Sequence record: MH791411.1
Direction: 5' to 3' (one strand)
Length of the DNA stretch: 64,000 bases
How positions within the stretch are numbered: the first letter of the stretch is position 1; every line of letters begins with the position of its first letter. Shown piece after piece: positions 1 through 64,000 of the stretch. A program made the translations under genes and the position numbers. The notes beneath the pieces are model-generated. The model made no database searches, had not been told where the DNA came from, and worked only from the letters and a program-made list of their open reading frames with translations.

Positions 1-2228
<2,228 letters not shown>

Positions 2229-2230
2229 TC

Positions 2231-2258
2231 ATTATAGCACAGTTCTGGTGTTTGTCCT
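2231..2258 (-). promoter_or_regulatory. Phage promoter AGGACA-N16-TATAAT with extended -10 (TGC)
   Basis: Same spacing as at least 9 other copies in the window. Confidence 0.75.
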
Positions 2259-2263
2259 AAATT

Positions 2264-2431
2264 TTATTCGGTTGGTACAAACATGACAATGTGTGCCTGA
2301 ACGACTCTAGTACCATCTACCAGTACAAGACCATTGGGACAAACATCAGATACTGCACCAGTTACCTTAAATCCACCAGTTAGGTAGAAGTCATAGATAA
2401 CATTACGCTCAATTGTAAAAATATCACTCAT
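2264..2431 (-). CDS. 55-aa Sm/Hfq-like protein
   Basis: YLTGGFKVTG...LVLVDG..VVQAHIVMFVP aligns by eye to Hfq YLVNGIKLQG...ILLKN..MVYKHAISTVVP; RBS GGAA upstream. Confidence 0.45.
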   Translation of the reverse strand: MSDIFTIERNVIYDFYLTGGFKVTGAVSDVCPNGLVLVDGTRVVQAHIVMFVPTE

Positions 2432-2479
2432 ATAAATTCCATAAGAAAAGGGATTCATAGAATCCCTGTTAGTTTTATT

Positions 2480-3604
2480 TTATAGTTTAAATGGCGAGAA
2501 TGTATCTCCTTGGATATCATTCACAATACCACCAATGATATAAGAACTGATTTCAGTTTCTTGTGGTGCTACCTGTACAGAACTACCACTTACCCAGTGT
2601 TCAGTCCACGGTAGTGGGTTACTCTTGGATACAGTATATGGACATTTGATACCAAGTGCAGTCATACGCTTAGAACCAATCCAGCGAACATACTGTTTAA
2701 GAATTTCAGAGTTCAATCCAATAATAGAACCATCTTTAAAGAGGAAATCTGCCCATGCTTCTTCTTGGCGAATAGCAGACATAAACATTTCCAGTACTTC
2801 ATCATAGCACTCTTCGGCAATTTTTACCATATCTGGATCTTCTTTCTTTAGAAGACGTAAAATCATTTGTGTTGCTGCGAGATGAAGGTTTTCATCACGA
2901 CAAATTAGACGAATAATCTTTGCATTACCTTCCATGAGGTTGTTCTCTGCAAATGCCCATGAACAAGCAAAACTAGCATAGAAACGAACACCTTCAAGAA
3001 TGTTAATACTATTCAAACATAACCATAGTTTTTTCTTTAGATCATACATATTAATTTCAATAGTTTTACCATTAACAGTATGAGTACCTTCACCTAATGC
3101 ACGATACAATGTTCCTAGTTCATCAAGGTCATCATAGTATTTTGAAACATCAGCAGCACAATCAGTGATTTCTGGAATGTCCAACATAGTATCAAAAACT
3201 TCAGATGGATTAGGATAAATGTTACGAATAATATGTGTATATGATTTACTATGAATAGCACCTTCAAAGAACGCCCATGTTTCAATAAAGTTTTCAAGTT
3301 CAGGTAGAGATGCATATGGTAGTAGCATTAGATTAGGACCACGACCTTGAACTGAATCAAGAAGGATTTGACGTTTTAAGTTTGATGTAAAGATATGCTT
3401 CTCAGAATCATTGAGGTTAGCAAAATCAATTTTATCTTTAGATACGTCAACTTCACCTGGTGTCCAGAAGAAACTTTTCTGTTGTTCAGTTAGTTTTTCA
3501 AGTGCAGAGTATTTGTTACTTTCAAAGCGTTGAATATCAACACTTTCATCAAAAAACATATTCTTTTCTAGGTGAGACTTCTCATTAATTTTGAAAACTG
3601 ACAT
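2480..3604 (-). CDS. nrdB: Ribonucleotide reductase class Ia beta subunit
   Basis: FFWTPGEVDVS, LLDSVQGRGP, HSKSYTHI, LEGVRFYASFACSWAF, RDENLH, VAPQETEISSY. Confidence 0.97.
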   Translation of the reverse strand: MSVFKINEKSHLEKNMFFDESVDIQRFESNKYSALEKLTEQQKSFFWTPGEVDVSKDKIDFANLNDSEKHIFTSNLKRQILLDSVQGRGPNLMLLPYASLPELENFIETWAFFEGAIHSKSYTHIIRNIYPNPSEVFDTMLDIPEITDCAADVSKYYDDLDELGTLYRALGEGTHTVNGKTIEINMYDLKKKLWLCLNSINILEGVRFYASFACSWAFAENNLMEGNAKIIRLICRDENLHLAATQMILRLLKKEDPDMVKIAEECYDEVLEMFMSAIRQEEAWADFLFKDGSIIGLNSEILKQYVRWIGSKRMTALGIKCPYTVSKSNPLPWTEHWVSGSSVQVAPQETEISSYIIGGIVNDIQGDTFSPFKL

Positions 3605-3616
3605 ATATATATTCCT

Positions 3617-4390
3617 TTATGTATTAATTTTATGACCCAATTTATATGATAGCCAATGGATATCACTAATTCCTTCTTGTGAACCCAAGTGTAGTGTAAG
3701 TAGTTCATTCCATGTCAAAACTGTATTATTGTCAGGTGTATGAGCATTGTATCGAGCCATACCATCGGCACATGGGTCCAACGCGAGTATTTGATTACCC
3801 GTAATAGTTTTTGCTGGTGCTTCTAACCCCATCAATGAGCGTATATCATCCGATAGTATTTGAAATGCGGATACTGCTGCAACATTTAATGCAGTAATAT
3901 TATCTTTGATAAAATCAACCGTTAAAGTTTGATAATATGAAATATAGTTCTTATCAATATAATCCCATTTATCTTTAATGAAATCAAGTGTTAGTTTTTG
4001 GTATCTGGAAATTTCCGACATTACACCATCTCTAAATTCAACAAGGTCATTCCATTTGTCTTGAATAAAATCTTGTGTTAGTTTTTGATACTTAGCAACA
4101 GTATCCAGAAAGTTATCTTTGAAGTCATTCCATTTTTCCATAATCAATTCCATTGGCATGACTACATATTGTGCAATAACATTTTTATCAAACCACTCCC
4201 ACTTTTCTTTAAGAAAATCAGTTGTCATTGTTTGATATCGAGCTAACATATTAGGGTTCATTTTATCAAAATGTTTTTTTATAAAGTCTTGTGGGAGTTT
4301 TTGATAGCGAACAATCATATCCATATCAAGATCATCCCAAAATTCTTCTATGAATCCAATATCTATTGGACTACGATAGTCAACTTTCAT
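3617..4390 (-). CDS. Tandem ~23-aa repeat protein (YQKLxxDFIxxxW) with a small C-terminal domain
   Basis: About 7 repeats visible; resembles the 'tryptophan repeat' family. Confidence 0.75.
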   Translation of the reverse strand: MKVDYRSPIDIGFIEEFWDDLDMDMIVRYQKLPQDFIKKHFDKMNPNMLARYQTMTTDFLKEKWEWFDKNVIAQYVVMPMELIMEKWNDFKDNFLDTVAKYQKLTQDFIQDKWNDLVEFRDGVMSEISRYQKLTLDFIKDKWDYIDKNYISYYQTLTVDFIKDNITALNVAAVSAFQILSDDIRSLMGLEAPAKTITGNQILALDPCADGMARYNAHTPDNNTVLTWNELLTLHLGSQEGISDIHWLSYKLGHKINT

Positions 4391-4410
4391 TATATCACTC
4401 CTATGAAATA

Positions 4411-4430
4411 AATCCCGCCGAAGCGGGATC
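4411..4430 (-). terminator. Hairpin after nrdA
   Basis: ATCCCGC-CGAA-GCGGGAT. Confidence 0.6.
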
Positions 4431-4435
4431 TTTAA

Positions 4436-6754
4436 TTAGATCTTACAACTATCACAATCACCTTCATCTAAGTCAGGTAGTGTAGGTAACACAAACTGTC
4501 CTGATTCTGGTTTTGCAGCTTCTTTTAGTACTTTCTCAACATCAACTTCATCAGAACCATCATTAGTATTATGATAGTACAGATTTTTCAAACCAACTTT
4601 GTATGCATACATTAGTTCAGTTAGTAGTGTTGACATTGGCAACTTACCATCAGGGAAGTGTGCTGGATTGTAACTGGTATTCACACTAATACTTTGGTCA
4701 ATGTATTTCTGAAGAACACCACAGATTTGTAGATAACCGATGTTATCTTTCTGATCCCATAGTAAATCATATTTGTTTTTCAACTTATTGATTTCAGGAA
4801 CGACTTGTTTAAGAATACCATCTTTAGATAGTTTCTTGGTTACAAGTGAACGAGGTTTCTCAATACCATTAGTACTGTTACTGATTTGTGCACTAGTTTC
4901 TGCTGGCATCAGTGCCATAGTTGTTGCATTACGAATACCATATTGTTTGATATCCTGACGCAATGTTTCCCAATCTTGTTTTAGTTCAGGAGATACCAAC
5001 GCATCAATATCTTCTTTATAGGTATCAATTGGTAGAATACCTTTAGCATATTTTAGTGTGTCAAAACCTTCACACTTACCTTTCTCTTTAGCAAGCTGTA
5101 CGGAAGATTTAATTAGATAATAAGACCATGCTTCAGCCCACTCGTTAACTGTTTCCAATGCAGCTTCATTGTAACGCAAACCACGTTTAGCAAGGAAGTA
5201 TGCAAAGTTAATGATACCAACACCTAATGGGCGGTACATTTTTGTTGCACGATCTGCATGAACTACTGGGTAGTCTTGATAATCCAATAGAGAATCAAGA
5301 GCACGTACAGAAAGATCACAAGCAGTTTCCATATCTTCTGGTCGGTCAAAGTTACCCCAGTTGATTGCACTCAAAGTACATAGACTAATCAAACCTTCAC
5401 CAGTATTAATATCATCAAATGGCACAGATGGTAGTGCGATTTCTTGACACAAGTTGGATTGTTCAATTGGTGCAATTGATTCAATAAAGGTTGAGTGTGT
5501 GTTTGCATGGTCAATGTTTTGAATATAGATACGACCAGTTTCTGCACGCTCAGTCATTAGAGTACTGAATACTTCAACAGCAGATACAGATTTTTTACGA
5601 ATGCTTGGATCAGCTTCATACTTCTTGTACAGCTTTTCAAATTCTTTTTGGTTAGAACAGAATGCTTCATATAGCCCAGGAACTTCATTAGGACTAAAGA
5701 ATGTAATATTCTTGCCATCAACTAAACGTTGATATAGTGTTTTGTTCACTTGGAAACAATAGTCAAGTTGTCGAACACGGTTGAACTCAGTACCTTTGTT
5801 ATTTTTCAGTACTACAAGATTGTCAAATTCCAAATGCCACAATGGGAAGTGGACGGTTGCTGCACCACCACGCACACCACCTTGAGAGCAGCTTTTAACG
5901 GTCTTAGCAGTTGATGCAATGAAAGGAATCAAACCAGTGTGTACTGCATCACCTGAACGAATCTCGGAGTCCAGAGCACGAATGCGGCCCATATTGATAC
6001 CAAGTCCAGCTTTACGGGAAATATAACGTAGTATAGCGTGGTTAGAAGAACCAATACTATCTAGACTATCTCCAACGTTTAGTACTACACAAGAACTAAA
6101 CTGACGTGTATTGGTACGTAGACCAGCCATGATAGGAGTCGGGAGACTGATATCAAAGTTACTAACAGCATCATAAAACTTCTTAACATAAGACATACGT
6201 ACAGAGCGATCATACTCCATAAAGATGATTGCTGCAATGGTCATATATGCCATTTGTGGAGTTTCGTAGATTTTCTTAGTTACGCGATTCTTATATAGAT
6301 ACTTTCCTTCCCACTGACGCATAGCAACATAAGTGAATTTATCATCACGTTTATGTTTGATGTAACGTCCAAGCTCTTCAATTTCTTGAAGTGTGTATTT
6401 CTCAAGAATTTCTGGATCATAGATTTTTGTATCTACCATTTCTTGTAGATGTGCAGTGTATTTGATAGGGTCATAGTCGCCATACACTTGCTTACGGATA
6501 CTATAATTTAGTAAGCGACCAGCAACGTATTGGTAGTTTGGTGTATCTTCAGAAATAAGTTCTGCTGCTGATTTAATCAGAATATCATGAATAGTATTTG
6601 TTTCAATACCTTCAAAGAATTGAAGTTGTGCACGAATTTCAATTTCGGAAACAGATACACCACTCAGCCCTTCGGCAGCAAAAAATAAAATTTGATGGAT
6701 CTTATCCAAAGATAACGGTTCTTTTTTTCCATTACGCTTGGTTACGTTAATCAT
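4436..6754 (-). CDS. nrdA: Ribonucleotide reductase class Ia alpha subunit with N-terminal ATP cone
   Basis: VTKRNG ATP cone, PTPIMAG, QFSSC, QGGVRGG, SNLCQEI, MPAETSAQISNSTNGIE, terminal CDSCKI. Confidence 0.98.
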   Translation of the reverse strand: MINVTKRNGKKEPLSLDKIHQILFFAAEGLSGVSVSEIEIRAQLQFFEGIETNTIHDILIKSAAELISEDTPNYQYVAGRLLNYSIRKQVYGDYDPIKYTAHLQEMVDTKIYDPEILEKYTLQEIEELGRYIKHKRDDKFTYVAMRQWEGKYLYKNRVTKKIYETPQMAYMTIAAIIFMEYDRSVRMSYVKKFYDAVSNFDISLPTPIMAGLRTNTRQFSSCVVLNVGDSLDSIGSSNHAILRYISRKAGLGINMGRIRALDSEIRSGDAVHTGLIPFIASTAKTVKSCSQGGVRGGAATVHFPLWHLEFDNLVVLKNNKGTEFNRVRQLDYCFQVNKTLYQRLVDGKNITFFSPNEVPGLYEAFCSNQKEFEKLYKKYEADPSIRKKSVSAVEVFSTLMTERAETGRIYIQNIDHANTHSTFIESIAPIEQSNLCQEIALPSVPFDDINTGEGLISLCTLSAINWGNFDRPEDMETACDLSVRALDSLLDYQDYPVVHADRATKMYRPLGVGIINFAYFLAKRGLRYNEAALETVNEWAEAWSYYLIKSSVQLAKEKGKCEGFDTLKYAKGILPIDTYKEDIDALVSPELKQDWETLRQDIKQYGIRNATTMALMPAETSAQISNSTNGIEKPRSLVTKKLSKDGILKQVVPEINKLKNKYDLLWDQKDNIGYLQICGVLQKYIDQSISVNTSYNPAHFPDGKLPMSTLLTELMYAYKVGLKNLYYHNTNDGSDEVDVEKVLKEAAKPESGQFVLPTLPDLDEGDCDSCKI

Positions 6755-6802
6755 GTGTCATCCTTGTTATATTGTTTATACAGTTCTTAAATTTTGTGGA
6801 AG

Positions 6803-6822
6803 AAAAAGGCGGGACGCCTTTT
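6803..6822 (-). terminator. Intrinsic terminator
   Basis: AAAAGGCG-GGA-CGCCTTTT. Confidence 0.7.
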
Positions 6823-7402
6823 AAGGTTTGTCCCACCCACGATATACAAATTCTATGTGGTATCCTGAATTTAAATAATCCGCATTAACTATGTCAAATT
6901 GCATATTTCCAGTACTTGAATCATAAACTGGATTACTAAACAGAATAGATAAAATTGCATCAGTACGGCTTGTGTTATTTGACTGTGCAATCATAGTTGA
7001 AGAACCAGCAGCAACAATTTGCACTGTGCCTGATTCTAAAATAGTCTCATTGCTATTATACGCGATGTAGTCGATGAATACACGACTTTCACTTTCAATA
7101 ATAACTTCAACACTCTCTTGGTTTTGTGGAATGTCTACTTCAAATGGACGGTTGATGATTTTGGATACCGTTCTCCACGGTGAGAATTCGGTAATTATTT
7201 CCACGTTCTCTTTACCAGAGTTTGGATCAGTTTCCCATGTACGCCCAGCAACTAAGCTTGCTGGGTCTGATGAGGAAGGTAGGCCGATGAATACACGACC
7301 CACATCAGTACTGAATCCTATCTGGCCTTTTTCCAACGCGTCTGGTAAGTCACGTTGCTTACCAGTTCTTACTTGCTGTAACGCAATTTGTTGTTGTGCC
7401 AT
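6821..7402 (-). CDS. Probable virion protein with an Mtd-N/fibre-anchor-like N-terminus
   Basis: RTG..RDLPDALEKGQIGFSTDVGRVFIG motif; late-type CTAAATA at 7432-7438. Confidence 0.5.
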   Translation of the reverse strand: MAQQQIALQQVRTGKQRDLPDALEKGQIGFSTDVGRVFIGLPSSSDPASLVAGRTWETDPNSGKENVEIITEFSPWRTVSKIINRPFEVDIPQNQESVEVIIESESRVFIDYIAYNSNETILESGTVQIVAAGSSTMIAQSNNTSRTDAILSILFSNPVYDSSTGNMQFDIVNADYLNSGYHIEFVYRGWDKP

Positions 7403-7430
7403 AAAAACTATCTCCTATAGTATTATAGGA

Positions 7431-7988
7431 TTATTTAGCGTTTTCTTTAACTTCAGCAATACGCTCATTGATTAGTTGAGATACAACAGAGCTATCAACG
7501 GAAGAAAGAATTGATTCAGGAACTAGGGATTTCAAGTGTTTTACATAGTTTGCAACACTTTTTAGTTCTTTGGTTTTTAGTGCTTCTTTGATAATATCCA
7601 AATCTTCTTTTGAAGCTTCAACACGTTCAATAACAACAACGTCTTCTTCTTCAACAACAGGTGCTAGTTCTTCAGCGATTACTTGTACTTCTTCAGATAC
7701 TTTAATTTGTTCTTCAGTATCTACTACATATGATTCGATTACTTCTGGTGCAACATTACGAGATACTTCGTCAACACTAATATCTTCAGCAATTTTCTCT
7801 TTGATTACTTCTACAGGTTTTGCACCGCGAGATTTATAATCTTTAATATTAACTAGAAGTTTATTTGAAAGTTGTAGTTTGTCAATTTCTTCATCACTTA
7901 GTTTGATTACTTCATCTAAGGAGTAGCCTTTACTTTCTAGTGCACGAATTGTATATAGGTCTTGTTTCATTTGTTTATGCTGTTCCAT
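7431..7988 (-). CDS. Hypothetical protein with acidic E/V-rich linker
   Basis: Likely start MEQHKQ, overlapping the end of the upstream gene. Confidence 0.7.
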   Translation of the reverse strand: MEQHKQMKQDLYTIRALESKGYSLDEVIKLSDEEIDKLQLSNKLLVNIKDYKSRGAKPVEVIKEKIAEDISVDEVSRNVAPEVIESYVVDTEEQIKVSEEVQVIAEELAPVVEEEDVVVIERVEASKEDLDIIKEALKTKELKSVANYVKHLKSLVPESILSSVDSSVVSQLINERIAEVKENAK

Positions 7989-8694
7989 TTGATTCAATTT
8001 CTCCACGTAAAATATAGTATTGTTCAACTCTACCAATCCACATATCAACCGCATCTTTGAAGTCTTGTCCTTCAATAACGAATTCTTGATATTGTAAATT
8101 GTTAGGATCTTTTCTTACACAGATGAAAATTACACCACGCTCAATATTTGTTCCAAACATTTGATTATGCGATAGTGCATATGCAGCGATTTGCATACGG
8201 TAATTTTCGATATGTTCCCATGTCTTTAATTTACGGGAATTCTTATAGTCCATGATAGAAGGAATACCATCATGAACTCCAACTAAGTCAGTTGTTCCAG
8301 CCCATAATCCTTCATAGAATAATGGAACTTCCTGACCCCACACTTCATTGATTCTAGGCCATGCTTCTTCTTGAATTTTGTCAGCCATTCTACGGGCCAG
8401 AACTCGTATCGGCATACCACCTTGGTGGTCTGGCTTTCCATCCAGACGATATTCTAAGTTCTCGTGCATAAAAGTACCAACAGTACATGCTTCTAATGTA
8501 ATCTCATTAGCTTTCTCTTCACCAACAAATTCTCTCCATTTTTTCAACCCCTCATTGTCAGAGGTGGCACTAAGAATTGTTGTTACTGACGGCAGATTCC
8601 CTGTTGGAGTTGAATAAAGGCGACCTTCGGGGCCGCCTTCAATTCTTTTGTAATCAACGTATGTATATCTGCTAACAATTGGTGGTGTGTACAT
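7975..8694 (-). CDS. PD-(D/E)xK exonuclease (lambda-exo/RecB-like)
   Basis: LPSVTTILS, GTFMHENLE, WAGTTDLVG...IMDYKNS...YRMQIAAYA. Confidence 0.85.
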   Translation of the reverse strand: MYTPPIVSRYTYVDYKRIEGGPEGRLYSTPTGNLPSVTTILSATSDNEGLKKWREFVGEEKANEITLEACTVGTFMHENLEYRLDGKPDHQGGMPIRVLARRMADKIQEEAWPRINEVWGQEVPLFYEGLWAGTTDLVGVHDGIPSIMDYKNSRKLKTWEHIENYRMQIAAYALSHNQMFGTNIERGVIFICVRKDPNNLQYQEFVIEGQDFKDAVDMWIGRVEQYYILRGEIESNGTA

Positions 8695-8707
8695 CCGTGT
8701 ACTCCTA

Positions 8708-8735
8708 ATTATAGCATCGTATTTTTGTTTGTCTC
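8708..8735 (-). promoter_or_regulatory. Phage promoter GAGACA-N16-TATAAT
   Basis: Exact consensus with TGC extended -10, upstream of the exonuclease. Confidence 0.8.
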
Positions 8736-8740
8736 AGTTT

Positions 8741-9070
8741 TTATTGCTTATTTGCTGCAACAGCAGCTTTTGTTGCCCAATCTTCAACTTGGTCTTCAGA
8801 GTTCTGTTCAACTTCACCAGTACTTTCTGAATCATTACCAGTAAATGTTACAACATCCGAATTCGCATCTTGCACAAATGGCAAAGAGTTTAGAATATCC
8901 ATCATAACATTATAAGGAACATCAATGTTGGTTCGCTTTTTGATTTCAGCGATTAAAGATTGTAGGTTCACTTCTTCGCGACCCGATGATACTAAAGACA
9001 ACGCAATAGTAGTAATCATATTGCGTATGTCTTTACCAGGAGCCTCTTCTGTAAGATCTTGAAATCTCAT
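8741..9070 (-). CDS. Hypothetical, probable late/virion protein
   Basis: Clean ORF in a late-promoter operon; LTEE near the N-terminus. Confidence 0.7.
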   Translation of the reverse strand: MRFQDLTEEAPGKDIRNMITTIALSLVSSGREEVNLQSLIAEIKKRTNIDVPYNVMMDILNSLPFVQDANSDVVTFTGNDSESTGEVEQNSEDQVEDWATKAAVAANKQ

Positions 9071-9086
9071 TTAGATTCATCCTTAA

Positions 9087-9719
9087 TTATTTTTTAACGT
9101 ATCCTAGTACACGTTTAACTTTCTTCTCGTTCTCAGATAGCCAAGTTTTCATTTCTTCTTTGTTTTTGAAGAATTTAGTACCTACAGTACCGCGAACACT
9201 TTCCATCTTAATACCAATTTGAGTTGGTTTTACAGATTCTTTCATTTCACGCTCAGTTGGTACTGGCTCAGAAATAATATCTTCTTCGAAATCAGCATCA
9301 GCACCCATGTCGAACGTTGGGGTGTCAGCAGCAATGTCGATATCAACATCTTCACTACCAATATCAGAAACTGCTGGACCATCAGTGATATCACCAGTTA
9401 GTTTTAAAGTTTCAGTACTGATTTTGTCTTTAACATCCATTAGAGTAGTAACTGCATGTTGAAGTAGGTGGCGAACGCTATCACTAAAGTTCTGTGCAGC
9501 ATCAAGACCTTGTTCCGCTTTGATACGGTCAAGTAGTGGGCCTAGAACGTCAACGCCCATGTTGTTGATTACTTCAGACTGACGTTGTAGTTTGTCAACG
9601 ATTTCACCTTTAACAGAGAGAACGATTTCAGCTTTCTCAATATTAGATTCGTTCAATTTGATGAACTTCATTGCTTCAACACGTGAAGCAGATTCCATTA
9701 GTTTTTTGTAGTTAGACAT
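9087..9719 (-). CDS. Hypothetical, probable head-associated protein
   Basis: RBS-supported MSNYKK start; several (L/M)xES motifs; highly-expressed codon usage. Confidence 0.7.
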   Translation of the reverse strand: MSNYKKLMESASRVEAMKFIKLNESNIEKAEIVLSVKGEIVDKLQRQSEVINNMGVDVLGPLLDRIKAEQGLDAAQNFSDSVRHLLQHAVTTLMDVKDKISTETLKLTGDITDGPAVSDIGSEDVDIDIAADTPTFDMGADADFEEDIISEPVPTEREMKESVKPTQIGIKMESVRGTVGTKFFKNKEEMKTWLSENEKKVKRVLGYVKK

Positions 9720-9752
9720 TTGAATTTCCTTATAAAATATCACTAAATTTAT

Positions 9753-10430
9753 TTACTTTATATAACCTTCACTCTTTAGAAAGTTCAGTACACGCTCTTT
9801 GAGTTTGTATGCTTCAGCTTTCTTTTCAGCGATGATGATATCTAAATCTTTTGCTTCATCGTACTTCGACTCATTCAGAACACGTTGACGTTTCTGTGCA
9901 GCCTTCAATGCTTCGGTAATTACATTGGTGTATTGTAAACCGGAACTGATGATACCAAGAACTTTTGCATCTGTCAACATTCTTCCTTCGTTGAGAAGGT
10001 TTACTAGTGTTAGTGCAGCTTCATACATCATAATATTATTCATGATAACTTGAGAACTATGATTACATTTAACACTGTATACTTTTGTTGATTTAGTACC
10101 TTGAATTTTTTCTTCTACTAAACTCCAGTTAGTTTTAGGTTTAGCAGGTGCACGTTGTACAACAGGTTGTGCTGGTTGGTGACCAAGCATGTGTTCATTG
10201 TATGGGGCGTGGAATGGAACAACATGTGGATGTGTCTGTTCTGGATCAACACCATAATTCATACCAGCTTCATTTAATGATGTCAAAATGTCGGTCATTG
10301 CACCGATATCACCACCTGACTTGTAAGGAACACCAGACGCATTATGGGTTGCACCAGCTTCAATGTCATTCAAACCGCTTAACAAATCAGCCATCTGATT
10401 AACTGATTGTTGATCGTACTCGTAATTCAT
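9753..10430 (-). CDS. Hypothetical, probable late/virion protein
   Basis: Clean ORF; LNEA, LVEE, LNEG and LNES motifs. Confidence 0.7.
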   Translation of the reverse strand: MNYEYDQQSVNQMADLLSGLNDIEAGATHNASGVPYKSGGDIGAMTDILTSLNEAGMNYGVDPEQTHPHVVPFHAPYNEHMLGHQPAQPVVQRAPAKPKTNWSLVEEKIQGTKSTKVYSVKCNHSSQVIMNNIMMYEAALTLVNLLNEGRMLTDAKVLGIISSGLQYTNVITEALKAAQKRQRVLNESKYDEAKDLDIIIAEKKAEAYKLKERVLNFLKSEGYIK

Positions 10431-10645
10431 TTATTACTCCTAACAGTTGAATACTCTTCAGTACCGTCATCTTTCTCAACAATATTTAGGACTCCACGAG
10501 ATACCATTTTATCCGCTAGTTCCTGATAGTATTCGTTTACTTTTTCAACTGGCACGGAACCTCGTGCCTTAATTTTCTGTAATAGTCGATATTCTTCGTT
10601 GGAAACCATAGTGTTGTGACCATGAACATTAGGTACAGTTCTCAT
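10427..10645 (-). CDS. Small hypothetical protein
   Basis: Stop/start coupled to both neighbours. Confidence 0.7.
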   Translation of the reverse strand: MRTVPNVHGHNTMVSNEEYRLLQKIKARGSVPVEKVNEYYQELADKMVSRGVLNIVEKDDGTEEYSTVRSNK

Positions 10646-11607
10646 TATCGGCCTCGCATACGGTGACAGAAATCAATGATTTGATCTACCATCTCATCAT
10701 TCTCTTGTTGTGCAGAGTTTGCCATTACACTTTCATCACCATAGATATCATCTTCTTTTTCGATATCAGCGATTGCATGAATCATTTCACCCATACCTGG
10801 TGCGTGTTGTGTTAGTGGAGATGGTGAATTTGGATTACCGTCTGGTTCCATACCAGGCTCACCCATCACTTCACTATTAATTTCTTGTGGTGATTTCTCT
10901 TCACGAATTGTAGTACTTTGATTTTGATTGTCAACTGGAGTTACATCATCCAAAGGGAAAACATTCAATTCGTTTGGCTTAGTGCCACTTTTGGTTACTA
11001 CTAATGATTGTTGTGGATTTTGTCCAGCATCAATACCAACAACTGGTTCAATTGAATCAGTACCGCTTTGACTACCAGGAACACTAACTTTAATGTTATT
11101 AGCATTACGTTGTAGTTCTGCTTGTTTAAGTTTTGCTTGGGTTTGTGGATTAACTTGCTGTTGTTGCTGGGACACATTCATCTTAGCAATCTGTGTAGAT
11201 TTCAATTGGTTTTCAGGATTTTCCAAGTTAGAGGATAAATCTTCAAACACAATAGTTTTTAATTCTTGAATACTCAACTTAGAAACATCAGAGTATGTGA
11301 AGTTACTTTTGTATGCTTCAACTAAGTCTTTCATTGTCATAGAATCAACTGTCTTATGCCAATCAGAACTTTCAACAATATGTTTAGTTACATTGTCAGT
11401 ACTGAAGTATGAGAAACTTTCGCTCATTTGTGCTTTGTACTTTTGTAGAATTTGAAAAATTTCACGGTTATCTGAATTATCCATAGCGGCATTTAGTGTG
11501 ATGAAATCACCCGCATCCATATTATCCAGTACAACAGAAACATCAACATTCAAATTATGTGCGTCAGCAAACTTCTGTAGCTCCGCTGCTGTTTGGTTTA
11601 TATTCAT
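10645..11607 (-). CDS. Hypothetical Q/N/P-rich protein, probable internal head protein
   Basis: First gene after ATAAATA (11653-11659); low-complexity C-half. Confidence 0.7.
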   Translation of the reverse strand: MNINQTAAELQKFADAHNLNVDVSVVLDNMDAGDFITLNAAMDNSDNREIFQILQKYKAQMSESFSYFSTDNVTKHIVESSDWHKTVDSMTMKDLVEAYKSNFTYSDVSKLSIQELKTIVFEDLSSNLENPENQLKSTQIAKMNVSQQQQQVNPQTQAKLKQAELQRNANNIKVSVPGSQSGTDSIEPVVGIDAGQNPQQSLVVTKSGTKPNELNVFPLDDVTPVDNQNQSTTIREEKSPQEINSEVMGEPGMEPDGNPNSPSPLTQHAPGMGEMIHAIADIEKEDDIYGDESVMANSAQQENDEMVDQIIDFCHRMRGR

Positions 11608-11652
11608 AATTACTCCATATAAAATAAAAAAGACCTCTGTCTTGCTTTATGA

Positions 11653-11659
11653 TATTTAT
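11653..11659 (-). promoter_or_regulatory. gp55-type late promoter ATAAATA
   Basis: T4 late box-like motif upstream of the 11607-8741 cluster. Confidence 0.55.
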
Positions 11660-11664
11660 CACAA

Positions 11665-12057
11665 TTAAGAAAAGGTCTGTTTGCTGATGCTAATATTTGT
11701 ATCATTACCTGTTGTGATAAATTTTGTAATTCTTTTACCATTTAATTCTGTCGGTAAAACTAATGGTATTCCATTCAAACGCAAGTCAACATCCATTGGT
11801 ATTGCGAATTTGAAAGTACTAAGAGTACATTTACCCCATGAAACTGGAAGATTATAGAAAGATGCGTTGTTATCTTTATATAGATCTACTTCAGTTTTTA
11901 CTACACTTACCATCATGGGATAATCATGTGCCATAATAGCCTCCAACAATCTCGACAAATTCATAGCACCAGTGAACTTAGAATCGATGATTGTTGGAGT
12001 TGTACCATCACCTATATCTACAACAGTATTAATTGTGTAGAAAGTATATGGTTTCAT
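11665..12057 (-). CDS. Hypothetical protein
   Basis: Clean ORF coupled to the upstream gene. Confidence 0.7.
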   Translation of the reverse strand: MKPYTFYTINTVVDIGDGTTPTIIDSKFTGAMNLSRLLEAIMAHDYPMMVSVVKTEVDLYKDNNASFYNLPVSWGKCTLSTFKFAIPMDVDLRLNGIPLVLPTELNGKRITKFITTGNDTNISISKQTFS

Positions 12058-12221
12058 TCAATATCCTTATTTTTAGTCTCAACAACTTTATATCCAAAGA
12101 AATTTGTAGGAGGCATTCTTCGAAGTAATGGGTAATTTAATCCAGTACTGACTGATGCTACTGCACCTGCTGATGTTGCACCAGCAGAAGCATTTTCTTT
12201 TAGTTTAGTTTTCTTCTTCAT
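12054..12221 (-). CDS. Small protein containing an MCP N-arm-like motif
   Basis: LKENASAGATSAGAVASV vs MCP LNESATSGATTAGNIATL; RBS AAGGGA. Confidence 0.6.
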   Translation of the reverse strand: MKKKTKLKENASAGATSAGAVASVSTGLNYPLLRRMPPTNFFGYKVVETKNKDIE

Positions 12222-12222
12222 A

Positions 12223-12495
12223 TCAATTCCCTTTATTACGTTTTTCATCAAGTGCTATGTTCTCCAAGCCCTTCTGAAACTTTTTATAATCTCGGTTCTT
12301 AATACTAAGAAATAAACGTTTCTTCAAATCTTCAGCATCAGTTTGGTTAAATTCATCTTCGATACTCTCCAATAAATGAATAACAGAGTTGATTGCATGA
12401 TCTGCACGATTACCAAAACTCTGTAACGTATCTTTCTCTGGTGTATAGTCAACTATACTATCAAGTAGATTCTTTTTATTGGATTTACTAGACAT
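12223..12495 (-). CDS. Small hypothetical protein
   Basis: Clean ORF directly after the helicase. Confidence 0.7.
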   Translation of the reverse strand: MSSKSNKKNLLDSIVDYTPEKDTLQSFGNRADHAINSVIHLLESIEDEFNQTDAEDLKKRLFLSIKNRDYKKFQKGLENIALDEKRNKGN

Positions 12496-12498
12496 TCA

Positions 12499-14019
12499 TT
12501 ATTTCCTTTGATTTAACCATTGCTTCATTGCATTTACACGATCAGTACCAATGTGAGGCTGTTGAGGCTGGGATTCAGTTTGTGTAGAAGTGATTGGATC
12601 ACTATCTGTATTTAGTGTTACGCTTTCAACACTTGATGTAGTGCTTGGTTTAGGAGCACCAGAAAGCGTATGACGCAGTGTTTGCATTGTACTTGGTGGC
12701 ATTGCCATGTTACCACCGCCTACCTTAGAGATACCACTGTGACGGAATCCTGACCCATCAGTTTCTAGTTGTTGGATTGTTGTTGCATGGTCTAAAACAC
12801 GAAGTGAATCAATATCGTAAGACATACGCAAACGTGAACCAACTGCACTACTGTTACGTGTTTTCTGGAAGTCAAACCAAAGTTCGCCAGTTTCTTTACG
12901 TGCTTCAATGTAGATAACGTTATCCGCAGTATAGATTTTAGAAATACCACCAGCAATCTGACTTTGACTTTTCTTATCTTCATCCATACCACTACGGTTA
13001 AACTGTGACGCAGTGAATACGGTCAAATCCATTTTGGTTGCTAGTGCACGCAATTCTTCAGATACAAATTTATCTTTTGTAAATGTATTAGATTTATCAT
13101 TAGGACCAAGACGATTTGATGTTAATAGGTCAAGGTAGTCCACACAAACATAATCTAATTTGACTTCCATTTTAATTTGCAATTCACGAAGATAACTTTC
13201 AATATCATCAGTGGTTGTTACGGATTCTGGTAAACGTTTAATACGCAATATACCACTATCCTTACCTTCCATTTGAACTCGTAGACCAATCTTTTCAGCT
13301 TCGTTCTTAACGTTACTTAGCTTAGATTCAGTCATCATACCATAGATACGAACGGCTACCAACTCTTCTGCTAGTTCTAGTGAAATGTATGCACCATTCA
13401 TACCAGCCTTAGCAAAGTTAACTGCTAAGTTCTGTAGTACTACTGATTTACCACCACCAGACGCTGCTGCAAAGATTTCAAGTTCACGGCGACCAAAACC
13501 ACCGAATAGTTTATAGTCAAGGGTTTCCCATCCACTCTTGAATGAACCTTGCATAGTGCTCAATGAACGAATGGTATCTTCTGGATTTTCAAAGATATCA
13601 AGACCCAACTCATTCTGTACAGATACTAACATAGCTTCACGAATGAGTTCTTCGATGCCACCATATTTTTTCTGATGTACTAATTCCATACCTTTCTCTA
13701 CTGCTAGAGCTAGAGCTTTGTGACGGCAAAACTCACTACAGGTATCCAGTACTGCCTGTTTATGAAGTTCTTGTACTTCATACTGATCATACTGATAACC
13801 ACCTTTCACTTCGATATCTTTCAGTGTAGGGGATGAACTATATTTTGCTGCATAATCATGAACGTACTGAATACTTTCATGAAATGTTTTATCAAAATAT
13901 TCTGGCTTTAGAATATTTTTACAACGTACAAATAAATCTGGATTACTGAAAACTTGGGATAGTAAGTATTGTTGTGCATTAATCCCATACTGTTTGACGT
14001 CCACTGTGCTTTGAATCAT
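12499..14019 (-). CDS. gp41: Replicative DnaB-like helicase (T4 gp41-like)
   Basis: Walker A AASGGGKS, ISLEL, YVCVDYLDL, SEELRALA, TASQFNR, KTRNS. Confidence 0.93.
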   Translation of the reverse strand: MIQSTVDVKQYGINAQQYLLSQVFSNPDLFVRCKNILKPEYFDKTFHESIQYVHDYAAKYSSSPTLKDIEVKGGYQYDQYEVQELHKQAVLDTCSEFCRHKALALAVEKGMELVHQKKYGGIEELIREAMLVSVQNELGLDIFENPEDTIRSLSTMQGSFKSGWETLDYKLFGGFGRRELEIFAAASGGGKSVVLQNLAVNFAKAGMNGAYISLELAEELVAVRIYGMMTESKLSNVKNEAEKIGLRVQMEGKDSGILRIKRLPESVTTTDDIESYLRELQIKMEVKLDYVCVDYLDLLTSNRLGPNDKSNTFTKDKFVSEELRALATKMDLTVFTASQFNRSGMDEDKKSQSQIAGGISKIYTADNVIYIEARKETGELWFDFQKTRNSSAVGSRLRMSYDIDSLRVLDHATTIQQLETDGSGFRHSGISKVGGGNMAMPPSTMQTLRHTLSGAPKPSTTSSVESVTLNTDSDPITSTQTESQPQQPHIGTDRVNAMKQWLNQRK

Positions 14020-14045
14020 TTATGTTCCCTCATTTATATCCTGTG

Positions 14046-15101
14046 TTACATCCACTTATCCGTTTGTGCTTTAATATAGAAAGGCTCGTCAACTATACTA
14101 TCATGTATCAGTTGTAAACAAAATAATCTTCCAAATCTAGCACATGCTTCGTCAAAATCTTTAATGTGACGTATAGTACTTCCAACACGTACTGCCCCAA
14201 AATCTGGGAAAGAAACACTAAATCCATATTCTAGTGCTTGTTCGATTGTTTGTAATCCATCCTTATCACGGTCTGGTACGATAACAATCTTTTTACCTTT
14301 TTCTTGTGCAGCTTTAAGTACATCTATTTGTACTGCTGACAATTTAAAGTTATTTGCAGAAACACCACCCATTAGTGCTGCATCCATTGGACCTTCACAA
14401 ACTAATATAGTTTTAATTCGTTCATCTTGTAACAGATCATAATTATATAGAATATTAGTACTGACCTGATTAATAAAACGATAGGTACTTCCTGGGTCTT
14501 TAAGTTTGTGTCTAGCAGTATATCCGATAATTTTACCGTTCATAACGTATGGTATGATAAATCGGTCATACATTTTATGTTCTTTAGCTGGACTCCAATA
14601 CAATTCTAAATCTAATAGATATGGATTTCGCTCATTCACATGATTCAGAACACTAATAAATTCTTGTGGTATTTGCTCTTCTGGTAACGATGCCCATTCC
14701 CAGAATGTTTTTGAGTTCGGTGGTAATTCACGAACAGTTACACGTTGATATAGTTTAGATGCAGTAGTTTCTTGTTCTGCAAAGTCTCCACTATCAACCA
14801 TTTCTTTAATGTAAAATTTAGCTAGTTCTATTTCCTTATCCTGTGCACCAAAAGAAATGAGCAAAGACTCCATATCTTTGCTCATATATTTTCCAGGTTG
14901 CCACCCAGTTTTTAGACTACAGTTAAAACAGTTATAAGAAACAGAACCATCTGCGTTAAACATATGATTGCCGCGATTTTTAGTATCGGGGCGTGAATGA
15001 CCACGGAACACACAAGCAGGACAATTGTGATGTGTCCACATACCAATTCCTGGTACTGGGTCATTCATGATTTGTGCCATGATGTTTTGTACAGCGTTCA
15101 T
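14046..15101 (-). CDS. gp61: DNA primase (T4 gp61-like)
   Basis: N-terminal zinc-binding CPAC...CFNC; RFIIPY; TOPRIM CEGPMDA and VPDRDKDG. Confidence 0.9.
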   Translation of the reverse strand: MNAVQNIMAQIMNDPVPGIGMWTHHNCPACVFRGHSRPDTKNRGNHMFNADGSVSYNCFNCSLKTGWQPGKYMSKDMESLLISFGAQDKEIELAKFYIKEMVDSGDFAEQETTASKLYQRVTVRELPPNSKTFWEWASLPEEQIPQEFISVLNHVNERNPYLLDLELYWSPAKEHKMYDRFIIPYVMNGKIIGYTARHKLKDPGSTYRFINQVSTNILYNYDLLQDERIKTILVCEGPMDAALMGGVSANNFKLSAVQIDVLKAAQEKGKKIVIVPDRDKDGLQTIEQALEYGFSVSFPDFGAVRVGSTIRHIKDFDEACARFGRLFCLQLIHDSIVDEPFYIKAQTDKWM

Positions 15102-15130
15102 AATTTAATCCTTGTTATTTCTCACAAATG

Positions 15131-15158
15131 ATTATAGCACAAACACTTGTTTTGTCTC
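15131..15158 (-). promoter_or_regulatory. Phage promoter GAGACA-N16-TATAAT
   Basis: Exact consensus upstream of primase-helicase. Confidence 0.8.
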
Positions 15159-16134
15159 ACCTGCGAATCAAAATTTTAGGAACTGACAGTAGTGGGTCAT
15201 AGACTTTTCTTACTGCCGCATAGTCATAAGGAACTGGAACGATCTTAGGATGAATACAAACAACCAATCGCAACCACATGTAATTACCTTTAAAATTAAA
15301 TGCTTGAATCCCATCTAACGCTTTAGGGAATCCATTTTCATCAATATCATTTTCGATATATTCTTTACCATCCAATTTAACAATAAACCATTTATAGTTT
15401 TCGTTATCAGTTGGTACGTTATTACACAAACATCCTTGTAATTGAATTCTACCAATGAATTTATCAAAGTACATTGCAATAGTACTAAGACCATCAACTA
15501 ATCCGTACTGCATTTGTGCAGGAAGGGGAGATGTTGCCATTATATCAAATTCACCAATAACGCCACGAGCGATTGGTTCATGATACAAGCGTTTGATGGT
15601 AGTCCATGCTGGGTTTTTATTAACAGATACTTCAATACTTGGCACAAACACAGGAGCAGCTTGGTCGGAAATGATCAATTCAGCAGAGGCTTCATAATCA
15701 AGACCAGTGTATAAGTACTGTGTAGGTTCAATCAAGGAACCATCCATTGTTACTTTAGTAATACTCCATCTATATTTTGAACCAGGACTAGTATCCTGAA
15801 TTACACCAGCAGGAACAATACATCCATAATATACTTTTTTACTATTACCTAATGTTTGTCTTGCTTGTCCACTTTCTGATAGCCATGATGGTTTTTGTTT
15901 ATCCAAAACTACATCGAATAATTTAGTATTGTTTCTAGCATCAAAAATCATGAATGTTAGATATTCGTTATCTTTTAGTAATGTATATTTTCCATCAGCG
16001 TTATGCACTGTGAATGATAAATTGTTATTTGCACCTCTGTATATTGTAAGTTTCTCATTGCTATATGGCATATTAAAATTGCCCAATGATACTTCTTGGT
16101 TATAAGGGTACATAAACACGCCGTGATGAGCCAT
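15157..16134 (-). CDS. Hypothetical beta-rich, probable virion structural protein
   Basis: RBS-supported start MAHHGV; late box at 16176-16182. Confidence 0.65.
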   Translation of the reverse strand: MAHHGVFMYPYNQEVSLGNFNMPYSNEKLTIYRGANNNLSFTVHNADGKYTLLKDNEYLTFMIFDARNNTKLFDVVLDKQKPSWLSESGQARQTLGNSKKVYYGCIVPAGVIQDTSPGSKYRWSITKVTMDGSLIEPTQYLYTGLDYEASAELIISDQAAPVFVPSIEVSVNKNPAWTTIKRLYHEPIARGVIGEFDIMATSPLPAQMQYGLVDGLSTIAMYFDKFIGRIQLQGCLCNNVPTDNENYKWFIVKLDGKEYIENDIDENGFPKALDGIQAFNFKGNYMWLRLVVCIHPKIVPVPYDYAAVRKVYDPLLSVPKILIRR

Positions 16135-16147
16135 AGTTTTTCCTTCC

Positions 16148-16182
16148 ATAAATAATAGGTATAAATTTATACTAATATTTAT
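16148..16182. promoter_or_regulatory. Divergent pair of late promoters
   Basis: ATAAATA on + at 16148-16154 and on - at 16176-16182. Confidence 0.55.
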
Positions 16183-16191
16183 GGAACTCAT

Positions 16192-16545
16192 ATGAATCAA
16201 TATAATACTATTCCACCATTTATCACGGTAGTTCAGTGTGATGGTAAAACTTTCATTGGTATTATCAAGATAAAAAGTAAACAGTATACTACTCTTTACT
16301 GCTTTGATGATATGGATGAACCAATGCAAGATGAATTGTTGGGTATAGCACATGATTGGTGGTGGCAAAGCAACAGGTCAATTCCAGTCTGTCTATTCTT
16401 CCAAGAAGAGATGGAGAAATTTGAACCTTACACACAGAGATTCGATACCCCTGCGGTGAATTTCGTTTGTGGTCCAGTAGTTTCTTTAAGTGATTTGCCA
16501 CAAAAACGCATCAAGCGTCGTAATGTGGCTCTTAAGAAGAAGTAA
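16192..16545 (+). CDS. Hypothetical protein (WWWQSNRSIP motif, basic C-terminus)
   Basis: Clean ORF with RBS GGAA and an upstream late box. Confidence 0.75.
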   Translation: MNQYNTIPPFITVVQCDGKTFIGIIKIKSKQYTTLYCFDDMDEPMQDELLGIAHDWWWQSNRSIPVCLFFQEEMEKFEPYTQRFDTPAVNFVCGPVVSLSDLPQKRIKRRNVALKKK

Positions 16546-17170
16546 GATGTTCAACTAAAGCGTTAAGTTGAACTACAATCATTAAGCTGTATGCATAAGC
16601 ATGTGGCTTTTTGAAATATCGTAACTTATTTCCTGCTTGGTCTGTGCCAATAGTACTGTAATCCCATATAGTGGATTCAACTTCACTCCATGTATTCATA
16701 CTTTGGCACTGCCTTTTTCCAGGACGAATCATTGCAATAAACATTGCAAGTTCATCAATGGATTTAGGTTTCCACACATTTAATAATGTAACATGTTTTT
16801 TAATCTGTGAAAGATGTTCAACTATTTCTGGTTCTAACAGAAGATCCCAATTAGGTTCCTGATTCATTAGTTCTTTTAAATGTGCTCTATCACGAACATA
16901 CTGGTAAGCCGATTGTGACAGGATATCTACCTTTTGATATCCCAAGCGTTCGGCTTCTTTATATTGTATGCTGGCTAAACCAGTGATAGGGTCAATTGGT
17001 ATATTATCAAAATGAACACCACTGTTATGGGGGATTAAACCATCCTCCGTAATTTTTTCTGTACTTCGCACACAAGGAAGCTGTGCAATCACTGACTTAC
17101 TATCTTTAAAGTCAATGTCGATATCTGTTCGTGCTTTACGGTACGAATTAGAATTTGTCGAATCCTGCAT
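16532..17170 (-). CDS. Minimal DnaE (PolIII-alpha)-like protein
   Basis: TDIDIDF, HNSGV, GYQKVDIL, IAMIRPG and FKKPHAYAY correspond in order to DnaE PDIDIDF, HAAGV, KxDFLG, LxRPGP and FNKSHxxAY. Confidence 0.75.
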   Translation of the reverse strand: MQDSTNSNSYRKARTDIDIDFKDSKSVIAQLPCVRSTEKITEDGLIPHNSGVHFDNIPIDPITGLASIQYKEAERLGYQKVDILSQSAYQYVRDRAHLKELMNQEPNWDLLLEPEIVEHLSQIKKHVTLLNVWKPKSIDELAMFIAMIRPGKRQCQSMNTWSEVESTIWDYSTIGTDQAGNKLRYFKKPHAYAYSLMIVVQLNALVEHLTSS

Positions 17171-17477
17171 TTTTGATTTGCTCCTGCAATTTGTTTACAG
17201 TGTTAGATAATTTGGTTACCTGATTTTCTAACATTGTACACTTTTGTTTGGTCTTTGACAACTCTTGACTTAGACCAAAGAATCTTTCCTCATGTCTTTC
17301 AACCATACTGATAATTTTTTCTACACGAACAGGATCGTGCACCTGAAAGGTTTTACCATCAAGTGTAATTTCAGTTATAGAACCCTGTCTAAGCAATGAT
17401 AAAGATTTAGATTTATCTGCTTTAGGCACAGGTACATACCCTTCTGGTATTTTATTATATATACTTTTTCCATTCAT
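17148..17477 (-). CDS. Small coiled-coil protein
   Basis: Heptad-rich C-half. Confidence 0.7.
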   Translation of the reverse strand: MNGKSIYNKIPEGYVPVPKADKSKSLSLLRQGSITEITLDGKTFQVHDPVRVEKIISMVERHEERFFGLSQELSKTKQKCTMLENQVTKLSNTVNKLQEQIKNAGFDKF

Positions 17478-18184
17478 AATCCAGCCTCACGTAGCATACT
17501 TTTTATTTCATCACATTCCTTTTTGTACTTTATAGTTTTAACCTCAAAGTAACTAGGATCAATGTATTTAAGTATATACTCGATTTCAGAGTTAGAGAGA
17601 TTCTTGAAAAACTTATTAGTACTTTCTTTTGGTGCTAACCAGATAATCCAAGGTGAAATCTTACCACTCTCAATCCATGCAATTGCACGGGCAGAACTCA
17701 CATTGGAAAAAAACTTATTCCACTCCAAGTTCAGATTCTGACCCCATTCCACCATCGCAACAACACTACGGGAAACCGCAGCATTGGGAGATTCAGAACG
17801 AATACAATCTAATATCCATTCATCCTTTGCTTTATAAGTACTCCATTCCATAATAGGACGGTTTCTTACAATTAGACTTTTCACAAAACCATCAATATCT
17901 AAAATATCACGGTTGTTCAAATAATAAATTGCAAAATCATAAAAATCACTAAAGTACTTTGATTTTATAAAAGCCATTAATGGTTCAACTCCCTTCTTGA
18001 AAGGGAAATGGTTTAACTCCATGAATTGCATATAAATGCGAAAAGCCTCCCTCATGGGGCGGCTATCACGATCTTCGTAGCGGTCACGTTTAACACACTT
18101 ATGTGTGTTAACTGTGTCTTCGCGTTTAAATTCTTTATCACAGAACTTACATTTGTATACGGGACTACTTGATTTCTTTGCCAT
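17474..18184 (-). CDS. Hypothetical protein with N-terminal zinc finger
   Basis: YKCKFCDKEFKREDTVNTHKC. Confidence 0.7.
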   Translation of the reverse strand: MAKKSSSPVYKCKFCDKEFKREDTVNTHKCVKRDRYEDRDSRPMREAFRIYMQFMELNHFPFKKGVEPLMAFIKSKYFSDFYDFAIYYLNNRDILDIDGFVKSLIVRNRPIMEWSTYKAKDEWILDCIRSESPNAAVSRSVVAMVEWGQNLNLEWNKFFSNVSSARAIAWIESGKISPWIIWLAPKESTNKFFKNLSNSEIEYILKYIDPSYFEVKTIKYKKECDEIKSMLREAGL

Positions 18185-19010
18185 ATTTCTTACATTCTTC
18201 TTTAAATAATTTCATCATTGATTTCATTTCTTTCTCTTGCAAACCTATGTCTTCAAGGAAAGACTCGAATGTTTTTTTGTTATATTGCAACAAAACAATT
18301 TTATATTCATCTTCGTTCATTTGAGTTGCGATTGAATCTGGCTGTGTACTTTTAATGAGTTCAAATAATTCATTATTAGCACGCTTAAAACTCTTGGAAA
18401 AGTTTAACCAGTTTCGTGGCAATTCCTTACCACCCAACATATCATGAACAGAACATAGTAGTTGATATACAAGTTCAGGGTGTTCTTTCATATCCCAGAA
18501 CCCATCATTAACCATATCATTCAACATAATCAACTGATAACGTACAACGTCACTGTCAACCAATGAGATGATCTGTCCACCAGCAATACTAAATTCAGTC
18601 ATTGCTGCAATCAACTTGTTAGCATCATCATTGCTTTGTACGGCAAACTTGATACGCCAATCATAGTCACTGTGACAGTACTTAGTAACTGATGTTACAT
18701 TAACACCAGTACTATTGAGTTCTTTGACAAGTTCAGTTAGTGCTTCTTTACCACCAGCTTTCCACTTACCAAATACGTTTTCCACTTTACTACTAGGGAA
18801 AGTTACTTGAAGTGAGTCATCAAGTGAACTTACCCAACGAAGTACGGTATAAGGTGTAAATTCCTTACGCTCATCTTCGGTCATGTCATTATAGTATTTG
18901 TAATCTGCACGGTCAATATGTTTTAGAAATTCAGCAATAGAAAATGTATGCTGGGTTGGTTTATCGTTTTCGTCTACTGACTTAGCTTTAATATTACTGA
19001 AATCTAACAC
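18165..19010 (-). CDS. Probable clamp-loader small subunit (gp62-like) with an internal insertion
   Basis: EERKEFTPYTVLRWVSS-type N-terminal motif and LNDMVN..W..KEHPELVYQLL; located in the replication cluster. Confidence 0.5.
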   Translation of the reverse strand: MLDFSNIKAKSVDENDKPTQHTFSIAEFLKHIDRADYKYYNDMTEDERKEFTPYTVLRWVSSLDDSLQVTFPSSKVENVFGKWKAGGKEALTELVKELNSTGVNVTSVTKYCHSDYDWRIKFAVQSNDDANKLIAAMTEFSIAGGQIISLVDSDVVRYQLIMLNDMVNDGFWDMKEHPELVYQLLCSVHDMLGGKELPRNWLNFSKSFKRANNELFELIKSTQPDSIATQMNEDEYKIVLLQYNKKTFESFLEDIGLQEKEMKSMMKLFKEECKKYGKEIK

Positions 19011-19012
19011 TA

Positions 19013-19510
19013 TTACACTCCTAGATACAAATCTTGAATTTTCTCGTTCTCATCTGCAAAGTAAACACAAGGTGGATTATCACCACTGTGCAGAGGAACA
19101 CATAGTAAGTTCTTCTTAGGCAGCATAGGGATCTGCCACTTAGTAGTGAGTGCGAATACACGCAGTACTTTTACAGGTTCGAACTTAGGATACATCGAAC
19201 GGATTGGATTGTAAACAAAAGCTTTAGGTTCTTTCATATTAAGAATGTTTTCAATGGTACACATCTCAACCATACCCGTCTCTTCATCACCCAACATGAT
19301 TTGCCAACCCAATGGTACTTGGATAATCTTTTCACCAATCTGCAAATCAGCACTGATACTATTAAATGATACAGTGTTCAAAATGTGGCGAAAATAAAAG
19401 TCAGAGTCACCGTTTGGACTCAAATCTAAAACACAATACATTTCTGATGGAATGTGTTCAGTTACTAAATCCATATCAAATGAATTATTTTCTGGGGTTA
19501 ATACGTTCAT
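19013..19510 (-). CDS. Conserved-looking beta-rich hypothetical protein (possible Hint-like fold)
   Basis: Clean ORF; the fold call is an impression only. Confidence 0.6.
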   Translation of the reverse strand: MNVLTPENNSFDMDLVTEHIPSEMYCVLDLSPNGDSDFYFRHILNTVSFNSISADLQIGEKIIQVPLGWQIMLGDEETGMVEMCTIENILNMKEPKAFVYNPIRSMYPKFEPVKVLRVFALTTKWQIPMLPKKNLLCVPLHSGDNPPCVYFADENEKIQDLYLGV

Positions 19511-19519
19511 CTCATCTCC

Positions 19520-19948
19520 TTAGTACTGGGAATCTTCATCTTCATCGTAGTAATCTTCTTCATCTTCATCGGATGTACCATAGAATTCAAGACCATACGT
19601 TTCACACATTTCTTGAATCTTATCAACATCGGTATCTAAGTAAGAATCAAAATTACCACTAAGACTAACAACATCAATAAACGTTGTAGTATCAGTACTT
19701 GCATAGATGATATCATATTTTAATGATTCAACTTTCGAGTCAATTCTGGTTTGCAATTCATAGATATTAATCCATGAATTAGTGTCAATATTACATCTCC
19801 AAACATTAGTATCGTCAGTTTCTAGTTCAGGTATATAGTCAAGTGAAGATACCATGTCATCCATAATACCATCATCATTCAACAATACATCAATTACATC
19901 TAACGTTTCTTGGTCACAGATAAAAGCAATACTAGATCTTAATTCCAT
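19520..19948 (-). CDS. Acidic hypothetical protein
   Basis: D/E-rich C-terminus; follows the promoter at 19984-20011. Confidence 0.7.
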   Translation of the reverse strand: MELRSSIAFICDQETLDVIDVLLNDDGIMDDMVSSLDYIPELETDDTNVWRCNIDTNSWINIYELQTRIDSKVESLKYDIIYASTDTTTFIDVVSLSGNFDSYLDTDVDKIQEMCETYGLEFYGTSDEDEEDYYDEDEDSQY

Positions 19949-19983
19949 TTTTATTTTACTTCCTTGTTGTTGTCATACGACAC

Positions 19984-20011
19984 ATTATATCATGTACAGC
20001 GGGATTATCCC
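19984..20011 (-). promoter_or_regulatory. Phage promoter GGGATA-N16-TATAAT, overlapped by the palindrome CAGCGGGATTATCCCGCTG (19997-20015)
   Basis: Spacing identical to the other copies. Confidence 0.6.
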
Positions 20012-21489
20012 GCTGTATTTTCCCAATCCTTAACATCTATGATACTATGAGGATATTGTGCTTCCTTATAGTATTGTAAACGTTCACGTAAGTGTTTTGC
20101 ACTATATTTGTTTGTACCACTGATATCAAAGATTTCCACGTGGTCTTTGTCTTCTGCACGACGCAACCCACGACCAATGGACTGTATTGTACGAACGAAG
20201 CTTTTTCCTGGTTCGATTAGAACGACATTATACAAACGAGAAATACTGATACCAGTACTTGCTACCCCATAGGTTGCAATGAGTATTTTGTTATCAGCCC
20301 AGCGAATTTCACCATATGAAGATTCACGGTCTTTCTTTTTGGTTTCCCCACGAACAAATTCTGACTTAGGAATACCCAAAAATTCACAAAGCAATTCACC
20401 AGCTTCAAGTCTATCAACCAGTACTAAAGTGTTTCCAGATTCTGCTAACGCACCTATCAGTGATGCTACATATGCCATTCTATCACGGTCAGTAACTAAG
20501 TACTTCAATTCTTCTGCATATGACGCGAACTTTAAATTACTTTTAAGTTTAATACAGTTCACATTACATGTGCTTAGTATTTTTTTATCTTGTAATTCTT
20601 TAGCTGTGATTTTAAATATCACATCACCAACGTTACATTTAATCTTCGCAGCGACAACTTGGTCTTTAGGGATTGTACCAGTTAATCCCCAGCGAAGTGG
20701 GACGTTATTCATAACTTTAGAGAGTACTTGAACTAATGCATCACCACCAGCACCTTGACACTCATCGACAATCACACAAACCACACCATCAATAAAGTCA
20801 TGAACGTCTTGTTCAGTCAGTTCAATTTCACCTTTCTTTGTTTTCTTCCACAAAGAGTTGAATGACTGCCATGTAGTGATTGTGTGTTGGTGACCAAAGT
20901 CTTTCTGTGCACCATAGAACACTCCAGTGTCAAGACCACACATAACATAGTCATCATATGTTTGCTGCACCAAATCAGTACTAGGTACGATAATCACAGA
21001 ACGTCCATACTCTTGTACCTTCTTGGATAATGCCGCTGTGATGAGCGTTTTACCAGCCCCTGTAGCTGCTAATAATAAACCATGTGGGTTTGCAAGGCAA
21101 GCATTAACTGCGTTCACCTGATGCTCTCTGAGCTTGATTGACTTACCTTCCATGTGGTGTCCAGCACCAAACACAACATCACTAAAAATATCTTCATCAA
21201 TTGGTTCAAAATTGAATCCATAATTGACACGATGATCTTCAAGTTCAATATCAATTTTTGCTTCATCTAAGATTGGCAACAACTTATCCAACATGTGGTA
21301 GTAAGTACTGCCACCTAAGTTCATAAACTGTACCTTACCATCCCAACGACCAATACGACCAGCAGGGGTGAACTTAGCGTATGGAAGTACATATTCTGTT
21401 GCACGAATCATCTTCTGACGAATTGAGGGATCTAGTCCCTCAAATTTACAATTAACCTCGTCCAGTAAGGTTAGCTTACAAGTTTTCAT
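20005..21489 (-). CDS. uvsW: UvsW SF2 helicase
   Basis: LREHQ, ATGAGKT, VDECQ, GLTGT, STGISI, QSIGRGLR. Confidence 0.93.
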   Translation of the reverse strand: MKTCKLTLLDEVNCKFEGLDPSIRQKMIRATEYVLPYAKFTPAGRIGRWDGKVQFMNLGGSTYYHMLDKLLPILDEAKIDIELEDHRVNYGFNFEPIDEDIFSDVVFGAGHHMEGKSIKLREHQVNAVNACLANPHGLLLAATGAGKTLITAALSKKVQEYGRSVIIVPSTDLVQQTYDDYVMCGLDTGVFYGAQKDFGHQHTITTWQSFNSLWKKTKKGEIELTEQDVHDFIDGVVCVIVDECQGAGGDALVQVLSKVMNNVPLRWGLTGTIPKDQVVAAKIKCNVGDVIFKITAKELQDKKILSTCNVNCIKLKSNLKFASYAEELKYLVTDRDRMAYVASLIGALAESGNTLVLVDRLEAGELLCEFLGIPKSEFVRGETKKKDRESSYGEIRWADNKILIATYGVASTGISISRLYNVVLIEPGKSFVRTIQSIGRGLRRAEDKDHVEIFDISGTNKYSAKHLRERLQYYKEAQYPHSIIDVKDWENTAG

Positions 21490-21504
21490 CCATGAATACC
21501 TTTA

Positions 21505-22323
21505 TTAATTAGTTCGAGTATTATATTCGTACTCAAATGTATATACTAAATCTTTATCACAGTTTGGGTTACTTGCATCAAGAATATCACTGTTAGTAAT
21601 CATCCATTCAATATAGTTCAATGGAACAGTTTCCATTGGTTCGCCTTTGTGTTTACCAAATGGCATGAATTTATAACGCATTGGTGTATTACAGAATGTT
21701 ACGATTTGTTCACCAATGTCACCATTAGGGTCAATATGTCCACGTTCAATCGCAACTTCAATCAATTTGATTAGAACTTGATAACACATAAACACGTCAT
21801 CTTTTGCTGCGTGAGCATTGACTGCACGATGTACATCACGATAGCAACCAAATTTATACCACAAATAACTTAGAGTTAAGTTTTTAAATTCAGTGTCTTC
21901 TGCAAACATCTTCTTAGCTAAACGAAGGGTACAAATCCATTTATCTTCATCGAGCAAGTACTGCGAAACTGAGTTACGATATTTATATTCGTTATCTACC
22001 ATCATTCGGCGGTCAAATTGAACGTTGTGTCCAATAAAATAATTACGACACCCCATTAGTGCGTCAATGTTTTCTAAGTCATCTTTATAACCAATACAGT
22101 TTGCTACATCTTCAGTACTGATAAAATGCACAGCACTTGCTTCTGGTGGTATATCTTTTAGTGGTTTATAACGCAAAGTGTAGTTATCAATAGTATCAAT
22201 ATTCTCATGTGCATCGTGAGGATATGAAATACTAAATTCAATAATATCATCTTCACTTTCGACACCAGTTGTTTCGGTGTCTAGTACTGATACGTTTGAT
22301 AGGAACTCATCTAATTTTGTCAT
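21505..22323 (-). CDS. DEDD 3'-5' exonuclease (DnaQ/ExoX-like) with C-terminal MPFGKHKG (DUF3820-like) module
   Basis: LDTETTG, GHNVQFD, CTLRLAK, AHAAKDDV. Confidence 0.85.
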   Translation of the reverse strand: MTKLDEFLSNVSVLDTETTGVESEDDIIEFSISYPHDAHENIDTIDNYTLRYKPLKDIPPEASAVHFISTEDVANCIGYKDDLENIDALMGCRNYFIGHNVQFDRRMMVDNEYKYRNSVSQYLLDEDKWICTLRLAKKMFAEDTEFKNLTLSYLWYKFGCYRDVHRAVNAHAAKDDVFMCYQVLIKLIEVAIERGHIDPNGDIGEQIVTFCNTPMRYKFMPFGKHKGEPMETVPLNYIEWMITNSDILDASNPNCDKDLVYTFEYEYNTRTN

Positions 22324-22340
22324 TTTATTCTCGCATAGAA

Positions 22341-22362
22341 AAAGGACGCGTAATGCGTCCTT
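22341..22362 (-). terminator. Hairpin after uvsY
   Basis: AAGGACGC-GTAAT-GCGTCCTT with A tract. Confidence 0.7.
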
Positions 22363-22370
22363 ATGGATAG

Positions 22371-22832
22371 TTATTCTAAACGTGCATCTTCAATACCAGC
22401 AGCACGTAGTCTCACAATATTGTTTAACTGAAAAGCTTTCATCTCTAAGGATTTAACAATACTGGAAAACGTATTACGGATATATGATACTTCATTTATT
22501 AGTTCGGATAATTCACAAACTTCTTTATCACCTTCAACATACTTTTTACAGTCAGAAGATGAGAGTGCTCGACGATATGCTTCAAGGAAATATTTAAACT
22601 TTTCAGCTTGTAGTTGACGCATTTCAATTTCTAGCATTTCAAGTACCGCTTCTAGTTCTTGAAGCTGACTGAGACGAGTCTCATGCCAGCCTGGAATCTC
22701 CTGAGCAATCTTTTCAATGATGCCAATCTTTTTAACTTCACGACGAGCTTCTTCAGTTTCTTTTTCGAAGTGTTCAATCATGTCGATTATTTTAGATTTA
22801 TCATCTTTGATGATCCAATGCCAAGGTTTCAT
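22371..22832 (-). CDS. uvsY: UvsY recombination mediator
   Basis: Helical ~150-aa protein after uvsX; KKYVEGD and SLEMKAFQLNNIVRLRAAG. Confidence 0.85.
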   Translation of the reverse strand: MKPWHWIIKDDKSKIIDMIEHFEKETEEARREVKKIGIIEKIAQEIPGWHETRLSQLQELEAVLEMLEIEMRQLQAEKFKYFLEAYRRALSSSDCKKYVEGDKEVCELSELINEVSYIRNTFSSIVKSLEMKAFQLNNIVRLRAAGIEDARLE

Positions 22833-23950
22833 TATTCCTCACTACTTCCAATATCAGTACCAAATGATTCATCACCTTTTTCTTCTTCTTTGACTTCTTC
22901 AATCAAAGGGTGACGTTTGAATTGATTCATAACTAAATCAAGACAAGAATCTTCATTACGCATCCATTCTTTACGATATTTTAGAATCTGTTCACCAGTG
23001 TCAATATCAACGTACATTAGACGGTTACCAGATTTAACGATAAGTTCATATTTCTCGAACATATCTAGTAGACCACTGCGTGGGTCCATACCTTTATCCC
23101 AAGGAATTTTAATCTCAACATCTTCAAATGGTTTGTTGTAACGAGTCTTCATGACTTTACATTTAGAACGAATACCACTTACATCTGAAGTCTTGTTGCC
23201 TTCTTCATCTTCTTTAAGTTTTAGTTTACCCATTGCGATAACCATAGAAGATGCATAAATCAAACCACTACCACCAGATACTTTTGGATCAGGGTTGAAC
23301 ATATCTTGGGATTCATAACTATGGTTTACACAAACCATACCAATGTTAAGTGAACCAATCGAGTTTACGCAGTTGGTGATGTAAGCTTTAAGCTGTTTAG
23401 GTTTGTGACCCATATCACCTTTCAAGTTACCAGCTTTCATCTGGTCATTAGCAACTTCAGTATTCAACATACCAATTGAGTCGATAATGAATAATACTTT
23501 TTGACGTTCTTCTTTAGGAGTATTTTCGTATTCTTTACGATACCCTTCGATGAACTCATAGGTAAATTTAGCAACATCACCAATCATACCCATGTTTACT
23601 TTTAGTAGTTTTTCTTCTGAAGTGTCTACACCTAGTGCTTGTAGCCAATCTGAATCCAATGCGTTCTCGGAATCAATCATAACAACAAAGATACCTTGTT
23701 GTTGTGCTTCACGGGCGATGTTTCCAGAAACGATAAATGATTTACCAGAACCAGATTCACCAGCAAACATTGTTACTTTACCTAGTGGAATACCACGGTC
23801 AAAATAACCACTAATACGATAGTTCAAAGCAAAGTTACCAGTACTAATCCATGTATCAGGATCATGAAAGCCTACGCTAACACCAGTATTCTTTTTAACG
23901 CTACCAGTACTATTTTTTAGAATGTTTGCAAAACCACTTGTCATTTTCAT
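22832..23950 (-). CDS. uvsX: UvsX/RecA-like recombinase
   Basis: WISTG, Walker A GESGSGKS, IDSENALD, IDSIG, KTRYNKPF. Confidence 0.95.
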   Translation of the reverse strand: MKMTSGFANILKNSTGSVKKNTGVSVGFHDPDTWISTGNFALNYRISGYFDRGIPLGKVTMFAGESGSGKSFIVSGNIAREAQQQGIFVVMIDSENALDSDWLQALGVDTSEEKLLKVNMGMIGDVAKFTYEFIEGYRKEYENTPKEERQKVLFIIDSIGMLNTEVANDQMKAGNLKGDMGHKPKQLKAYITNCVNSIGSLNIGMVCVNHSYESQDMFNPDPKVSGGSGLIYASSMVIAMGKLKLKEDEEGNKTSDVSGIRSKCKVMKTRYNKPFEDVEIKIPWDKGMDPRSGLLDMFEKYELIVKSGNRLMYVDIDTGEQILKYRKEWMRNEDSCLDLVMNQFKRHPLIEEVKEEEKGDESFGTDIGSSEE

Positions 23951-23977
23951 AATTCGCTCCTTGAATTTTATGAAATA

Positions 23978-24003
23978 AAACGGGGCAAACTCCGTTGCCC
24001 CTT
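23978..24003 (-). terminator. Hairpin after ssb
   Basis: GGGGCAA-loop-TTGCCCC with A tract. Confidence 0.65.
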
Positions 24004-24019
24004 AACTTTTCAAATACTA

Positions 24020-25087
24020 TTACTTACCTTGTTGTTTCAAACGAGCAACTAGTGCAGATGCAGAAAGTTGTTCTTTTGGAGCTTCAGCTACTGGTGCTGG
24101 TGCAGCAGCTACTGGTTCAGCAGCAGGAGTAGGAGTAGCTACTGGTGCTTGCGGAGCAGGAGTTTGTGCAGGAGCAGGTTGTTGTACTGGAGCTTGTGGA
24201 GCAGGTTTGTTTTCACTAATAGTACCAGTTGTTGGTTTTTGTACACCTGCTGGACGGTAAGCGAAAGCCCAACGTGCAGGGTCATAAGGTTTACCATCAA
24301 CAGATGCTTCGAACATTTCTTCGATAGCTTTTAGTTCTTCTGGAGTTGGTTGTTTTGGCATAAAATCATTTAGATTATATAGACCAAACTTTTCAATCGC
24401 TGCCAGTTCTTCTTCATTGAGTGGACGCTCGGACATGGAGAATTGAGACATGTCATAGCTATTGTAACCACCACCATTCTTAGTTTTAACAATACCAAAG
24501 TCACGACCGTGAATGTAGTGAGTTGGTAGTTCTTTGATGCCTGGGTTTAGCAGGATAGATTTAACTTTATCAAAGATATCTTTGTTAGCTAGGATACGAC
24601 GGATTGGGTTTTCTGGAGCAATATCGTCTTTTACTGCTACGCTATCAGGAGCAACGAAACATTGCATTAGATAGGTTTTCTTTTTCCAGTAACGACCAGC
24701 CATTGCTTTCAGTTCTTCGTTTCCAGTTTCATTCGCACTTTGGAACCATTGACGTACTTCTTTAAGAATTGGACATGATTTAGGAACCCACATTTCGTTA
24801 CATGGTACTTGAACGGTAACTTTATCGGTGTGCATACCAACAATACCTTGGAACGTTAGGTTGATCATATCACGTTCACGCCAGAAGAATGGGTTAGACT
24901 CATCAGCATCTGGTAGAAAACGTAGGTTTAGTGGTTCATTGTAAGGGACATTCCAGAAAGCTAGGAAAGAATCGGCTTTACGTTCACCTGTAAATGTACC
25001 ATTCTTCTGTGCTTCTGCTTTTTCTTGTTCAGCTTTTAGTTTTGCACGAATTTCAGCTAGAGTTTGCATATTGGGCTTCCTTGTCAT
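24020..25087 (-). CDS. gp32: Single-stranded DNA-binding protein (gp32-like) with a P/A/Q-rich linker
   Basis: LRFLPDAD, CPILKE, RYWKKKTY, GRDF, YNSYDMSQF. Confidence 0.85.
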   Translation of the reverse strand: MTRKPNMQTLAEIRAKLKAEQEKAEAQKNGTFTGERKADSFLAFWNVPYNEPLNLRFLPDADESNPFFWRERDMINLTFQGIVGMHTDKVTVQVPCNEMWVPKSCPILKEVRQWFQSANETGNEELKAMAGRYWKKKTYLMQCFVAPDSVAVKDDIAPENPIRRILANKDIFDKVKSILLNPGIKELPTHYIHGRDFGIVKTKNGGGYNSYDMSQFSMSERPLNEEELAAIEKFGLYNLNDFMPKQPTPEELKAIEEMFEASVDGKPYDPARWAFAYRPAGVQKPTTGTISENKPAPQAPVQQPAPAQTPAPQAPVATPTPAAEPVAAAPAPVAEAPKEQLSASALVARLKQQGK

Positions 25088-25156
25088 TAGTTTGTTTGTT
25101 AAGTTTTAACGGGCTATTAACGTTGATTTGTCTTCATTGACTCATCAACAATTTAC

Positions 25157-25184
25157 ATTATATCATGGGATTTTTAACCGTCCC
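25157..25184 (-). promoter_or_regulatory. Phage promoter GGGACG-N16-TATAAT
   Basis: TGA extended -10; upstream of ssb-uvsX-uvsY. Confidence 0.7.
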
Positions 25185-25242
25185 AAGGTTTTTTTACTCT
25201 GTTTGTCAAGGCTCATTGCCCTGACAAACATCATTATATCAC

Positions 25243-30487
<5,245 letters not shown>

Positions 30488-30494
30488 AGATTTG

Positions 30495-30564
30495 ATAAAT
30501 AATATCATAGAGATCAGGGAATATTGCCTTAAATTTAAATGTGGTTTATATTTTTTGATAAATA
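30495..30564 (+). promoter_or_regulatory. Two late boxes (ATAAATA at 30495-30501 and 30558-30564)
   Basis: Upstream of two highly expressed paralogs. Confidence 0.55.
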
Positions 30565-30610
30565 ATATTAAGCAGGGTGTTCCTGCACAAAATTTGACAA
30601 GGAGATTTTT

Positions 30611-31210
30611 ATGAGTCTTAATTCTTTTAACCGTAACTATGGTATGTCTGCTACTGCTCGTGAATACTGGGGTGGTAACAATGGTTTCGTAACCATCGTT
30701 GTTGATCTACCAGCAGATGTTGAAGTTGGTACTACCGCTGTTACTTCTGACGGTTCCGAAATTCAAGATGAAGCACTACAAACTGCAATCAGTAATGCTC
30801 AATACAACCAATTCATGATTACCCAACTACTACAACAACGTGCAGTACTAGTTACTACTTCCGTACTAGCTCTAGACACCGCTGTTGTTATCCCTGCTGA
30901 CTTTAAAACAGTTGGTGGTAACGTAATCGCGTTTGGTACTAGTGGTGCTGATGTTGCGGGTGGTGCTGGTTCTGTTGCTCTAACCTTCATCTGTGAACGT
31001 CAAGACGTATTTGACAAACAAGAAGTTCGCCCAGGTGCTGCTTACTCTGTTCCAGTTGATCCAACTGTTGAACTAGCTAAAGCAATTGCACAAGCTAAAT
31101 TCTTCCGTACCAAATCTTATGTTGCTCTAGGTACTGATGGTGTTGGTGATGCTGCTGCGGCTGACGCTGTTGCAATTAAAGTTCGTGCTGCTCTACCAGT
31201 ACAACTATAA
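30611..31210 (+). CDS. Probable abundant virion (decoration-type) protein, paralog 1
   Basis: A/V/G-rich, MCP-like codon usage, late promoter. Confidence 0.65.
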   Translation: MSLNSFNRNYGMSATAREYWGGNNGFVTIVVDLPADVEVGTTAVTSDGSEIQDEALQTAISNAQYNQFMITQLLQQRAVLVTTSVLALDTAVVIPADFKTVGGNVIAFGTSGADVAGGAGSVALTFICERQDVFDKQEVRPGAAYSVPVDPTVELAKAIAQAKFFRTKSYVALGTDGVGDAAAADAVAIKVRAALPVQL

Positions 31211-31225
31211 TAGGGGGACTACAAT

Positions 31226-31915
31226 ATGTCTAATACTAATACTTCTTTTGAACGTATCAATGGTTATTCCTTTGATAAAATTCTAGGTTACTTCTGTGGT
31301 AAAAACGCCCTAGCATCTATCGCAATTAGTAAAATTGGTAATGTTAACGTGCGTGTTACTGGTGCAGTTGGTTCTTTCGCTGGTCTACAACGTTTCCTAA
31401 ACACTGACGTAGCTGATGAAATCGTTGCATATCTAAACGAAAAAGGTATCATCCGTATCGATGGTACTCCATTTGAAGCAGCAACTCTAGAAGCTGATTA
31501 TAACGCTGCTTACGCTGCACAAACTAACGTTAAACGTATCGTTGATGTTGTTCAACAACGTGCAGTTATCATCGCTACTTCCGAAATCGCTGGCAACGAC
31601 GCTGACCCATTCGCAGTTACTGGTTTTACCAACGCTGCTGACGGTATCCTAAGTGTTGGTGCTGTTGATATCGCTAGTGCTTCAGTAGTTACTTTCCTCG
31701 TTGAACGTGCTAACGTATTTGATAAAGATATTCAATCTTTCCAAGGCGTTCCAAGTACTGAAATCGAAGAAGGCCGTCTACTAATTGATGACCTAACCGC
31801 AGTTCCACTACTCGCTAAAGATGGTGTTACTGAAGTTGTTCTACGTTCCCAAGCTGCTGATGCTGCTGGTGACTTCGGTATCAAACTATTCAAATTCATC
31901 CCAGCGATGGTTTAA
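31226..31915 (+). CDS. Probable abundant virion protein, paralog 2
   Basis: Shares QQRAV..TS and TF..ER..VFDK with paralog 1. Confidence 0.65.
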   Translation: MSNTNTSFERINGYSFDKILGYFCGKNALASIAISKIGNVNVRVTGAVGSFAGLQRFLNTDVADEIVAYLNEKGIIRIDGTPFEAATLEADYNAAYAAQTNVKRIVDVVQQRAVIIATSEIAGNDADPFAVTGFTNAADGILSVGAVDIASASVVTFLVERANVFDKDIQSFQGVPSTEIEEGRLLIDDLTAVPLLAKDGVTEVVLRSQAADAAGDFGIKLFKFIPAMV

Positions 31916-31932
31916 TAAATTAAAGATAAAAG

Positions 31933-31962
31933 AAAAGGAGAGCTTTTGCTCTCCTTTTTTTA
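31933..31962. terminator. Bidirectional terminator
   Basis: AAAAGGAGAGC-TTTT-GCTCTCCTTTT. Confidence 0.85.
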
Positions 31963-32712
31963 TTTGTATGAACGGAACCCTTCAGGTAAACCAGGTAGAT
32001 TCTCTAACCCTTCGTTCGCATTCACTAGCTTTACGTCATAATCATCACTGAAATCATCCGTAGCTAGTTTACGCCCCATGTCTCTAACGAAGTTGTCAAT
32101 AATTTCTTCTTCGTCATTGCCTGGATGACCTTCCGCTTTTAACTTTTTCCAAAAGTATTCATTATAATCAAAAACAAATTCAACTTCATTTGTTTCTGGA
32201 TTAAGTACTACATCCAAATCAATCCAAGGTTCTTTACGTAAAGTAAAGATTTCCTTTGAATACTCTTGTTGTGTAATCTCTTCATAACGATATGCAAACT
32301 CGATAGCTTTAAGACGTTTGTCATCACCATCAGGCATTAGTTCGATTACTTCCATATCATACTCTTTTTGAGTAATTGCACCAGTACTTAATTTAGCATC
32401 AAGTAATTTTACATTATACTCATCACGGGTAATCTTGGAATACTTCAATTGTACATCTGCCTGTGCTATTAGATAATCAAGAGTTTCTAATACATTGTAT
32501 TTCTTTTTGATATCCAACTGTGCTACATCAACTTCATATGGTGTTAGATATGTAAGTTCTGCAACTAACATATCAGCTTCATAATCATCGTTATAGTAGT
32601 ATGCTTTCGCAATCTCTTTCGCTTTACCAGAAAGTCCCCAATGAGCGGGGACCATCCAGAAAGGAATAAACCTTTTTTTAGCCATTTGATTTCTTACCAA
32701 AAATTTCTTCAA
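31960..32712 (-). CDS. Hypothetical protein
   Basis: Clean ORF; internal ITxxEY repeats; EPW...FDYNEYF. Confidence 0.7.
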   Translation of the reverse strand: MKKFLVRNQMAKKRFIPFWMVPAHWGLSGKAKEIAKAYYYNDDYEADMLVAELTYLTPYEVDVAQLDIKKKYNVLETLDYLIAQADVQLKYSKITRDEYNVKLLDAKLSTGAITQKEYDMEVIELMPDGDDKRLKAIEFAYRYEEITQQEYSKEIFTLRKEPWIDLDVVLNPETNEVEFVFDYNEYFWKKLKAEGHPGNDEEEIIDNFVRDMGRKLATDDFSDDYDVKLVNANEGLENLPGLPEGFRSYK

Positions 32713-32980
32713 TTTTCATCACATAATATGTGTCTTCACCACCACCAAGATCTTCAGTGATAGGAGTGTTTAGTGATGAACGACCGAATACAACCATATC
32801 ACCAACACAAATATTATGTTCTGCAATTTGCCCATTAGGTAGTACTTTACCTTCACCAACTGAAATCACCATACCAACACATGGTGGTTCCACGTTTCCT
32901 AGGATAATACCACCAGTACTTTTATTCTGTGCTTCAATTTGACGAACCAGTACATAATCGTTAATCATTTTAATTTTCAT
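32678..32980 (-). CDS. groES: GroES co-chaperonin
   Basis: DYVLVR...KSTGGIIL...VISVGEG...VGDMVVF...MKIEEIFG. Confidence 0.9.
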   Translation of the reverse strand: MKIKMINDYVLVRQIEAQNKSTGGIILGNVEPPCVGMVISVGEGKVLPNGQIAEHNICVGDMVVFGRSSLNTPITEDLGGGEDTYYVMKIEEIFGKKSNG

Positions 32981-32981
32981 A

Positions 32982-33188
32982 TCAGTAACCTCCAGTGTTT
33001 GCAAACCATTTACCACGGAAATAAAGATTTGCACCTTTATCACCTGGGGTAAAAACTTCCAACTTCATAGTCTTCTCACCATTACATTGAGGACAATCAT
33101 GAGGTTCTTCACGATTGGCAATTTTTACAATCTTTTCTAAACTGTGTTTACATTCTTCTTTTTCACAACGATATGTATATAATGGCAT
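32982..33188 (-). CDS. FmdB-family zinc-ribbon protein
   Basis: MPLYTYRC..C...CPQC...FRGKWF. Confidence 0.8.
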   Translation of the reverse strand: MPLYTYRCEKEECKHSLEKIVKIANREEPHDCPQCNGEKTMKLEVFTPGDKGANLYFRGKWFANTGGY

Positions 33189-33224
33189 TTTTTGTCTTCC
33201 TTTACTTATTTTTAAATCAAAAAT

Positions 33225-33246
33225 TTGGGGAACTCCATGTTCCCCA
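33225..33246 (-). terminator. Hairpin after the clamp gene
   Basis: TGGGGAAC-loop-GTTCCCCA. Confidence 0.6.
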
Positions 33247-33255
33247 TTATTTATA

Positions 33256-33987
33256 TTAGCAACCTGTTACGTAAATCTTGTATACCGCAATACCAGTGTC
33301 TAGAGTTACGTTTAGCATACCAGTTTTGGTAATACCTAGGGTAACAGATTCTGCGTTAGAAACGCGGGATAGAGCTTGTAGAACACGGTCAATGTTATAA
33401 CCAAAACCAAGACCTAGTTCACCTTCAGTTTTAGAGAATGCTAGTGCACCAACGTGGTTACTTTTGTTCTTCTCACCAACGTGGAAGTAAAGAGTATCAC
33501 CTTCAGTGTATGGAGTTACTAGAGAACTGAAAGATTTAAACACACCAGAGAAGCTTTTTAGTTCCTGAACTTTAGCTGCACTAGGTGTAACCTGTACGTC
33601 ATATGGTTGTTCGTGGAAACGAGGCTGGGCTGGAATTAGTTTTTCTGGTTGAACCATGAAAGTAGTACTTGCATCTTCTGCTTTGAATGCTAGGCTCTTA
33701 ACTGCACCATCTTTCAAGTTAGAAGTGATAGTAGTTCCTTCAGTACTATAAGTTTTTAGAGACATTAGACCCTGTAGAAGACCTAGGTTACCAAGACCAA
33801 AACGACCTTGAACTTCTGGTACGTCTTCTTTAGTGTGAGCACGCATAACTAGGGTGCGGTCATCGGTGTATGCTTCCATGTAAACACGCTGTCCATCACC
33901 ACGGTCTTCACTGCTAACTGCGATACAAGAAAAGTCGATGCCGTTGGTAGTGTTAACTAGGTCACGTAGTACGTTGCGTAGATCCAT
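33256..33987 (-). CDS. gp45: Probable sliding clamp (gp45-like)
   Basis: 243 aa with alternating beta/alpha pattern, FGLGNLGLL, located next to the polymerase. Confidence 0.6.
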   Translation of the reverse strand: MDLRNVLRDLVNTTNGIDFSCIAVSSEDRGDGQRVYMEAYTDDRTLVMRAHTKEDVPEVQGRFGLGNLGLLQGLMSLKTYSTEGTTITSNLKDGAVKSLAFKAEDASTTFMVQPEKLIPAQPRFHEQPYDVQVTPSAAKVQELKSFSGVFKSFSSLVTPYTEGDTLYFHVGEKNKSNHVGALAFSKTEGELGLGFGYNIDRVLQALSRVSNAESVTLGITKTGMLNVTLDTGIAVYKIYVTGC

Positions 33988-34054
33988 TATATAATTCTCC
34001 GTTTTATTTGTTAATCAAAAATGTTTTTGTATGCTTCAGATTACTACAAGCACC

Positions 34055-34082
34055 ATTATATCTCGTGAATGATGCTTGTCTC
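34055..34082 (-). promoter_or_regulatory. Phage promoter GAGACA-N16-TATAAT
   Basis: Exact -35 and -10 boxes upstream of the clamp. Confidence 0.75.
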
Positions 34083-34091
34083 AATTTTTTA

Positions 34092-34394
34092 TCAGTATTT
34101 TGTGTTCCAACGTTTAAGGTACGGCTTATCAGCGTTTACACCTGCACCAATGTTGAATTTGTAACGTAGATGTTCTAAGTCTTTTAACGTGTTAACATCT
34201 TCAACAATGACAACTTTGCGTTTCTTTTCAATAGAATAGACGTCAACAATCTCACCGTCAATTTCAACAGAACCAGTTCTGGTGAAACCAGCAGACATTA
34301 GAACAACTTCATCATCATTATTGTATGCAAGTACTGAATTTACGATAGTACTATCTTCCAGTACTGCACCAACACGCTTATAGATATTTTCCAT
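34092..34394 (-). CDS. Hypothetical protein
   Basis: GGAG RBS before MENIYK. Confidence 0.65.
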   Translation of the reverse strand: MENIYKRVGAVLEDSTIVNSVLAYNNDDEVVLMSAGFTRTGSVEIDGEIVDVYSIEKKRKVVIVEDVNTLKDLEHLRYKFNIGAGVNADKPYLKRWNTKY

Positions 34395-34395
34395 A

Positions 34396-34536
34396 TTACT
34401 CTCCTTGGGATGCACTCCATAAAACGTACTGTTCCCACGCCTCGTTAACACTGTCCTCAGACAGTGCCAGTGATTCATCAGATAATACGTCATTTACTTC
34501 GTCATATTTTAGTTTAGTTTCGTCTGCAATAATCAT
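34396..34536 (-). CDS. Small acidic hypothetical protein (46 aa)
   Basis: AAGGA RBS; fills the gap after the polymerase. Confidence 0.5.
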   Translation of the reverse strand: MIIADETKLKYDEVNDVLSDESLALSEDSVNEAWEQYVLWSASQGE

Positions 34537-34546
34537 AATATTTTCC

Positions 34547-37500
34547 TTACCAGGTGAAGAATCCGTTATTAACGGCTGCTGTGCTTTTCTCATGAATACC
34601 AATATCCATATCCAGAATACCAAAAATGTTTTCTAATTTTTTAGTTAGAACTATTTCTTCCATTTTCTCTGTATCAAATGGTAGTTCTAAGAACCATTCA
34701 GGTAGATATTCCACACAGTCAATTGGGTAACCTACTGCTTTGATACCCATCGGGTTATCTTTTAAGTTACATACAATTACTTTTGTACCGTCAGTTACTT
34801 CAGGTACAGTTTTGTCATCATATACTTCACGTAGACGGTTCCATTGAATACCTGCTAATACGTGACCAACTTTACATTTACCAGAAACTTCATATTCTGC
34901 TTCTAAGTTGGTATAGTTCTTAACAGTTTTCGGTGAACCCTTTTCGTGTACAGGCATGTCTTTAAATACCTCTTTAAAGTCACGTACACGCTGTTTAAGT
35001 TGAGCTTCAGACTCACCCACCAGCAATGCAATTAGAGTCTCTTCTAGGAAGTTCTGGATGTATTTTGGCGTATCTGAACGTTTAATTTCAAGACCCATCG
35101 CTTTAATTTCACCAGGCTTTCCATCAACATCTTTACGGAAACCATCTTCCCAGTACTTGAGAATTGCATAACGCTTTTTCTTCAGGAATAGACCACGGGA
35201 ACCGACCATCTCTAGGTCTGCACCAACAATCTTACCTTTCTCAATACCAGTATTGAACATTTCGTTCATGAATGAAGGGAATGATTCACCAACTTCATCA
35301 CCGATTTTGATATACATGTCAACGATTTCTTCTTTCGAAAGATTATATGGAATACCTTGTTCTTTCAGATAATGAGTTACACTGAAGTAAACAGAGTCAG
35401 TATCACCGTAAATCACAGAGCCACCTTGGTGATTATAAACGCCAGTAGTGATTTCATTGATACGGCTTGCCATATGTTTAGTCATAGAACGACCAGTTAA
35501 GGTAACGGACTGACCTAAACGTTTATCAAAGAAACGTGAACCTTTGTTCAATAGTGCACCATATAGACTGTTTAGAAGAATCTTACGAATTTGCTGGTTC
35601 TGTTTCCAGAATGCACTTTGCTGTTTGAAGTAATTCTTATCTTCCGTTGCACAGAAAATACGACCATCTTTCAGTACTAAACCATTTTCCACAATGAGTT
35701 TTGCAACTTCTTCCCATTGACCTTTACCAATAGCAATACGTAATAGATAAACAGGATCATTGTCATGTAAGTTTGTACGGAACATTGTACCACTTGTGTA
35801 GTTAGATAGCAAAGGTTCAACCTTCTCAGAACCATTGAATTCCCACCCATCACTATACATGTGTTTGTAGTCGATTACCATTTTTTGTTGTGCTTTACGC
35901 TCAGAATACCATTGAGTAAGAATATCTGGAATTACACCATACTTAGACTTATCAAAAAGTGTTCCGTTAGCACTTAGTACAATAGTACTGTCTTCAGCAA
36001 AGATAATATCATACAATTCTTTACCAGTTGCATTGAACGAACTACCATCTTCTAAATCAACAATCAAAGTTTTGTCAGATTTTTCATGAACCATTGTAAA
36101 TTCTACAGCAGCAAATAAACCATGCCATGCAGCGGTCCAATCAGGTTCAAACGCTTTAGATTTGGATTTAGCTTTTTGCTCTTGTACTTTAGCAGCAAGA
36201 TATGCATCAGTGTAGTCTTGACGAAGTTGTCCAAGAATACATTCAGTACTCATGCCAAGTGTACGTAGTACAGTTGGATACAATGAGTTAAAGTCTGTAC
36301 ATCCCAAATCGCTAACAAGGCCAAGAACTGGATCTTGAACCCATGCACCAGCAGCTTTTGCACTGATTTTCTCATCTTCTTCATCACCTTCTTCACCATA
36401 GTACTCCATCTCTGGATCTAACTCAATATCATCTTTCGGTGCTTTGTTAAAAACAACTTCACCGCGACTGTGAGCAAGGTTGATGATAGCAGTGTCGATT
36501 AGTGCAACCGAACCCATTGTAGTACTAATTAGTACACATTCTTTATGAGCAAGACGGTTGTGCAGGTTGATAAAGTCACATTTAGCATCAATTTTCTTTA
36601 GAAGAATACTATCCTGCTTAGAATAACGCAAGAATGTAATGTAATCTTCACGGTATAGTTTATCCAATGAACCTTCATAGGATACTTTGTTTTCTTTAGT
36701 TACCTTTTCAGCAATATAATCTAGTTTGTACGACTGTTCAACTTGACCAGCATGTTTCTTATAAAGAGCAAGATAGTCTAAGTGTACGCGTCCAATAAGA
36801 TCATATGTTACTACAGTTTTACCAAAGTTATCAGCTTCACGAGCATTTGGTTTTTTATTCCACAAGCACCAACGAGCAGTAGTTGCTTCGTTGAAGATTT
36901 TCTTGGTACGGTTTACCATATATGGAATATCAAAGAATTCACTGTTCCAACCTGAAATTACATCAGAGTCATCGATTAGACTAAAGAACTCCATAAACAT
37001 TTCTTTCTCATCCGTATAAAGGATGACAGTACTGTTAGGGTCGTTAGTTTCTTCGTTTAACTGACGAACAATATCTTGTGCTTCGTACATTTCCATATCA
37101 GTTGGTGGCAAAGTCAGTACATAATCCTTACCAGTCCATGATTGATATAGAGAAATTGCAGTTACGCGGTTGAATGGATCTGATGGTGGAGCATAACCAA
37201 ACTTCTTATGGAAGTCGGTTTCGATATCGAAAAATGCTACGTTCAAATCCGGCGAACCTTTACCCATGTATTCTCTAGCCAACGTTTTGAAGGTAATGTT
37301 GCAATCACTTTCAAAAATACGTAGACCTTCATTTTTATGTTGCTCAACGCTTTTATTCATCTGTGATTGAGTTTCAAACTCCAAATGCTTTGCGTTGGTT
37401 CCATAAATTGTTTTGTGTTCACCAGTAGGAGATTCAACATAATATTCATATACTGGGTCCAACTGACGTAGAATACGTTTACCGTTTTTACGTTCTGCTA

Positions 37501-37552
37501 CGTGCAAAATATCACCAGTACGTTTACGTTCCATATAAGCATCGATATACAT
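34547..37552 (-). CDS. gp43: Family B DNA polymerase (gp43-like)
   Basis: Exo FDIET, GWNSEFFD, Y..QD; pol DFNSLYP, KILLNSLYG, YGDTDS, KKRY. Confidence 0.98.
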   Translation of the reverse strand: MYIDAYMERKRTGDILHVAERKNGKRILRQLDPVYEYYVESPTGEHKTIYGTNAKHLEFETQSQMNKSVEQHKNEGLRIFESDCNITFKTLAREYMGKGSPDLNVAFFDIETDFHKKFGYAPPSDPFNRVTAISLYQSWTGKDYVLTLPPTDMEMYEAQDIVRQLNEETNDPNSTVILYTDEKEMFMEFFSLIDDSDVISGWNSEFFDIPYMVNRTKKIFNEATTARWCLWNKKPNAREADNFGKTVVTYDLIGRVHLDYLALYKKHAGQVEQSYKLDYIAEKVTKENKVSYEGSLDKLYREDYITFLRYSKQDSILLKKIDAKCDFINLHNRLAHKECVLISTTMGSVALIDTAIINLAHSRGEVVFNKAPKDDIELDPEMEYYGEEGDEEDEKISAKAAGAWVQDPVLGLVSDLGCTDFNSLYPTVLRTLGMSTECILGQLRQDYTDAYLAAKVQEQKAKSKSKAFEPDWTAAWHGLFAAVEFTMVHEKSDKTLIVDLEDGSSFNATGKELYDIIFAEDSTIVLSANGTLFDKSKYGVIPDILTQWYSERKAQQKMVIDYKHMYSDGWEFNGSEKVEPLLSNYTSGTMFRTNLHDNDPVYLLRIAIGKGQWEEVAKLIVENGLVLKDGRIFCATEDKNYFKQQSAFWKQNQQIRKILLNSLYGALLNKGSRFFDKRLGQSVTLTGRSMTKHMASRINEITTGVYNHQGGSVIYGDTDSVYFSVTHYLKEQGIPYNLSKEEIVDMYIKIGDEVGESFPSFMNEMFNTGIEKGKIVGADLEMVGSRGLFLKKKRYAILKYWEDGFRKDVDGKPGEIKAMGLEIKRSDTPKYIQNFLEETLIALLVGESEAQLKQRVRDFKEVFKDMPVHEKGSPKTVKNYTNLEAEYEVSGKCKVGHVLAGIQWNRLREVYDDKTVPEVTDGTKVIVCNLKDNPMGIKAVGYPIDCVEYLPEWFLELPFDTEKMEEIVLTKKLENIFGILDMDIGIHEKSTAAVNNGFFTW

Positions 37553-37634
37553 CGTTTGTATTCCTTTACGTTTATTAAGTTAAAAATAAAGCCCCCATTC
37601 ATTGGAGGCTATAAAGTTTAGTTTTTAGTACTTA

Positions 37635-37940
37635 TTAGTAATCGTCATCTGCTTGTGGCAAATTGTTAGTAACACTTAGGATAGTTTCGATATTATCGAG
37701 TTTGTTTTGTTTATCAAAGTAATCGCCTTTGTAGATACGTTGAGCGGCTTGTTTGATATCGGATGCATCAATACCTAGTTCATCAGAGATGGAACTAATG
37801 AAATCTGCATAGGATGCTTTGGTGTCGTCAATAAAAGTAAGTTGTACTACTGCGTTGTTTAGTGCATCACCTAGACGTTTACGTTGTTCATCATTTAGGT
37901 CACGAATTTCAACTTTAACTTCTTTTTTAGCTTTTGCCAT
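37635..37940 (-). CDS. dsbA: T4 DsbA-like dsDNA-binding protein
   Basis: Size, position and the pattern ..SDELGID..IKQAAQRIYK.. Confidence 0.55.
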   Translation of the reverse strand: MAKAKKEVKVEIRDLNDEQRKRLGDALNNAVVQLTFIDDTKASYADFISSISDELGIDASDIKQAAQRIYKGDYFDKQNKLDNIETILSVTNNLPQADDDY

Positions 37941-38002
37941 TTGTTTGCTTCTCCATGTGTTTTGAAAAAAATGTCATCTCACAACCTCTGTAAGATGACT
38001 AC

Positions 38003-38030
38003 ATTGTATCACTACTTACGATTTTGTTCC
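38003..38030 (-). promoter_or_regulatory. Phage promoter variant GGAACA-N16-TACAAT
   Basis: Same spacing as the other copies; upstream of dsbA-pol. Confidence 0.55.
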
Positions 38031-38040
38031 AAAAAAACTT

Positions 38041-38559
38041 TTAAACAGGTTTAACAGGGAACGAAAACTTCTTCTTACTAAATTCAGATGTTGTTAGAGA
38101 TGATAGCTCAAGAACATATGCTTTCAACTTAGGAAACAGTTCTATTTCATAATCAGTTGCTACCTCAAGATCTATCGCCATCTTAATGTTATTCAACTCA
38201 TTAATTGCTACGGTTCTTAATTCTTGGTGCTCAGATGATAGACGTTTGATCTTTTCATCAGTAGATTCAACATAATCAGAAATTTTACTTCCATCATAGA
38301 TTTTACCAACTACTTCATCTTCATCACCATCATGCTCCAACTCAGAAACACTGTATCCATACGGTACTAACAATGTTACATCATATGATGCTTGTGCAAT
38401 ATAACCATCATCAGAGTACTGAACTTTCAAAGTATCTTGTCTGAATTCGTTTTGACAATCATACCAGTCAACACCCTCATCTGACAATAGATAAAGAACA
38501 TTATCTCCATGTTTCTTTTCTACTGGGATATATTTTTTGAAATGTGTATATGTTTTCAT
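38041..38559 (-). CDS. Tail fibre assembly chaperone (Tfa)
   Basis: FKKY...LYLLSDEGVDWY, DVTLLVPYGYSVSE, C-terminal AIDLEVATD..L...KAY..L...FPVKP. Confidence 0.85.
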   Translation of the reverse strand: MKTYTHFKKYIPVEKKHGDNVLYLLSDEGVDWYDCQNEFRQDTLKVQYSDDGYIAQASYDVTLLVPYGYSVSELEHDGDEDEVVGKIYDGSKISDYVESTDEKIKRLSSEHQELRTVAINELNNIKMAIDLEVATDYEIELFPKLKAYVLELSSLTTSEFSKKKFSFPVKPV

Positions 38560-38560
38560 A

Positions 38561-40189
38561 TTAAGACTCCACTACTACGTTAGTCCATACACCATTGACT
38601 AATTTTTGTGTATATCTCCAACTATAACCTTCAACGTGTGTACCTGAACTACCATTTACTGAAATAAACAACCCATCCAGTGTAGCACCTTCTGGTGCAT
38701 AGATCCAAGAAGAATCAGGAACACTTCGCGTAGATGTTCTTTTACTTAAACGAACATCTTGTACAGCACCTAGTGTTAAAGTTACGTTACCGTTTGCATC
38801 AGCGTTGTTACCGTTAATAGATCTGACGATGTTTTTACTAGCAACAGTTGCTATGTTTCCAGAAATAGACAATGATGCACCAGTTACTGATGGAGCATAA
38901 AGTACACCAGAAGAGTTAATTGTAACTTCAGAACCACCATTACTTCTCAAACGTAATGTATTTGTTGATGAACTGTGATAAATTGCTGCACGTTCAGTAG
39001 TTCCTGCCGCGTTACGGAAGTAAAGTACTAATGAAGTATCATTCGAACGAATTGTTGCACTGTTTGCGATACTTAATGAACCAGACATTGTATCACCAGT
39101 TTTCAGTACATAACGGGTGTTTGCAACTTTTTCACTCAATGCAACGTTAGACTCAGCAATGTTATATAAGTATGCCACATTAAAGTGTGGTACGTCAATA
39201 TTGCTAATTCCGTGGGTATGTGCTTGTCCACTACCAACGGTATTGGTTGAACCACTGAAACTATGCACGTGATCAGGTGCTTCGTTAATGTTATTAATTA
39301 CAGTTGGGATTCCGTTGTCGTTACTGGATGTTAACGCATTAAGACCACTTCTGTCCATACCTTTTAGTGCTTGACTATGACCATGACGACCAGCAGCACC
39401 AGTAGTTCCACTGAAACTAAATGAGTGCGGTGGAAGTTGAGCAATTGATATCGCAGTCCCACTAATTGATGCACTACTTGCAATCACACTATCAGTTTTA
39501 GTTACGCCTGATGTGGTAATGCCTTTCAAGTATGCTTCTTGGTTAAGATTTGGAACTTGTTTTGTGATTGTACCATTTTCACCAACCCATTGCCACCACA
39601 TTCCATCAGCAAAACACCAACCATCAGAAGTTTTCCACGGAGAACCTTGTGAACCATTACGACCACTTTGACCATTGGTCACACCAGACATCTGTTCACG
39701 AATACTAGCAACAGTTTGTCCAGAAGTCAATGAGTACTGGGTAATTGCACCAGGCTTCATTGAAGTATAAAGACCTGTTGGGCCAGTACCGCTACTTGAT
39801 GGAATAGGGAATACGATATTTAAATTCGTACCACTAATGCTCGCACTTGGAACAGCACTACTACTATATGTTACTGTTTCAACTTTTAAATTCAGTTTAC
39901 GGTTCACTTCATCGAGTGAAATACGGATTGGTTCAAGAATTGTATCAGTATCGTATACTGCAATCCAACTTGTCCCGTTGTGGTATTTTAACACCAACTC
40001 ATTTCTATCAAATACCATAGCACCTTGCTCACCTGCTGGCAATGCCTGTACTGGTAAAATGACAGAAGATGAATTAAAACGAATAGGTCTTGGATTAGTT
40101 GGTGTACCACCAAGCACTATTAGTTCTAAAGATCCATTAGCACCAGTACTAGTCATAGTATCCAGTGGGTTATTAAAACTTATGCTCAT
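38561..40189 (-). CDS. Tail fibre protein
   Basis: G/S/T-rich, GxHxH repeats, KTGDTMSG, P2/Mu-type C-terminal tip VQDVRL...RYTQKLVNGVWTNV; followed by Tfa. Confidence 0.85.
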   Translation of the reverse strand: MSISFNNPLDTMTSTGANGSLELIVLGGTPTNPRPIRFNSSSVILPVQALPAGEQGAMVFDRNELVLKYHNGTSWIAVYDTDTILEPIRISLDEVNRKLNLKVETVTYSSSAVPSASISGTNLNIVFPIPSSSGTGPTGLYTSMKPGAITQYSLTSGQTVASIREQMSGVTNGQSGRNGSQGSPWKTSDGWCFADGMWWQWVGENGTITKQVPNLNQEAYLKGITTSGVTKTDSVIASSASISGTAISIAQLPPHSFSFSGTTGAAGRHGHSQALKGMDRSGLNALTSSNDNGIPTVINNINEAPDHVHSFSGSTNTVGSGQAHTHGISNIDVPHFNVAYLYNIAESNVALSEKVANTRYVLKTGDTMSGSLSIANSATIRSNDTSLVLYFRNAAGTTERAAIYHSSSTNTLRLRSNGGSEVTINSSGVLYAPSVTGASLSISGNIATVASKNIVRSINGNNADANGNVTLTLGAVQDVRLSKRTSTRSVPDSSWIYAPEGATLDGLFISVNGSSGTHVEGYSWRYTQKLVNGVWTNVVVES

Positions 40190-40230
40190 GTATAAATCCC
40201 TTTAATGATTAATATATACTATATTTATTA

Positions 40231-40539
40231 CTATAGCAAGTCGTTTTCCATATCGTCAAGAACAGAATCGACGATGTTCGCTGCTATCTTCTTAGGCATC
40301 TTGAACCACTCGGTGTTAGGTTGCCTTACTGCGTTCATTTGTTTTAGTCTTTTGTGAATTTCTTTCTCTGCTAAACGTGCATCTTCAAAGTGTACTTCAT
40401 GGTATACCACAAAATCTCTAAAAGGTGTAGCAGTTTGATATGTCCTTAAACGTTCTGTCATTTCAGATTTACTGGTAAATCCTATCTTAACATAATCAGG
40501 CCACGCATCATTTACTATAACATAACATATCTGTGACAT
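40231..40539 (-). CDS. GIY-YIG (T5orf172-like) nuclease-domain protein
   Basis: CYVI...YVKIGFT..ERLRTYQT..P...AEKEIHKRL...TEWF. Confidence 0.8.
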   Translation of the reverse strand: MSQICYVIVNDAWPDYVKIGFTSKSEMTERLRTYQTATPFRDFVVYHEVHFEDARLAEKEIHKRLKQMNAVRQPNTEWFKMPKKIAANIVDSVLDDMENDLL

Positions 40540-40578
40540 AGAAAATATCTCCATCAGTAATATGAAGATATTTATTAA

Positions 40579-40938
40579 TCAAGTAATTCGGAAATTTACC
40601 CCAGCATCAATTAGGCGTTGGAATGGGTTTTGTGGCTCGAATTCAGAAGGAGTTTTTGAAATGTTCAGTACTGGAGCATCAGCATGTAACTTTGACATAC
40701 GTTCTTTGTACTTATCTAAGTATTCTTCATATAACATATCTTCAGTGTTACTATCAAGTATGTCTTCAATAAATGAATCAATACTATAGTCCAGTCTATC
40801 ATCATTATAATACAAAGTTTCACTAGCTTCATCATAACCAACTAAAGTCCCGTATGGAACGTTAATCTCAATTTTTGAGTACTGACTCTTTAAGTACTCT
40901 TCTTTCTTAAAAATGTATACAGTTAACATCCGTGTCAA
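40579..40938 (-). CDS. Hypothetical protein
   Basis: Clean ORF with AGGAG RBS. Confidence 0.65.
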   Translation of the reverse strand: MTRMLTVYIFKKEEYLKSQYSKIEINVPYGTLVGYDEASETLYYNDDRLDYSIDSFIEDILDSNTEDMLYEEYLDKYKERMSKLHADAPVLNISKTPSEFEPQNPFQRLIDAGVNFRIT

Positions 40939-40952
40939 CTCCTTATGGTTGT

Positions 40953-41876
40953 TTACTTAAAAGTATTTACGATTTCCAAAACACTTTCAAGATACTTAGC
41001 ATCAAAAGTTTCAGTAAATCCTGATGGTAACTCTTCAGTACTTACAACACCACTTTCAATGTATTGCTTGATGAACTTTTCCAATAATAATGGTTTGTTA
41101 CCATCCTCAAAGTAACGTTCTACCAGTACAGTGTGTTCAAAATCAGAATCACGGCTTTGTTCATGAATTCGCCTCTTCATGTCACCAGTAATTCCGTATT
41201 TGTAAACGACTTTTGAGTTATTAGATAGTTTTTGTACATAGAAATATCCAGGCTTTGATGGTTGATAACCATACTCACCACATGATGGACATCCTCTTCC
41301 TGCCATATGAGATTTGGGTATTTGTTTAAAGACACCATGTTCAGGACAAATAATATCCACATGTTCATCACTAGTCTTGTAATCCACCAAGCTATAATCA
41401 TACTTATGGTTATGGATAGGCGACACAAGTTCAATGAAACGTTCAGTACTTCTTCCACCTTTACCAGAACATATTCCACAACTAGTTTTTCCTTTTAATA
41501 ATGTTGCGGCTGATACTTCCCAATCATGAACATCATTTGGATCGTTGTGACATGTTACCGTCACTTTCCCATTACAATCACGTTGTCTTTTGTAGATAGT
41601 TTTTTCAAATGACAATGTTGGATGAATTGTTTTTACTTTCTCTATGAACGTTTCAGTTGTGTATGCTGTATTTTTTTGGCAAATATTACATCCCTTTGCA
41701 GTAGATCTTACAATTTGCATAGGAGTGATTTTGAAATAATGACCACCTTCCACACAATAAAGTTCAACCTGTTTATGTGCATTTATGTATACCATTTTAT
41801 CAAACAAATAAACCCCAGTGCCATATTTTTCATTCACCGTATTGATAAATTTTTCTTCATTTGGATTCATTGTCAT
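40953..41876 (-). mobile_element. Free-standing homing endonuclease (zinc-ribbon repeats plus C-terminal GIY-YIG-like domain)
   Basis: Three C..H...GC..C repeats; GYFYVQ...YKYGITGDMKRRI; lies downstream of the MCP terminator; lower-expression codon usage. Confidence 0.8.
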
Positions 41877-41904
41877 TTCTCTTCTTCATTTATAATGTAC
41901 GCGT

Positions 41905-41933
41905 ATTATTACACAAAAAATGTGACATGTCAA
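41905..41933 (-). promoter_or_regulatory. Sigma70-like promoter TTGACA-N17-AATAAT
   Basis: Upstream of the homing endonuclease; the only canonical TTGACA promoter I noticed. Confidence 0.5.
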
Positions 41934-41943
41934 CACAAAAAAG

Positions 41944-41968
41944 AAAAGGGACTCCGAAGAGTCCCTAT
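41944..41968 (-). terminator. Terminator after the MCP gene
   Basis: AGGGACT-CCGAAG-AGTCCCT with a T tract on the minus strand. Confidence 0.75.
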
Positions 41969-42009
41969 TGTTTTTAATTTCTTGATTAAATCTTTTAAAT
42001 CGATTACAA

Positions 42010-43185
42010 TTACATGAAAGTAACGTTTTTGATAGCGATTTTGCTGTAGTAGTCAGCAGCGTTACCAAGAGAAGAAGTACTATCAGTCAATTGTACATAA
42101 CCATACCTGGTAAGGAAAGTTGTGACCAATTCCCCAGTGTTAGGGTCCATTACAGTACCGGAAGCCATTAGTGGGATGTATGGGCAATAGAACACACCAG
42201 CATCAGTTTCAGCATTACCTTTATAACCAATCAAAATGTCCTCGACATCTGAGGCATACGTATCGACAAAAATACGCATGGTGCTGTTTAGAGTACCAAC
42301 GAATTTAACGTTAGTTGGAGCTTCGAAAGTACCTTCAGTAGTACGTGCAAAACTAGAAGTAGTTGCAGACTGTAGAATGGTTAGAGCGGTTGGAGAAACA
42401 ACAGCCCAGTTCGCAGCACCACGTTTGGTACGACGAGCAACTTCGTTCGCTTGACGGTTGATTAGGGTAGCTAGAGCAGCGTGCTCGTCACCAACGAAGG
42501 TCGCAACACCAGTAACTTTAGATTGGTCATAAGTTACAGCAGCAGCACCAGGTAGTGCACGTAGACGGCTTAGTAGCTCTTGGTCGATTTCAACGGTAAC
42601 TTCTTGAGCGATTGCAGCCATTAGTTCAGCTTCAACATCGATACCATGTTGGGATTGTGCATCTTGTGCAGATTCAACAGTCCAACGTGCAGATAGACGA
42701 CGAGATTTCGCTTCAACAGTTTCACGTAGGATACGGATGTTAACGCGACGACCCATAGTACCTTCTAGTTGGCTAGTAGGAGCAGCTTGTGGGTTGCTGT
42801 TGTCTGCGTTTAGGTCACCAGTATAAGACTTAGCGATTTTGTATGGAGAAAGCATTTCTTCACCAGCGATAACACCAGGAGCGTTGTCAGCATATTGAAC
42901 ACGTAGGGTGTGGATCTGACCAACTGGGCCAGTCATTGGCTGAACACCGATGATTTCGTTAGCGATTACGGTTGGCATAACACGACGCATAATTGGTAGA
43001 ATCACTTTGTTTAGAGTAGCGATGTTACCAGCGGTGGTTGCACCAGAAGTAGCAGATTCGTTTAGCATTAGTTTACGATGGTTATCAAGTACGGTTTCCA
43101 TTACGGACTTACGAGTACCTTGTAGACCTTCAACTAGTTTCTCTTTAACTGCTACCCATTTGGATTCATTTAGTAGTTGTGACAT
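42010..43185 (-). CDS. gp23: Major capsid protein (gp23-like)
   Basis: IIGVQPMTGPVGQI, VEAKSRRLSARWTVESAQD..SQHGID, EIDQE, FYCPYIPL, TRYG. Confidence 0.97.
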   Translation of the reverse strand: MSQLLNESKWVAVKEKLVEGLQGTRKSVMETVLDNHRKLMLNESATSGATTAGNIATLNKVILPIMRRVMPTVIANEIIGVQPMTGPVGQIHTLRVQYADNAPGVIAGEEMLSPYKIAKSYTGDLNADNSNPQAAPTSQLEGTMGRRVNIRILRETVEAKSRRLSARWTVESAQDAQSQHGIDVEAELMAAIAQEVTVEIDQELLSRLRALPGAAAVTYDQSKVTGVATFVGDEHAALATLINRQANEVARRTKRGAANWAVVSPTALTILQSATTSSFARTTEGTFEAPTNVKFVGTLNSTMRIFVDTYASDVEDILIGYKGNAETDAGVFYCPYIPLMASGTVMDPNTGELVTTFLTRYGYVQLTDSTSSLGNAADYYSKIAIKNVTFM

Positions 43186-43229
43186 TATTATCTCCTTAAA
43201 GATGTTATATTCGTTTTTCAGTATGATAT

Positions 43230-43237
43230 TATTTATA
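43230..43237 (-). promoter_or_regulatory. Late promoter TATAAATA
   Basis: Exact T4 late consensus upstream of MCP. Confidence 0.8.
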
Positions 43238-43275
43238 GAACTGAAAAATTTGATTATTAAAATGCTTTAAAATGT

Positions 43276-44391
43276 TTATTTTTTATTGATACCAGAAAGA
43301 ACATCGAGTTCTTTTAGGAATGCCATATCGTCAGCGGTCATTTCTTCGCTTTCAACAATAGCCTGACGGTTGCCAGTGATTACTTTACCTTCTGCAAGAG
43401 TTCTCTTAGCGGAAGACTGAACTGCTTGACGAGTGGTAGCAGATTCATTTACTTTAGTACCGTTAAGTACTGACTTATGGTACTTGCTGAAATCGTCTTT
43501 AAGCTTTTCTGTAGGAGAAGTAGCTAGAAGGGATTCCATAATTTGTTTCTGTTGTGTAGTTAGTGGCTTAACTAGTTCAGACATAATCGCATTACGAGCT
43601 TGTGAATCTTCCATAATACGTAGTTTGGTTTTAGCAGCTTTAACTTCACTTACAGTTTCATTTAGTTCTTGTTTAACTTGTGCAATTTCGTCTTCTTTAG
43701 ACTTAATTGATTCAGTTAGGGAACGTAGTAGTGAATTCTCATTAAATTGTTTGACATTAAACTCTTGAGCAAACGCTTCAAAGATTTTACGACCAAACAT
43801 ATTTTGTTTTGCTTCAACAAGATCTTCTTTCAAAGCGTATAGGTTTTTCTGAGTAGTTTCTGCAATGTATTTAGCAGCACTTTCAGAGGTACGTTTGATG
43901 AAGTTGTTACGTGCTTCAGCAATTTGACGGGAGCCTTCAGCTAGTAGTTTTACGCGAGTTTCAACTAGTTGACGTTTCTCGATGTGGAATTCTTTTAGCT
44001 CTTCTGCTAGGATACCGTTAGAGAAATTAACGAATTTACCCATGCATTCTTGAAGATGCTTACGTTCTTTACGCATTTGTTTAACTTCTTCAGCCAAAAC
44101 AGAGTTAGAAAACGCAGAGAAATTACTTAGGGTTTTACGGAGAGTTACACGATCTTCTACAAGACGTTTTTTCTCTTCATATACTGCACCCATTTCTTCA
44201 GCGATAACTTGAGTAACCATAGTATTTAGACCTTCGGTTAGCTCGGACAAATCTTGTTTGTAGCGGCCTTTCATTTCTTCACGCATTTCTGCGGCAAGTG
44301 TGTTTTTTTCTTCATTCCATGCTTCCTGAATTAGCTGTTTTGCCTCATCAGAAAGAGATGATTCTTTTAGAAGCTTTTCTAATTTAGACAT
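43276..44391 (-). CDS. gp22: Prohead core scaffold (gp22-like)
   Basis: Long coiled coil between protease and MCP; many xxES sites. Confidence 0.85.
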   Translation of the reverse strand: MSKLEKLLKESSLSDEAKQLIQEAWNEEKNTLAAEMREEMKGRYKQDLSELTEGLNTMVTQVIAEEMGAVYEEKKRLVEDRVTLRKTLSNFSAFSNSVLAEEVKQMRKERKHLQECMGKFVNFSNGILAEELKEFHIEKRQLVETRVKLLAEGSRQIAEARNNFIKRTSESAAKYIAETTQKNLYALKEDLVEAKQNMFGRKIFEAFAQEFNVKQFNENSLLRSLTESIKSKEDEIAQVKQELNETVSEVKAAKTKLRIMEDSQARNAIMSELVKPLTTQQKQIMESLLATSPTEKLKDDFSKYHKSVLNGTKVNESATTRQAVQSSAKRTLAEGKVITGNRQAIVESEEMTADDMAFLKELDVLSGINKK

Positions 44392-44438
44392 TCGTTCTCT
44401 CCTTTAAGTACTGAAATATCTGTACTTCAACATACAAA

Positions 44439-44446
44439 TATTTATA
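44439..44446 (-). promoter_or_regulatory. Late promoter TATAAATA
   Basis: Exact consensus upstream of the scaffold gene. Confidence 0.75.
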
Positions 44447-44457
44447 TTTTTAAAATG

Positions 44458-45078
44458 TTAACCTTTTAATTTCTTGAAAAAATCGTAAATTTCAGAATCT
44501 ACATTATTTACTGTTTTAGATTCTGTGATTTTTTTAGGACTATTACAAGGTGATCCGTACTTACTCATCAGAGATTCAAAAACCGCAGTAGGGTATGCCT
44601 CTGGAGCACTAGGTTGAGCAACAATATCAATTGTGATAATTTCAAAATCAGAAACTATTCCATTGTAATCCACGTTACCGGAACCACGAGAACTTACACC
44701 AAGTTTCACACCAGCTTCTAGCATTTTACGAATATTAGTACCATGAGCAGTATCAAGTAGTTTGATTTCTGCCATGCCGTTAGCACCTTCCATCCAGACC
44801 TTAGTAATCATTGCTGCTACACGGTCAAGGTTAATTGTTAGTGTTTCTGGGTGGTCACATTCAACTAGAATACTTTCACCTTTAGCCAAACGTTGAGCCA
44901 TATTATTAACAGCTTTAGTAATTTCGGCTAAAGGGTAAATTCTCTCATTTAAATTTCTTTGATCGGCTTGAATAGCAATACCACGAAGATAGCAATCACG
45001 CCCACCAAGTCCATTATCACGATGTTCCAAAACAACTTTAGAATCATTGAATGAAGACCATTCACGAATCATACTCAT
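44458..45078 (-). CDS. gp21: Prohead protease (gp21-like)
   Basis: NLNERIYP, ECDHP, GVSSRGSG, DIVAQPSAPEAY. Confidence 0.95.
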   Translation of the reverse strand: MSMIREWSSFNDSKVVLEHRDNGLGGRDCYLRGIAIQADQRNLNERIYPLAEITKAVNNMAQRLAKGESILVECDHPETLTINLDRVAAMITKVWMEGANGMAEIKLLDTAHGTNIRKMLEAGVKLGVSSRGSGNVDYNGIVSDFEIITIDIVAQPSAPEAYPTAVFESLMSKYGSPCNSPKKITESKTVNNVDSEIYDFFKKLKG

Positions 45079-45109
45079 AATGATCTCCTTTCCTTTTCTT
45101 TATTTAGTG

Positions 45110-45943
45110 TTAGATTTTTGGTTGTGATTTTGGTAGTGGAGAACGAGATTTAGAAGCGGTATTTTTTGGCTTCGCAACATCTTTCATTTCGCCACGAGCA
45201 TTTTTACCTAGGTCTTCATCAGTGTGGGACATAGCATCTTCGTTTTCAAAATCATAATCTACTTGTTTTTCGGAAGCTTTAGCGAATTTCACTGGAGCAA
45301 CACCTTGAACTGGAGATTTAGCTTCTGGGGCAACTGGAGACTTGGTATTAACGCCAGCTTTTTCTTTCTTATCAACCGCAGCAACTTGCTTAAGTTTGAA
45401 AGACTCACCAACTTTCTCATCACCGAATTGTACATCAGCAAATTCGTCTTCAGATTCTTCACCATCAGCACCGAATTCTTCTTCCGCACCAACTTCAACT
45501 TCTTCGTCGTCAGAACCTAGGTCAACTTCATCACCACCGATTTCGTCAAACATTTGTTGTAGGCCACGGAAAGCATCTTGAATAGATTCCCATTGGTCTT
45601 CGGAAGGAACTTCTGCACCAACTTCTGCTTCAGCGTCAACTTCTTCGCCATCAGCATCAGCAGAGAATTCAACTTCTTCTTCTGCACTTTCATCTTCTTC
45701 ACCTAGGGTGTATTCGATTTCAGCATTTAGACCAGCGTCTGGTTGAACATCAAAGTCTTCGTCAAGTTTTTCTTCGTCTTTGACTTCAACTTCACATTCT
45801 TCTTCGTCCATGCTTTCTTCTAGTTCTTTATTGATTTCTTGAGCTTGCTCAACAAAGTACTTACGCATTTTTTTATCAGCAACATCTTGTTCGCCGTTTG
45901 CAAACGCTTCAATTGCTTCTTGTAGTAGTTTTAAATTCGCCAT
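45110..45943 (-). CDS. Very acidic prohead core protein (position of T4 gp67/68)
   Basis: E/D-rich centre, basic C-terminus, between portal and protease. Confidence 0.65.
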   Translation of the reverse strand: MANLKLLQEAIEAFANGEQDVADKKMRKYFVEQAQEINKELEESMDEEECEVEVKDEEKLDEDFDVQPDAGLNAEIEYTLGEEDESAEEEVEFSADADGEEVDAEAEVGAEVPSEDQWESIQDAFRGLQQMFDEIGGDEVDLGSDDEEVEVGAEEEFGADGEESEDEFADVQFGDEKVGESFKLKQVAAVDKKEKAGVNTKSPVAPEAKSPVQGVAPVKFAKASEKQVDYDFENEDAMSHTDEDLGKNARGEMKDVAKPKNTASKSRSPLPKSQPKI

Positions 45944-46043
45944 TATATCCTCCATAGATATATTACATTCATATAAAGTATGATATTATTTAGTACTGAA
46001 AAATTTCGCCATTTTTAAAAGCTTTAAAAAGTGCGATTTTTGT

Positions 46044-46271
46044 TTACATTAATCCTGAACCATCACCGGATGGTGCTGCTGCATAAACAACAGCGACAAC
46101 ATTTTTGCGTCGTTGTTCTTCATTAGCTTTAAATTCACGGTACTTTCTTAAATTATTAAGTACTTGTAATGTTAGTTTTGGTTTTCTGGAATCAGTAATT
46201 TTATATACGTTCTGATCATCTTCAGGGTCGTATAAAGAATCACTGCTAGATTCAAAGATGTCCTTTAACAT
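46044..46271 (-). CDS. Small head-cluster protein
   Basis: IFES site; RKPKLTL..LNNLRKYR; late box at 46336-46342. Confidence 0.7.
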   Translation of the reverse strand: MLKDIFESSSDSLYDPEDDQNVYKITDSRKPKLTLQVLNNLRKYREFKANEEQRRKNVVAVVYAAAPSGDGSGLM

Positions 46272-46344
46272 TTCATCTCCTTTGAATATGCATTATAATG
46301 AGGGCAACTAATGTACCCTCATTCTTATACATTGTTATTTATGA

Positions 46345-48081
46345 TTAAAAAGAATCGCCTAAATTATTCGGGTTAAAACCTGCACTTCCTTGTTGTTCTT
46401 GGTATTCAGCATCGGCACTTTCTAAGTTACCGTCACCATCAATACCCAAATCCATACCAGGATCGTTAGGAGCATCTATACCAACAGATTGCAACCCAGC
46501 AGCATCTTCTTCACCACTTGACGGAGCGGAACCATCTTGTGGATTTTCTTGGAGCCACATTTGCTCATTCTTAACAATATCAGCTTTAGAGAAGCCCATT
46601 TTTTCAAGAATAGTTTGTTTTGCCATATATGGCAGATCGTTAAGTGGGAGATAGGTGTTAATTAGTTTAGCATCTAGTTCCGCTTTACGATAAGAAGCCA
46701 AGTTAATAGGTGGATTCATAATTACTTCAAAAGATGAAGTACTAATGTTATATCCATTTTTAACCATAAAACGTTTAAATTCTGCATCAAATAGTTTTGC
46801 AACTAAACGTTGATAACGCATACATTGGTTATTAAAACGTAATTCACTTGCCATTGCTTGTGTTGCACCATCACCGAATAGTGATACACCACCATCATCT
46901 GGACCTTGCGGTAGATATGAAGCTGGAATTTGCAATCCACGAATCAATTTATTGTTGAAGTAACGCAAGTCATCAATCTGACCTAAGTTATCACCACCTG
47001 GAAGTGTTTGTACATCTGAACCACGACCTTCAGAAGTTTGTGGGAAGAAGTAATCTTCTAGAATACTTAATGGATTATATGCTGCATCCATTAGAGAAGT
47101 ACTGCCACCTTTATTTGAAGGAATACGTCTTTGGTGAATTTCATTTTTGAATCGTTCTACGTATGCCATTGCTTGGTGAGTTTGCATATCACCAACGTCG
47201 ATTTTAAATACACGACGCTCTGGAGCACGTTGAACACGATAGATAATAATACTATCTTCAAGTAATTCTTTTTGTTTATAGACTTTGAAAACATCTTCAA
47301 GTATACTAGTACCAAAAGGCCAAACTCCATCTTGTCCTGTATTTAGGGTTAGATGAATTACGTGTTCTGCACCAACTGGAATAACATCAAGACGACCGTT
47401 AGTACTGAATGGGTCAGCAGAGTTTCCTTGGTTAGTAAAGCCAGATGCACCACCTGCTGCTACTGAACCACCGCCACCTAATGTGGTAGGGATTGCACCA
47501 GGATATGCAGTTTTGTCAAAACCAACTTGTAAGTTACTAAACACTTTATCTTTAAGATTCAAAGATACGTCACGGATATAATAAATTACAGGGGTTTTTC
47601 CGGTTGCTTCGTTAACGAATACTTGTTCAACGTTTTTTGGGCTTACCCAGTACCAGTCAAATGTTTCTGGGTCACGAATGAAGAATTGGTCACCGTATTT
47701 TAATAGGCCACGTACAATTTCATACATTCTGGTTTTAAAATCATTTTGTTCAGTCCATGCATCCAAACGGTCTTCAATAGTAGTTACTTCTGTATCACCA
47801 ATATCATCTTTATATTTGATTTTATATGGAAGACCAAAATCTTCAGTACTTTGTGTACAGAAGTCAGCAATGATATTAAGTGCTGTTCTAATTTCAGGAT
47901 CTTGGTCCATCTGTTCATACTGACTATAACGTTCAGTACGGTTAGCTAAACCATTGTATACTACTGGAAGATAGGAAGCGAAATTGGTTTTCGTTCCTGT
48001 TGATTTGTTGCTATTACTGGACTGATTAGGGACGACCGATAACTTCGATCTCCCCATTGTCATATGTCGTTTCCAACTCAT
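46345..48081 (-). CDS. gp20: Portal protein (gp20-like)
   Basis: LLEDSIIIYRVQRAPERRVFKIDVG, EDYFFP, TLPGGDNLGQIDDLRYF, IPASYL. Confidence 0.96.
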   Translation of the reverse strand: MSWKRHMTMGRSKLSVVPNQSSNSNKSTGTKTNFASYLPVVYNGLANRTERYSQYEQMDQDPEIRTALNIIADFCTQSTEDFGLPYKIKYKDDIGDTEVTTIEDRLDAWTEQNDFKTRMYEIVRGLLKYGDQFFIRDPETFDWYWVSPKNVEQVFVNEATGKTPVIYYIRDVSLNLKDKVFSNLQVGFDKTAYPGAIPTTLGGGGSVAAGGASGFTNQGNSADPFSTNGRLDVIPVGAEHVIHLTLNTGQDGVWPFGTSILEDVFKVYKQKELLEDSIIIYRVQRAPERRVFKIDVGDMQTHQAMAYVERFKNEIHQRRIPSNKGGSTSLMDAAYNPLSILEDYFFPQTSEGRGSDVQTLPGGDNLGQIDDLRYFNNKLIRGLQIPASYLPQGPDDGGVSLFGDGATQAMASELRFNNQCMRYQRLVAKLFDAEFKRFMVKNGYNISTSSFEVIMNPPINLASYRKAELDAKLINTYLPLNDLPYMAKQTILEKMGFSKADIVKNEQMWLQENPQDGSAPSSGEEDAAGLQSVGIDAPNDPGMDLGIDGDGNLESADAEYQEQQGSAGFNPNNLGDSF

Positions 48082-48093
48082 TATTGTTCGTCC

Positions 48094-50292
48094 TTAACTG
48101 TTTCTCTCACCTTGGGTGTTTTCAGAGATAGTTCTTAGATAATTATTTGTCTGTTGTACAGCAGATAGTGATTGTTCATTAACATCGGCAAGCTTTTTGA
48201 GTATTTCTTTCATTTCATCAGAAATCGGTGCTGGTGGTCCAGTTCTCGATGTCACTGCACTACCATTATTTATCATCTTCTTAATTGCCTCTGTATCGTC
48301 AGGTTTTGGTGGAACTGGTGGTTCACCTGGTGCCCATGCAGTTTTATCAAAATCTTTACGAGATACAGTTATTTCTGGAGCAACGTTATTGGTTTTTTCA
48401 ATAACAGGACGAATACGTTCTACTCCTGGACGGTTGAATAAACTGTCAGCATAATCAGATGGTAGTGGTTTTGGTTCTTTGTAGTTACGTGAGGTGTTCC
48501 ATTTGTTGAACTTATCCCACATCCCTGCAAAATAATCACTAACACTATTTACACCGTTGTCAATGATGTTGTTTACGCTTTCTGCTGGGGTTTCAGTACT
48601 GTTATTGAGTTTTATATCATTATCAGAACCACCACCGAACCAACTTTTAACAGAATTCCATAGGTTACCTGGTAAATCCATTAAGTTATTCATAAAGGTA
48701 TCAAATGCTTCTGACACTTTAGAGTAACCTGAACCGAATATATCTGCACCCAATCCATCCAACCAAGCTGTAAATTCAGCACCAATACGATCAAGGTAAG
48801 CAATTGCATCTTTAGCAATAGGTACTAACCCAAATCCATCAAGAGCCAATTCCCCAATAAACTCCCATGCACCATCAGTTCTGTCTGCAATGTCAGAAAG
48901 ATAATCCACAATTGAATTTTGTGTATTAGCATACATTGTATTAAATGGTTCAGTGAATTCTTTACTAATCCACATATTGAAGCGGTTAGTAAATTGAGTT
49001 AATTTATCAGCGGGATTATTTTTAGGTTCATTTACGGTTGCTTCCATATCCAATAGTTGTTGGTAGAAGGTTGCAGCAGTTGTGTTTCCTAATTGAATCT
49101 GGTTAAGCAAATCTTGCTTAATTAATTCTTTATTCTTTTTAACGAATTCTAATTGTTGGCGACGAATTTCTTGTGAATCAGTTACACCACTACGTACAAG
49201 ATTTTCACCTAAATCAGCGAACTGGTTCAGTACTGGAGTGAGTAGGTCATCCGGTACGCCACCAATAGACAATCTGTGTGATATCAAACGGAGGAAATCT
49301 GCACCTGCATCACCCATTGCACCCGCAGCTTCGTTGAACGCCTTAGATGTTGCTACAGCAGCTTTACTGGATAGTCCAGAGTAGTTCTGCAATGCAATTT
49401 GCATAGAACGAGTATCGAGTGATTTATCTAGGTTTTGCGTTTTGTTTAGTAATGCATCAACGGATTCACCCATACTTTTACTGAATTTAGTCATGCTCAT
49501 GATAAATTGTTCAGTACTTTTAGCTTGGTCCATACTACGAAGAGCTTCACGACCACCATATTGTTTTTGGAACTTAATGTTTCTTGCAGTTAAATCAGTT
49601 AATGTTTTTTGAGAAATACCATAAAGGCCAAGTTCATTTTGAGCTTGTTGAACAGTTCCTAATAATTTACCAAAGGTAGCAACACCATCACCATATGCCC
49701 CATCCAATTGAGCTACTACAGAACTATGTGTTTGTAGAGCTTCACTGAATGCATCCATACTCAACATAGATGCACCTGCACCTTTCAGTACTGAACCATA
49801 ACCTTCAGCCAATGCAACACCAGCACTGTTAATTCTGGTATATACTTCCAATTGTGCATTAAGTGCGTTATATACAGCAAGACCAGCACCAGTAACGAGT
49901 TTAAATGCTGCTGCCGCTGCACCAATTGGACCTGGCATCATTGCTAATGAACCAGCAAATGATGATGCACTAACGCCTAATGAGTTTACTACAGTACTTA
50001 CGTTCGTACTGGAGTTCATCATTGTTTTGCTTACATTGGAAACTTCAGAAGATAGTGATTTGAACAATTTACCAAATGCTTTCCCATCATCGGCTTGTGC
50101 ACTTCCACGATTTCCACGATTACTGGAAGAACTGGAACTGGAACCATTCTTTTTACTATTTGAACCTGATTTTTTCTTATCATTCTTTATATTTTCAGCT
50201 AATAACTCACGGATAGCAGTCAAACTATCATTGTTATCTTTAGTTTGATTAACCAACTGCTGTAGTAGGTAATCACTTGTATTGACAGCCAT
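48094..50292 (-). CDS. Long helical tail protein (tape-measure / baseplate hub-like)
   Basis: A/G/S-rich helical 732 aa; late box at 50325-50331; divergent from gp26. Confidence 0.55.
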   Translation of the reverse strand: MAVNTSDYLLQQLVNQTKDNNDSLTAIRELLAENIKNDKKKSGSNSKKNGSSSSSSSNRGNRGSAQADDGKAFGKLFKSLSSEVSNVSKTMMNSSTNVSTVVNSLGVSASSFAGSLAMMPGPIGAAAAAFKLVTGAGLAVYNALNAQLEVYTRINSAGVALAEGYGSVLKGAGASMLSMDAFSEALQTHSSVVAQLDGAYGDGVATFGKLLGTVQQAQNELGLYGISQKTLTDLTARNIKFQKQYGGREALRSMDQAKSTEQFIMSMTKFSKSMGESVDALLNKTQNLDKSLDTRSMQIALQNYSGLSSKAAVATSKAFNEAAGAMGDAGADFLRLISHRLSIGGVPDDLLTPVLNQFADLGENLVRSGVTDSQEIRRQQLEFVKKNKELIKQDLLNQIQLGNTTAATFYQQLLDMEATVNEPKNNPADKLTQFTNRFNMWISKEFTEPFNTMYANTQNSIVDYLSDIADRTDGAWEFIGELALDGFGLVPIAKDAIAYLDRIGAEFTAWLDGLGADIFGSGYSKVSEAFDTFMNNLMDLPGNLWNSVKSWFGGGSDNDIKLNNSTETPAESVNNIIDNGVNSVSDYFAGMWDKFNKWNTSRNYKEPKPLPSDYADSLFNRPGVERIRPVIEKTNNVAPEITVSRKDFDKTAWAPGEPPVPPKPDDTEAIKKMINNGSAVTSRTGPPAPISDEMKEILKKLADVNEQSLSAVQQTNNYLRTISENTQGERNS

Positions 50293-50324
50293 AACATTCC
50301 CTTTTAATAGATGTATTATAGAAA

Positions 50325-50402
50325 TATTTATGAATCTATAACGAATAAAAAAGACCCATCTATAACATTTGTCCAATTTGTCCCATTTTTTGGTAATAAA
50401 TA
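50325..50402. promoter_or_regulatory. Divergent late boxes (- at 50325-50331, + at 50396-50402)
   Basis: ATAAATA on each strand. Confidence 0.55.
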
Positions 50403-50437
50403 CTACAGAGACATTTATTACATGGAGATTTAATAAA

Positions 50438-51274
50438 ATGGCAATGAACCCACTAGCTAAGTATACTAAAATTGAAGAACTTGGTACAAAATTGGTCACA
50501 AATGGCGTGATTCCTTATAAAGAAGGAGTTCTTGGCTCTAAAGGTATCAAATGTGGCATTTGTGCTCGTAGTGCACGCGATGAAATGACACTCAATACAC
50601 CAGATATGCTTCTAAATGGTGATGCAATTGCTCGTGTTATTGAAAACTGCGTACCTAACGTACTTGATGCAGATGAACTTTATGTAAATGACGTAGAGCA
50701 ACTACTTATCGCTATTAAAGTAGCTTCTAAAGAAGAATCATATGATATTAATGTGACATGTCCTGAATGTAACAAAGAAGGCCGTTTTGAGCGTAGCTTA
50801 TCATATCTACTAGAAACAGCACAAACTTTCAGTGAAGTTCCTACTGTACAATTGGATAATGGACTAAGTTTAGAGTTTAGACCACTTACTTGGAAGGAAT
50901 ATTCTAACTTCGCAGAAAGAATGTTTACAGAACAACAAAAAACTAAATTCCTTGAAACTGCCGAAATGGAGCAGGAAGAAAAAGTTAAAGTGTTTGGTGA
51001 AGTATTTGAAAGTATGGCACAACTCAACTTTGATATGATCGCAGGAGTTATTGCTAAAGTAATTACTCCTGAAGGTGATGAAGTAACTGAAAACGAATTC
51101 ATTGCTGAATGGCTAGGTCAGCAGTCCAAAGGAACACTTAAAATAATTCGTGAAAAAATGGATGAAGTACTTGAAATTGGTGTTTCCCATACTATGGAAG
51201 TTGAATGCAGTGACTGTAATCATCAATGGGAAATTAATGGACTGAAATATGACCCAAGTCATTTTTTCGCATAA
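50438..51274 (+). CDS. gp26: Baseplate hub subunit (gp26-like)
   Basis: NPLAKY, PDMLLNGDA, DVEQLLIAIKVAS, two CxxC (CPEC, CSDC), YDPSHFF. Confidence 0.8.
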   Translation: MAMNPLAKYTKIEELGTKLVTNGVIPYKEGVLGSKGIKCGICARSARDEMTLNTPDMLLNGDAIARVIENCVPNVLDADELYVNDVEQLLIAIKVASKEESYDINVTCPECNKEGRFERSLSYLLETAQTFSEVPTVQLDNGLSLEFRPLTWKEYSNFAERMFTEQQKTKFLETAEMEQEEKVKVFGEVFESMAQLNFDMIAGVIAKVITPEGDEVTENEFIAEWLGQQSKGTLKIIREKMDEVLEIGVSHTMEVECSDCNHQWEINGLKYDPSHFFA

Positions 51275-51483
51275 TGCTTCTCCACTCATCTCCTGAAGAA
51301 ATACAAGAAGTACTTAAGGAATTTGAGTTGAATAAGTCAGATATTAAAACTGCATTAATGGAGTGTTCTGTTTATATGGAAAGTGTTGATTACGGAACAC
51401 TACTTAATATGCCACTAATTGATAGAGACTTATTAGTTAAGTCTTTTAATAAGAAAATTAAAAAACAAAACGAGAAGCACTAA
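51274..51483 (+). CDS. Small baseplate hub-assembly protein (gp51-like)
   Basis: Coupled to gp26; YGTLLNMPLIDRDLLVK. Confidence 0.55.
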   Translation: MLLHSSPEEIQEVLKEFELNKSDIKTALMECSVYMESVDYGTLLNMPLIDRDLLVKSFNKKIKKQNEKH

Positions 51484-51491
51484 CTCACAAG

Positions 51492-51523
51492 GAGCCAGCA
51501 CATTGTTGCTGGTTTTTTTTTTT
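51492..51523 (+). terminator. Intrinsic terminator
   Basis: CCAGCA-loop-TGCTGG followed by a long T tract. Confidence 0.85.
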
Positions 51524-51712
51524 GGTTTTAAACTACAGAATTGATTGAATTGAATTATGAAAGGAATTAATTATTTTATAGTGAACTCATCTAACTCATT
51601 TCATTCGTTAGCTGAAGAATATTCGTTACTACGTAACTCATATTCATTTCTTATAATTAATTATAAAGAACTTTAAAAGATTTAATACTTGACGGGATTT
51701 GTTGAAGACATT

Positions 51713-52196
51713 TTCATCCCCCCGCAGGGGAATGAAGACAATAAAAAAGAGACAATTAAGTCTCTTAATTCTTGACGCTGATGGTTTCAGCATTTATTGT
51801 ATTGCGAATTTCTTAAAATTCATTAAGAACGAAAGCGGGTTGCTCTGTTTCTCTCTATCGCAGTCATGTGCAACGGTCGTCAGTCTTAATCATCCTGACA
51901 CTCACCTGAAAGTCTATACAATCAAACTTCAGGCTGTTTATTAAATCACTTAATAAACTCCCTTAGCAAATCTGGTAAGGTGCGATCCTTATACATCTAT
52001 CGAGGAACTCTCTGTATGCTTATCGGAGTTCTTTATTGAGCCGTGTCGCCGTGAGGGGTTCAAACTATGCCCACATCTAACGGGTTTCTTCTGCTCATCG
52101 CACTGTTGAACTGCTCATCTGCCATCTACATTTTCGATAGGATCAGGTTCTAATTTATATGCATTTCTGCATTCAACAGGATTGTCATCACTACAA
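51713..52196 (-). ncRNA. Candidate large structured non-coding RNA (family unknown)
   Basis: No credible ORF; more than 10 consecutive hairpins; promoter at 52202-52229; hairpin plus U-tract at 51766-51743. Confidence 0.45.
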
Positions 52197-52201
52197 TTAA
52201 C

Positions 52202-52229
52202 ATTATAGCACCAAATTCAAAAGTGTCTC
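52202..52229 (-). promoter_or_regulatory. Phage promoter GAGACA-N16-TATAAT pointing into the non-coding region
   Basis: Exact consensus with TGC extended -10. Confidence 0.8.
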
Positions 52230-52323
52230 ACTATTATGATAAAAAATTTATAAAAAGTACATAATTCTTGAACATTGAAGTAACGCATAAATATTTTGAT
52301 AAGAATTAGTTTAGTGGGGATTT

Positions 52324-52815
52324 ATGAAGAAAAGATTAAAAGATAGTAAAGAAGCTGCAAACTATCGAAATGAATTACTAAAGAAGCAAAAAGGAATTGA
52401 TCCTATAATTAAGGAACCAATCACTAAGCCAGTACTTGATCACTATCACTTCGAGAATCAACACTGTCGTGAAGTTCTCCAGAACGAAGTGAACGCATGG
52501 GAAGGTAAAGTACAGAACAGCTTTAATCGCTATATGAAGCACTTAACCGATAAACCCTTATACGAGGTACTACGAAATCTTGCGGATTATCTGGAGCGTA
52601 ATAACAGCATTCCTGAAGATGAGCAAGTTATACATCACACTGCACTAACAATCGATACGAATAAGTTTAAAAGGCTCCCAGCAGGACAACAGAATGCAAT
52701 ACTGGAAGAGTTAGGTGTTATCCCTGGTGCAAACAATGCTGCTCGTGTTAAGCAAGCCAGAAAGCTTATCAAGGAAGGCAAATTAAATATGGTAGATATA
52801 AAAAAAGGGAGCTAA
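52324..52815 (+). CDS. gp49: Recombination endonuclease VII (gp49-like)
   Basis: KQKGIDPI, VLDHYH, CREVL...NAWEGKV, LRNLADYLE. Confidence 0.85.
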   Translation: MKKRLKDSKEAANYRNELLKKQKGIDPIIKEPITKPVLDHYHFENQHCREVLQNEVNAWEGKVQNSFNRYMKHLTDKPLYEVLRNLADYLERNNSIPEDEQVIHHTALTIDTNKFKRLPAGQQNAILEELGVIPGANNAARVKQARKLIKEGKLNMVDIKKGS

Positions 52816-52831
52816 GGCTCCCTTTCCTTTT
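52803..52831. terminator. Bidirectional terminator
   Basis: AAAGGGAGC-TAAG-GCTCCCTTT. Confidence 0.8.
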
Positions 52832-52833
52832 AA

Positions 52834-54981
52834 TTAGAATACATCATCAAGAGTTGTATACTCAACAGTACTGAAACCATCCTCTTTAACTACTTTTAGG
52901 ATTTTCTCAGTCTTAGAAAGCAATTCTTCTCTGTGAGAAATGGCATATACATTCTTACCACGCACAGCAGCCATATCTTGGAAGATAGACCACACGCGAA
53001 GAACACCACTTGAATCAAGACCTTGGTCAATCATCTCATCAATGATAAGAATATTGATACTTTGATACAATGACTCATATGTATCACGGAAAGCACAAGA
53101 TAAAGCAATGTTTACCCTTGTACGCTCACCGCGACTAAGCTGTTTATAGTCAAAGTACTGACCACTTTTCTCAATTTCTACACTCAAATCATTCAAGAAC
53201 ACAACATTATGTTCAGAACCACACATATCAATGTAATATTGAAGACGTGTATTCAGATACGAAATGTTTTGTTCAATAATACGCTTACGGACATAAGAAT
53301 CCTTGTTTAACAACAATTTAACCAAGAAATCTTGGTGATTTGCCATCTTATCAAGGTTATTATAGTCACTATAGTCGATTGGTACTAATGAATCGGTCGT
53401 AAGTGTATTAATTTGTCCAATAAATGTGTTAGTAGTTTTCAATTCACGATCTAATTGCTGCGATAATGAAGTTACTGTCATTTCTAACTCTTTTACTTCA
53501 GATTTATTCAATGTATCTGGTACTTCTTGAAGAACATGTGCGTTCAGTTCTTCATATGATGACATAAGTTCATTAGCATAGATGTTAATTTGCTCTTCTT
53601 CACTCTTTTTAATAAGTTCTTGAAGCTTATGCTCATGCATTTGTGCTTCAGTTAGTGTAGAATAGAATGTCACAGGCTTAGGTGGCATATCAAAAATCTC
53701 AATACTATCAATTTCCTGAAGTATTGTTTCAATTTCAGAAGCGGAACTATCAATTTTCGATTGAAGTTCATTAATAGTATTTTGAATTTTATCTTTAATA
53801 GACGAAGTATGTTCATTATGTTCTAATTCGGACATACAAAGTGGACATTTACTACTCTCCACTGTTGCTAATTTGTCCACCTCAGCACGTAACGAACTCT
53901 CATGACCATTTAAAGCCACCTTTAATGCGTTAAGTTTTTGTTCTTTGAAACGTTTTTGGTTATTATTCTCTTTTAGAATACCCTCCAACTGTTTCCATAT
54001 CTCCAACTCATTGTGATTTTCTAATTCAGTACTGATATCAATAGTTTTTAGCTTATCAATACTTACATTTAATGCTAATTTTGCTGTTGCTAGTTCACGG
54101 TCATATGCATCATACTTCAAAGCTAACTCTTGCACACGTCTTTCTATTTGATCACGAGCAGCATTATGAATAAGAGCTTTCTCTTTCACTTCTGCCAAAT
54201 CATAGAGATCGTTGAAGTCTAAAGTTTTGTAGATATTCAATTCTTCAGTCAACTTAGATACTCTATTATTTTTATCAATCTCAAATTGGTTAGCTTGTTC
54301 TTGTAATGATTCAATACTTTTTTGAATACGTTCATTACTTGCAGCCACAGTTTCAATTTTAAACTTTTCTTGTTCAGCTAAACGTTTAGAATCTTTATAC
54401 ATATCCTTTAATAGTTCAGCTTTCTCTGTTAATTGTGTGATGCCCAGAAGTTCCTCAATCATATCACGTTGTTTCTGTGATGATAATGCAAGAAACGGCT
54501 CTACGTTAGCATTAAGTACTACAATATGTTCAAATAGTAGTTGAGAAATCCCAAGAATCTCGTTTAGATCTTCTTGTGTATCTTTCTTCTCCCCTCTTGA
54601 CTCATCTTCGACCTTATTATCTTTACCTAATGTAATAAAGTTGAAATACGTGGGACTTCTCCCACGCTCGACGAGATATTGTACACCATCTTTCTCGAAC
54701 TCAACAGATACTTCACAGTTTTTAGCATTAGTTTTATTAACTAAGTTTGGAATTTTGATATCGTTACCAATACTTTTTCCAAACAAACCAAAAACTAAAC
54801 CTTGAATGATGGCACTTTTACCAACACCATTACGGCGACCGGAACTATCACCACCTTCAATAACTGCATCATTGTTTTGACCAAGAACTAACGATATATC
54901 AGCACCAGACAAATCAATTACTTGTGGTGCATTGCCAAATGAAAAGAAGTTCCTCATTGATATACGTGTAATGTTTAGCAC
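52834..54981 (-). CDS. gp46: SbcC/Rad50-like ATPase (gp46)
   Basis: NGVGKS, zinc hook CPLC, LSRGE, LIIDEMID, ISH. Confidence 0.95.
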   Translation of the reverse strand: MLNITRISMRNFFSFGNAPQVIDLSGADISLVLGQNNDAVIEGGDSSGRRNGVGKSAIIQGLVFGLFGKSIGNDIKIPNLVNKTNAKNCEVSVEFEKDGVQYLVERGRSPTYFNFITLGKDNKVEDESRGEKKDTQEDLNEILGISQLLFEHIVVLNANVEPFLALSSQKQRDMIEELLGITQLTEKAELLKDMYKDSKRLAEQEKFKIETVAASNERIQKSIESLQEQANQFEIDKNNRVSKLTEELNIYKTLDFNDLYDLAEVKEKALIHNAARDQIERRVQELALKYDAYDRELATAKLALNVSIDKLKTIDISTELENHNELEIWKQLEGILKENNNQKRFKEQKLNALKVALNGHESSLRAEVDKLATVESSKCPLCMSELEHNEHTSSIKDKIQNTINELQSKIDSSASEIETILQEIDSIEIFDMPPKPVTFYSTLTEAQMHEHKLQELIKKSEEEQINIYANELMSSYEELNAHVLQEVPDTLNKSEVKELEMTVTSLSQQLDRELKTTNTFIGQINTLTTDSLVPIDYSDYNNLDKMANHQDFLVKLLLNKDSYVRKRIIEQNISYLNTRLQYYIDMCGSEHNVVFLNDLSVEIEKSGQYFDYKQLSRGERTRVNIALSCAFRDTYESLYQSINILIIDEMIDQGLDSSGVLRVWSIFQDMAAVRGKNVYAISHREELLSKTEKILKVVKEDGFSTVEYTTLDDVF

Positions 54982-54993
54982 AATAAATTTCCC

Positions 54994-56025
54994 TTATAGT
55001 GATCTGTAAATTTGGATTAGAAGATTTTTATCGAACATAGGTGAATCAATTTCCATGATTTGTTGTAACACAATCTCATCAACTGACTCAGTACTTTCAA
55101 AGCTTTCACCATCTTCAATAAGTTCTTTGATACTTTGCTTGCTAGTAACAACGTTAAACTCACGAATGTTATAAAGTTTAGTAAAAGTATCACGAATAAA
55201 ACTAATCTCATCAGTAGTGATAGCAATATCAACTTGAACCTTTGAAATAGTATTGTCTTGAAGATAATAACTTGGATCTGTTAATAGTTCTGAAAGTGTA
55301 AATGTTCTATATTTTGGTGCTTCTGACCAAGAATGGAAAGTTGGTTCTTTACCATGTTCTAAAATCATCACACCTCTTGCATCATCCCATGTATCAGAAA
55401 AGTTATGTGGGAAACAGTTACCTGTGTAAATTACACGAGTTCCTTTAGATGTTGTTTTTGCTTGTCTCTTGTGGAAATGTCCACTAAAAACATACTCACA
55501 ACCACCAAAAGAACCTTCAGTCTCTTTACCATGATCTGGCATCTCAACCATTTTATTGAGCAAGTATCCAGGTAACTCTAAGTGACCAAAAACATACTTA
55601 CTTTTAAGTTGAGGTAGAACTTTGTATTCATCTTCAATCATAAATGGAATGAAAGTACAATCATCAAATGTTGTGATTTCATTAATGAACTCGATGTTCT
55701 CATAAACTTGTGCCATATTAATACTAGTAATGTCACGTTTATTTTTATGATACATGTCATGGTTCCCAACTAAGAAGTAAACCTTATCAAAGTTGTCATT
55801 TAGTAATTGTAGAATTTGTAAACCATAGTTTAATGTTTGAATGTTAATATTACTGCGGTTATGGAAGTAATCTCCCATAAACACGCATACAGTAATACCA
55901 TTTTTCTTAGCAAGTTCAATCATAAACTTGATGAAGTTCAAACAATCTTCGTTGTGCTGCTTGCTGTTATTCTTTAATCCTAAATGAATATCAGTAAATG
56001 TAATTGCTTTATCAAATAGAGCCAT
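54994..56025 (-). CDS. gp47: SbcD/Mre11-like nuclease (gp47)
   Basis: TDIHLG, GDYFH, GNHD, GHLE, SGHFH. Confidence 0.95.
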   Translation of the reverse strand: MALFDKAITFTDIHLGLKNNSKQHNEDCLNFIKFMIELAKKNGITVCVFMGDYFHNRSNINIQTLNYGLQILQLLNDNFDKVYFLVGNHDMYHKNKRDITSINMAQVYENIEFINEITTFDDCTFIPFMIEDEYKVLPQLKSKYVFGHLELPGYLLNKMVEMPDHGKETEGSFGGCEYVFSGHFHKRQAKTTSKGTRVIYTGNCFPHNFSDTWDDARGVMILEHGKEPTFHSWSEAPKYRTFTLSELLTDPSYYLQDNTISKVQVDIAITTDEISFIRDTFTKLYNIREFNVVTSKQSIKELIEDGESFESTESVDEIVLQQIMEIDSPMFDKNLLIQIYRSL

Positions 56026-56851
56026 CTTCGTTTTTCCTTTCAATCATGTTCATTTCAATTTCGATTTGACGAGTGTGTGATGGTGTAAAACCATGCATCT
56101 CAAGTAAATCGTCTCGGATGTTACGAACATTTTTCTCACTATTAAGAATCGAACGGAAACTATTGTTAACGAACGAAGTATAGTAAGAGAAAGGATTCAA
56201 CTGTACTGCTGGTTTATCTTTTTTGTAAAGAATACTCTCTTTAAAGAGAAGTGCGTTTTTAACTAATTGTATTCTGGCATCACCCATCATTTCATCCAAA
56301 TATGTATAGTTTCTATAGTTGGATTTGTGTGAGATTTCCTCTGCCAGTTTAATGAACATTTTACCTAGTTCATTAGTGATTTTACCATGAACAGTACTGA
56401 ATTCTCCGTCTTCAAGATCACCTTTCCAGTGAGAACGAACGACTTCGTACAGAATACCTTCTTCATCTACAATGTAATGTTTGAATGGTTCAAAATTTAC
56501 TCTTGTATCTGCTGGGATATGTTCATCGGTAATTACACGAATAACCACCTCATCGATAGGTACATCAGTCAGTACTAAATTGTGCTCATCTGCGTATTCC
56601 TTCGCTTTCTTCGCACTCATACCTTCTTTTTCACGAATTGCATCAAGCATTTCATTGTTGAGACGTTTAATACGTGCTGCTTTAGCTTTATCTAAAAGTT
56701 CTGCTGTAATTTCGGATTCATCAAAAACGATATAATCGTACATACTGTAGCACTTATCTAGTAACCAGCAATATGAGATTTTACTTTTTTGTATCTCACG
56801 AAGTAAATCAGCATTGTTAAGATACTTTTTACGCTTCGGCCTATTTGTCAT
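56012..56851 (-). CDS. gp55: Late-transcription sigma factor (gp55-like)
   Basis: YLNNADLL, SHKSNYRNYTYLDEM, NPFSYYT..N.F. Confidence 0.88.
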   Translation of the reverse strand: MTNRPKRKKYLNNADLLREIQKSKISYCWLLDKCYSMYDYIVFDESEITAELLDKAKAARIKRLNNEMLDAIREKEGMSAKKAKEYADEHNLVLTDVPIDEVVIRVITDEHIPADTRVNFEPFKHYIVDEEGILYEVVRSHWKGDLEDGEFSTVHGKITNELGKMFIKLAEEISHKSNYRNYTYLDEMMGDARIQLVKNALLFKESILYKKDKPAVQLNPFSYYTSFVNNSFRSILNSEKNVRNIRDDLLEMHGFTPSHTRQIEIEMNMIERKNEDGSI

Positions 56852-56908
56852 TATTTCAACTCTCCATGTTTTAAATCCAATAGGTACATTCCTTGTACCA
56901 TCAATGTT

Positions 56909-56936
56909 ATTATAGCACCAAAAACGTCTTTGTCCC
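56909..56936 (-). promoter_or_regulatory. Phage promoter GGGACA-N16-TATAAT
   Basis: Upstream of gp55-47-46. Confidence 0.8.
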
Positions 56937-56939
56937 ACG

Positions 56940-56947
56940 TATAAATA
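56940..56947 (+). promoter_or_regulatory. Late promoter TATAAATA
   Basis: Exact consensus upstream of the baseplate operon. Confidence 0.75.
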
Positions 56948-56982
56948 CATCAAATGTTCCCTTCTTATGGAGAATCAAAAAG

Positions 56983-57714
56983 ATGATTGATCGTAGAATC
57001 CGATTAAGACCTAAAACCGCAGGTGCTAACTATGTGTATGGTGATTTTGGCAACAGTTCAGAACCAACATTGCTATCGTTTCTGCGTCCAACAAATGGTT
57101 TGGTTTGGACTGTAACCCCAACTGTAACTGAACAAAGGTCGGTTCAATATGAAACACAGTCCCCTATACATACTAACAGTAACTACAACAACTACAAGAA
57201 TACAACAAACACTGTTTTCACTATTCAAGGTGAGTTTTATGCGAACACTGCTGCTGAAGCAATGTATGCATTGGCTTGTGTTCATTTTATTCGTTCCGTG
57301 TCCTTAATGGACTTTGGTCGTCAAGCAGCATCTGCTAATAATCCCGAACTAGCAATTGCAGGTGCACCACCGCCAATTTTACTATTAAGTGGGTATGGTC
57401 GTTATACATATAATGATATTCCTGTTATTTTGAAAGCATATAATTTTACATATCCAAATGATGTTTCTTACATTCAGGTTCCATTGAATAGTAGTGATAG
57501 TACTTTTAATTTATCTGATATGGATAGTCGTAAATTCTTCGAACAGCTTAGAAGTACTGGATATATGAATCCACAAGATGAGGTATGGGTTCCACAGAAA
57601 ATATCGGTAACGCTTCAACTTGAAGAACAACCAACATCTGATTACATGACTAAAAAGTTCAACCTAAATGCATTTAAGCGTGGTGAACTATTACGTAATG
57701 GAGGATTTATCTAA
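56983..57714 (+). CDS. Baseplate/tail-tube initiator-type protein
   Basis: First gene of the baseplate operon; GAPPPILLLSGYG..YNDIPVIL..Y. Confidence 0.6.
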   Translation: MIDRRIRLRPKTAGANYVYGDFGNSSEPTLLSFLRPTNGLVWTVTPTVTEQRSVQYETQSPIHTNSNYNNYKNTTNTVFTIQGEFYANTAAEAMYALACVHFIRSVSLMDFGRQAASANNPELAIAGAPPPILLLSGYGRYTYNDIPVILKAYNFTYPNDVSYIQVPLNSSDSTFNLSDMDSRKFFEQLRSTGYMNPQDEVWVPQKISVTLQLEEQPTSDYMTKKFNLNAFKRGELLRNGGFI

Positions 57715-58028
57715 TGTCCAATTATAGTCAATACTCTCCTTATGCAAAGGTTAAACAAACGTGGTATCTTGGTTACAATTTACCACGTGATATGGTTCCT
57801 GCTGATACTGACGACTTCTATGTAATTCCATTGAAGTATGAGCATCAACCTTGGCGTTTAGCATACGAAATGTATGGTAATGAACGTCTGTATTATGTAT
57901 TTGCCCTATTGAATCCTGATATATTAGGAGAAGACCCAATATACAATTTTAATAGTGGTATCACAATTCGTGTTCCCTCAAATCAACGAGTGCAAAACTA
58001 TTTGAACGGTACTCGTAACATAGGTTAA
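57714..58028 (+). CDS. gp53: Baseplate wedge subunit (gp53-like, LysM-type)
   Basis: PWRLAYEMYG..RLYYVFALLNP...IRVP. Confidence 0.8.
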   Translation: MSNYSQYSPYAKVKQTWYLGYNLPRDMVPADTDDFYVIPLKYEHQPWRLAYEMYGNERLYYVFALLNPDILGEDPIYNFNSGITIRVPSNQRVQNYLNGTRNIG

Positions 58029-58039
58029 TGGAGTAAAGT

Positions 58040-60295
58040 ATGGCAGATTTACAAAGTTCTGTTGATAATTTTAAAAATGATATTTCAAACATCACAAGTT
58101 CTGCAAAGGCAGCAAAAGAAACTGCAACAAGTACTATTGAAAGCTTAAAAGCCACTGCTAATACTTTGCAAAATGATCTTGAAAAAGTAAAAAACAATTT
58201 TAAAGCTAAGGTTAGTAACGTACAGTCTTTACCAAAGCAAAGTGCAAGCGTTGACCAAGTGTATGAAGACTTGGATCTAAGTGAGTTTGTTATTCCTTAT
58301 GACAATAAATTGTTAAAGTATGACAATCCAACTTGGCACTTTTCCCTTTTCGCATTAGACAAGGATGATTTCAAAAACTTCTGGCTTTACCCAGATGCTG
58401 AAGTTCAACGTCATGTCATCTCTGAAAGTGGTGTAACTGGAAAGTATAATATCACAAGTGTTCAGATGACGCAAGCTGGTCCTTCAACTCCAGGGATGAC
58501 AACCAACTATTGCTTCAACACAGCAGTACTGAACCTTTCAGAAAACAATAGTATGAGTTTATATGATGAACTAATTTCTTTAAGTAATAAACTAAGGTAT
58601 CATAAGTTCATGGACTTACCTTTAATATTAGAATTGAAATTTATTGGATTCAATACTAATGGTGTACCTGAAACTATACCAGAAACAACTCGTAAATGGT
58701 CCGTGAAGATTAACAGTGTTACCGCTAGTGCATCACAAAGTGGTAGTACTATGATGTATTCTATGAGTCTTGTTCATAACCGTACTGCTCTAGTGGATAA
58801 CGTTGAATGGACTCTTAAAGAACCATTTAACTGCACAGCAGAAAACTTTGGTGATTTTTGTTTTGATTTGGAAGATAAATTGAATCAAATGGCAGACCAA
58901 CAATATGGTTATTTGCGTTATAAATTTGGTGAGTTAGCAGAAGGGAAGTTCTTTGAATTTAAAGTTGCACCAGATTTACAGGATTTGTTTATAAACTATG
59001 ATTCTAAACAGATGGCAGAAGCTGGAGCTACAAAAAGTGGTGCACAGGGTTCTAAAAACTTTTCATGGAATCCAAGTACTCCAATTTCTCGAATTATCGA
59101 TGACGTAATAGATACCTGTACTGTACAGGCTGATGATAGTACTAGTGTTCGTCAATTTGTTAATATAATCCCACTTAAACAGTATGTTGGATTTGATAAT
59201 TACCGAAACACGTCAGTTTATAAAGTTGTTTTCTATATAGTTCGTTTTAAAATTGGTGATATTGTTCATGAATCCGATTTACAGCCAGAAAACTTTACAT
59301 TTGAGTATTTCTTTGAAAATGCCGAGAAATATGTAGACCCAAATGACCAAAAACCAAAGATTAACATGAAAACTTACAATTATCAGTTTAGTGGACTCAA
59401 TAGTGAGATTCTAGACCTTGATTTGAAGTTTGACCAGCAATTCTTTGTGGCTACAACTCGTAACCCTGGACCAATACAGGATGTTGCTAACCACGCTGGT
59501 ACTCATACCTCCCAAGAATTGAATATACAAGGGGTTCAGTACAACAGTATACCAGATGCATGGGCAAAAACAAGTGATTTACGCGTTACACGTGATCTTG
59601 GTGGTATGTTAACACAGGCCCAGGAACAACTACTCAATAAAGTTGAAACTTTAGCAAAAGAACAAATGCAAGTTGGTAATGCTGAAGAACAGGATCGTTA
59701 TAATAACTATCAAGTAAACGTTCTACCACAGTATATTGAAGATTATGTAACCACATATGAAGAAAATGACGGTGGAACCGATGGAATTGGTCATCGATAT
59801 GGTGAAGTGTTTACAATGCCGACTGAAGCAACAAATAATGAAACAACATTGTCTGCATCATTGAACGATAACAGTAGCACATATGAAATGGATCGCCGTA
59901 AAATTCGTGACAACTATTACAATCGTCCATTCTTGTGTAAATTGGATATGCGTGTTGTTGGTGACCCATTCTGGTTGGGTTGGAGTGATTATTCATATAT
60001 CCAATATCTTGAACAGGTAATTAATGGGGAAGATATGGAAATTAATCCCGAAGATTACCATGTTGCTAACTATATTACATCTGAAGCATATCTTTTATTG
60101 AAATTACAACCTGTGGTTTCTATAAATGATAATACTGGTGTTCTTGATATTAATACACCAACTACATTTAACCAAACTGTATATCGTGTTAACAAAATTG
60201 TTCATGATTTTGGTGCAGGTGGTTCATTTACACAACAAATTCAGGCTGCAATTGTAATTCGTGCACTCAAACGTCACGATAGTATAATTGAATAA
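58040..60295 (+). CDS. Baseplate hub protein (gp27/VgrG-N-like)
   Basis: Between gp53 and the spike; C-terminal VVGDPFW...YRVNKIVHDF..GSFTQ. Confidence 0.65.
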   Translation: MADLQSSVDNFKNDISNITSSAKAAKETATSTIESLKATANTLQNDLEKVKNNFKAKVSNVQSLPKQSASVDQVYEDLDLSEFVIPYDNKLLKYDNPTWHFSLFALDKDDFKNFWLYPDAEVQRHVISESGVTGKYNITSVQMTQAGPSTPGMTTNYCFNTAVLNLSENNSMSLYDELISLSNKLRYHKFMDLPLILELKFIGFNTNGVPETIPETTRKWSVKINSVTASASQSGSTMMYSMSLVHNRTALVDNVEWTLKEPFNCTAENFGDFCFDLEDKLNQMADQQYGYLRYKFGELAEGKFFEFKVAPDLQDLFINYDSKQMAEAGATKSGAQGSKNFSWNPSTPISRIIDDVIDTCTVQADDSTSVRQFVNIIPLKQYVGFDNYRNTSVYKVVFYIVRFKIGDIVHESDLQPENFTFEYFFENAEKYVDPNDQKPKINMKTYNYQFSGLNSEILDLDLKFDQQFFVATTRNPGPIQDVANHAGTHTSQELNIQGVQYNSIPDAWAKTSDLRVTRDLGGMLTQAQEQLLNKVETLAKEQMQVGNAEEQDRYNNYQVNVLPQYIEDYVTTYEENDGGTDGIGHRYGEVFTMPTEATNNETTLSASLNDNSSTYEMDRRKIRDNYYNRPFLCKLDMRVVGDPFWLGWSDYSYIQYLEQVINGEDMEINPEDYHVANYITSEAYLLLKLQPVVSINDNTGVLDINTPTTFNQTVYRVNKIVHDFGAGGSFTQQIQAAIVIRALKRHDSIIE

Positions 60296-60308
60296 GGAAT
60301 AATTTAAG

Positions 60309-62972
60309 ATGGCAGATACAAGTAAGAAATATGCCCAACAACAGTTGGGTCGTTTTGACCCTTCGTATCCACAACTAGCAACCGTGATGGATAACCGTGA
60401 CCCAACTAAATCCGGTAAGCTAAAAGTGTGGATTCAAGGTTCACAAAGTGATAAAAATTCAAAAGAGTCATGGATTGAAGCATCATACATGTCTCCATTC
60501 GCTGGTAAAACTCCAGGGATACCAAGTGCTGATGCTTATGGTCAATATCCAAAGGGATATGGTTTTTGGGCGGTTCCACCTGATGTCGGATGTACTGTTG
60601 TTGTTATATTTGCACAAGCAAGAACATTCCAAGCGTATTGGATTGGTTGTGTTTATGACCAACGTATGAATACGATGGTTCCTGGGATGGCTACTGAAAT
60701 AAGCAACTATGCTGGTACTGATATGCCATTACCCGTAACTGATTATGACCGTAATACAATTTCTACCAGTACTCAAGACAAATATGCAAACGTTCCAATT
60801 ATTGCAGGTCTGAAAAAACAAAACTTACTTTATGATGAGGAAGCGGGTGTTGCTAACCGTAGCAGTACTCGCCAGACCACCAGTACTGTTTATGGTCTTT
60901 CCTCACCTCGTGGTAACAGTTTTATTATTGATGATGGTTACACAGAAGAAGAATTAACAGCACCTACATGGGATCAAGATCCAGATGGTTATCAGGATAC
61001 CCAATTCAATAACCCAGTGAACGATACTCGTGTTGGTTCTCGTAAAAATGAAGGCGTTGTAATTAAAACACGTAGTGGTGCACAGTTGTTGTTATCTGAA
61101 GCCTCTGGTGATGTTCTTTTAATTAACCGTGATGGTACTGCACGTATTAAATTCACTGGTGAAGGTGATATTGAAATGCACTGTGATAAGAATATTAACA
61201 TTCGTGCAGGTCAAGATATTAACATGGTTGCTGGACGCTCATATAATATTGAAAGTGGAGCAGACTTCAATGCTCGTGTTGGTGCAAACACTAAACTAGA
61301 TTTGGTTGGTGCATTGGATGCTAAAGTTGGTGGTCAGGTTGTTATTAACGCTGGAGCAGATTTACGTTTAGTAACAGCAGCTTCATTACGTATGCAAAGT
61401 GGTAGCAGTACTGATATAACTGCTGGTTCTAATGCGTCAATCTCTGCTGCTACCAGTGCTAATCTTATTGGTTCTTCATCAGCTATTATTAGTGGTGGTG
61501 GTCAAACTCTTACTGTTAACAGTGGTGGTAATAGTGGTACTGCTGAATTTAATGCACCAAACTTCCGCACCCCATCTGCTGGCTTGAATGATCATATACA
61601 TGATATATCGGCTTGGGTTGATGCTGAGAATCACGGCAGTACTGTTGAACCTCCACGTCAAGGTGGTGGTAGTGGGAATAGTGAATCCCCAGTTCAACCT
61701 GAACCTGCTAATGATGTAGCTCCAACTTTAGCTCCAGTACAGGACACTGAAGCAATTCAATATGTAAATTATACAACAGAAACAGAACAAGTTCAAACAC
61801 AAGATTTAATGACTTCTGATCCTGGTATGACTGGTTATAGCATTACGTATGAAGGTCTTCATATGTTCATGCCGTGTAGTGGAACCATTCGCCAATACGG
61901 TTATTGGGGGAAAGGTGTCCCGACTAGTGGTGGTGGTAAAGCTGATAGAAGTGGCTGGGAAATACAGTGCAAGGGTGATGTTGTAGCTCCAGATGGCGGT
62001 GTAGTTGTTATCACTAATGGTGCTTTATTGGTTCAACATAAGTCTGGATATAAATCTGTATTTTATAATATTCAATCAGATTTGCTCAATAAAGACGTTG
62101 TTCAAAAAGGTCAAGTTATCGGTAAAGCTAATGGTGTTATTCAATTTGAAATAAGAGTTACCTCTGCCAACGTACTAGGATTTAGTGGTTCAGTTGACCC
62201 TGGATTATTCTATGCATCCCAGACTGGTACAGGTTCTGAAGCGGGAAATAAAACATTAATTGCAGGACAAGCAACGAACCAAGCAGCACCGAAAGCTGTT
62301 GTTCAACCTTCTGTTGATAGTGATGAATTAGTTGTAACAACTAAAATTAAAACTATCGGTACTGGGTATTCTCAACGTGGTTCTCGTCATGTCCCTCGTC
62401 GTAGAAGAACACAACGTTCAGGTGGTACTCCAGCACCCACTGCACAAGAATCATACAATGTGGGTAATGTTGATAAGACTGCAATTGATTGGAAAGTTGT
62501 TCCAGGTGATTCACAATTTATTTCTGAATTGAAAGAATATGAAGGAACAATGGCGTATCAACAAGCTAAAGGATATTACCGCAATGGTAAATTCTGGAGA
62601 TATTTGGACAGTCGTGGGTTCCCAACCATCGGCTACGGACACTTGATCGTTGGTGGTGAAAACTTCTCTGGTGGGATTACCGAACAGGAAGCCAATGATA
62701 TGTTGGTGCGTGATAGTAGTAAGGCTATATATGACGCAAAATCCATTTACGCTTCTTATAAGATGAAAACACCTTACATGGCACAACAAGTTCTATGTCA
62801 AATGGTATTCCAGATGGGTAAAGGTGGTGTAATGAAATTTAAGTCAATGCTATCTGAAATGGCTAAAGGTAACTACAAGCAAGCTGCTGCTCAAATTCGA
62901 AATTCAGCTTGGTATCGTCAAACTACACGCCGTGCTGAATTAATGGCACGTAGATTAGAGGCATGTCAATAA
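60309..62972 (+). CDS. gp5: Central spike (gp5-like): OB fold, beta-helix, HxH apex, degenerate M23-like domain, C-terminal lysozyme
   Basis: DPTKSGKLKVWI, VPPDVG, TRSGAQ, beta-helix repeats, DHIHD, E..D..GFPTIGYGHL, FQMGKGGVMKF. Confidence 0.85.
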   Translation: MADTSKKYAQQQLGRFDPSYPQLATVMDNRDPTKSGKLKVWIQGSQSDKNSKESWIEASYMSPFAGKTPGIPSADAYGQYPKGYGFWAVPPDVGCTVVVIFAQARTFQAYWIGCVYDQRMNTMVPGMATEISNYAGTDMPLPVTDYDRNTISTSTQDKYANVPIIAGLKKQNLLYDEEAGVANRSSTRQTTSTVYGLSSPRGNSFIIDDGYTEEELTAPTWDQDPDGYQDTQFNNPVNDTRVGSRKNEGVVIKTRSGAQLLLSEASGDVLLINRDGTARIKFTGEGDIEMHCDKNINIRAGQDINMVAGRSYNIESGADFNARVGANTKLDLVGALDAKVGGQVVINAGADLRLVTAASLRMQSGSSTDITAGSNASISAATSANLIGSSSAIISGGGQTLTVNSGGNSGTAEFNAPNFRTPSAGLNDHIHDISAWVDAENHGSTVEPPRQGGGSGNSESPVQPEPANDVAPTLAPVQDTEAIQYVNYTTETEQVQTQDLMTSDPGMTGYSITYEGLHMFMPCSGTIRQYGYWGKGVPTSGGGKADRSGWEIQCKGDVVAPDGGVVVITNGALLVQHKSGYKSVFYNIQSDLLNKDVVQKGQVIGKANGVIQFEIRVTSANVLGFSGSVDPGLFYASQTGTGSEAGNKTLIAGQATNQAAPKAVVQPSVDSDELVVTTKIKTIGTGYSQRGSRHVPRRRRTQRSGGTPAPTAQESYNVGNVDKTAIDWKVVPGDSQFISELKEYEGTMAYQQAKGYYRNGKFWRYLDSRGFPTIGYGHLIVGGENFSGGITEQEANDMLVRDSSKAIYDAKSIYASYKMKTPYMAQQVLCQMVFQMGKGGVMKFKSMLSEMAKGNYKQAAAQIRNSAWYRQTTRRAELMARRLEACQ

Positions 62973-63009
62973 ATATTTCAGTACTATAAATAATAATGAG
63001 GAAATCTTT

Positions 63010-63498
63010 ATGAGTAAATGGGAAATCAAAAATACCGACGAACAATTTTTTAAAGAAATTAAAGAATTTGAAGGTACTATTGCGTATCAGAAAAAACTTG
63101 GTTATTTTAAAAATGATAAGTTTTGGGTATATAAAGACAGTCTAGGTCTTGATACCATTGGTTACGGTCACCTTGTACTTAAGGGTGAAAGTTTCAAAAA
63201 TGGACTCACTGAAGCAGAAGCTGATGCTCTCCTTATAAAAGATGCTCAGACCGCTTACAATGACGCAAAATCAATCTATGATCAATTTGGAATGACTGCT
63301 CCAGTACAGGTTCAGCGTGTATTGTGGTTTATGGTGTTCCAAATGGGTAAATCAAAAGTTTTAAATTTCAAAAAAGCGATGGCTGCTCTCGGTCGTGGTG
63401 ATTATAAAACTGCTGGTAAAGAAATGCGTGATAGTTCGTGGTACAAACAAACCACATCCAGAGCGGAGAAGATGGCTCGCATCGTCGAATCCGTATAA
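63010..63498 (+). CDS. Phage lysozyme (T4-type), paralog of the spike C-terminal domain
   Basis: EFEG...YKDSLGLDTIGYGHL, FQMGKSKVLNFKK, SWYKQT..RA; own TATAAATA at 62985-62992. Confidence 0.9.
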   Translation: MSKWEIKNTDEQFFKEIKEFEGTIAYQKKLGYFKNDKFWVYKDSLGLDTIGYGHLVLKGESFKNGLTEAEADALLIKDAQTAYNDAKSIYDQFGMTAPVQVQRVLWFMVFQMGKSKVLNFKKAMAALGRGDYKTAGKEMRDSSWYKQTTSRAEKMARIVESV

Positions 63499-63513
63499 TA
63501 AAGGAAACACATA

Positions 63514-63909
63514 ATGGCAATTGTTTTTAAAGGTTTTTCAACTCCAGTAGTTGGAAGAACTGAAACATTGTATGACAGTGAATTGGTTCGTCAGGATTTA
63601 ATGAATCATTTCAATACAAAAAAAGGTGAACGTGCATTTGATGCTGATTATGGGTTCATTGCGTGGGATTTGCTATTTGAATTGGATGGTTATAATACAA
63701 TCAACCTTTTGGAAGCAGATGCCCGTAGAATTATTAGCTTGGACCCACGTTTAAGCTTAAAGAAACTTCAAATATCAAGAATTGAGTACGGTTATCAGAT
63801 GGATATAGTACTTGAATATGTTGTTCTCAATACTCTTGAAGAATTAACTATAGTTTTTGATGCAAGAAGTAACAACAGAATGGCTACCTATTCTGTATCA
63901 TCTTTGTAA
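63514..63909 (+). CDS. gp25: Baseplate wedge subunit (gp25-like)
   Basis: LVRQDLMNHFNTKKGER.FD..YG...DLLFE, DPR. Confidence 0.9.
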   Translation: MAIVFKGFSTPVVGRTETLYDSELVRQDLMNHFNTKKGERAFDADYGFIAWDLLFELDGYNTINLLEADARRIISLDPRLSLKKLQISRIEYGYQMDIVLEYVVLNTLEELTIVFDARSNNRMATYSVSSL

Positions 63910-63914
63910 ATTAT

Positions 63915-63944
63915 AAAAGCACTCTTCGGGGTGCTTTTCTTTTT
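63915..63944 (+). terminator. Intrinsic terminator
   Basis: AAAAGCAC-TCTTCGGG-GTGCTTTT. Confidence 0.8.
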
Positions 63945-64000
63945 GGATAAATATTTCTATATATAATTCCCAGTACTGAACTAGTACTTTACTGATTTAA

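Follow-up and report, generated by a model that had tools for sequence, protein, structure and literature searches.

The window analysed here is a 64,000-nucleotide stretch of sequence record MH791411.1, from Escherichia phage Ecwhy_1, a jumbo phage of the genus Asteriusvirus with a genome of 354.5 kb, comparable to 121Q and RaK2. Position 1 of the window is position 62001 of the record, and coordinates are those of the window unless the record is named. At 16532-17170 on the minus strand, a gene encodes a 212-residue protein, termed here the C piece, which consists of the second half of a Pol-beta-like palm and reduced fingers. The gene is embedded in a replication block that is kept across divergent contigs, as seen in 80 divergent viral loci (37-83% identity to the C piece, with flanks of up to 10 kb). 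The genes considered are listed below, with the number of these loci in which a neighbour was found.

12499-14019, minus strand: DnaB-like replicative helicase, downstream of the C piece (52/80 loci)
14046-15101, minus strand: primase according to the annotation of relatives, downstream of the C piece (62/80 loci)
16192-16545, plus strand: 117-aa gene (phrog_11637), convergent with and directly downstream of the C piece (79/80 loci)
16532-17170 (record 78532-79170), minus strand: C piece, 212 aa, assigned as the C-terminal half of a split minimal DNA polymerase III alpha subunit
17148-17477, minus strand: 109-aa coiled-coil protein (phrog_14909), annotated as a virion structural protein
17474-18184, minus strand: 236-aa protein (phrog_11058) bearing a C2H2-like zinc-finger motif at its N-terminus, upstream of the C piece (73/80 loci)
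Upstream of the C piece: 165-aa ORF (54/80 loci)
18165-19010, minus strand: 281-aa ORF, upstream of the C piece (43/80 loci)
21505-22323, minus strand: DnaQ/RNase T-type 3'-5' exonuclease (RNase_T, E 1e-14), about 4.3 kb upstream of the C piece
34547-37552, minus strand: PolB, 1001 aa, the presumed main replicase

The initial annotation, made from the sequence alone, described the C piece as a minimal DnaE encoded alongside a complete family B polymerase and a primase. PolB is indeed complete, with exonuclease and polymerase domains in its 1001 residues. The primase is recognisable from its naming in relatives and from visible Toprim-like motifs but gave no significant Pfam match. The 117-aa gene overlaps the 3' end of the C-piece gene by 14 nt. 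Residues W56, W57, N61, R62, G94 and P95 are invariant in its family (W58 and S60 nearly so), as are K105, R106, K108 and R109 of a basic C-terminal tail, so that the core reads WW-x(3)-NR and the tail KR-x-KR throughout; no match to the protein was found in Pfam, NCBIfam, the PDB (profile search) or the ESM Atlas. The zinc-finger motif of the 236-aa protein is seen as weak Pfam matches. The C-piece gene starts before the 109-aa gene has ended, with 23 nt shared between them. The 109-aa gene, detected in no more than two of the 80 loci (the two nearest ones), has the appearance of a lineage-specific insertion in the replication block. The 281-aa ORF is intact in the window but is entered in the Ecwhy_1 record as a misc_feature ('similar to hypothetical protein'); it has no Pfam match and is a sliding-clamp-loader small subunit according to the annotation of Turkey3. 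The DnaQ-type exonuclease is called 'Pol III epsilon' in relatives and has a short QSregVF_b match at residues 219-242.

The five motifs on which the comparison with DnaE had been based are all present in the C piece and in DnaE order, beginning at residues 16, 48, 80, 145 and 186:

17108-17125, minus strand: DIDIDF, residues 16-21, equivalent to E. coli DFDVDF (401); metal-binding Asp pair D16/D18, and D20
17015-17029, minus strand: HNSGV, residues 48-52, equivalent to E. coli HAGGV 511-515
16919-16933, minus strand: KVDIL, residues 80-84, equivalent to E. coli KFDFLG (553)
16718-16738, minus strand: IAMIRPG finger motif, residues 145-151, equivalent to E. coli RPGP (639)
16589-16615, minus strand: FKKPHAYAY finger helix, residues 186-194, equivalent to E. 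coli FNKSHSAAY (756)

Residues D16, D18 and D20 correspond to E. coli D401, D403 and D405, and K80 and the third catalytic aspartate, D82, to K553 and D555. The palm picks up again, after the thumb deletion, at HNSGV, where H48 corresponds to H511. In the fingers, R149 and P150 are equivalent to R639 and P640, and K188, H190 and Y194 to K758, H760 and Y764; the run from K187 to H190 aligns with E. coli 757-760. In the E. coli alpha subunit D401, D403 and D555 are catalytic and H760, the counterpart of H190, presumably acts as a steric gate that keeps ribonucleotides out (PMC8485763). Among 35 homologues of the C piece, down to 40% identity, no substitution is seen at D16, D18, D20, H48, G51, K80, D82, R149, P150, K187, H190 or Y194, and K188 is almost always kept.

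By sequence methods alone the relationship of the C piece to DnaE appears marginal and lies below curated thresholds. The Pfam model for the fingers, DNA_pol3_finger (PF17657), matches at E 0.04 with 13.7 bits (cut-off 22), and a phmmer search with the C piece against the PDB gave no match. A profile of the C-piece family retrieved only Mycobacterium tuberculosis DnaE1 from the PDB, at E 1.5, in four collinear stretches that fall on the DIDID, RPG and FNKSH motifs. Alignment to E. coli DnaE with hhalign (E 0.03) placed K80/D82 on K553/D555 and the RPG motif on 639-640. The homology to the palm and fingers core of DnaE is settled by the predicted structure. An AlphaFold2 model of the C piece, from an alignment of 35 sequences, has a mean pLDDT of 91.8, and the top 15 Foldseek matches to it are all Pol III alpha structures. 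Superposition with VIA-align gave the following:

Taq alpha ternary complex (3e0d): Z 9.6, 199 of 212 residues, chain residues 456-841
M. tuberculosis DnaE1 (5lew): Z 9.4, 199 residues, chain residues 414-811
E. coli alpha (2hnh): Z 8.4, 182 residues, chain residues 399-784
PolC (9qrn): Z 7.0, 193 residues, chain residues 970-1299
Best unrelated chain: Z 3.9, 80 residues aligned

The model thus fits C-family polymerases only; structure prediction and superposition on DnaE had been proposed in the initial annotation. Identity between the C piece and the bacterial alpha subunits is 14-19% in the structural alignment, so the C piece is not a recent capture from a host.

The C piece is equivalent to residues 394/399-784 of E. 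coli alpha minus the thumb and about 80-100 residues of the fingers. The thumb (approximately 433-510 in E. coli) is absent: 27 residues separate DIDIDF from HNSGV compared with 106 in E. coli, and the model has only a beta-hairpin at this position. The stretch from RPG to FNKSH is likewise reduced to 36 residues from 116. Arginines of the DnaE fingers contact the triphosphate, and no counterparts of these were identified in the C piece within the shortened stretch (E. coli 640-756). The structural alignment stops at E. coli residue 784, such that the tau-binding C-terminus and everything beyond this point are missing; the OB fold would therefore also be absent, as judged only from where this alignment ends. 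A search of the whole 354.5-kb genome gave no match to the PHP domain (PF02811) at E<=10, while the control search with this model found matches in 14/14 genomes. Nor did this whole genome yield a match to the beta-binding region, HHH_6 (PF14579), and for the fingers it gave a match to the C piece alone. The loss of the PHP and OB domains and of most of the thumb and fingers, noted originally, is borne out by the genome search for PHP and HHH_6 and by the extent of the alignment for the thumb and C-terminus.

The C piece begins 15 residues before DIDIDF, and the GS-motif helix is not in the same polypeptide; starting so close to the DxD strand, the protein is without the first half of the palm, including this helix, which holds the triphosphate. 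Since the NTP-binding half of the palm is missing, the C piece is not a self-sufficient minimal DnaE. The missing half is encoded elsewhere in the phage genome, beyond the window:

Record 46838-47356, minus strand: Ecwhy1_103, the N piece, 172 aa, 31 kb from the C piece

Ecwhy1_103 is annotated as 'DNA polymerase III alpha subunit' in record MH791411.1 itself. Over the whole phage record the DNA_pol3_alpha model (PF07733) has exactly one match, at record 46844-47083 on the minus strand (35.7 bits), and the score of the N piece, 35.7-36.4 bits, is above the Pfam cut-off of 23.9. With hhalign, residues 98-172 of the N piece align to E. coli alpha 320-396 (E 8e-6). The N-piece model was built from the database protein P0121, which shares 98% identity with Ecwhy1_103, and has a pLDDT of 85. 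Residues 67-172 of the model superpose on E. coli 273-394 with a Z of 10.0 and an rmsd of 2.7 Å, and the model superposes on M. tuberculosis DnaE1 303-414 with a Z of 12.2 and an rmsd of 2.3 Å; all 14 of the 14 listed chains with Z >=2 are C-family polymerases. The GRGS at residue 139 is equivalent to E. coli GRGS 361-364. Among 37 homologues of the N piece, G-x-GRGSSV-SY is invariant and EFLK forms the end of every one. The gene adjoins those for a clamp-loader subunit, a GroES-like protein and topoisomerase II. Residues 1-66 of the N piece (record 47159-47356) form a small beta-beta-alpha-alpha unit in the model (pLDDT 65-91); this unit, at the position of the DnaE PHP domain, is covered by no structural match.

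The two halves are complementary. In E. coli numbering the N piece runs to approximately residue 394-396 and the C piece takes over at approximately 394-399, forming a contiguous core with no gap; together they correspond to DnaE residues ~273-784 minus the thumb, in 384 residues and two chains. The search for a separately encoded remainder of DnaE, also suggested at the outset, has thus yielded the other half of the palm (Ecwhy1_103) but neither PHP nor HHH_6. Of the description 'minimal DnaE', the palm and fingers core with its Asp triad stands, while the stand-alone status is refuted by a split partner that carries the missing half of the palm, a finding which the initial annotation had itself named as one that would refute it.

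Intein-split DnaE exists in cyanobacteria, and the phage halves could in principle be joined covalently in the same manner, by split-intein trans-splicing, or by recoding. The N-terminal and C-terminal parts of a split intein (IntN and IntC) are about 100 and 35 residues long, respectively. In the phage proteins, on the other hand, nothing follows EFLK(W) in the N piece and some homologues of the C piece start M-DIDIDF with no leader, which leaves no room for intein halves at the junction. Neither an IntN on the C-terminus of the N piece nor an IntC on the N-terminus of the C piece is present, and there is no extra sequence at these ends among the homologues. As the genes are moreover 31 kb apart, the probability of covalent joining is close to nil.

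Phage records with the C piece number 96 and those with the N piece 93, and the host genera are the same. In every case listed, the two are separate genes 14-116 kb apart, exemplified by PA5oct (43 kb), Xoo-sp13 (14 kb) and SCTP-2 (116 kb). At least 585 contigs in IMG/VR encode the C piece. In the 80 divergent viral loci its ORF is 189-246 aa long from stop to stop, and neither a fusion nor a match to the N-piece profile in the flanks was found. Between the C piece and its orthologue in 121Q, dS is 0.77 and dN is 0.033 (dN/dS 0.043). A gene in pieces that has lost most of its domains might be viewed as the functionless, decaying remains of an ancestral full-length phage DnaE. The low dN/dS and the stable split and sizes exclude decay as well as recent fragmentation: the break point and sizes do not differ across the viral contigs, at least 585 in number, and 96 phage genomes, and active-site residues are invariant in both halves. 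Decay is hardly credible in view of these conservation data, which effectively refute it.

A homologue of the C piece (34.6% identity) is present in Alishewanella phage vB_AspM_Slickus01 (OQ508957.1, 68370-68840), whose genome of 141.6 kb is well under jumbo size.

Conservation of the catalytic Asp triad in a small protein that lacks the thumb and clamp-binding part is what might be expected if the 212-residue protein acted alone as a repurposed nucleotidyltransferase, in priming, end-tailing or nucleotide signalling, as first suggested. In all Pol-beta-fold nucleotidyltransferases, the GS-motif helix binds the triphosphate. Here this helix is instead on a co-occurring protein that abuts the C piece on the DnaE structure, and the invariant finger motifs and steric-gate His point to templated use of dNTPs and not to signalling. 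Signalling by the C piece is disfavoured in particular, because the counterpart of H760 is invariant and the finger motifs are kept. A nucleotidyltransferase made up of this protein alone is very unlikely.

The initial annotation had also raised the idea of a mimic of host DnaE, which would be a decoy that hijacks or poisons the host replisome. The protein is DnaE-derived and the phage has its own replicase in PolB, both of which would suit such a role. Pol III alpha binds epsilon via its PHP domain, beta via an internal clamp motif and tau via its C-terminus. Every one of these known surfaces of alpha is missing in the phage protein, which makes mimicry unlikely, and strict conservation of the catalytic residues would be unexpected for a decoy. 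This proposal is, in our judgement, highly improbable.

There is little doubt that the 212-residue protein is the C half of a known split enzyme, described below. With high probability the C piece is one of two separately encoded subunits, the C-terminal one, of a minimal C-family (Pol III alpha-type) polymerase that assembles without covalent linkage and is typical of the RaK2/121Q/PA5oct-like (group 2.2) jumbo phages. The basis for this assignment is observed: homology, complementary halves, co-occurrence, catalytic-residue conservation and purifying selection. In the proposed mechanism, the N and C halves would associate non-covalently, with the GRGS helix of the N piece positioning the triphosphate of the dNTP while D16, D18 and D82 of the C piece bind two metals. 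The finger helix of the C piece (K188, H190 and Y194) together with the RPG motif would hold the nascent base pair and reject ribonucleotides. We predict, with somewhat better than even confidence, that the two proteins together work as a template-directed DNA polymerase. Such a complex would be a dNTP-using, template-dependent second polymerase beside PolB. Having neither a thumb nor a clamp-binding motif, it would be distributive unless other proteins help, and processive synthesis is doubtful. It may act in repair or in the extension of primers or gaps, near the primase and helicase genes, but the assignment of either of these roles, or of any other in particular, is tentative and on present grounds doubtful.

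The neighbouring genes might supply accessory subunits of the split enzyme, which is speculation. The 117-aa protein may be an accessory factor, and the DnaQ-type exonuclease could be a candidate proofreader for a polymerase that has no exonuclease of its own. A more elaborate scheme, which we consider unlikely, would place the two halves at the centre of a second polymerase of several subunits, specific to phages, in which the 117-aa and 236-aa proteins replace the thumb and clamp contacts. With the primase and DnaB, it would act as a Pol-alpha-like primer extender handing over to PolB. If true, this would represent a T4-type replisome with a two-polymerase division of labour.

A split minimal Pol III alpha has been described in the group 2.2 jumbo phages by Iyer, Anantharaman, Krishnan, Burroughs & Aravind (Iyer et al. 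2021, Viruses 13:63, PMC7824862). In that study the phage-specific enzyme consists of an N-terminal NTP-binding protein and a C-terminal Mg2+- and template-binding protein encoded by distant genes, in T4-like jumbo phages that also have a family B polymerase and no further Pol III domains. The authors suggested that it might work with PolB in the synthesis of one strand or in repair, and put it forward as a model of the ancestral enzyme (PMC7824862). The Ecwhy_1 pair is the same system, with two distant genes, beside PolB, and no other Pol III alpha domains. Both halves are already named in several GenBank records (Turkey3, fEgEco12, PAC2 and the 121Q RefSeq), and in PHROGs the C piece matches phrog_11778 (E 2e-106) and the N piece is phrog_11127, each of which is called 'DNA polymerase'. 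The split mini-DnaE is therefore already known from Iyer et al. 2021 and from the GenBank and PHROGs names. What the present analysis adds to that description is the location of the junction at E. coli 394/399, the Z-scores, the invariant residues and dN/dS, the finding that the halves are not adjacent in any of 80 divergent contigs, and the conservation of the 117-aa neighbour. The PA5oct omics paper makes no mention of either half, and no later biochemical study of the split mini-DnaE was found in the literature, where reports of 'split DnaE' concern cyanobacterial inteins. Strong selection maintains the enzyme in environmental jumbo-phage contigs that number in the hundreds, and the value now lies in biochemistry, for which residue targets and candidate partners are given here.

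Cyanobacterial split DnaE resembles the phage system in having two DnaE genes that are far apart. The cyanobacterial halves, by contrast, are full-size and are joined by an intein at another site, whereas the phage split has no intein and divides the palm itself, separating the GS helix from the DxD strand. In Bacillus subtilis, a full-length, clamp-binding DnaE extends primers and then hands over to PolC. For this enzyme and for eukaryotic Pol alpha, the likeness would be a possible functional analogy only, that of a second polymerase by a primase and a helicase. With bacterial DnaE and PolC (2hnh, 3e0d, 5lew and 3f2b) the phage enzyme shares the Pol-beta-like palm, the DxD motif and third Asp, and the K of KxD, and the C piece also has the RPG and FNKSH finger motifs and the steric-gate His. 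Unlike bacterial DnaE, the phage pair is without the PHP domain, thumb, beta-binding/HhH and tau-binding parts, and the OB fold is outside the aligned range. Bacterial DnaE has 1160 residues in one chain and the phage enzyme 384 in two; if active, this thumb-less and clamp-less pair would be smaller than any other known relative of the bacterial replicase.

Follow-up and report, generated by a model that had tools for sequence, protein, structure and literature searches.

RNAs that are both large and multi-pseudoknotted are rare, and nearly all of those that have been found opened new biology, be it that of ribozymes, RNA-protein machines or RNA cages. GOLLD and ROOL belong to the ornate RNAs that are phage- or prophage-borne (PMC12286853). 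The Pseudomonas jumbo phage PA5oct, a distant relative of the RaK2-like phages, makes two abundant non-coding transcripts of 236 and 451 nt, ncRNA001 and ncRNA002, whose function is unknown (PMC7318152). In CBB and GAP32, a class of divergent RpoD-like promoters, designated 'TGAAACG', is associated with DNA-synthesis genes (PMC5259590). Finally, work of 2025 showed that a Pseudomonas jumbo phage transduces islands which have an integrase and defense genes but no transfer genes (PMC12595487, PMC12772148).

Here we examined a 64,000-nt stretch of record MH791411.1 (hereafter the window). It belongs to Escherichia phage Ecwhy_1, to which it is 100% identical over the 1,001 bp queried (51400-52400); this Asteriusvirus has 121Q, PBECO4 and RaK2 among its relatives. 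A sequence-only reading of this stretch had proposed that about 0.5 kb of it constitutes a promoter-driven, multi-branch, new large non-coding RNA. The core of this proposal held, expression being still inferred: the element is a conserved gene with signals of its own, which encodes a highly structured non-coding RNA and is under strong purifying selection, and it very likely founds a new family of large structured RNA genes without match among described families. Its multi-copy nature, its pseudoknots and its presence in bacterial islands go beyond what the earlier reading had seen.

Results

Locus, promoter and terminator

The element is flanked by a small gene of the + strand (51274-51483) and by an EndoVII gene (52324-52815); no stretch of the window without a real ORF is longer than 51275-52323. 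The sole ORF inside this gap is a mechanical 81-aa frame starting with TTG (51699-51944, + strand); no credible open frame exists in the element, where stops abound in all six frames, so that the claim of an ORF-free gap is upheld. The GC content amounts to 40% in the RNA body, 36.5% in the window and 30% in the spacer downstream of the RNA. The wider neighborhood encodes the portal, the baseplate hub, a gp46/47-like nuclease and a late sigma factor, none of which belongs to replication proper; the previously suggested co-expression with replication genes is no more than an inference from a promoter class tied to DNA-synthesis genes (PMC5259590).

This promoter, GAGACA-N16-TGCTATAAT, was found where it had been proposed, on the minus strand at 52202..52229, with a -35-like GAGACA (52229-52224) and an extended -10 element TGCTATAAT (52210-52202). 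In nearly all aligned copies, TGnTATAAT follows GGAACA, GAAACA, GGGACA or GAGACA, a type that matches the 'TGAAACG' class of CBB and GAP32 (PMC5259590). Transcription is inferred to start near 52195 and would yield an RNA of about 455 nt (51741..52195, minus strand) made of a 5' domain (52195-51958) and a 3' domain (51940-51741). The RNA would end with a terminator hairpin and its U-tract (51766-51741, minus strand; stem 51766-60 with 51753-47, U-tract to 51741), which likewise lie where the sequence-only reading had placed them. A hairpin followed by a U-run ends every copy, with three builds among paralogues, namely a separate stem, a stem reusing a conserved GUCAG, or P9 itself, and the terminator stem accumulates 44 changes on both sides in the alignment of copies. 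Such varied builds indicate that termination as such is what selection keeps. In type II paralogues, the GUCAG reused by the terminator stem could also close the 3' domain. Expression, RNA ends and stability are nonetheless all inferred, there being no transcript data for any RaK2-like phage.

A multi-copy family of RaK2-like jumbo phages

The family comprises 293 places in 72 phage records, at 4-5 in every genome of a RaK2-like jumbo phage, and an nhmmer profile search retrieved 59 full-length unique copies. Hosts of the family are Asteriusvirus, Mimasvirus (GAP32, CBB), Alcyoneusvirus (K64-1, RaK2), EJP2 and Xanthomonas phage XaC1, together with Eneladusvirus (phages of Yersinia, Serratia and Erwinia) and the Munch-like phages of Salmonella. 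In IMG/VR, a 20-base motif of the 3' core occurs at 57 places, all in contigs or fragments of RaK2-like jumbo phages; the fragments, down to 15.7 kb, bear copies confirmed by nhmmer. Within any contig, these places all share a strand. No further copy was detected within the window by blastn or nhmmer. Phage TH47 (99% identity to the window) has four copies on the same strand, near 49.7, 146.3, 262.2 and 345.8 kb, the one near 262.2 kb being the counterpart of the window copy.

Phylogenetic analysis distinguishes five orthologous types, each kept across Mimasvirus and Eneladusvirus genomes, and the Asteriusvirus copies cluster together in the tree, which suggests homogenization within the genus. 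Each paralogue holds a conserved genomic position. Most head co-directional genes, and the three other copies of TH47 reside inside co-directional arrays. By contrast, the window copy and its EndoVII-adjacent orthologues (GAP32, CBB, SE_PL) have no co-directional gene downstream and run into the bidirectional terminator of a convergent gene; with no dependent gene behind them, it is the RNA itself that is conserved. GenBank records nearly always leave the sites blank or place tiny 'hypothetical' ORFs over them; one marks part of the element as a repeat_region.

Covariation and conservation

With z = -2.55, the 455-nt stretch folds better than its shuffled versions, but its complement does about as well (z = -2.44), hence hairpin density alone is little proof and the comparative evidence is decisive. 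This evidence was gathered from 27 copies with less than 88% mutual identity, aligned as two halves, and the structure that was counted derives from covariation scans of aligned copies. Covariation among these relatives is strong. Over both domains, 88 pairs are proposed that are 91-97% paired in these copies, and 67 exhibit compensatory changes on both sides. In the 3' domain, 42 pairs forming 7 helices are 96.6% paired, with both-sided changes in 35 pairs (200 cells); none of 500 shuffles reached the observed value and slid controls were 39-46% paired. In the 5' domain, 46 pairs forming 11 helices are 91.2% paired, 32 of them being changed on both sides (181 cells), against 0 of 500 shuffles reaching this level and 30-43% pairing in slid controls. 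Four pairings are of pseudoknot type (PK1, PK2, PK3 and a 3-bp bracket on P1). On the proposed strand, G-U pairs outnumber A-C oppositions (126 vs 53), and this excess, together with the orientation of promoter and terminator, designates the minus strand as the RNA strand.

Conservation is also marked outside the helices. About 60 unpaired positions are invariant, for instance in CGACCGUU, GAAAC, AACCCGC, CGAUAGA and UAAGGGAG, and indels are confined to loops in the aligned copies, their lengths not being multiples of three. Between Ecwhy_1 and G17, identity reaches 97.6% in the RNA as compared with 72-90% in the flanks (80-89% in genes, 90% in the downstream spacer and 72% in the divergent promoter spacer). 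Peripheral hairpins with a ACAAUAUAGAU-type loop sit at differing positions across paralogues; comparable movable bracing elements are carried by large ribozymes and ornate RNAs. With a length above 400 nt, no coding capacity, covarying helices and pseudoknots, the element is a large ornate non-coding RNA in kind.

Fold of the two domains

All of the following elements are on the minus strand. In the 5' domain, P1 (52179-52172 with 52110-52103) encloses a GNRA-capped hairpin P1a (52171-52160), the CUG/CAG helix P1b (52146-44 with 52121-19) and P1c (52140-36 with 52126-22). A 3-bp GCA/UGC pairing (52114-12 with 52102-00) brackets the 3' strand of P1; it is possibly a pseudoknot, as its topology would have it, or else an alternative conformer. 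Helices 1-4 of this region are 87-100% paired, and 13 of their 18 pairs are changed on both sides. P2 (52097-93 with 52041-37), 100% paired with 3 covarying pairs, contains the invariant CCGU/ACGG helix P2a (52083-80 with 52052-49) and an irregular hairpin P2b (52077-52053), in which the loop CAUAGUUUG is conserved and the outer pair covaries (GC 18, AU 17, UA 3). The inner junction of P2 is tied by PK3 (ACA/UGU, 52046-44 with 51995-93) to the invariant CGAUAGA junction; PK3 is 100% paired and 2 of its 3 pairs are changed on both sides, as AUG/CAU, AUA/UAU and ACA/UGU. Then come the P3 hairpin (52031-26 with 52010-05), all 6 pairs of which covary, P4 (51991-87 with 51980-76; 2 covarying pairs), the invariant segment UAAGGGAG (51965-51958) and the variable hairpin P4b (51958-51936), in place of which other paralogues display larger insertions.

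The 3' domain opens with the long hairpin P5 (51934-24 with 51915-05), supported by covariation, whose loop AUUGUAU (51922-16) pairs with AUACAAU (51802-51796), 115 nt downstream, to form the pseudoknot PK1. Its 7 bp are 99.3% paired, 6 of them being changed on both sides, and the counterpart in K64-1 covaries as CUUGAAU/AUUCAAG. The hairpin P5a (51899-95 with 51883-79) also covaries. A second pseudoknot of 5 bp, PK2, joins GUUGC (51874-70, in CCGUUGC) to the loop GCAAC of P7 (51843-39). The core consists of P6 (51862-58 with 51807-03), P7 (51855-51 with 51835-31) and P8 (51829-23 with 51816-10); helices 4-7 of the domain are 90-100% paired with both-sided changes in 13 of 19 pairs, and the core is rich in unpaired invariant bases (CGACCGUU, GAAAC and AACCCGC). 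The P9 hairpin (51791-87 with 51781-77) precedes a conserved AUCAnCGUCAR and the terminator. A GAC/GUC helix closing the domain is only putative, for it is invariant and thus lacks covariation support.

Twelve hairpins had been proposed by the sequence-only reading, and 8 of these agree with covariation or conservation. Upheld are CTGTTGAA/TTCAACAG, GAACTC/GAGTTC, CCTGAA/TTCAGG, GTCAG/CTGAC and AAGAGAC/GTCTCTT, as well as GTTTATTAA/TTAATAAAC and GCTGA/TCAGC, which fall in variable regions; TTCATCCCC/GGGGAATGAA is conserved, yet it is located past the terminator (51736-51713). Two others are not supported as drawn: CCTTA has its partner in the upstream TAAGG (51991-51987) and not in the invariant downstream TAAGGGAG, and CCGT pairs with the first ACGG (52052-52049) and not the second. 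CGAT/ATCG and GAATTT/AAATTC are likewise unsupported, the latter on account of its conflict with the covarying helices P6 and P8.

Conserved DNA past the terminator

In all copies, conservation extends about 200 nt past the transcript end, which hints at a function in cis or at a longer transcript. On the minus strand, this region begins with a GC hairpin (51736-27 with 51723-13) and a box, CAACAAAUCCCGUCAAG (51704-51688; consensus CAACAAAUCYCGUCAR, hereafter the CGUCAG box), both being present in all copies and also in the E. coli island copy described below. They are followed by a late-promoter-like UAUUAAAU (51687-80), whose consensus TATAAAT resembles the proposed ATAAATA late motif of CBB (PMC5259590), and by two leader-like hairpins (51645-51617 and 51611-51591) with ACGWAGU and ACGAAUGA loops. 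One or two such hairpins follow the box in each copy; their stems covary and their ACGWAGUGA loops are conserved. Immediately ahead of the next gene, most paralogues have a small hairpin with a loop of Shine-Dalgarno type; in the window copy, the leader-like module (51591..51687) is degenerate and no gene comes after it.

Comparison with described RNA families

Rfam 15, whose families include RNase P, tmRNA, group I/II introns, 6S, GOLLD, ROOL, OLE, riboswitches and small ribozymes, gave no match at the gathering threshold on the whole window. Permissive searches of the region (E <= 10) and of 12 diverse members (E <= 5) returned only terminator-like noise. ARAGORN found no tRNA or tmRNA gene in the window, and the claimed absence of tRNA, tmRNA and RNase P motifs was upheld by these Rfam and ARAGORN searches. 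A resemblance to the hammerhead ribozyme was rejected: the CUGAUGA look-alike box varies (AGAUGAG, AGUUGAG, CAAUGAG), as do the bases following the small helix (GAU, GUU, GCA, GAA), and no Rfam match supports it. The resemblance of some conserved regions to RNase P was dismissed as well, given that the supposed invariant bases vary and the pairings differ. The two PA5oct transcripts are not homologues, with no nhmmer match at E <= 10 and none of 6 invariant motifs. We found no description of this RNA in the literature, although an anonymous entry in a 2023 catalogue of 10,006 viral candidate RNAs is not excluded.

Copies in bacterial islands

The RNA is found in the chromosome of 2 out of 5426 complete E. 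coli genomes. In strain LR-29-1, it resides within an island of about 10.5 kb adjoining ffs, the cargo of which includes a tyrosine integrase split by an IS3, unknown ORFs, a resolvase and the candidate defense systems PDC-M45 (DuOB, DUF488, mSLOG-DUF4326) and PDC-S16. The match of this island to jumbo phages is limited to the RNA part. This copy is complete from the promoter to the CGUCAG box and is 79% identical to its nearest phage relative; the differences are largely compensatory, which argues against a decaying fragment. Scanning 596 Gb of bacterial genomes with a 16-base motif returned at least 120 matches, mostly due to chance, the sole real one being a Buttiauxella metagenome-assembled contig of like layout, which carries an integrase, the RNA, a CI-like repressor, a homologue of ORF257 of the E. 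coli island, a resolvase and PDC-S73. For the island proteins flanking the RNA, no jumbo-phage homologues were found.

Members of the ORF257 family are widespread, occurring in islands of Klebsiella, Yersinia, Cronobacter and other bacteria. What remains in Klebsiella islands, after loss of the RNA body, is a cassette of promoter, terminator, box and a decayed GC hairpin that precedes a helicase-like ORF498; in the Yersinia and Cronobacter islands that were sampled, the cassette is absent.

Discussion

The covariation, the signals and the conservation reported above establish an RNA gene; what this RNA does can only be inferred. In the mechanism that we propose, the host RNA polymerase would transcribe the minus strand from the extended -10 promoter of the 'TGAAACG' class and would stop at the intrinsic terminator, yielding a stand-alone structured RNA of about 455 nt. 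This RNA would fold into two domains of about 18 helices in all, held by the four pseudoknot-type pairings, the invariant 3' core with its double pseudoknot being the putative functional site and the swappable peripheral hairpins bracing the fold. It would act in trans, most likely either by forming the RNA core of a ribonucleoprotein or by binding or catalysis of its own, and would be needed during infection. The gene from promoter to CGUCAG box would be a portable module, and this would explain its capture by chromosomal islands.

Action in trans is the reading that we favor, at about even odds, and no partner, target or activity is known. We infer it because the best-conserved group of orthologues has no gene to regulate, because the fold is far more elaborate than that of any known leader or primer, and because the gene travels alone into islands, the E. 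coli and Buttiauxella islands having intact copies with compensatory changes as lone cargo. Against it stand the conserved genomic position of each paralogue, which also fits a position-dependent role in cis, the co-directional genes that most paralogues head, the reuse of GUCAG by the terminator stem of type II and the Klebsiella islands that keep promoter and terminator without the RNA body. Roles in cis, whether as a transcription-control cassette, an origin transcript or a satellite handle, thus remain possible.

The transcription-control cassette is a less likely rival. Here, the nascent RNA together with a phage factor or ligand would set the choice between stop and read-through, as a checkpoint of the lambda nut/Q or riboswitch kind heading long operons, and islands would use it to time their own genes to infection. 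It is supported by the common order of promoter, RNA, terminator, conserved leader and gene, which is seen in the three other TH47 copies, set in co-directional arrays, and in the type II and III paralogues, by the single strand shared by the copies of a genome, and by the island cassette located upstream of ORF498 or of the ORF257 operon on the same strand. In type II, moreover, the same GUCAG serves the terminator stem and a putative helix closing the 3' domain, an overlap of riboswitch type. Yet the window copy and its orthologues from other genera lack this layout and face a convergent gene while being the best-conserved segment, and the window terminator is separate from the closing helix. 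To our knowledge, no antitermination element or riboswitch approaches 450-550 nt with four pseudoknots, so that the element would be far above the size of those described. A replication-origin transcript in the style of T4 oriF/oriG or ColE1 RNA II, made from a middle-type promoter and priming or opening the DNA at several origins per genome, appears unlikely. Plasmids bearing a T4 origin replicate and are packaged after T4 infection. In this reading, an island with one copy would be amplified and packaged by the infecting jumbo phage, the RNA being its satellite handle. In favor of an origin are the 4-5 dispersed and co-oriented copies per genome of about 350 kb, the promoter class linked to DNA-synthesis genes (PMC5259590), the conserved non-coding DNA past the transcript end, the AT-richer downstream sequence (30% GC), the capture by integrase islands with a helicase-like ORF and ATCGATCG repeats, and the existence of jumbo-phage satellites of such island type (PMC12595487). 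Nevertheless, a canonical intrinsic terminator in every copy would release the RNA and leave no hybrid, an R-loop primer needs no elaborate covarying tertiary structure, the downstream region is merely mildly AT-rich, and cumulative skew along the TH47 genome displays no GC-skew inflection at the four copies, whose shared strand follows from the dominant gene orientation.

A special case of action in trans is that of a conflict RNA, a decoy or sponge by which the phage would neutralize a host factor or defense, while an island would use it to titrate a protein of the phage or to detect infection. The island copies do lie amid candidate defense genes (PDC-M45, PDC-S16, PDC-S73 and SMODS neighbors), several paralogues could serve several targets, and the extended -10 promoter might need no phage factor to fire; this idea is unlikely all the same, given the rarity of the RNA in complete E. 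coli genomes (2 of 5426), its loss from related islands, the lack of short binding motifs repeated in the manner of CsrB and the absence of any known target. That the locus would hold no RNA gene is all but ruled out, whether it is taken as the remnant of a protein gene or as a repeat acting at the DNA level, for example a hot spot of recombination or an array that binds proteins. The small hypothetical ORFs or the repeat_region marked in some GenBank records and the equally good folding of the complement would fit it; against it are the stops in all frames, the loop-confined indels of lengths other than multiples of three, the 67 compensatory pairs, some of which link segments more than 100 nt apart, the excess of G-U pairs, and the conserved orientation of promoter and terminator.

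A bolder reading, which we put forward as no more than a possibility, is that of a new class of functional RNA, be it a ribozyme or a ribonucleoprotein core, needed by RaK2-like phages. Its cassette would be a handle by which integrase-bearing islands of Enterobacterales exploit these phages as satellites or defend against them. Were it true, an RNA would for the first time connect a jumbo phage with its satellites. Whatever the mechanism, the retention of 4-5 anciently diverged paralogues and the conservation of the RNA beyond that of neighboring structural and recombination genes indicate that the phage evidently needs it. The system is tractable, as the RNA is present in the culturable E. 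coli phages 121Q, PBECO4, G17 and Sharanji, which grow on K-12, and the island copies offer a concrete hypothesis on how islands and jumbo phages interact, a question raised by the 2025 discovery of satellites. Dozens of GenBank records, which have spurious small ORFs or nothing over this gene, call for correction.

Relation to known systems

The islands described here resemble I55/JPTI55 in that an integrase sits beside a small-RNA gene with defense cargo and without transfer genes (PMC12595487, PMC12772148). They differ by their hosts, by the clade of the helper and by their site, ffs instead of tmRNA, and no shared RNA was reported for I55/JPTI55 in these two studies. The PA5oct non-coding RNAs, although from a distant relative, are not homologous to the present family. 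With lambda nut, Q/PR'-tR' and HK022 put, the family shares a promoter-proximal RNA element followed by a terminator ahead of co-directional operons, and a short terminated RNA as default product; those elements are simple stem-loops of 30-200 nt, and the window copy has no operon behind it. T4 oriF/oriG and ColE1 RNA II are likewise promoter-driven non-coding transcripts of a few hundred nt that are portable between replicons, and oriF/oriG further share the occurrence of several copies per phage genome and a middle-type promoter. They are, in contrast, hybridized to their template and devoid of terminator, whereas the jumbo-phage RNA is terminated and has a complex fold.

GOLLD, ROOL and OLE resemble the family in their length of 450-600 nt, their many covarying helices and pseudoknots, their non-coding nature, a GC content above that of the surroundings and modular peripheral hairpins swapped between positions (PMC12286853), and the first two are, like it, carried by phages. 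There is no homology of sequence or structure, Rfam models of these RNAs being silent even at E <= 10. Unlike them, the present family is limited to RaK2-like jumbo phages of Enterobacterales and Xanthomonas and to a few islands, and each genome maintains 4-5 paralogues that are separately equipped with promoter and terminator.

Annotation of the RNA locus and the conserved module beyond its terminator

In the GenBank records of 121Q-like phages, the locus of the structured RNA is left blank, is covered by several tiny hypothetical proteins, or is labeled as a repeat_region (UE-S1); in the K64-1 record, four ORFs of 23 to 56 aa are annotated over it. Beyond the terminator, a conserved module (51591–51736 in the window) occupies the same position after every RNA copy and comprises a GC hairpin, a CAACAAAUCYCGUCAR box, a TATAAAT that resembles a late promoter, and hairpins whose loops read ACGWAGUGA. 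Many paralogues add a small hairpin whose loop resembles a Shine-Dalgarno sequence; either GGCAAAU or a start codon comes next. This module might serve as a protein-binding leader. Further on, a bidirectional terminator-like hairpin (51489–51518) separates the end of a small plus-strand gene from that of the RNA unit, and the same "AAAAAAACCAGCA" terminator is also found after the orthologues of this RNA copy in GAP32, CBB, and SE_PL-like phages.

The RNA cassette in bacterial genomic islands

A complete RNA cassette is present in E. coli LR-29-1 (positions 11885–12573 of the island DNA L225; chromosome NZ_AP027515.1, 3479027–3479514), where it resides in an integrase and defence island of ~10.5 kb adjoining ffs. 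The matches of this island to jumbo phages are confined to the RNA part. Among 5426 complete genomes of E. coli, only two contain the cassette; NZ_CM130020.1 is the other record in which it is intact. A second island setting is provided by the Buttiauxella MAG contig DAMALH010000023.1 (L139), in which the RNA copy (2743–3424) is accompanied by a tyrosine integrase, a CI-like repressor, and a homologue of ORF257 from the E. coli island, as well as by LprI, a resolvase, and a protein similar to PDC-S73.

In the related Klebsiella/Raoultella islands (L226–L228), the RNA body of ~450 nt is absent from the cassette, and the remnant (4303–4496) retains a promoter of the phage type and the terminator, along with the CGUCAG box and a GC hairpin in decayed form. 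Downstream of this RNA-less cassette lies the helicase-like ORF498, flanked on both sides by an element of ~60 to 80 nt bearing the ACGUAGUGAGUAC motif. A GC-rich non-coding stretch of ~270 nt, located directly after the integrase region and ahead of an ORF of 35 to 44 aa, is moreover common to the islands of E. coli (L225 11330–11600) and Klebsiella (L226 3770–4040) as a conserved feature; it may represent another structured RNA or an attachment region. Finally, ORF257 is preceded in the islands by a gap of ~700 nt that contains a cluster of ATCGATCG-type repeats (L225 12950–13150; 6800–6900 in the island L229); these repeats have an iteron-like appearance.

Paralogue types and modular hairpins

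A tree of 59 copies indicates that five ancient orthologous types are retained in Mimasvirus and Eneladusvirus genomes. The four Asteriusvirus copies group together in this tree although their genomic positions are conserved, which suggests gene conversion among them within that genus. Alignments of the P4b and P8 tips reveal a modular hairpin with a ACAAUAUAGAU-type loop. Some paralogues carry it as an insertion at the P8 tip, whereas in others it follows P4, and it behaves like a movable module for tertiary contacts.

In the type II paralogues (L006, L015, L046, L050, L035, and L071; columns 185–243 of A2, a half-alignment of 27 RNA copies), the terminator stem is built from the conserved GUCAG, which could instead close the 3′ domain (GAC/GUC). 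The copies with this terminator stem are those with a gene directly 3′ of the RNA. This geometry, in which GUCAG is shared, resembles that of a riboswitch.
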